Program-made: the position numbers and the translations under genes
Shown: positions 1-23,671 of the stretch, piece by piece
Position numbering within the stretch: position 1 is the stretch's first letter
How the letters are laid out: each line of letters starts with the position of its first letter
Notes under the pieces: model-generated
Database searches by the model: none
Told to the model about the DNA's origin: nothing
Seen by the model: only the letters and a program-made list of their open reading frames with translations
NCBI GenBank assembly: GCA_038999435.1
Contig: JAVZYR010000008.1
Coordinates: 1 to 23,671 of the forward strand
Source: Candidatus Aenigmatarchaeota archaeon
GTDB lineage: Archaea; Aenigmatarchaeota; Aenigmatarchaeia; QMZP01
DNA length: 23,671 bases
Direction of reading: 5' to 3'

Positions 1-322
1 CGTTCCGTCGCCGTACTAGTTCGCTATCGGTCTCAGAGTGTATTTAGAATTGGAGGTTATTGTCCCCCATCTTCCTACCGGATTTCCAACCGGCAGTACT
101 CTGGAGACTTGGTATCAACCTTCTGCTGTTCTCCTACGGGGCTATCACCCTCTATGGCCAGGCTTTCCAGCCCAGTTCGGATTGAGCAGTTAGGATGAGC
201 CCAAGTCCATCTCCACATCCCTATGCAATTTCTTGCACAGGTTCGGTTTGTTCTATGCCCTTTTCGATCGCCTTTACTCAGGGCATCCCGATTGGTTTCT
301 TTTCCTGCGGGTACTAAGATGT

Positions 323-532
323 TTCCTGCCAACCCTTTCTATATTTTATTGCAAGAAAGAAAGGCCTTGGAAGCGGTTAGCTCCTTCACAAAGTCAGACA
401 TCATTCAGAGCATTTATGCGCTGTGCGCGTCTGGCTTTGTGTTTCCGCGAGCGCTTTCTTCTTGAAAGAGCTCTTGGAAGCGGTTAGCTCCTTCTTTCCG
501 TTAACGCTTTCTTCTTGAAAGAAAGGGTTAGT
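323..532 (-). other. 210-nt BHB-type intron in 23S rRNA (no credible ORF, repeat-filled)
   Basis: Removal restores GGAACUGAA-ACAUCUUAG. Terminal stem aaccctttct (331-340) pairs with agaaagggtt (520-529); two AA|A bulges flank an imperfect ACUG/CAGG helix. Confidence 0.88.
369..527 (-). repeat. Intron-resident modular hairpin repeat, units 1-2
   Basis: cgctttcttcttgaaag at 452-468 and 505-521; ggaagcggttagctcc at 369-384 and 476-491. Confidence 0.9.
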
Positions 533-918
533 TTCAGTTCCCCGCGTACCCATCAGAAGACCTGATGCCAAGGGTTTTCCTTGGCAGGAAGTCCCATTCG
601 GGCATCCTGGGTTCAAAGCCTGCATGCGGCTACCCCAGGCTTTTCGCAGCTTGCCACGCCCTTCTTCGGCGTCTGAGCCAAGCTATCCACCATGCAGCGT
701 AGCAGTCCCTGCTTTCAAGCAATAGTTTCCTATTGCTATGTATATCAGGGTCCTCACCTTCTCTTCATTTGCACTAAGCATCACGGCTCTATGGGGTTCA
801 CTTCCTCATCCCTATACCAGGTCGGATGACAGTTCTCGATTCATCGCCTTATTCCCCCTTTATCGCCAGATAAAGAGGTTCACAGAGGCTATGAGTATGG
901 CGAGTGCTCATAGCCAAA

Positions 919-1009
919 TGGACCGGGTGGGATGTTCAGTGCAAACGCACTTTTGAACCCACGGCCTCCTGCTTGCAAGGCAGGCGATCTTCCGCTGATC
1001 TACCGGCCC
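919..1009 (-). tRNA. tRNA-Ala(UGC) in the 16S-23S spacer, with a 19-nt T-loop intron
   Basis: Acceptor GGGCCGG/CCGGUCC with G3.U70 and A73; anticodon arm CCUGC-CU-UGC-AA-GCAGG; CCA not encoded. Confidence 0.95.
933..951 (-). other. 19-nt tRNA-Ala intron at position 59/60
   Basis: Canonical BHB: UUCA/UGAA helix, bulges AA|A and CA|U, inner stem GUGC/GCAC. Splicing restores UUCAAAU. Confidence 0.92.
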
Positions 1010-1015
1010 ATGAAA

Positions 1016-1039
1016 AGGCAGACCTTTTTATGATGAAAA
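1016..1039 (-). other. 3' arm of the pre-16S processing stem (BHB)
   Basis: Pairs with 2784-2807: 11-bp AGGCAGACCUU/AAGGUCUGCCU, AAA bulge, GUGA/UCAU 4-bp helix, AAU bulge. Confidence 0.85.
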
Positions 1040-1081
1040 AAGGAGGTGATCCAGCCGCACGTTCCCGTACGGCTACCTTGT

Positions 1082-1183
1082 TTGTCGAGTAGAGAGATGT
1101 CTCTCCTATCATTTCTGTAGGTTCAGTGTCAAGCCTTGGATTATTCTACATCCCTACAGATCTATCTGCCCATCTCACCACTT
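1082..1183 (-). ncRNA. 102-nt BHB intron in 16S (E. coli 1499/1500), putative box C/D guide RNA
   Basis: Canonical BHB: GUCG/CGAC helix, bulges UA|A and AA|A, inner stem AGUGG/CUACU; splicing restores AAGUCGUAACAAGG. Contains two segments antisense to the host 16S, each 1 nt upstream of a D-like box. The intron call is firm, the guide function is inferred. Confidence 0.85.
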
Positions 1184-1859
1184 TACGACTTAGCCCTTCT
1201 CGCAGGGACCTGGCTCGATTCTGGCAATAACCAAAAGCTCGCCAGGTCCCCACTCGGCTGGCTTGACGGGCAGTGTGTGCAAGGAGCAGGAACATATTCG
1301 CCGCTAGATGATGACCAGCGACTACTAGGGATTTCGGCTTCACGAGGGCGGGTTTCAGCCCTCGATCCGAATTGAGACCGGGTTTAGGGATTGGCTTCCC
1401 CTTTCGGGGTTGCAGCCCATTGTCCCGGCCATTGTAGGCCGCGTGTAACCCAGGGGATTCAGGGCATACGGACCTGCCGTCGACCGCTCCTTCCTCCCAG
1501 TCATCCCGGGCAGTCCCCTATGAGTGCTTGGCTCGAAAGCCAATAGCAACATAGGGCGCGGGTCTCGCTCGTTACCTGACTTAACAGGACACCTCACGGC
1601 ACGAGCTGACGACGGCCATGCACCACTTCTGAGCGTGTCTGGTAAGGTCTTCAGCCTGACCTTCATTCTGCTCTCGCCCCTGGTAAGGTTCCCCGCGTTG
1701 TGTCGAATTGAACCGCAGCCTCCACCCCTTGTGTGCTCCCCCGCCAATTCCCTTAAGTTTCAACCTTGCGGCCGTACTCCCCAGGCGGCCCACTTAACGG
1801 TTTCCCTTCGACCCTAGCAACCCCCTTAAGGCTGCTAGAATCCAGTGGGCATTGTTTAC

Positions 1860-1907
<48 letters not shown>

Positions 1908-1976
1908 TCCCTCACCGTCGGATCCGTTCTAGTGCAGTGCCTTCGCCATAGGTGGTCCTCTCAGGATTAACGCATT

Positions 1977-2095
1977 CTCGGTCCTTCTTTACGAATTTGT
2001 GCAAGCGAAAGCTGCCGTAAAGAAAGGCAGTAAAGCCTGCATATTTCTTTCGCAAGCGTTTCTTTGTGCAAGCGAAAGCTGCCGTAAAGAAAGGC
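1977..2095 (-). other. 119-nt BHB intron in 16S (E. coli 694/695)
   Basis: CGGU/ACCG helix, bulges AA|G and AG|A, inner stem CCUU/AAGG; splicing restores GCGGUAAAAUGCG. Contains an exact 33-nt direct repeat (1996-2028, 2063-2095). Confidence 0.9.
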
Positions 2096-2783
2096 TTACC
2101 GCTACCCTGAGAATACCCTGCACCTCTCCCGGTCCCAAGTCCTGCAGTATCTCTAACAAGCCCCACAGTTGACTGTGGGATTTCATTAGAGACTTACAGA
2201 ACCGGCTACGAACACTTTAAGCCCAATAATCGTGGTCACCACTCGGGGCGCGGGTATTACCGCGGCGGCTGGCACCCGTCTTGCCCACCCCTTATTCGCC
2301 GAGCTTTTTAAACTCGACAAAAGCCCCTACCGAAGTAAGGGCACTCCGAATCCCTCCGTCGCGCTTGCGCGCATTGCGGAATTTTCGCGCCTGCTGCGTC
2401 CCGTAGGACCTGGATTCTTGTCTCAGAATCCATCTCCAGGCTCCCTCTGTCAAGGCCCGTACCCGTTATAGGCTTGCCAGGACATTACCCTGGCAACAAC
2501 CTGATAGGCCGCAGTCTCATCCTCAGTTCAGTCAGGGCGCAATCTGTAAGCTTTAAAAAATTCATAAAGCCTATTCCAGCCTCCCTGACCTATCCGGTCC
2601 TCGGCCTCAGTTTCCCGAGATTGGACCGGGCCTGAGGGTAGATTGACTACGTGTTACTGAGCCGTTTGCCTTGCAGTCCTAGAAACTAGAACCACAAGAC
2701 TCGCATGGCTTAGCCGGATTCGGATAGCAGTGACCTCCGGCGGGATCAACCGGAATGAAATTGGCGGTTGCTCCTTGTTTTTG

Positions 2784-2807
2784 TCTCCAATTTCACAAGG
2801 TCTGCCT
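2784..2807 (-). other. 5' arm of the pre-16S processing stem (BHB)
   Basis: Complementary to 1016-1039 with BHB geometry. Confidence 0.85.
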
Positions 2808-3008
2808 GCATCAAACCTAATCCTGCGTTTAAGTTCTCATAATCAGTCATCATTAGTCGCCTAATTCGCAATAATATTTAAGATTCACTGCTTTTTAAAG
2901 CTTATCTATTAAATTAAATGTACGAGGTTATATATAAAGTTTTGCTACTATAAAGTTAAAAAAATGTTCTATTATCAACTCAAAATCTCACAGAACCTAA
3001 TTATAATT

Positions 3009-3551
3009 ATGAAGATATTCGACAGAGGTTTTAGAGAAATCATATCATCAGAGGTCGTGTCCATAATTGGTGGGCTGATTGCTGGTACATCATTGGCTGT
3101 GCTAACGGATAAAATACTTCTTTTGCCAGGCATGCTGATACTCCTTCCTGGTTTTTTTGAGATGAGAGGTAACATCAGCGGCTCCCTTTCAGCAAGGCTC
3201 AGTTCAGGTCTTTTCTTAGGTGTAATTAATGCTGAAAAACCAAGAGGGAATATTGTAAAGAGCAACATCATCGCCTCTTTTTTACTTGCACTTCTTATTG
3301 CTTTTTTGCTCGGTTGTGTAGCATCGCTTTTTAGTTTTGTTTTCTTTGGAATTGTAACAATTGAAATCATCATAATATCTCTGATTGCTGTGCTCATATC
3401 AAATGCGATAGAAATCCCGCTTGCTGTTTTTGTAACTTTTTATCTTTTCAGAAAAGGTCATGATCCAAACAACATCATGGGCCCGTTTGTCACATCAACA
3501 GGAGATATCATAAGTGTAATTTCATTGTTGGCAGCAATTTTGCTCGTATGA
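3009..3551 (+). CDS. MgtE-family (SLC41-like) divalent cation transporter, membrane domain
   Basis: LPGFFEMRGNISGSLSARLSSGL and GHDPNNIMGPFVTSTGD motifs; hydrophobic helices. Start placed at ATG 3009. Confidence 0.85.
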   Translation: MKIFDRGFREIISSEVVSIIGGLIAGTSLAVLTDKILLLPGMLILLPGFFEMRGNISGSLSARLSSGLFLGVINAEKPRGNIVKSNIIASFLLALLIAFLLGCVASLFSFVFFGIVTIEIIIISLIAVLISNAIEIPLAVFVTFYLFRKGHDPNNIMGPFVTSTGDIISVISLLAAILLV

Positions 3552-4240
3552 AAATAAGAATAAGATATCTGAAAAAGATTGCAAAGTTGAAGAGAAAGAG
3601 GTATCATCCTCTACTGCACAAGATTCATAAAGAATATAAAATATCGCGAAAGACATTGCTTTACATCAAGGAATATGGACCAAGGAGCAGTGCCATAAAG
3701 AATATCATTAAAGAAAGCTTTTCTGTGCTGATTTTCGCATCGATTATCAGCTCAGTAGGTGGTCTTGCACTTGAGAATATAAAGGCACTTTTTATCTCTA
3801 TTATCCCTTTAATCATACTTCTTCCTGCATTGAATGATATGATTGGCGATTTTGGCACAATCATCGCAGCACGCTTCTCAACTTTGCTACATGAAGAAAG
3901 GATAAGTAAAAAATGGTGGAAAGATGCTGATGCAAAAAAGCTCTTTTGCCAAGTATACATAGCTGCAATGATCACAGCTATTTTATGTTTTGTTTCTGCT
4001 ATTGTAATCTCAGTATATTCAGGTTATGTAGATTATATTATGGCAACAAAAATATTTTTCATAACAATTATAGATGTTATGGCCCTTGTGAGCATCATAT
4101 TTGCAATCTCAGTTGTAGCAGGATTATATTTTTATAGGAAACAAGAAGACCCTAACAATTTTCTTATACCAATATCAACATCCATTGCCGATTTTGGAAA
4201 CATGCTCATACTTTCTTTACTTGTTCTTATTTTCTTTTAG
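3548..4240 (+). CDS. MgtE-family transporter, second membrane-domain subunit
   Basis: LPALNDMIGDFGTIIAAR and DPNNFLIPISTSIAD motifs; ATGA overlap with the upstream paralogue. Confidence 0.85.
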   Translation: MKIRIRYLKKIAKLKRKRYHPLLHKIHKEYKISRKTLLYIKEYGPRSSAIKNIIKESFSVLIFASIISSVGGLALENIKALFISIIPLIILLPALNDMIGDFGTIIAARFSTLLHEERISKKWWKDADAKKLFCQVYIAAMITAILCFVSAIVISVYSGYVDYIMATKIFFITIIDVMALVSIIFAISVVAGLYFYRKQEDPNNFLIPISTSIADFGNMLILSLLVLIFF

Positions 4241-4793
4241 TGTATATTTTTGCAAAAAGACCAGCAGGGTAATTTTTTATCACAAGTCCTTCTCCTTTCC
4301 CATCAATTGCATAAGGACTCTTTTTCTCCAGTAAATGCTTTACAATATTCTCATCAACAGGACCCTTATGCAAAACATCCAATATTATTACATCAGGCAC
4401 ACCTTCAATCCTTTTTGTAGCCTCTTCATAGTTTAACCAACCATCATCCCACACATCAAGCAGAAATAGCTTGTTGAGAAATTCTGGCTTATAATCTATT
4501 TTCCTATTTTCGCGATTTGTGAGAAGCTCAAAAAAATAAACACCATCTTCCAGTTTTTCTAGAGATTGATAGTTATTCCAAAAAATCTTTTCAAGCACAC
4601 CCGCTATGTTTGTTTTTTTCATGCTTTTTGAAAGCCTTCCTGAGCGAAGACCTCTCGAAAGATATTTTCCACTCTTTTTTATCATGCAATTTATCCCATC
4701 TATCTTTTCAAAGATGTACGCATTCTCAAATAGTCGCATCTTTTCTGATTCAGACATCTTACTGAGATATGGTATGTGAGGATATTTTCTCAT
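4227..4793 (-). CDS. ATP-dependent RNA ligase-family protein (adenylyltransferase domain only)
   Basis: Nucleotidyltransferase motifs I (FEKIDGIN), III (YFFE), IIIa (FLLDV), IV (EGLVIK), V (AKI); N-terminal KYPHIPYL. Confidence 0.8.
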   Translation of the reverse strand: MRKYPHIPYLSKMSESEKMRLFENAYIFEKIDGINCMIKKSGKYLSRGLRSGRLSKSMKKTNIAGVLEKIFWNNYQSLEKLEDGVYFFELLTNRENRKIDYKPEFLNKLFLLDVWDDGWLNYEEATKRIEGVPDVIILDVLHKGPVDENIVKHLLEKKSPYAIDGKGEGLVIKNYPAGLFAKIYTKRK

Positions 4794-4796
4794 ATT

Positions 4797-5240
4797 TCAT
4801 GCATTGCATTTTAAAATTTTAATTCTATTCTCAAGCACTCTGTATTCGGGAAGTTTGAGCATTTCATGTATGGTATTCGATATATGCGCATCCTCTGTCA
4901 TGACATTTACGCTGTAATCTTTTTTAGCCATATGCAGTGCTGCAGCAATCACTTCAAGGTCAGGTTTTGAGATGGGATCCCTTGTTCTCTTTTTTTCTGT
5001 TGCGCTAGCAAGCCATGTCCAGTATGCATCGTATCTTATATCATCATTTTCACAAGTAATTGGTTTAATGCCTTTATAGACATCAGATGTTATCTCTCTT
5101 TGTTTTCCTCTGTATATATTGTAATGCCTTTCAATCTCTTCCATGATGCCAGGAGTAGCATAACCACTAATTCTAGCACCATTCTTTGATGCTGATATGG
5201 CAGCAGATGTGTCTATTAGATTTATCATTTTAATCACCAA
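4797..5240 (-). CDS. PIN-domain ribonuclease (VapC/Nob1-like, no Zn ribbon)
   Basis: Acidic PIN motifs LIDTSA, TPGIMEEI, ISKPDLEVIAAA, VMTEDAHI. Confidence 0.75.
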   Translation of the reverse strand: MVIKMINLIDTSAAISASKNGARISGYATPGIMEEIERHYNIYRGKQREITSDVYKGIKPITCENDDIRYDAYWTWLASATEKKRTRDPISKPDLEVIAAALHMAKKDYSVNVMTEDAHISNTIHEMLKLPEYRVLENRIKILKCNA

Positions 5241-5310
5241 TAAATAGTTAAAATTAAGATTTAAAAAGCTTTCTGAATAACCTCTAAAAAGTAATAAATT
5301 GGCCCTTTGA

Positions 5311-5940
5311 TTATTTAAGCACTTTTCCAGTTTTTATATACCATAGATATAAATCAAGTTCTGCCAGGCTCAGACCAATCTTTTTTGCAAGCCTCTCAAG
5401 CCTTGTCTCATAATCAAGATAAAGGCTTCTGCTCAGCTGTCGTGGAATGCCTGGTATCAGTTTGCATTCTGCCATGATACGAAGTATATGCCTGTCAAGT
5501 ATAGCAAAGTCTTTATAGCCTACATTTCTCAAAAAATGGCTTGCCTCTTTCCATCCTATGCCCTTTACATGTCTTACAAGCCATTCTCTTGCTGTCTTTG
5601 GCTTCTTCTCAATGATGATATCTTTTATATTTAGCCATTGTCGTGCCTCAGCAATGAACCGAGCCCTTGTGACTGGAAAACGATATCCAAGCCGTTTTAG
5701 TTTCTCTGCAAGTACATCTTCAGGCAGATAAATAAAGCCTTTGCCTATCATTGATTGTATCTTCATACCAAGCCCTGCAGAGCAGTTCGCTGTTAGGATG
5801 CAAAAACACAGCTCTGAAAACCACATTTCATTACCCTTTTGTCCAAGCCTTTCAAATTCCTTAATCCTTTGTCTTACCTTTTGCCCAACTTCACTGCGTT
5901 TTAATTCCTCAATCCGTGAAAAAAGTTGTCTAACTTTCAT
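5311..5940 (-). CDS. ogg: 8-oxoguanine N-glycosylase/DNA lyase (Ogg2 type)
   Basis: FSELCFCILTAN, HhH motif VKGIGWKEASHFLRNVG, AILDRHILR, LDLYLWY. True start ATG 5940, because the upstream in-frame sequence is tRNA-His. Confidence 0.92.
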   Translation of the reverse strand: MKVRQLFSRIEELKRSEVGQKVRQRIKEFERLGQKGNEMWFSELCFCILTANCSAGLGMKIQSMIGKGFIYLPEDVLAEKLKRLGYRFPVTRARFIAEARQWLNIKDIIIEKKPKTAREWLVRHVKGIGWKEASHFLRNVGYKDFAILDRHILRIMAECKLIPGIPRQLSRSLYLDYETRLERLAKKIGLSLAELDLYLWYIKTGKVLK

Positions 5941-5955
5941 GGGCCGCAGCTGGGA

Positions 5956-6044
5956 TTTTCGTGGAAGCGTTAGCTCTTGCTCGCACGTTTTTTTTTTGCC
6001 TAAAGCGTGCCTGCGAGCGCTTTCTTCTTGAAAGAAAGGGCTCA
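5956..6044 (-). other. 89-nt T-loop (59/60) intron of tRNA-His, containing one repeat unit
   Basis: UUCG/CGAA helix with AA|U at both junctions; splicing restores UUCGAAU. Confidence 0.85.
5963..6040 (-). repeat. Intron-resident modular hairpin repeat, unit 3
   Basis: cgctttcttcttgaaag at 6018-6034; ggaagcgttagctc at 5963-5976. Confidence 0.9.
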
Positions 6045-6065
6045 TTCGAACCCAGACCAAGGGCT

Positions 6066-6079
6066 TTCTGCTTTCCTAT
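6066..6079 (-). other. 14-nt canonical-position (37/38) intron of tRNA-His
   Basis: CUGU/GCAG helix, junctions GG|A and AA|A (bulge-helix-loop form). Confidence 0.85.
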
Positions 6080-6161
6080 CCACAGGCCCGTATGCTACCA
6101 TTACACCACTGCGGCCATGTTTTATATTTGTTGCTTTATTTTATAATCCGAAAAATTATAT

Positions 6162-7007
6162 ATGAAAATTTTCAATATTTTATTTGCGCTAATGTTAATA
6201 GTCTTGTTCGGCTTTTGCATAAATCTCTATCTTGAATTAGAGCAAAAAGAAATAGAAATACAAAAGGTCTGGTCAGAAAATCAGGAGCTACAGCTTAAGA
6301 TTTCCAAAATTAATTTGGAGATCGAAAGTATGACTGCATTTGTTAAAAACCTAACCACACATGAAAGGGCAGAACTAAAAAATATCAGTTGGGACGAACT
6401 TAAAGGATTTTTGAGACTTGACAAAACAAATGAACTTGTTTATAACGAAGATAGATTTGATTGCACAGGCTTTGCTTTGAAATTATATGAGAATGCGAGA
6501 CTGCTTGGCATAAAATCAGGCTTTGTTGAGGTAGAATTTGAGAATGAAAGTTATGGCCATATCCTCAATGCATTTCAAACTGATAAAGGCATCATATTCA
6601 TAGATGTGACAGGAAATGAGAATGGCACAGGCACTGACAAGGTTGCTTATATACAGATAGGAAAAGCATATGGAGTTATAGATATTGGTAGCCTTAAAGA
6701 AAGATTAGCAAAATGTGATGTATCCTGTGAGAGCATGGCCAAAGGACTTTCATACATCGAGTTGTATGATGTTTTCAGTTATACCTATTTTGAAAAATAC
6801 TATGAGTGCGTAGAATTTTATGAGAAATGTGTAGATGTTTACAATGCTGAAGTGGAAAAGTACAACAGAGGCAAGAGCAGCTATAGTTATAAAGAGTTAA
6901 AGACATGGTATGATAGCATAGATGCCCTTGAGATGATGCTTTTTAGGGAAAACATCTCAACAGCATCAAAGGGATCTGTTGTGAAAAAGCTTAATATTTA
7001 TTGGTAA
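6162..7007 (+). CDS. Membrane-anchored coiled-coil protein with a transglutaminase/papain-like domain
   Basis: N-terminal TM helix, coiled coil, FDCTGFA...GHILN...FIDVT Cys-His-Asp pattern. Confidence 0.6.
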   Translation: MKIFNILFALMLIVLFGFCINLYLELEQKEIEIQKVWSENQELQLKISKINLEIESMTAFVKNLTTHERAELKNISWDELKGFLRLDKTNELVYNEDRFDCTGFALKLYENARLLGIKSGFVEVEFENESYGHILNAFQTDKGIIFIDVTGNENGTGTDKVAYIQIGKAYGVIDIGSLKERLAKCDVSCESMAKGLSYIELYDVFSYTYFEKYYECVEFYEKCVDVYNAEVEKYNRGKSSYSYKELKTWYDSIDALEMMLFRENISTASKGSVVKKLNIYW

Positions 7008-7021
7008 TGCGGGGGGTAGGA

Positions 7022-7327
7022 TTCTCTCTGGAAACCCTCAAGGTTTCCAGCCATCCGGGAGCTGTTTCGCTTCGCTCCACAACGCTTCCGGAAGCGTGAG
7101 AGTGGAAGCAGTAAGCTCCCTCTTGCTCGCACGCTTTTTGCCAAAGCGTGCCTGCGAGCGCTTTCTTCTTGAAAGAAAGGCTCTGAAATCGGAAGCGGTC
7201 AGCTCCTTCACAAAGTCAGACATCATTCAGAGCATTTATGCTCGGTGCGCGTCTGGCTTTGTGTTGCTCGCACGCTTTTTGCCTAAAGCGTGCCCGCGAG
7301 CGCTTTCTTCTTGAAAGAAAGGGCTCA
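7022..7327 (-). other. 306-nt T-loop (59/60) intron of tRNA-Leu with two repeat units plus extra hairpins
   Basis: Removal restores UUCGAAU; relaxed motif UUCG/AGAG; first 32 nt identical to the tRNA-His T-loop intron. Confidence 0.82.
7104..7323 (-). repeat. Intron-resident modular hairpin repeat, units 4-5
   Basis: cgctttcttcttgaaag at 7159-7175 and 7301-7317; 7191-7265 matches 369-443 at 72/75 nt. Confidence 0.9.
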
Positions 7328-7361
7328 TTCGAACCTACGAAAGCGCCTAAGCGCACAGGAT

Positions 7362-7404
7362 TTCTTCATGCACTGCATAATGCAGCTTTCAGCACTTAAG
7401 AATG
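7362..7404 (-). ncRNA. 43-nt anticodon intron of tRNA-Leu, putative box C/D guide for U34
   Basis: Order: UCUUAAGU (antisense to own anticodon loop), G, CUGA, hairpin GCUGCAU/AUGCAGU, AUGAAGA. Confidence 0.8.
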
Positions 7405-7473
7405 CTTAAGTCCTGCCCCTTTGGCCACTCGGGCACCCCCGCAATAATAAGATTTATTTTTATGATTTAAAAT

Positions 7474-7989
7474 TTAGAAATCAAAAGAGAGCTGCTCTAG
7501 CTTTGGCTCTCTATACTTTTCTAACTGCGATTTTTTCAAATCTACTTCACGTTTTTCAATCTTTGGTAATTTGATGTCTCTTATGTATTCGCCTTTTGCC
7601 TTTTTAACATAATGTATTTTGTATATTCTATTTCGTCCTGCTTCGACGATCTCATTCAGCTCTTGTTCATTTTCAGGTATGCATCTTTTATCCCATACAC
7701 CAGCAAAAAAGTATATCTTCTTCCAATCATCAAGCCCTTGTAAATAATCTTTAACTTTCTCCAAAATCTGTCTGTTTTCTGTTGTAGCTCTTGCAAATGA
7801 GCGTATGCCATATATCACACGTTTTAGTGGTTCCTTGTTTATCTTCCCTCTGTAGAGGTTAGCATCAAAACCATCATTAAGTGGTGTGCCAAGTCGATTG
7901 AAAAAACCAACAATTTCATTCACAGCTTCGTATTTATAATAGGGCAAGGTCTCCCAATTTTCTCGCGGATTGTAATTAGTTTTCAACAT
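7474..7989 (-). CDS. Hypothetical protein
   Basis: Uninterrupted ORF with protein-like composition; ATG 7989 chosen over TTG 8007. Confidence 0.65.
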   Translation of the reverse strand: MLKTNYNPRENWETLPYYKYEAVNEIVGFFNRLGTPLNDGFDANLYRGKINKEPLKRVIYGIRSFARATTENRQILEKVKDYLQGLDDWKKIYFFAGVWDKRCIPENEQELNEIVEAGRNRIYKIHYVKKAKGEYIRDIKLPKIEKREVDLKKSQLEKYREPKLEQLSFDF

Positions 7990-8043
7990 AAATATTATTT
8001 TTTCCAATATTTATAAAGCTTTTTGTTTAATACTAAAAAGTAG

Positions 8044-9807
8044 TTACTTTTCAATAAACTTTTTAACATCCCTTTTTGCCTTTTCAAGCCTTTTTTGATG
8101 CTCTATCAGAAATGCCTCAAGTGCATCAGCACATTCTCTTTTGCAATCGCCACAAATCCTCTTACCTTTTTTGCATTCATCATATATTCTGTGTAGCTGT
8201 TTGTCATCTGCAAGATGATATCTGAACATGTCAAAAATGGTGCATATCTCTGGCTTGCCACCCTTTTCTCTTTGCTCCTTTACAGAGCCACCTCCACCTG
8301 TTAATGCTGACATAATTTTTCGTCTTGCAGCTTTTGGATTTTCACTCAGCGCAATGTGTGATGCGGGGTCAGAGCTTGACATCTTTCCTCCCTTAAGCCC
8401 TTTCATAAATATGTGGTATGTTGAAGATGGTCTGATAAACCCAAGCTCTTTAAATCTATCTGCAAGGTCCCGTGTAAGCCTGAGATGTGGATCTTGGTCA
8501 ACACCAACAGGTACCAGAACAGGTTTTGGTCCACCAAATTCCTTAAGTTGTGGGTGAAGTATGTCAGCAGCTTGAAGAAGTGCTGCTTGTATTTTTGCAG
8601 GGCTTATGTCACCGTATATATCTTTAAACTCATTGAATGTCACTTTGCGAGATAGCATCGAAACAAGACGGTAATAAGCAGGCTTCCATTCTGATTGTAG
8701 ATAGAAATGGCATTTCTCAGGTTTAAGGCCTAGCGCGATTGCATTCAGAAGATATTCATCTATTGCAATCTTTTTTATATCTTCCATTGCCATCTTTCTC
8801 ACAGCATATGCCTCAAGGTCAGCCATACAAAGATAGACCTCAACGCCTTGTGCTTGCCAATAAATAACCTCATCGATTATCATTTTATGCCCAAAGTGGA
8901 AGGGCCCTGATGGCATGAGACCAGTCATAAGAACCCATGGCTTTTTTGCGTTTATAGCCTTAAGGATCACATCAAGGTCTCTGTGTCCAAATATTATGCC
9001 CCTTGAAAAGTATGGATGTGGCTTTAGTTGGCTAACCAATGGCTTTATATCTTGAATTCCAAACTCTTCCTGAAGTCTGCCATAGTCTTTTATATCCCCT
9101 TTGCCCCACGGATCAAGCCTTTCCACTACAATCTGTTTTTCTGTCACAGCCTCTTTTTGCCTATGAAATTCTATGCCTTCAACCTTTCCTTTACAAGCAG
9201 CCATTACATACTTGACTGCATCCTTTATGCATGTCTCAAGTGCCTTTTCTTCTATACCAGGCACAGGCAACCCTATGATTATGGCATTCCTTGTATCTCT
9301 GTGCACCTTTGTCCTTTGCGCAGGTCCGTAAAGCCAACTAAGTATAATCCCTTTATCATCTCTCAACACAATATCACCTTGTTGTATGAATTGCTTTTCC
9401 CCGTGCATATCTATGAATTCTTCACCTTCGTAGCCTTCATCTAACACAAGACCACCCTCTATCCTGTCTAAATCCTTGATATCGAGAAGAAGGCAGTGTT
9501 TGAGCTCAGCAAGTAATATCGCATCAACAAGCGGGCTCAGTGTTGGTATTTCTTTGCCTTCAAGAACTGCTCGATACATTGTAGCAAGTGGAAATTCGAT
9601 GCCATGTCGGGTAAAATATTTTTCATATGCATTTACATTTTTCATCATCCAAAACTTTCTATACTGTTTTTTTATGATGCTTTCTATCTCTCTTCTTTCG
9701 CTACGCAATGCCCTGCTGCCTGTATTGTCAACACCAGTAATCGTAGCGCTGACAGTAAATATAGTTGGAAATCTTTCTCTCAACCTCTCAGAAAATGCTA
9801 TGTTCAT
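8044..9807 (-). CDS. trpS: Tryptophanyl-tRNA synthetase with an N-terminal B3/4 (PheRS-beta editing-like) domain
   Basis: C-terminal about 360 aa: DPWG, TGLMPSGPFHFGH, PVGVDQDPHLRLTRD, KMSSS. N-terminal about 215 aa: SPLVDA...DLDRIEG...GDIVLRDDKGII...RTKV. Confidence 0.93.
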   Translation of the reverse strand: MNIAFSERLRERFPTIFTVSATITGVDNTGSRALRSERREIESIIKKQYRKFWMMKNVNAYEKYFTRHGIEFPLATMYRAVLEGKEIPTLSPLVDAILLAELKHCLLLDIKDLDRIEGGLVLDEGYEGEEFIDMHGEKQFIQQGDIVLRDDKGIILSWLYGPAQRTKVHRDTRNAIIIGLPVPGIEEKALETCIKDAVKYVMAACKGKVEGIEFHRQKEAVTEKQIVVERLDPWGKGDIKDYGRLQEEFGIQDIKPLVSQLKPHPYFSRGIIFGHRDLDVILKAINAKKPWVLMTGLMPSGPFHFGHKMIIDEVIYWQAQGVEVYLCMADLEAYAVRKMAMEDIKKIAIDEYLLNAIALGLKPEKCHFYLQSEWKPAYYRLVSMLSRKVTFNEFKDIYGDISPAKIQAALLQAADILHPQLKEFGGPKPVLVPVGVDQDPHLRLTRDLADRFKELGFIRPSSTYHIFMKGLKGGKMSSSDPASHIALSENPKAARRKIMSALTGGGGSVKEQREKGGKPEICTIFDMFRYHLADDKQLHRIYDECKKGKRICGDCKRECADALEAFLIEHQKRLEKAKRDVKKFIEK

Positions 9808-10889
9808 CTTGTTATCTCCTGACTTTTTATAAGATTATAAAGTTGTGCTGCCTTTTTATTCTTTTCAAAATGCTCCCTTATCGGTTTTATCAAAATTTCA
9901 AGATAATCTGCTGTTGCCATCTTAAGGTCAAGTGGGTGTAACTTGCCTTGCCTATAATCAGCTTCAAGCTGCGAGTAGTTTGCATACACAACATCCCCAC
10001 CATATTCTGGTCTTCTCTTTATTTCCATATCTTTGAACGTCTTGAATATGATATGTTTGCAATAATCAAGTATAGGATTGTTTTCTATCTCTTTAGGCGG
10101 GCAATATGCAGCAGCAATCTTTTTCCTAATGGCATCTTTGCTATCATGCACAAATATGCATGTTTGTGGTTTTGATTTTGACATCTTTGATGATATCTCT
10201 ATGTCCCTTTTTGTATCACTATCAAAGCCCTCAGGCTCTTTTCTGCCCTCAAGGCCCATGAGCATGTGATGGCTAACGATTACAGGCTTTTTCCATCCTA
10301 TCTTTTCCGCAATCTCTCTTGCAAGCACATTTGCTCTTCTTTGGTCAAGCCCAAGTTGGCATATATCAACATCAAGATGGAAAATGTCAGCAACCTGCAT
10401 CATTGGATAGAAATACTGTGCAACCTCTTTTAACTCACCCTCTTTTCGGCCCATGATTGTGAGTGCACGGGTTGCACGGGCAACAGAGCAATTTTTTGCT
10501 ATCCTTATAACCCTTTCCCAATATTCATTTTCAGCCACAATATCTGATGCCCATACAATTTCTATCCTTTCCATGTCAACACCAGCAGCTTTCCAAACCT
10601 CGACAAAATATTCCCCAACCTTTTTTATCAATTCTATGTTCCCTCCAAACTTGTTGTTAATCCATGCATGCCAGTCTGCGAGCAAAAGTTTAAACTTTAT
10701 ACCTGCCTTTAACATATCTTTTAAAAGCAGTGGTCTGAAAATGCCAAATGGTAGATGCGCAAGTCCGCTTGGCTCAAAGCCATCATATGCAACAGGTGAT
10801 TTTTTTGACAAAACATCATACAGCTCTTCCTCTGTTATTATCTCCTCTGCAATACCTTTAACAAGTTGAACCCTTTTTTCAAAATCCAT
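9804..10889 (-). CDS. tyrS: Tyrosyl-tRNA synthetase (archaeal)
   Basis: YDGFEPSG, YPMMQVADI, GLDQR, KMSKS, LHPLDLK. Confidence 0.96.
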   Translation of the reverse strand: MDFEKRVQLVKGIAEEIITEEELYDVLSKKSPVAYDGFEPSGLAHLPFGIFRPLLLKDMLKAGIKFKLLLADWHAWINNKFGGNIELIKKVGEYFVEVWKAAGVDMERIEIVWASDIVAENEYWERVIRIAKNCSVARATRALTIMGRKEGELKEVAQYFYPMMQVADIFHLDVDICQLGLDQRRANVLAREIAEKIGWKKPVIVSHHMLMGLEGRKEPEGFDSDTKRDIEISSKMSKSKPQTCIFVHDSKDAIRKKIAAAYCPPKEIENNPILDYCKHIIFKTFKDMEIKRRPEYGGDVVYANYSQLEADYRQGKLHPLDLKMATADYLEILIKPIREHFEKNKKAAQLYNLIKSQEITR

Positions 10890-10918
10890 ATTTTTATTTT
10901 GTTATTTCGATTAAAATT

Positions 10919-11596
10919 ATGATAAATTTTCCAGAACCTATCTGCAGACTTCTCAGGCTTGAGCCAGGCTCGATAACAAACATATACGGCGGGCCTGGTA
11001 CAGGAAAAACCAACATATGTCTGCTTCTTTCGGTCAGATGTGTGAAAAATGGGAAGGATGTATTTTATATGGACACAGAAAACGGTTTTTCGCTAGAACG
11101 ACTTAAACAGGTAGAACCTGATAATTGGCAGACATGCCTTGAAAAGATAAAATTGGCACAGCCAAAGGACCTCAGGGAACAAGGCGATATCATAAAATCT
11201 ATGGAAGGAAATTTTGGCCTGATTGTGATAGATTCTATGGTTGCACTCTATCGACTTTATTATTCTGAAAGGACCCACAATGATGACCTTGTGATGCAGG
11301 CTAATCGCGAGCTTTCAAAACAACTTTCTATACTTGCAAACATAGCAAGGGAAAAAAAGATACCTGTTATTGTCACAGCCCATGCATACAGGTCATGGGA
11401 AACAAAAGAATGGGATGCAATTGGAGGTGAGATTCTAAAATATTGGTCAAAAGCAATACTATTTCTTGAGCGGACAGGCAAGACGAGTGAAAGAATGGCA
11501 ACACTCATGAAGCATCCATATCTACCTGAGCATAAGAATGTAAAGTTTGAAATTGTACAAACAGGCATAAAGCCAGTAGGGTTTAAAATTTTTTGA
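10919..11596 (+). CDS. radB: DNA repair and recombination protein RadB
   Basis: Walker A GGPGTGKT, YMDTENGFS, Walker B IVIDS, C-terminal LMKHP; no RadA N-terminal domain. Confidence 0.88.
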   Translation: MINFPEPICRLLRLEPGSITNIYGGPGTGKTNICLLLSVRCVKNGKDVFYMDTENGFSLERLKQVEPDNWQTCLEKIKLAQPKDLREQGDIIKSMEGNFGLIVIDSMVALYRLYYSERTHNDDLVMQANRELSKQLSILANIAREKKIPVIVTAHAYRSWETKEWDAIGGEILKYWSKAILFLERTGKTSERMATLMKHPYLPEHKNVKFEIVQTGIKPVGFKIF

Positions 11597-11636
11597 TTGT
11601 GTTAGCAAAATATATAAACTTATAAGATAATTAGTT

Positions 11637-12088
11637 ATGAAAAACGAGCATGGCATGATGAAATATATCCAAAATTACAGATGCTGGAATCGAATATTTT
11701 ATAGAGGCCATGGCATTTAAAATTGAAGAAGATGAATTTGTTGGTTCGCAGCTCGAGGATTATAGATATGGAAGTTCTGATTATCCAACAACAGGAAAAG
11801 GTATTCCAATTTTTGTGCAATCTAATAAAAGAGATGAGATTGAAGAGCTGTTAGAGCTTCAATGTAACCTTTTATAAACATGATGGAACAATTGATATTG
11901 ATAGAACAAATCTATATCGCCTACATGTTATCAAAGAAAAAGGATTGTGTCCAATGATGAAAACAAAAAATGGCGTCTATTTTACAACTACTTATAAAGA
12001 CCAGGATGGTTTGATAAGCATAAAATGTACAAATCAGAAAGAGCAGATAAGTTTGAATAATGTTAAGTCAGTTCCTATACTGCCCTGA
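11637..12088 (+). pseudogene. Frameshifted hypothetical gene (about 150 aa if repaired)
   Basis: Consecutive protein-like frames (MK/RAWHDEIYPK/ITDAGIEYF...IEELLE/FNVTFYKHDG...VPILP*) join if three single bases are restored. Confidence 0.5.
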
Positions 12089-12129
12089 AAATGAAATAGT
12101 TTATAAACTTAAGAAAAATTATAAAATCT

Positions 12130-12846
12130 ATGAATATTGAAGAAACAAAAAAACTTGCAAATAAGATTGAGGGTTGGCTTAGTGATAGGGAAGGGGAAAC
12201 ATTATATAATCTTGCAATGAATTGCAAAGGTAAAGGAGTAATTGTTGAGATTGGTTCTTGGAAAGGCAAATCAACGATTTGGATTGGCAATGGTAGTAAA
12301 AATGGAAAGAAAATTAAAGTTTATGCAATTGACCCACATAAAGGTTCTTCGGAGCATCAAAAAGAAAACAAAAAGATATGGACATTTGAAGAATTTAAGA
12401 ATAATATTAAAAAAGCAAAATTAGACGATATAATTGTTCCACTTGTTAAAACTAGTGAAGAAGCTGCAAAAAATTTTAACAAACCAGTTGAATTTATTTT
12501 TATTGATGGAGCGCATGAATACGAATTTGTAAAATTAGATTTTGATTTATGGTTTCCCAAAGTGGTGAATGGTGGGATAATTGCTTTTCACGATACTATT
12601 GGTTGTTGGAGTGGTCCAAAGAAAGTTGTAGCTGACTGTGTTTATAAATCTAAACATTTCAAAGATGTAAAATTTATTGATACCATCACATTTGCTCGAA
12701 AAGTAAACCAGAACACTTTGAAAGATCGTATTAAAAATAGATATGTTCTTTTATTAAAAAATTCATATGAATTGATAAGCAAACTCTATTTGCCAAAACC
12801 GATAAGAGTATTAGGGAAAAAAATAATTGTTAAAATATTACATTAA
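12130..12846 (+). CDS. Class I SAM-dependent methyltransferase (Methyltransf_24-like)
   Basis: VEIGSWKGKST, YAIDPH, FIFIDGAHEYE, GGIIAFHD. Confidence 0.88.
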   Translation: MNIEETKKLANKIEGWLSDREGETLYNLAMNCKGKGVIVEIGSWKGKSTIWIGNGSKNGKKIKVYAIDPHKGSSEHQKENKKIWTFEEFKNNIKKAKLDDIIVPLVKTSEEAAKNFNKPVEFIFIDGAHEYEFVKLDFDLWFPKVVNGGIIAFHDTIGCWSGPKKVVADCVYKSKHFKDVKFIDTITFARKVNQNTLKDRIKNRYVLLLKNSYELISKLYLPKPIRVLGKKIIVKILH

Positions 12847-12915
12847 AATCAACGGTCTTAGCTCTCATCACGGCTTTCTATTCACGGAACATCGCACTTT
12901 CGAAGCTTCATATTT

Positions 12916-13001
12916 ACGCAACAGCGATTAAAAAGGAAAATTCTGCGAATTTCCCCAAATTTTTGCTTCGCAAAAACTTCTCTTAATCGCACATGTTATA
13001 G
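12916..13001 (+). repeat. attC-like imperfect palindrome
   Basis: AAC (12920-12922)...GTT (12995-12997) ends; gcgattaa/ttaatcgc arms; two internal hairpins. Confidence 0.45.
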
Positions 13002-13051
13002 GTGGCATGTTTTAAAACTTGCGATGAATCCTTCATGGGCATGCGTGTTGA

Positions 13052-13642
13052 TTAAAGCAGCCTTATCACATCTCCTTCTGGCCTTTTTTCTGTCCAAACC
13101 TCTGCTTGGAATGTGTAAATTTTTGTATCAGAATCTGTCCATGCCATTGGTGGAAGTCCTGCCTTTAGGCATGTTTGGATGAGAAACTCATTTTCATCAA
13201 AACCATACTCTGTCGCAACTTGTGGCAGAAGAAGTCCTGTATGTGCACCTTTTTTAACAATTAGTCCATCTCTCCCTATTCTTATATATTTTGGATAATC
13301 TTCGGTATTCTTGACAAATAGTTCTCGTGGTTCTGTCAAAACTGACAACTCAAATATTATCCTTTCAAGCTCTTCAATCTTAACAGGCTCGAACCTTGGG
13401 TCATTCGCAGCCTCTATTGCTGAACTGATGATTGCCTTGTGTAGTGGTAATACAGGATATGGCAGGCCTATACAACCCCTTAACTCTTTCTCAGGCCAGA
13501 TATAAAGGCTAATAAACACACCCCTTTTCTGCTCAAAGGAGCTTGGTGCCTTTTTAAGCTCTAAAATCTTGTTTGTCCTTAACCATTTTTTAATTGCTGC
13601 CCTTGCCAGATCAAGCCCAAATCTTGCTTCTATCTCATCCAT
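13052..13642 (-). CDS. AMMECR1-domain protein (TIGR00296-like)
   Basis: GVFISL, LRGCIG, DPRF, ELSVLT, GLLLPQV, CLKAG. Start ATG 13642. Confidence 0.92.
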   Translation of the reverse strand: MDEIEARFGLDLARAAIKKWLRTNKILELKKAPSSFEQKRGVFISLYIWPEKELRGCIGLPYPVLPLHKAIISSAIEAANDPRFEPVKIEELERIIFELSVLTEPRELFVKNTEDYPKYIRIGRDGLIVKKGAHTGLLLPQVATEYGFDENEFLIQTCLKAGLPPMAWTDSDTKIYTFQAEVWTEKRPEGDVIRLL

Positions 13643-13668
13643 TTTTAAACCCTCTACAAAATAATTTA

Positions 13669-14688
13669 ATGCTTTTGGATAAAAAAACTGCTGAAAGGTT
13701 GAAGAGGTTGCTTGAGTTAGGCGGGAAAAGGGAACTTTTTTATCATCAAGATGCTGATGGTGTGTGCTCTGCTGCATTCATGTTGAAATATTACAAATTC
13801 GATGCAAATGTGATGGAGGGACCAACCCTTAGCACCACATTCATAGATAGTATTTTGAAAAAGAAGCCAGACTTGTTATGCTTTCTTGATCTATCAATAG
13901 ACCAGGAATGGAGGGAATTTGAGGCATTGAAAAAGAAATTGAAAGCGATCCTTATCATAGACCATCACATACCTGAAAAGGATTTGAATGCTGAAAATAC
14001 CCTTTACATAAATCCGATGCTCACTTCGAGTGTCTATCTATCAACAAGCTATATAATTTATAGAATCCTCGAACAGATTGGCATACCGGTAAAAGAAAAT
14101 GCATGGATTGCTTGTGTTGGCGTAATAGGTGACCATGCAATGGAGGGTTGCAGGGACCTGATCGAAATATGTAAAAAGACATGTCCAGTCAGCAAGCTTG
14201 AGAAAGCATCAGATATGATATCTGCAGCCATTACAGTAAAAGGTGCTGAAGGTGCATCAAAATGCCTAAAACTTCTTCTCTCATCAAAAACGCCTGATGA
14301 GTTTCTAAGCAATGATATGATCATAAGATGGTATAAAAGGTTCGAAGAAGAGGTTGAAAATGTCATAGATGATTTCATGATGAGAAAGGAAGAGTTTGGA
14401 AACATAATGATGTACGAGATTGAATCAAGGCTAAACATTACATCGGCAATTGCATCAAGGTTGATAGAGATGATGCCAGATAAAGTTATAGTCATTAGAA
14501 AAAAGTCAGGCTCGCGGTGGAAAATCTCTGCAAGAGGACCAGAAGGGATAAATCTTAATGATGTTGTCAAAAGATGTGCTGAAGGGATTGGAAAGGGGGG
14601 CGGGCATACAAGGGCTGCAGGTGCAACCATAAACAATTGGGATGTTTTCAAAAAGAGGTTTTTGGCAGCACTACAGCATTGGAAATGA
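13669..14688 (+). CDS. DHH/DHHA1 phosphoesterase (RecJ/NrnA-like nuclease)
   Basis: HQDADG, FLD, IIDHH, GGGHTRAAG. Start ATG 13669. Confidence 0.88.
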   Translation: MLLDKKTAERLKRLLELGGKRELFYHQDADGVCSAAFMLKYYKFDANVMEGPTLSTTFIDSILKKKPDLLCFLDLSIDQEWREFEALKKKLKAILIIDHHIPEKDLNAENTLYINPMLTSSVYLSTSYIIYRILEQIGIPVKENAWIACVGVIGDHAMEGCRDLIEICKKTCPVSKLEKASDMISAAITVKGAEGASKCLKLLLSSKTPDEFLSNDMIIRWYKRFEEEVENVIDDFMMRKEEFGNIMMYEIESRLNITSAIASRLIEMMPDKVIVIRKKSGSRWKISARGPEGINLNDVVKRCAEGIGKGGGHTRAAGATINNWDVFKKRFLAALQHWK

Positions 14689-14689
14689 G

Positions 14690-15055
14690 CTACATTGGCC
14701 TTATAACAGCCCAATCAGAAGTCAGTTCAAGCTGTGCTGAAAAGTAGATATTCCCACTTCTTAGGTCAACGATGCTGATTGTGTGATTGCCATATCCTAT
14801 TTGATACTCTGATGGGTTTATTTCAATCTGTGTTACATTATATGCAGTTCCATCATCGGTTATTGTTGCATTCAAAGGCCATCTCATATCATCAATTTTA
14901 AGATAACTGGTTATAGGTACAAGCATGTTAACATCAATAGAGATGTTTTTAGGTTTTTCGGGGACGGTCTGATATACAAGAAAGCCTGAAAGTGATATGT
15001 AAGCAAAACCTGCGGCAAGGGCTGCTATCAACACGGTAATTAAAAACTTTTTCAT
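14690..15055 (-). CDS. Hypothetical exported or membrane-anchored protein
   Basis: MKKFLITVLIAALAAGF signal/anchor; start ATG 15055. Confidence 0.65.
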   Translation of the reverse strand: MKKFLITVLIAALAAGFAYISLSGFLVYQTVPEKPKNISIDVNMLVPITSYLKIDDMRWPLNATITDDGTAYNVTQIEINPSEYQIGYGNHTISIVDLRSGNIYFSAQLELTSDWAVIRPM

Positions 15056-15102
15056 ATTAATTCTAAGAATTAAACTTAAAAAATTTCCTTCTAAGTCATT
15101 AT

Positions 15103-15426
15103 ATGATAATAAAGGGCAGGGCAGATTTGGAAAAGCTTGATGCCCTTTTAGGAAAGGATGTGTATGCCTATTTTGCGAATGAGCAAGTATATGGAAAACT
15201 AATAAAAGTTGGCGATGAGTATAGGATAAGGCTTGGAGAACCATTTGAAGATGTGAGCCTTAATGATATAGAGAATGAGATAATCATCTCAGAAGAACCA
15301 TGTGAAATATGTAATGAAGAAGTTGACATAGAGATATGTCTGCCACAGCATGAGCCACAACATAAATATGAATTAAAACAGGGACAAAAATTCATCATCA
15401 CATACCAGGGTTTTAAAAAGAAATAA
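15103..15426 (+). CDS. Hypothetical acidic protein
   Basis: ATG-started ORF filling the intergenic space. Confidence 0.6.
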   Translation: MIIKGRADLEKLDALLGKDVYAYFANEQVYGKLIKVGDEYRIRLGEPFEDVSLNDIENEIIISEEPCEICNEEVDIEICLPQHEPQHKYELKQGQKFIITYQGFKKK

Positions 15427-15533
15427 AAAGAGAGGTGTATTACAACGGTATGGTTGAGGACAAATATTGTTTTATAGATAAGATGGGTGTGAGATTTTTC
15501 TTAAAGCCTGAGAGTATAATTAAAGTAAAGAGA

Positions 15534-16190
15534 TTAAGGATTAAACTTTAAAACAGCAAACATGTGGTCTTTTTCATAGGGGTCAAGTTCTGTTTTGTCA
15601 ACAAGCGTAAAGCATTCTGCAAGTTTTTTGAATTCCTGCTGATAGATTTCTTTTGGCTCTTTTGTTACATCTATTGACCTTGATTTTATTGCAATAAGCG
15701 CAAATCCACCTGGCTTTAAAAAAATCTTAGCATTTCTGATTGCAATCTCTGATTGATCTGGTGTTGCAACATCCTGATAAAGTATGTCCACCTCCTCTAT
15801 CCAGTCATAATCCTGCGGCCTTCTTGCATCTGCAATCACCGGCATGATGTTCTTTCTTTTTTCAGCAAGTATGAGCAGTTCTCTGAAAGGACGCTCTGAT
15901 ATTTCAATGCCATAAATAAAACCATTGTTGCCAAGTATGTCTGAAAAATATGATGCAGTCTGGCCATTTGCAATGCCAAGATATAGCATTTTTTGTCCAG
16001 GTTTAATAGGCCATTGTTTCAGGCCTTTTATGATTGCTGCTGCTGGTTTTGAACGGTGTGGTTCCCAAACCCTGTATTCCTGTTTTCCAATCATCACAAG
16101 CCTTTCAGAAAAAAAGCGCTGACCTGGTGTTAGATTGGGTGTTAGAAGTTCGCTGTCCTTTTTCCATATGCCAGGAAAGAGTTGTCTCAT
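15534..16190 (-). CDS. flpA: Fibrillarin-like rRNA/tRNA 2'-O-methyltransferase
   Basis: EYRVWEPHRSKPAAAI, LYLGIANGQTAS, DARRP, YQDVATPDQ, KSRSIDVT, LDPYEKDH. Confidence 0.95.
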   Translation of the reverse strand: MRQLFPGIWKKDSELLTPNLTPGQRFFSERLVMIGKQEYRVWEPHRSKPAAAIIKGLKQWPIKPGQKMLYLGIANGQTASYFSDILGNNGFIYGIEISERPFRELLILAEKRKNIMPVIADARRPQDYDWIEEVDILYQDVATPDQSEIAIRNAKIFLKPGGFALIAIKSRSIDVTKEPKEIYQQEFKKLAECFTLVDKTELDPYEKDHMFAVLKFNP

Positions 16191-16244
16191 TATTGATGTT
16201 TAAATTTGTTTAATAAAAATAAGTCAATCCAAGCCCTTATGATA

Positions 16245-16622
16245 TTAAATTTTTGCCCCTCTAAGGTCAGCATTCTTAAAATTAACATCAATTATATTTG
16301 CTCCATAAAGATTTGTACAAAAAAATTTTGCATAAGAGAAGTCAGAGCCGCTGAGCTCAGCACCTCTCAAATCTGAGAATGAGAAATTAGATCCTATACC
16401 TTTTGTGTATGGTATATAAAGGCCTGGTGCATAAATAAAACTTAAGTCACTGTTATTTAATATAATAGGGTTTTTAAACAAATCCTGAAAAAGCAGATAT
16501 TTGTAAATATCTTCTAAATAATCTTTGAAATTTGTTCTTGACATGTTTATGTTTGAGAAATCCCTCTCACCTTTTATTAGTCTGTCTGTAAATTCTTTAG
16601 GGCTCATTTTTATGAGTTGCAT
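16245..16622 (-). CDS. Pentapeptide-repeat protein
   Basis: GERDF N-terminus; SDLRG-AELSG-SDFSY-AKFFC-TNLYG...ADLRG repeats. Confidence 0.8.
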   Translation of the reverse strand: MQLIKMSPKEFTDRLIKGERDFSNINMSRTNFKDYLEDIYKYLLFQDLFKNPIILNNSDLSFIYAPGLYIPYTKGIGSNFSFSDLRGAELSGSDFSYAKFFCTNLYGANIIDVNFKNADLRGAKI

Positions 16623-16655
16623 AATACGAAATATAATTACAAAAATTTTTAAAAC

Positions 16656-17573
16656 TTATTCCAAGAATTCCACATCATCTATTATACCATCCCCATCTCT
16701 ATCTATACCTGTTACAATCTTTGCAATGACAGATGGGTTAGCTATGTTTCCCTGCAAAATTTCCTTTGTATGATTGATAAAGGCAAGCACAGCAGTTCTC
16801 AGGCCTATTGATCTTCTTCCTGCAAGCAGGAGCAGCCATGCATCTTTGTTGAAAGGATTTTTGATTTTAAGCATATACGCATCTGTATCTCCATGATATC
16901 TATTTCCTGTCAATCTTGATACTATTTGCCAGTCAAGTTTTGGTTCAAGATATATAGGCAGGTGTGGATTCAGTCTGTCAGCAATCACATTCACCTTTGG
17001 TCCTCCGATAATAATTATATTTTGCCTCAGTTCATCATCCTTAACTTGTGTGTCGAGCTTGTAATTTATCTTTCTCATCTCTGAGAGCATCATACCTAAA
17101 AATAATGCAAAATCTGTCACATGCACGCCATGATGCGCTGCTGCACCATACCTTCCATGTGGATATGGATCTCCAATTATCAGCAGACTGTTCATTTTTC
17201 CCAAAGAAATAAAAGGATGAACAAGTTGCTCAATGTATGTATCTTTTGCAATGGAAGATGCTGCTGGCCTTCCAATTTCTGCTATCTTTGCAGCAATAAC
17301 AGGATTTGATATTGTGTATATGTTGGCAGTAAAATTCTGTCTTTTTTCTTTTCCTATTCTTTTTATCAAACCACCCCTTTCAAGCCTTTTCAAATGGTAG
17401 TAAATCTTCTGTTCATGCATGTTTAATCTTCTCGCGATGTCCATTGCACAACCAGGCTCTTTTGCAAACTCCTGTAAGATATTCCATGCAAGCCTTGAGT
17501 TGAGGACAGAAAAACCATCTGCACTTACTAATTTGGCATCATATATTATGCCATTGTCTATCAGCTTTGCCAT
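16656..17573 (-). CDS. ArsR-like winged-HTH protein with a C-terminal S-layer-C-like domain
   Basis: AMDIARRLNMHEQKIYYHLKRLERGGLI; NIIIIGGPKVN; acidic DRDGDGIID tail. Confidence 0.75.
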   Translation of the reverse strand: MAKLIDNGIIYDAKLVSADGFSVLNSRLAWNILQEFAKEPGCAMDIARRLNMHEQKIYYHLKRLERGGLIKRIGKEKRQNFTANIYTISNPVIAAKIAEIGRPAASSIAKDTYIEQLVHPFISLGKMNSLLIIGDPYPHGRYGAAAHHGVHVTDFALFLGMMLSEMRKINYKLDTQVKDDELRQNIIIIGGPKVNVIADRLNPHLPIYLEPKLDWQIVSRLTGNRYHGDTDAYMLKIKNPFNKDAWLLLLAGRRSIGLRTAVLAFINHTKEILQGNIANPSVIAKIVTGIDRDGDGIIDDVEFLE

Positions 17574-17715
17574 AGGCAAGAGATAATATTATAAAGGAAT
17601 TTATAAATGTTTCCCACATTTTCCCACTCAAGTCCCACATGTTGTATAAATGCTGATTTTAGGAGTCGTTTTTAAATTAAAAAATTTATTTTCAACAATA
17701 CGTGGGAGGTGTGGG

Positions 17716-18012
17716 ATGAGAGCCTGCAGGATGTGTGGAGAACCTGTGCTAAATTTTGCACTAAGGTTGCAATCCCATGTCTGCCAGAGATGTTATGTGG
17801 AAAGGGTTTTTGAAATTCTGAAAGAACAAAACCTTGCCCTTGCCAAAAGGCTTGTTCAAACACTTCCTCCCCAAATCTACGAGCCTGCAATGAACAATGG
17901 CTCAGAAATGACAGAATTCGGTATATGTGATGAATGCGGTGAGATTTCTGACAGATTAAAGAAGTTTAATAATAAATGGATTTGTGAAGATTGTAGAGAA
18001 GGAAAGGATTGA
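17716..18012 (+). CDS. Small protein with four CxxC pairs (two putative Zn fingers)
   Basis: CRMC, CQRC, CDEC, CEDC; GGAGGTG Shine-Dalgarno at 17705-17711. Confidence 0.75.
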   Translation: MRACRMCGEPVLNFALRLQSHVCQRCYVERVFEILKEQNLALAKRLVQTLPPQIYEPAMNNGSEMTEFGICDECGEISDRLKKFNNKWICEDCREGKD

Positions 18013-18013
18013 T

Positions 18014-18118
18014 ATGCGTTGCATCCATTGTGGCAGATGGGTGTGGGATGAAGAAAAGGAGTTGTGTGAGTACTGCGCTACAAATATATCACAGTTGATA
18101 TCAAAAGGAAGGATTTAA
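18014..18118 (+). CDS. 34-aa Zn-finger microprotein (below the ORF track cutoff)
   Basis: MRCIHCGRWVWDEEKELCEYCATNISQLISKGRI*; starts 1 nt after the upstream stop. Confidence 0.6.
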   Translation: MRCIHCGRWVWDEEKELCEYCATNISQLISKGRI

Positions 18119-19818
18119 GCCTTCTTTCTCCCTCTTTGCATTTCAAATAGCCTTTTTATTCTTTCAAGTGTGTCAACATCCTCTGGTCCCTTATCAGGCC
18201 TTAGCCTGATAAATCGTGGAAAACGTAGCGCAAACCCTGATGAATAGGCTGGGCTTTTTTGTATCTCTTCGTATGCAACCTCAATAACAAGCTTTGGTTT
18301 AATTTTTATTTGATGCCCCTTTTCCCATTCTATATACGGTCTAAGCATCTTTGTTATATCATCGAATGTTACATCTTCGGGTGTTGTTTTCTTCTCTTTT
18401 ATACCTGTGCCGAGCATGCCACACTCAAGAAACCCTCCGCTTTCTGGATCCCTACAACCAAGAATTAGCGAGCCGATCCAGCCAGCACGTTTACCAGTTC
18501 CCCATAGCCCACCGATTACTGCAAGGTCGAGATTTTCTAAGGTCGGCTTTACTTTGAGCCACCCACCTGCAACACGTCTTCCTGGTACATATCTTGCTTC
18601 AAGATTTTTCACTATAAGCCCTTCCTGTCCTGCAGCCTGAGCCTTTTTGTAAAATGCCTCTGCCTTTGCATAATCCTTTGTTATGAGCCCTTCTGCAATT
18701 TGAAATTTTCCAGGTATAACCTTTATCACCTTTTCAAGCAATCTTCTTCTTTCCTCAAGCGACTTGTCAAAGAGCGATTTTCCTTCAAGATATACAATAT
18801 CAAAGGCATTGACTTGTACTGGTATCTCTTTTGTTGCCTTCTCTATCTCATACTTTCTTTTTATCCTCGTAGAAAGCATCTGAAATGGCACAGGCCTACC
18901 TGTTTTCGGATTTATACCTATTGTCTCACTGTCTATTATCGCCTTTTCTGCTTTTATGCAATCCCTTGCCAACTCGACAAGGTCAGGGAATGCAGTTGTT
19001 ACATCTTCCATCCTTCGTGTGAATATCCATATCTTCTGACCATCCTTGTGTATAAGGGTCCGTGCACCATCATATTTAAACTCAAGTATGCATCGCTCAA
19101 ATGCTTCGAGGCCTGTTTTTAGGTCAGGCACCTTTTCAGCGAGTAGGACCTGAAACGGTCTGCCTGGCTTTAGCTGTATCCTTTTTAGTCCTGTCAACCC
19201 ACTTTCCTTTACAATCTTTGCAATCTCGGCATAATCAGGTAGCACTGCCCATGCTGACTCAACATCATCTACATTGAGTTTAAATGCCTCTGCAATTGCA
19301 TCGCGCACAAGCCCTTCTGCAACACCAACCCTCAACTCTTCCAAAACAGTTCGTACAATGTATCTTGCCTCCTTTGGCTTTGCTGCAGCAAGTAGCTGTA
19401 CAATCAGATTTAGCTTTCTATCTTGGCTCCCCTTTCCTGTCTGCCTTGCAATGTCTTGCAAAATGTCAAAAACATCTTTAACATCAAGGGTTTTTTTAGC
19501 AAGCGTTATCTGTTTTCTTTTTGAGGCAAAAAATTCTGCCACACTGCCAAGATCGCCAAGCTCTTTTGATTTCTTTTCAACATCATCCGTTGAGACGCCA
19601 TAAGCCCTTGCTATTGCCCTTATCATGAGCTGGCTTGCAACACCAAGTTCTATCATTGTCCATATCGGATAGACACGGCCCATAAGCAGCGAGACAATGT
19701 TTGGAAGCAGATCAGGATTGGATTTTTTTAAAACCTCAGCAATGATGGCTGTCTTTTCAAGCTTTGAGCCTGTCTTTTCAAGCCTTTCATATATCTCGAC
19801 AAGCTCTGAATAGCGCAT
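18115..19818 (-). CDS. lig: ATP-dependent DNA ligase
   Basis: EFKYDGAR, AFDIVY, EGLIVK, WLKVKP, ALRFPRF. Confidence 0.97.
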   Translation of the reverse strand: MRYSELVEIYERLEKTGSKLEKTAIIAEVLKKSNPDLLPNIVSLLMGRVYPIWTMIELGVASQLMIRAIARAYGVSTDDVEKKSKELGDLGSVAEFFASKRKQITLAKKTLDVKDVFDILQDIARQTGKGSQDRKLNLIVQLLAAAKPKEARYIVRTVLEELRVGVAEGLVRDAIAEAFKLNVDDVESAWAVLPDYAEIAKIVKESGLTGLKRIQLKPGRPFQVLLAEKVPDLKTGLEAFERCILEFKYDGARTLIHKDGQKIWIFTRRMEDVTTAFPDLVELARDCIKAEKAIIDSETIGINPKTGRPVPFQMLSTRIKRKYEIEKATKEIPVQVNAFDIVYLEGKSLFDKSLEERRRLLEKVIKVIPGKFQIAEGLITKDYAKAEAFYKKAQAAGQEGLIVKNLEARYVPGRRVAGGWLKVKPTLENLDLAVIGGLWGTGKRAGWIGSLILGCRDPESGGFLECGMLGTGIKEKKTTPEDVTFDDITKMLRPYIEWEKGHQIKIKPKLVIEVAYEEIQKSPAYSSGFALRFPRFIRLRPDKGPEDVDTLERIKRLFEMQRGRKKA

Positions 19819-20057
19819 ATTGATTTTTAGGGTTTATGTTAAAAAGTTTATAACGGTTGCAGTTTCTTTATTTTGCACATGTGATGCGTTATGGCTGGAA
19901 CGGCAAAACAAAAGATTTTAAGTCCAAAATCCCTTTCGAGATCCTGGAGAAAAAGATTTAAATACCTACCCTAAAATAGTAAAGATTTATAAATTTATCT
20001 CCTAATTTTTATTACATGTATTTAAATACCAAGGAGTAAATAATAATAACGATAGAT

Positions 20058-20840
20058 ATGGTCGCGTCAAATCAAGTCCTGGATGCATTGAAATCGATAG
20101 GCTTAAATCTCTATGAGAGAAAGCTTTTTGTAGCACTGCTTGCAAAGGGCGTTGCAACAGCTGCTGAGCTTTCAGAGATTGCAAATGTGCCAAGATCGAG
20201 AAGCTATGATGTGCTTGAGAGCCTTGCTGAAAAGGGATTTGTGCTTGTGCAGCCATCAAAACCGCTAAAGTATGTTGCGATAAAGCCATCCGAGGCATTT
20301 GAGAGGGTCAAAGACAAGATGCAGAAAGACCATGAAGCAATGATTGAGAGGATTGATAGATTGAAGGGTTCTTCGGTGATGAATGAACTAGAGGGCATAT
20401 TCAAACAAGGCCTTTCATTTATACAACCTGAAGAGATAACAGGCACGTTGAAGGGAAGAAACAACATAAACAGACAACTTCAGAGCCTGTTTAAGTCAGC
20501 CAAAAAGGACATATTTGTGCTTACAACAGAAAGAGGGCTAAAGGATATACACAGCAATCATTTCAGGATTCTAAAGAAGGTTGTCAAGAGAGGTGTTAAA
20601 CTCAAGATACTTGCGCCTCAGACAAATGCAGAGATGCTAAAAATATTTTCTCAGATAGCTGATGTGAAGCCAATCAAACAGGCAACTGGAAGGATATATG
20701 TTGTTGATGGCGAGCATGTTGTTGTCTCATTGACAGATGACAAAGTTCATGAGTCACAGGATATCGCATTTTGGGCAAATTCATCTCACACTGCAAAGGA
20801 TGTTATTTTGCCATATCTTAACCATCTTTTGAAGGGTTGA
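20058..20840 (+). CDS. TrmB-family transcriptional regulator
   Basis: GLNLYERK, VPRSRSYDVLESLAEKG. Confidence 0.9.
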   Translation: MVASNQVLDALKSIGLNLYERKLFVALLAKGVATAAELSEIANVPRSRSYDVLESLAEKGFVLVQPSKPLKYVAIKPSEAFERVKDKMQKDHEAMIERIDRLKGSSVMNELEGIFKQGLSFIQPEEITGTLKGRNNINRQLQSLFKSAKKDIFVLTTERGLKDIHSNHFRILKKVVKRGVKLKILAPQTNAEMLKIFSQIADVKPIKQATGRIYVVDGEHVVVSLTDDKVHESQDIAFWANSSHTAKDVILPYLNHLLKG

Positions 20841-20854
20841 TTCAAATAATTAAA

Positions 20855-21391
20855 TTAGTCAAAAATTACAGTTATACGGAGGATTTTAGAGTCTTCTGCT
20901 TCCCAATGTAGATTCTCTTTAAAATTACAATTTCCATATGCTTTGCCTTGAATAAATAATTCTATCTTGTCCCCTTCTTTTAAATTGTAGGATATCCAGG
21001 AACCATACTTGTCTTCATCTGTACATGGTAATGAAATAATTTGACATGGCAATTGTGGCTGACCTTCAGTTTGTGAAGGACATTCATGTCTAAAACATTT
21101 TGAATAATTAACTTCGCCAATTAGATAAATTTTGATTACATCACCATTATTAATTAATTGCTCTATTGATTTACCAAATTCATAATAAGAAATATTTATC
21201 AAATTAACCGTTATATAAGGCGATTCAAATTCAGGTGCAGTAAAAGATGAGACCACAGTAGCGCGTACCTGAGCTGAACCACAAATATATATCGGTGGTG
21301 GAACGGGAGCTTTATACGCTTCTTGAACACAACCACTAATCAAAAGTATGGAAAATATGGCAAAAATACCAAGAATAAAACACTTACACAT
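20855..21391 (-). CDS. Putative lipoprotein
   Basis: Hydrophobic leader ending LLISGC; Cys-rich body. Confidence 0.65.
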   Translation of the reverse strand: MCKCFILGIFAIFSILLISGCVQEAYKAPVPPPIYICGSAQVRATVVSSFTAPEFESPYITVNLINISYYEFGKSIEQLINNGDVIKIYLIGEVNYSKCFRHECPSQTEGQPQLPCQIISLPCTDEDKYGSWISYNLKEGDKIELFIQGKAYGNCNFKENLHWEAEDSKILRITVIFD

Positions 21392-21412
21392 AAATATATA
21401 TTTTTTGTTATA

Positions 21413-22261
21413 TTATATATTTTCCATTTTTTCAAGCCTTGCCCATTCAGATTTGACATTTTTTTCAATTTCCTTTATCCCATTTTCGTCAACATGCTTA
21501 AACCTGCCCTGTGCCCTTATATATTCATTCAGTCCTGAAAACTTTGGCCTGTACGTAATCCTTAGCTTTCCATTTTTTATCTCATAAAGAGGCCAAAGCC
21601 CGCTCTCAACAGCAAGTCGGGCAATGTTTACAGTATCTTTAGGGTCAAAACCCCAACCAGTCGGGCATGGTATTAATATTTGTATAAAGGATGGTTGCAT
21701 CTCAAGCGCATGTTTAAACTTTTCAGTCAAGTCTGACGCATGACTTATACAGGCTGTGGCTGTATATGGAATTCGATGTGCAGCAACTATATCTATTAAA
21801 GGCTTTTTAGGTCTAATCTTGCCCTTTTCAATCTTTCCAGCAGGTGTCGTTGTTGTTTCAGCAAATTTTGGCGTTGCACCTGAGCGTTGCACACCTGTAT
21901 TCATATATGCCTCATTATCAAGGCATATCTGGGTAACTTTATGCCCTCTCTCAAGCATGCCTGATAATGCCTGCAGGCCGATATCAGCAGTGCCACCATC
22001 GCCTGCAATAGCTATCACCTTCCATGGCCTTTTCATATGTTTGACAGCTGCTTCTATGCCTGATGCAACTGCAGATGTACATTCAAATGCAACATGTATT
22101 GCAGGGCATTTCCATGCTGAAAAGGGATATGCTGTTGTGCATACCTCAAGGCAGCCAGTTGCCATCGAAACAATGACATCTTTAGGGCATACCTTGTCAA
22201 GCAATGACATAGCTACGCCAATCCCACAACCTGCACATAGTGTATGACCAGGAGCAAGCAT
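21413..22261 (-). CDS. porB: Pyruvate/2-oxoacid:ferredoxin oxidoreductase beta subunit
   Basis: GHTLCAGCG, ATGCLEV, GDGGTADIG...DNEAYMNTGVQRS, PCPTGW. Confidence 0.92.
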   Translation of the reverse strand: MLAPGHTLCAGCGIGVAMSLLDKVCPKDVIVSMATGCLEVCTTAYPFSAWKCPAIHVAFECTSAVASGIEAAVKHMKRPWKVIAIAGDGGTADIGLQALSGMLERGHKVTQICLDNEAYMNTGVQRSGATPKFAETTTTPAGKIEKGKIRPKKPLIDIVAAHRIPYTATACISHASDLTEKFKHALEMQPSFIQILIPCPTGWGFDPKDTVNIARLAVESGLWPLYEIKNGKLRITYRPKFSGLNEYIRAQGRFKHVDENGIKEIEKNVKSEWARLEKMENI

Positions 22262-22334
22262 AAAAAAAATCAGTTTTAGACCTTTTTAAATTAACAATCT
22301 TCAATTCGTCAATTATCTACTCTGATTATCGGAT

Positions 22335-22604
22335 TTAACCTTTTTTCCTTCTCGGTCTTTCTGCCTTTACCTCTTTCAGTGTTTTCAACTCGTCGATTTC
22401 AAGCCATACAACAAAAAGGCCAATAAGGATTAAAAATACTGGTATAATCCCTGTCGCTACTATCACAAAATTGTCAAGCCATGTAATGCGCGTTACATTA
22501 ATACCTAATGCATCATCAATAAAAAGTCCAAGGCCAATCACTACGAGCAAAAGTCCACCGATGATTTTTGCTATTGGATGCATATTTAATTTATAATTTG
22601 CCAT
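22335..22604 (-). CDS. Two-TM hypothetical membrane protein
   Basis: Two hydrophobic helices and a basic tail. Confidence 0.7.
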   Translation of the reverse strand: MANYKLNMHPIAKIIGGLLLVVIGLGLFIDDALGINVTRITWLDNFVIVATGIIPVFLILIGLFVVWLEIDELKTLKEVKAERPRRKKG

Positions 22605-22618
22605 ATTTAAATTTCTTA

Positions 22619-22894
22619 ATGTGTGCCTACGAAAAAGAAATTAGGGTTGTGAGGGAAAAAATAAACAAATTAGATAGGTCTATTTTCAAAATTATAAAAC
22701 AGCGAACAAAGCTTGCAAAAAAGGTTTCGAAAATAAAAAGGAAGTATGGAAAGCCAATTTTTGATAAAAAGAGAGAAGATGAGATACTCAAATTTGTAAG
22801 AAGTCTTGCAGTTAAGCATGGGCTCGAACCCAAATCAATTGAGAGGATTTTCAAAGAGATAATTAGGCTGTGCAAGGAGATTGAAAAAACATAA
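22619..22894 (+). CDS. Chorismate mutase type II (AroQ-like)
   Basis: REKINKLD...R...K...PIFDKKREDEIL pattern; start ATG 22619. Confidence 0.82.
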   Translation: MCAYEKEIRVVREKINKLDRSIFKIIKQRTKLAKKVSKIKRKYGKPIFDKKREDEILKFVRSLAVKHGLEPKSIERIFKEIIRLCKEIEKT

Positions 22895-22936
22895 CAATCC
22901 TAATAAATATAAATCTCAACAGACTCAATCATACTT

Positions 22937-23518
22937 ATGCAATCTGCTTATAAATTCATTGCACAGGTCTGGAAAAGGCCAAAAGAGGGTTTAGGCAAAC
23001 TTTGGTCAGCGCGGCTTAGAGAGTGGCGTGCCCAGCCTGTTGTTTATAGGATTGAAAGACCAACAAGGCTTGACAGGGCCAGGGCGCTTGGCTATAAAGC
23101 AAAGCCTGGTTATGTTTTAGTGCGGGTCAGGATAAAAAAAGGTTTGAGAAAGAGACCTAAGCCAGCAAAGGGAAGAAAGCCAAGGGCAGCAGGCCGATAT
23201 TTCTCTCTTGCTATTTCTAAACAGGTACAGGCAGAGCAAAAGGCAGCGCGAAAATATCCTAATTGTGAGGTTCTAAATTCTTATTGGGTTGGTGATGATA
23301 GCGTGTATGAGTGGTATGAGGTGATACTTGTTGATAGAAGCCATCCACAAATCCTTTCAGATAAAAAAATAAGTTGGATCGCCAAACAACGTGGCCGTGC
23401 ATTCCGTGGTCTGACCTCGGCTGGCAAAAGGTCAAGAGGTCTGCTCAGCAAAGGCAAGGGCGCTGAAAAGATAAGGCCATCAAAAAAGCAAACTTATCTT
23501 AAGAGGATTCTCTTGTAG
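22937..23518 (+). CDS. rpl15e: 50S ribosomal protein L15e
   Basis: [37 protein letters not shown]. Confidence 0.97.
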
Positions 23519-23555
23519 AAGAATATATTTATATAGCTTTCGCCAAAAATAAAAT

Positions 23556-23671
23556 ATGGCTGTGGTACTTGCACAGTTTGCATTTGAGCAGATTATCTAC
23601 AATATGGAGCAAATGGGCTTCTTTAGATTTCTATTTCCATTTCTGCTCACATTAGGTATTGTCTTTGGCCT
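23556..23671 (+). CDS. Membrane protein, N-terminus only (runs off the window end)
   Basis: MAVVLAQFAFEQIIYNMEQMGFFRFLFPFLLTLGIVFG, open to the window end. Confidence 0.6.
   Translation, partial: MAVVLAQFAFEQIIYNMEQMGFFRFLFPFLLTLGIVFG

Follow-up and report, generated by a model that had tools for sequence, protein, structure and literature searches.

Box C/D guide RNAs encoded within introns are known from euryarchaeal pre-tRNA-Trp, whose intron contains a box C/D sRNA in Haloferax volcanii and, as sR50, in Pyrococcus (review PMC7994747); the preliminary description of the present locus had cited this precedent and the review bears it out. The locus described here is similar in that the BHB intron of a gene for a stable RNA contains a guide, here a predicted one, for its own host, and in that guide pairing and the splice-competent structure are mutually alternative. 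It differs in the host, which is 16S rRNA, and in the target, which is the decoding-site nucleotide C1402. Moreover, the pre-tRNA-Trp intron holds a full C-D′-C′-D sRNA, whereas the intron module is monopartite or permuted (guide, D, stem-loop, C). The same order, with a 5′ guide followed by D box, stem-loop and C box, is found in MMG4 and MMG5, monopartite K-turn/K-loop guides tested in vitro with Sulfolobus proteins (PMC9670817). Those RNAs were engineered, whereas the intron module would be natural and is embedded between the strands of an intron stem. Like the 16S introns of Thermoproteales, the intron is of the BHB type, lacks an ORF and is patchily distributed among close relatives; the main text of the study of those introns describes no function for the intron RNA (PMC4496867). 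In the literature searched, guide RNAs were found in tRNA introns only and none was described in an rRNA intron. To our knowledge, no function had previously been known for ORF-less archaeal rRNA introns.

The modification itself is widespread. Table 2 of PMC11542601 lists Cm at the C1402-equivalent position for E. coli, P. abyssi (Cm1369), yeast (Cm1639), human (Cm1703) and plants (Cm1645 in Arabidopsis), in agreement with the earlier statement that this nucleotide is methylated in bacteria and eukaryotes.

The intron and its putative guide module

The window, by which we mean the whole 23,671-nt stretch analysed, corresponds to contig C8 in an archaeal assembly of 549 kb that is 86% complete. 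The DNA runs in which this sequence occurs are hot-spring metagenomes. The features of the 16S rRNA gene discussed below are as follows.

1041 to 2756, minus strand: 16S rRNA gene with introns (Rfam RF01959, 1346.6 bits; 3′ end read directly)
1082 to 1183, minus strand: ORF-less BHB intron of 102 nt at E. coli position 1499/1500; intronless relatives read GUCGUAACAAGG
1081 to 1189, minus strand: BHB splice motif with a 4-bp helix, GUCG (1189-1186)/CGAC (1087-1084)
1088 to 1182, minus strand: basal intron stem, 1182-1171 with 1099-1088 (RNAalifold pairs 10-22 with 100-112)
1166 to 1174, minus strand: putative guide gX, GAUGGGCAG, antisense to 16S 1399-1407 (9/9 pairs, one G.U)
1265 to 1273, minus strand: gX target, CUGCCCGUC, 16S 1399-1407; C1402 is window 1270 and U1400 is 1272
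1161 to 1164, minus strand: D-type box UAGA, preceded by A1165; GA at a fixed offset in 31/31 introns
1114 to 1160, minus strand: stem S, the canonical kink-turn stem, UCUGUAGG (1160-1153) with CCUACAGA (1121-1114) and a 31-nt loop
1106 to 1113, minus strand: C-type strand, with bulge AAU (1113-1111), GA (1110-1109), then UAG
1123 to 1152, minus strand: inner module in the loop of stem S, with C-like GAUGUAGA (1152-1145), gY and D box CUGA (1126-1123)
1135 to 1128, minus strand: second antisense gY, GGCUUGAC, an 8-bp Watson-Crick match to 16S 1405-1412
1260 to 1267, minus strand: gY target, GUCAAGCC, 16S 1405-1412; N+5 is A1408, window 1264

The Rfam alignment ends at 1156, within the intron, because the 16S gene is interrupted there. 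The conserved 16S 3′ end, ACAAGGUAGCCGUACGGGAACGUGCGGCUGGAUCACCUCCU, follows the intron at 1081-1041, with the true terminus GGAUCACCUCCU at about 1052-1041. The flanks GUCGUA (last base 1184) and ACAAGG (first base 1081) enclose 102 nt without an ORF, the borders being ambiguous by 1-2 nt because of runs of A, and matches to intronless rRNA contigs of other organisms break off at 1082. Both bulges of the splice motif are 3 nt long, UA/A (1185-1183) and AA/A (1083-1081), where the slash marks the cut; cleavage after the second base of each joins the exons into the sequence found in intronless relatives. Weakness of the outer exon-exon helix makes this a relaxed form of the motif, and the 4-bp helix is kept in 7/7 introns of the architecture termed type A below (alignment columns 3-6 with 113-116). 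Two further insertions in rRNA genes were seen on the minus strand, at 1976-2100 (16S) and 330-530 (5′ domain of 23S), both with internal direct repeats. The 23S insertion holds CUGAAUGAUGUCUGA, a D/C/D-like run, and the 16 nt upstream of its first CUGA gave no match of at least 8 bp (G.U allowed) in the available rRNA; the remainder of the 23S rRNA was not found in the assembly.

The preliminary description had proposed that this intron encodes a guide for its own host rRNA, and the guide, target, A1165, UAGA, 8-bp stem, AAU bulge and C-like strand were all recovered at the positions it gave. Rereading of the minus strand also upheld the register: the fifth base upstream of UAGA, G1169, pairs with window 1270, which is C1402, so that the 9-bp antisense, within the roughly 8-12 nt expected of such guides, stands by a D-type box with the predicted target at the fifth paired position. 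Guide A1167 lies opposite the host U1400 (window 1272). Stem S, the 3-nt bulge and tandem G.A pairs contributed by the C-type and D-type boxes (G1110.A1161 and A1109.G1162, followed by U1108-A1163 and A1107-U1164) have the geometry of a kink-turn.

Two caveats raised at the outset also held. The boxes are degenerate, AUGAUAG matching 5/7 positions of RUGAUGA and UAGA 2/4 of CUGA, with the positions next to the G.A pairs changed to U-A and A-U pairs, and this deviation from consensus counts against the guide reading. So does the competing stem, GAGAUG (1176-1171)/CAUCUC (1099-1094), which is part of the basal stem and covers the 5′ half of the guide. The basal stem is present in the minimum free energy fold and shows several compensatory changes among relatives (RNAalifold), and four nucleotides at the 5′ end of the guide are paired in it, so that it must open before the guide could act.

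The 9-bp complementarity in the window sequence alone is not beyond chance. When duplexes with the 16S exons of 9 bp or longer and no more than one G.U are counted, shuffled introns average 1.34, 74% of them form at least one, and the window intron itself has a second 9-bp match elsewhere in 16S. Kink-turn-like sites with a stem of at least 8 bp occur twice in the 1722-nt 16S precursor, one of them being the intron module, and the minimum free energy fold of the window intron alone lacks the 8-bp stem S (z = -1.5). It is only through comparison with relatives that the predicted module rises above chance.

Conservation and covariation among homologous introns

BLAST searches of 61 related genomes matched 32, and 28 of the 30 loci fetched contained both 16S 3′-end landmarks. 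In 23 of these 28 the site is occupied by an intron that shares its 5′ part with that of the window, while three were intronless and two held an unrelated intron; the module core is present in 23/25 introns at the 1499/1500 site, in a set obtained with no pattern. Pattern searches added a Hadarchaeota-labelled locus with three distinct similar metagenome contigs, one Micrarchaeota-labelled locus and all three genomes of genus g153 (family f31, of the window's class). One pattern with 14 fixed bases matched at least 120 stretches, and among the matches listed nearly all were bacterial and four were usable archaeal 16S loci. Across the phylum set the module was present in 33/371 genomes, 30 of them among the 91 of the window's order, and reversed-pattern controls gave no match in the 371 genomes. 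The guide core was required by the search patterns, and because the patterns fixed it, its invariance in pattern-derived loci proves nothing.

The spacing and structure around the core are more informative, and they bear out the expectation that homologous introns would keep both antisense and boxes. All 31 distinct introns read AGAYGGGC, then exactly 3 nt, then a 4-nt box ending in GA, and this fixed distance places C1402 at N+5. In 29/31 a stem of at least 4 bp starts from the next base and is followed directly by NNU-GA, giving a kink-turn; shuffled downstream sequence yields this combination in 4.4% of trials. The two exceptions have 10 extra nt (L005) or an imperfect stem (L013). The D-type boxes of relatives are mostly UUGA, AUGA or CUGA and their C-type boxes mostly xAUGA(C/U). 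Stem S is kept while its sequence varies, with 25 distinct stem ends among the 29 introns and four to five pair types at each of the first four pairs; when stem partners are shuffled among introns, 2.7/29 stay paired. RNAalifold recovered the BHB helix, the basal stem and stem S from the seven type A introns, with compensatory changes in 12/27 pairs. At one locus, L085, the antisense is retained but xxGA is absent from the fixed position, which counts against the guide reading.

Longer versions of the intron also exist, at 283 nt in L021 (genome G012) and more than 450 nt in L085, where no second exon lies within reach; both retain the 5′ antisense. In L024, L025 and L026 a second short intron, flanked by GCCGUA and AGGGGAACC, lies about 12 nt further 3′. 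That of L026 contains GGGCAUUAUGA, the same string as the guide end and box in the first intron of L010, which suggests duplication of the module to a site nearby.

No search pattern constrained the guide base that faces 16S position 1400, and this base covaries with the host. Among 27 hosts with U1400, the guide carries A in 26, as the window does, and C in one, and in the C1400 hosts it carries G in 7/7, so that the core GAYGGGC followed by the base matching host 1400 is found in 33/34 distinct loci. A pattern that demanded a C1400 host and left the guide base free returned G in all four matches. The C1400 loci comprise the Hadarchaeota-labelled group, the Micrarchaeota-labelled locus and family f31, genus g153 included. 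U1400, in place of the near-universal C, occurs in all 28 loci read from the window's order, intronless members included, and also in genus g170 of family f40 (L237, L238). Because U1400 marks a clade, the covariation may trace to a single evolutionary event. Within the core itself, variation is confined to the nucleotide facing G1405, which is U or C. Either can pair with G1405, and the basal stem of the intron shows the compensating change (GAGACG with CGUCUC); the same guide nucleotides therefore appear, from these alignments, to be doubly constrained by two alternative pairings. With nine pairs, the window guide exceeds that of most relatives by one.

The loop of stem S divides the introns into two architectures. 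Type A, the minority, comprises the window intron and, from g153 and the Hadarchaeota-like loci together, L159-L161, L047, L155 and L156. In these seven introns an inner C-like/D box pair flanks gY; GGCUUGA is invariant and the D box adjoins the 3′ strand of stem S, which appears from sequence comparison to be bordered by two kink-turns, one at either end. The sequence of the inner C-like box is GAUGAAGA in relatives and GAUGUAGA in the window, where the second G.A pair has been lost (GU for GA), a further point against the guide reading. Pairing of gY amounts to 8 Watson-Crick pairs in the window and up to 10 in g153. Its N+5 nucleotide is A1408 in both, shifted by one in the Hadarchaeota-like loci; in S. 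acidocaldarius and N. equitans, A1408 has been predicted to be targeted by an sRNA (PMC4644070). Type B introns, found in most relatives, have a capped hairpin alone at the place of the inner module. It was also observed that 14/22 type B introns (L002-L037, L171, L183) contain a complement of at least 6 nt (GUGUGC, GUGCAA) to 16S 1387-1398, located 7-10 nt after the C-type box and adjoining the main target, an arrangement seen in 2.8% of shuffles. No D box follows it, and it may be an accessory pairing.

Free-standing guides in relatives and the protein machinery

Five relatives without the module were searched for a free sRNA: the intronless G013, G054 and G040, and G002 and G025, which hold another intron at the site. 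Four of the five proved to contain a canonical box C/D sRNA whose guide core and D-box spacing are those of the intron, with no match in the intronless G040. It has the form AGAUGAUGA, about 10 nt, AUGA, loop, (A)GAUGAUU-AU-GACGGGCAA(U/G)-CUGA, of which the C′-guide-D portion can also be written AUGAUU-AU-GACGGGCAAU-CUGA. Since its D guide has the intron core at the same distance from the D box, this sRNA predicts Cm1402. The sRNA and the intron module are thus alike in core (GAYGGGC(A/G)), D-box register and predicted target. The sRNAs, however, are encoded by genes of their own and have the canonical set of boxes (C, D′, C′ and D), whereas the window element has one good kink-turn, lies inside an intron of its target gene and has no C′ box by the guide. 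The loci found in relatives were as follows.

L214/L201, L215/L202, L217/L191, L220/L205, L230 and L235: free C1402 sRNA loci

At L191/L217 (G025:C122) the sRNA occurs twice, about 500 bp apart, the second copy consisting only of the C′-guide-D half.

The two forms alternate between genomes. In the BLAST-derived set the sRNA is present in 0/23 module carriers versus 4/5 genomes without the module (Fisher test, about 2e-4, with genomes treated as independent of relatedness). A stricter sRNA pattern matched 12/91 genomes of the order (control 0). Matches in G005 and G030 were discarded owing to a coding-like context and the lack of boxes, leaving 10 genomes with the sRNA, eight of them with a canonical C box. 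The order thus contains 10 genomes with the sRNA, 30 with the module intron and none with both; the probability of zero overlap is about 0.014, relatedness not being corrected for. Neither form was found in 51/91 genomes, all of which are incomplete assemblies. Both states occur within genus g11 (intron in G011, sRNA in G033 and G333) and within genus g13 (intron in G035, sRNA in G013). Two genomes of family f40, G362 and G369, combine U1400 and the absence of an intron with a canonical sRNA that carries GGGCAA. The free sRNAs follow the same rule at 1400 as the introns, with GGGCAA where the host has U1400 (g170 included). Guides in g168, another genus of f40, read GGGCG, in assemblies that lack the 16S.

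Another C1402 guide in the window genome, which the preliminary description had named as a check, was sought, and no further C1402 antisense was found outside ORFs in this 86%-complete assembly. One antisense with N+5 spacing, on contig C5 near 18077, falls in a long ORF and was rejected as a chance match. A strict scan of the window genome for canonical double-box sRNAs returned none, which says little because the expression would also miss the AUGAUU C′ box of the relatives. A whole-genome scan for 9-mer antisense with xxGA gave 1208 mostly chance matches and was set aside.

The proteins that such a guide would need are encoded. The window itself contains the methyltransferase:

15543 to 16163, minus strand: fibrillarin gene, the box C/D RNP methyltransferase (PF01269, 266 bits)

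A distance of 14 kb separates this gene from the rRNA operon, which is on the same contig. Together with Nop5 and L7Ae, both encoded in the genome, it completes the box C/D protein set, and the splicing enzymes EndA (PF01974, 62 bits) and RtcB (PF01139, 568 bits) are encoded as well. RsmI, the bacterial protein-only enzyme that makes Cm1402 without a guide, was not found in this 86%-complete genome (TIGR00096). The predicted system would share with RsmI the target nucleotide and the chemistry, and would differ from it in being RNA-guided rather than a guide-free protein. The matching RNA runs cover only conserved exons of other organisms, and the intron is covered by DNA runs only.

A proposed mechanism, its alternatives and their meaning

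The proposal that this BHB intron also serves as a box C/D-type guide for methylation of the rRNA that hosts it has gained support from conservation, covariation, alternation with the free sRNA and the encoded machinery, and we regard it as probably correct. Opening of the basal stem would allow 1174-1166 to pair with 16S 1399-1407, while the D-type GA (1162-1161) and the C-type GA (1110-1109) would form a kink-turn on stem S, 3′ of the guide. L7Ae would bind this kink-turn and recruit Nop5 and fibrillarin, and fibrillarin would 2′-O-methylate the nucleotide paired five positions upstream of the D-type box, namely C1402. The layout of guide, D box, stem-loop and C box would be that of a monopartite guide, in effect a circularly permuted half sRNA, in which the terminal C/D kink-turn of a normal sRNA has its end stem capped by a loop. 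EndA and RtcB would then remove the intron, and the excised, probably circular, RNA could act in trans as well. Such an arrangement would replace the free-standing Cm1402 sRNA of relatives. In mature helix 44 the target pairs with the very strand that the intron interrupts. With 1494-1497 held in the BHB helix and the first four bases of the guide in the basal stem, the methylation-competent and splicing-competent folds would be mutually exclusive.

The position of the intron is also what would be expected if its RNA served as a chaperone or placeholder only, with the antisense and an L7Ae-bound kink-turn keeping 1399-1407, the 5′ strand at the base of helix 44, off 1494-1501 until late in assembly and so timing the folding of the decoding centre or splicing, with no methyl transfer. 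Sequestration of 1494-1497 by the BHB helix fits such a role, as do the additional segments antisense to neighbouring rRNA (gY against 1405-1412 in type A, GUGUGC against 1392-1397 among the 14/22 type B introns) and the antisense of L085, which persists without a D-type box. A placeholder, however, needs no fixed distance between antisense and GA, yet that distance is invariant in 31/31 introns and sets C1402 exactly at N+5; nor would it be expected to alternate with a canonical C/D sRNA in which the D guide keeps to this register. We therefore consider a placeholder without methylation unlikely, while the placeholder and guide roles are compatible with each other.

Alternatively, the module could be the relic of a C/D sRNA, perhaps circular, that was inserted in the rRNA gene or fused to an intron, the window copy now decaying while the methylation guide is supplied otherwise. 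Circular permutation and re-insertion of sRNAs have been proposed for Pyrobaculum (PMC6009581), no other intron of the set has boxes as degenerate as those of the window, whose inner kink-turn is also short of one A, and the unassembled part of this 86%-complete genome could contain a free sRNA. Decay is nonetheless hard to reconcile with a guide, spacing, G.A pairs and stem that are kept across three to four lineages through compensatory changes, with a window guide that has one pair more than most relatives, or with the free sRNA being found in 0/30 module-intron genomes of the order, and we judge a relic to be quite improbable. A chance resemblance, in which the match to 1399-1407 and the kink-turn-like motif would be coincidental features of an ordinary structured intron, agrees with the frequency of 9-bp duplexes in shuffled introns and with the second 16S match in the window intron. 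It would not, however, lead one to expect the conservation, covariation, fixed spacing and alternation with a free sRNA, or the empty reversed-pattern controls (0/371 genomes), and is scarcely credible.

Returning to the reading of the intron as a guide, a more speculative extension is that rRNA introns and box C/D sRNA genes are interconvertible, with a guide moving between them, for example via circular RNA, to leave one guide per transcript, and that the exclusive folds act as a checkpoint through which C1402 is methylated before splicing and closure of helix 44. We put this forward tentatively, as a possibility that is at present the less likely outcome. Were it true, ORF-less archaeal rRNA introns would have a selected function in ribosome assembly, and there would be a natural monopartite, or back-to-back two-kink-turn, C/D RNP.

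What is new here is that the predicted free Cm1402 guide of relatives is found, by sequence, as a module within an intron of its own target rRNA gene. An ORF-less rRNA intron would thereby carry a guide for Cm1402 in the P site of the decoding centre, a methylation reported in bacteria, archaea and eukaryotes, and the principle seen in pre-tRNA-Trp, that of an intron guiding the modification of its own host, would extend to ribosomal RNA. The module would also provide an instance from nature of the minimal monopartite guide, which had until now been demonstrated with engineered RNAs alone. The order of modification, splicing and helix 44 folding in small-subunit assembly becomes testable. Taken together, these data point to the same predicted guide switching between intron and free gene, even within genera, in genome-reduced DPANN-type archaea.

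Follow-up and report, generated by a model that had tools for sequence, protein, structure and literature searches.

One of the closest described systems is carried by the pre-tRNA-Trp intron of euryarchaea (Haloferax volcanii; Pyrococcus sR50), a guide RNA with a terminal C/D motif, an internal C'/D' motif and two guides, one for C34 and one for U39 (PMC4090602, PMC11408192, PMC7994747). In their available text, reviews from 2014 and 2024 name it as the only guide inside a tRNA intron (PMC4090602, PMC11408192), and among the Pyrococcus guides for nucleotide 34, which serve tRNA-Leu(CAA) and tRNA-Leu(UAA) as well as tRNA-Met and tRNA-Trp, only that for tRNA-Trp is intronic (PMC7994747, available part). 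Randau (2012), in the part of the report available, counts tRNA-Trp as the only case known before and describes the elongator tRNA-Met intron of Nanoarchaeum equitans as a stable RNA with one box D and one box C (PMC3491384). The two leucine tRNAs are served in Pyrococcus from separate genes, by trans-acting RNAs of two-motif architecture with a 12-nt guide, and one of these, sR47, methylates C34 of tRNA-Leu(CAA) in vitro (PMC3413156, PMC7994747). As far as the available account goes, natural complexes are said to conserve the two-motif architecture without exception, single-motif constructs made before had been reported not viable, and the single-motif C/D complex engineered by Hardin and Batey (2006) was active with its site specificity lost (PMC1635284). 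The same product is made on the same tRNA by protein enzymes that use no guide RNA and choose the site in an unrelated way. Bacterial TrmL is a protein-only Nm34 enzyme for tRNA-Leu. In eukaryotes, Nm34 is formed on tRNA-Leu by Trm7–Trm734 (PMC6847430, available part). No guide in a tRNA-Leu intron was found in the literature searched, with most subscription papers outside the reach of that search.

The window analysed here (the whole stretch of DNA, 23,671 nucleotides) is contig C8, one of 30 in a 549-kb genome estimated to be 86% complete. It carries a tRNA-Leu(UAA) gene with two introns, which was read by eye and whose acceptor, D, anticodon, variable and T arms are pairable. Automated annotation missed the gene: ARAGORN reported no tRNA over the window, Rfam returned rRNAs only, and Rfam with E values of up to 10 over positions 6500–7700 gave chance-level matches only. 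One RNA run of the same study had nothing aligned on 6950–7500. The features of the locus are as follows (positions in the window).

7442–7008, minus strand: tRNA-Leu(UAA) gene with two introns
7442–7405, 7361–7327 and 7020–7008, minus strand: exons of tRNA-Leu(UAA), G1 being 7442
7410–7405 (7405..7410), minus strand: putative target C32–G37 (CUUAAG), with U34 at 7408 and the anticodon UAA at 7408–7406
7404–7362, minus strand: intron 1, 43 nt, at the canonical 37/38 position, A38 being 7361
7401–7394, minus strand: antisense (putative guide) element UCUUAAGU, the core CUUAAGU of which pairs with G37–A31
7393, minus strand: spacer of one base, G, just before CUGA
7392–7389, minus strand: D'-like box CUGA (NNGA at the same spacing in 75 of 80 modules)
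7388–7370, minus strand: stretch separating the two boxes, made up of AA, a hairpin, G and the first base of the bulge; a K-loop into which a hairpin is inserted
7386–7372, minus strand: 6-bp hairpin inside the insert (intron G19–U33), from folding of the intron
7369–7363, minus strand: C'-like box AUGAAGA, overlapping the strand used by the splicing helix
7326–7021, minus strand: intron 2, in the T-loop, about 306 nt, outside the guide module
15543..16163, minus strand: fibrillarin gene (PF01269, 266 bits), given as context and separate from the RNA

Every element that the earlier note had assigned to a C/D-type guide in intron 1 is present on the minus strand. A 7397, the fifth base upstream of CUGA, lies opposite U34 (7408) and pairs with it, as had been claimed for the D+5 position. 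The duplex, put at 7 bp in the precursor and 8 bp after splicing, comprises 7 bp in the precursor (A31–G37) and reaches 8 bp only with A38 in place of intron base 1. The GA of AUGAAGA opposes the GA of CUGA, the U and C of which pair with A and G of AUGAAGA. The window's K-loop has no closing pair beside the G–A pairs and is one of the four irregular modules among 80; in a relative of the same genus (L009), whose intron is 32 nt long, these two boxes are separated by a plain 7-nt K-loop, so that the hairpin in the window is read as an insertion into the K-loop. Folding energies of intron 1 alone and with its arm are unremarkable (z of −0.73 and −1.44, respectively). The likeness to the layout of a 16S intron, also proposed in the earlier note, was not confirmed: on reading, no such boxes occur in the 121-nt or the 33-nt insertion of the 16S rRNA. 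Compared with the Rfam model, the 121-nt insertion in this 16S rRNA (1156–2756, minus strand) lies at about 1975–2095 and consists of two copies of a module, and the second insertion, of 33 nt, lies at about 2541–2573 (minus strand).

With the tRNA-Trp guide, as described in the available sources, the intron shares the 37/38 site, an element antisense to its own anticodon region, nucleotide 34 at the methylation position, and guide and splicing folds that exclude each other. It differs in its host tRNA-Leu and in having one kink, one guide and a total length of 30–50 nt (window and relatives) instead of the two-guide, two-motif layout; no element antisense to nucleotide 39 was seen in the tRNA-Leu introns of the window and 80 relatives. 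Compared with an archaeal C/D sRNA, the terminal K-turn of boxes C (RUGAUGA) and D (CUGA) is absent, the window and the 80 relatives having a single box pair. An internal C'/D' K-turn or K-loop motif is present, on counts biased in the model's favour, since NNGA belonged to the search pattern and partner pairing entered the score by which the C' candidate was picked. The D'+5 register is as expected, and the guide forms 7–9 bp, against a usual length of about 10–12 nt. The Nanoarchaeum tRNA-Met intron likewise sits at 37/38 in a DPANN host and has a single box D, a GC hairpin and a single box C; it differs in its host tRNA and its length of 66 nt, and the available account gives neither a target register nor comparative support (PMC3491384). 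The stand-alone leucine guides of Pyrococcus are directed at the same base of the same two tRNAs (PMC3413156, PMC7994747, available parts). One K-turn and one guide are also what the engineered hemi box C/D RNP has, for which catalytic activity is known (PMC1635284, available part). In contrast to that artificial complex, a short loop and the body of the tRNA here connect the far end of the duplex with its target, a tie that might stand in for the second anchor.

We favour the reading, with a probability of roughly two in three, that the 37/38 intron of pre-tRNA-Leu(UAA) is a single-K-turn C/D-type guide for 2'-O-methylation of nucleotide 34 of its own precursor. CUGA and AUGAAGA would form an L7Ae-binding kink (a K-loop), and the seven bases just upstream of the kink would pair with A31–G37 of the same precursor, rather than of another, in a hairpin closed by the first four intron bases. 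U34 would thereby face the fifth base upstream of the D'-like box, the position at which fibrillarin bound to Nop5 would add the 2'-O-methyl group. Genes for fibrillarin, Nop5 and L7Ae are all present in the genome, and a loose, crude scan of it for canonical two-motif C/D sRNAs gave five weak candidates. The proposed hairpin and kink would not coexist with the fold needed for splicing. In archaea, the bulge–helix–bulge at the splice sites has a 4-bp helix with a 3-nt bulge on either side. The tail of intron 1, GAAGAA, can form a relaxed version of it with C32–U34, in which the central helix has three pairs (C32–G, U33–A and U34–A) and an A–G mismatch and the outer helix has two pairs. Because the C'-like box overlaps the strand of this central helix, the guide and splicing folds are mutually exclusive, and we propose that methylation comes first and that splicing follows once the proteins have left. 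The computed energy is −13.0 kcal/mol for the anticodon stem with the cis hairpin and −4.9 kcal/mol for the relaxed bulge–helix–bulge. In a 60-nt context, the minimum-energy fold (7405–7415 with 7390–7400) extends the cis hairpin into the D'-like box, the CUG of which then pairs with C27–G29; a wobble pair would permit a like extension into the UUGA box of relatives. The extension may be a coincidence.

For comparison across relatives, genes were collected with an exon-only pattern (3' side of the D stem, anticodon stem and loop), which matched at 107 places in 94 of the 371 genomes of the phylum, all from a single class. These gave 106 distinct contexts with flanks and, with one non-tRNA match (L068) excluded, 105 tRNA-Leu(UAA/CAA) genes. 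A full module was defined as an element antisense to C32–G37, a spacer, NNGA, a hairpin or 5–7-nt loop, a 3-nt bulge, and GA followed by two bases paired with bases 1 and 2 of NNGA. It occurs in 80 of the 105 genes, from 12 families of the class; a further 18 genes have an intron without the module, six have no 37/38 intron and one (L008) keeps the antisense element next to a decayed D' box. The antisense element, NNGA and xUGAnnn are thus kept in 80 of the 99 intron-bearing tRNA-Leu(YAA) genes, and all comparative tests run support the earlier proposal of a single-guide C/D-type intron RNA directed at the wobble base of its own tRNA. Six introns matching a relaxed regular expression (L041, L051, L052, L064, L080 and L091) were rejected by eye: their tails contain AAGA or GTGA, and a C' partner is absent. 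In the module-less set, co-occurrence with fibrillarin is uninformative: all five tested genomes with a module-less intron still have fibrillarin, and none of the five has a stand-alone copy of the guide with xUGA by exact motif, a search that a looser guide would escape.

The spacer, counted from the antisense element to NNGA, is two bases long in 75 of the 80 modules, which puts nucleotide 34 at D'+5. Four bases separate the two elements in the other five, all from the window's own family (L026, L099, L101, L103 and L106; L101 was re-registered by eye), which puts C32 there. Nucleotides 33, 35 and 36 stand at D'+5 in none of the 80. To our knowledge, positions 32 and 34 are those at which ribose methyls are known in the anticodon loop. 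In two genomes with the four-base spacer in tRNA-Leu, the tRNA-Trp module retains a two-base spacer (L251 and L256).

Chief among the rival accounts is a fold, bound by L7Ae, with a purely structural role. In that account, which we consider unlikely, the kink and the anticodon-masking hairpin are a structural or chaperone device: L7Ae holds the precursor fold and no methyl is transferred, the anticodon loop and splice sites being hidden so that processing is ordered or the precursor protected. Several features suit such a device, and some of them also count against a guide. There is only one K-turn, with one box pair in D-then-C order in the window and in the modules of the 80 relatives; the duplex is short (7 bp here, 7–9 bp in relatives, against the 12-nt guide of sR47; PMC3413156), A31 must leave the anticodon stem to form it, and the loop is tight. 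The hairpin fold is computed to be more stable than the splicing fold, and the C'-like box overlaps the splicing helix. The constant spacer could equally reflect the constraint of a three-way junction. Hemi-complexes were unspecific in vitro (PMC1635284), and L7Ae binds many K-turns outside guide RNAs (PMC5539422), in the available text of both sources. Counting against the guide alone, the register is shifted in 5 of 80 modules, an A stands opposite C34 in 2 of 80, the window's K-loop lacks a closing pair, and the module is absent from 18 of 99 intron-bearing genes, in genomes that still have fibrillarin (5 of 5 tested). Against a device that only holds a fold stand a register that falls on nucleotide 34 or 32 and never on 33, 35 or 36, boxes that match the C'/D' consensus beyond the two G–A pairs, and the presence of the module in tRNA-Leu(YAA) and tRNA-Trp, whose nucleotide 34 is a known C/D target elsewhere, and not in tRNA-Asp, the intron of which has no kink in this genome.

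The self-guide reading also fits the way in which the module varies. Across all 80 modules the pair at nucleotide 34 is U–A in 56, C–G in 22 and C–A in 2; both C–A cases (L089 and L090) come from two species of one genus, in which the anticodon is CAA and the guide is still as for UAA, and may record a recent anticodon change that the guide has yet to follow. A MAFFT alignment was made of 60 of the 75 two-base-spacer modules (introns of up to 56 nt, distinct rows). In it the pair at nucleotide 34 is U–A in 38 rows, C–G in 20 and other in 2, and 90% of the cells of the 9-pair guide helix are paired. Pairing falls to 38–51% when the partner is slid by one column, and the observed helix covariation was reached in none of 500 shuffles. 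RNAalifold on the 60 relatives predicted the central splicing helix with a 3-nt bulge and did not return the guide hairpin, which rests on the explicit pair counts. The box partners vary together as well. Bases 1 of D' and 6 of C' are paired in 72 of 80 modules (mean 44.7 and maximum 55 in 2000 shuffles), as U–A, C–G, A–U, G–C or U–G, and bases 2 of D' and 5 of C' are paired or U–U in 66 of 80 (59.6 on average and at most 65 when shuffled). The 3-nt bulge ends in U in 79 of 80. The inserts between the boxes comprise 59 hairpins, 17 short loops and the 4 irregular cases, with 75 distinct sequences. Covariation of the box partners as a K-turn or K-loop is thereby supported at the level of sequence comparison.

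Which molecule the guide would act on is indicated by its flank. The base 5' of the guide pairs with intron base 1 in 47 of 58 modules (U–A 16, A–U 13, U–G 13, C–G 4 and G–C 1), and this covariation with intron base 1 implies that the selected partner is the unspliced precursor, across the 5' splice junction. A script counted flank pairing with the beginning of the intron in 54 of 75 modules and with A38 and the following bases of the spliced tRNA in 27 of 75. No more than 12 nt separate G37 from the guide in 63 of 75, and one relative has UUCG in this stretch. Pairing within the precursor would most simply be an intramolecular hairpin. The earlier note had described the complementarity on the spliced tRNA and suggested that the intron might be active as the excised circle; these counts favour the unspliced precursor as the target instead. 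A real guide that acts in trans, with the excised intron (linear or circular) or another precursor methylating spliced tRNA or other precursors, accordingly seems to us improbable. It would suit the window itself, where the pair between intron base 1 and the flank is not formed (C against U), the flank U 7401 would pair with A38 of the spliced tRNA, and circularization would bring the guide to 13 nt from the C'-like box. In the available text of the sources, the Haloferax tRNA-Trp intron guide is reported to act in trans (PMC7994747, PMC4090602) and archaeal tRNA introns circularize (PMC7994747). Across relatives, however, the flank follows the intron base and not the invariant A38, and target and guide stay joined by a short loop; between two precursors, action in trans may nevertheless occur.

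Scanned stringently for the module, the 0.55-Mb genome yielded nine matches, against a mean of 2.35 (range 0–6) in 20 shuffled genomes. Four of the nine are 37/38 introns, of tRNA-Leu(UAA), tRNA-Trp(CCA), tRNA-Arg(UCU) and tRNA-Glu(UUC), and all four have nucleotide 34 at D'+5. The tRNA-Trp(CCA) intron of this genome is 30 nt long and of the one-kink form; a module aimed at C34 is present in all 14 tRNA-Trp genes found by BLAST in 41 genomes, this one included. All 11 tRNA-Arg(UCU) genes found in 31 genomes have a module aimed at U34. The tRNA-Arg(UCU) gene of this genome (contig C14, about 4135–4260; L244) has three introns and a cis hairpin of 9 bp with a 4-nt loop, and tRNA-Glu(UUC) (contig C18, about 520–590; L246), known from this genome, has a one-kink module aimed at U34. 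The tRNA-Tyr(GUA) gene (contig C6, 17056–17156; L247) has a 27-nt intron with boxes of consensus sequence, CUGA and AUGAUGA, and a 6-nt loop between them; this intron has no element antisense to its own anticodon loop, and a guide would arise only across the junction of a circularized intron.

Searched for in one genome per prokaryote species, the tRNA-Leu(UAA) module motif matched at least 120 stretches. Among the matches listed, 71 of the 80 loci read are tRNA-Leu(UAA) genes with the module, from records that include Aenigmatarchaeota, Woesearchaeota, Pacearchaeota, Nanoarchaeota and Nanohaloarchaeota, and nine are chance matches (eight bacterial and one non-tRNA archaeal). Four loci (L131, L154, L187 and L189), from Woesearchaeota and Nanoarchaeota records and one metagenome-assembled genome labelled Methanosarcinales, have no D arm upstream of the anticodon stem and share unrelated sequence in its place; their tRNA-Leu genes seem to be either interrupted by a further intron or split immediately 5' of the anticodon stem, and the label Methanosarcinales could result from misbinning. 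These comparisons allow an ordinary intron with chance motifs, or with a recently duplicated CUUAAG palindrome, to be dismissed as an explanation. In its favour, CUUAAG equals its reverse complement, the motifs CUGA and xUGA are short and the folding z-scores are not significant. Against it, the module is kept across 12 families of this class as well as other DPANN phyla, its box partners covary, and the guide base follows the anticodon, the guide being a true complement and not a repeat in tRNA-Leu(CAA), tRNA-Trp, tRNA-Arg(UCU) and tRNA-Glu(UUC), which excludes the duplication that the earlier note had named as a way to refute the guide.

The self-guide reading may extend beyond one gene. We tentatively suggest, at a little less than even odds, that DPANN archaea run a family of natural single-K-turn self-guides, in which 37/38 introns of 30–50 nt would fold on the anticodon loop of their own precursor and fibrillarin would methylate the wobble base, the hosts reading two-codon, purine-ending sets (Leu-UAA/CAA, Trp, Arg-UCU and Glu-UUC). 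If so, at least four tRNA species would be served in this one genome, including coverage of the two leucine tRNAs for which Pyrococcus keeps separate guide genes, and intron-borne guiding would be a general modular solution in small archaeal genomes instead of a special case of tRNA-Trp. Such RNAs would break, in nature, the rule that C/D RNPs have two motifs, with the covalent loop that joins guide and target replacing the second anchor: a natural one-kink C/D enzyme, of a form that in vitro work judged active but imprecise and never used in nature. The source of site precision would become directly testable with a 43-nt RNA. A self-guiding function would also give a reason for the retention of introns at 37/38 and explain why shrunken genomes keep both these introns and the C/D proteins, and the module would provide a sequence rule for spotting hidden tRNA genes and modification sites in metagenomes.

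Intron 2 of the tRNA-Leu gene contains an internal duplication (7123–7180 and 7264–7322). Its opening module also begins the T-loop introns of tRNA-Arg(UCU) (contig C14) and of the two other tRNA-Leu genes (contig C18), and on this ground the long T-loop introns look as if built from shared, possibly mobile, modules. At 7216–7230 (minus strand), CUGA, AUGAUGU and CUGA stand back to back, with another CUGA about 20 nt further on; this box-like cluster gave no fit to a guide RNA. The stretch that follows the cluster recurs in the D-loop intron of a tRNA on contig C3.
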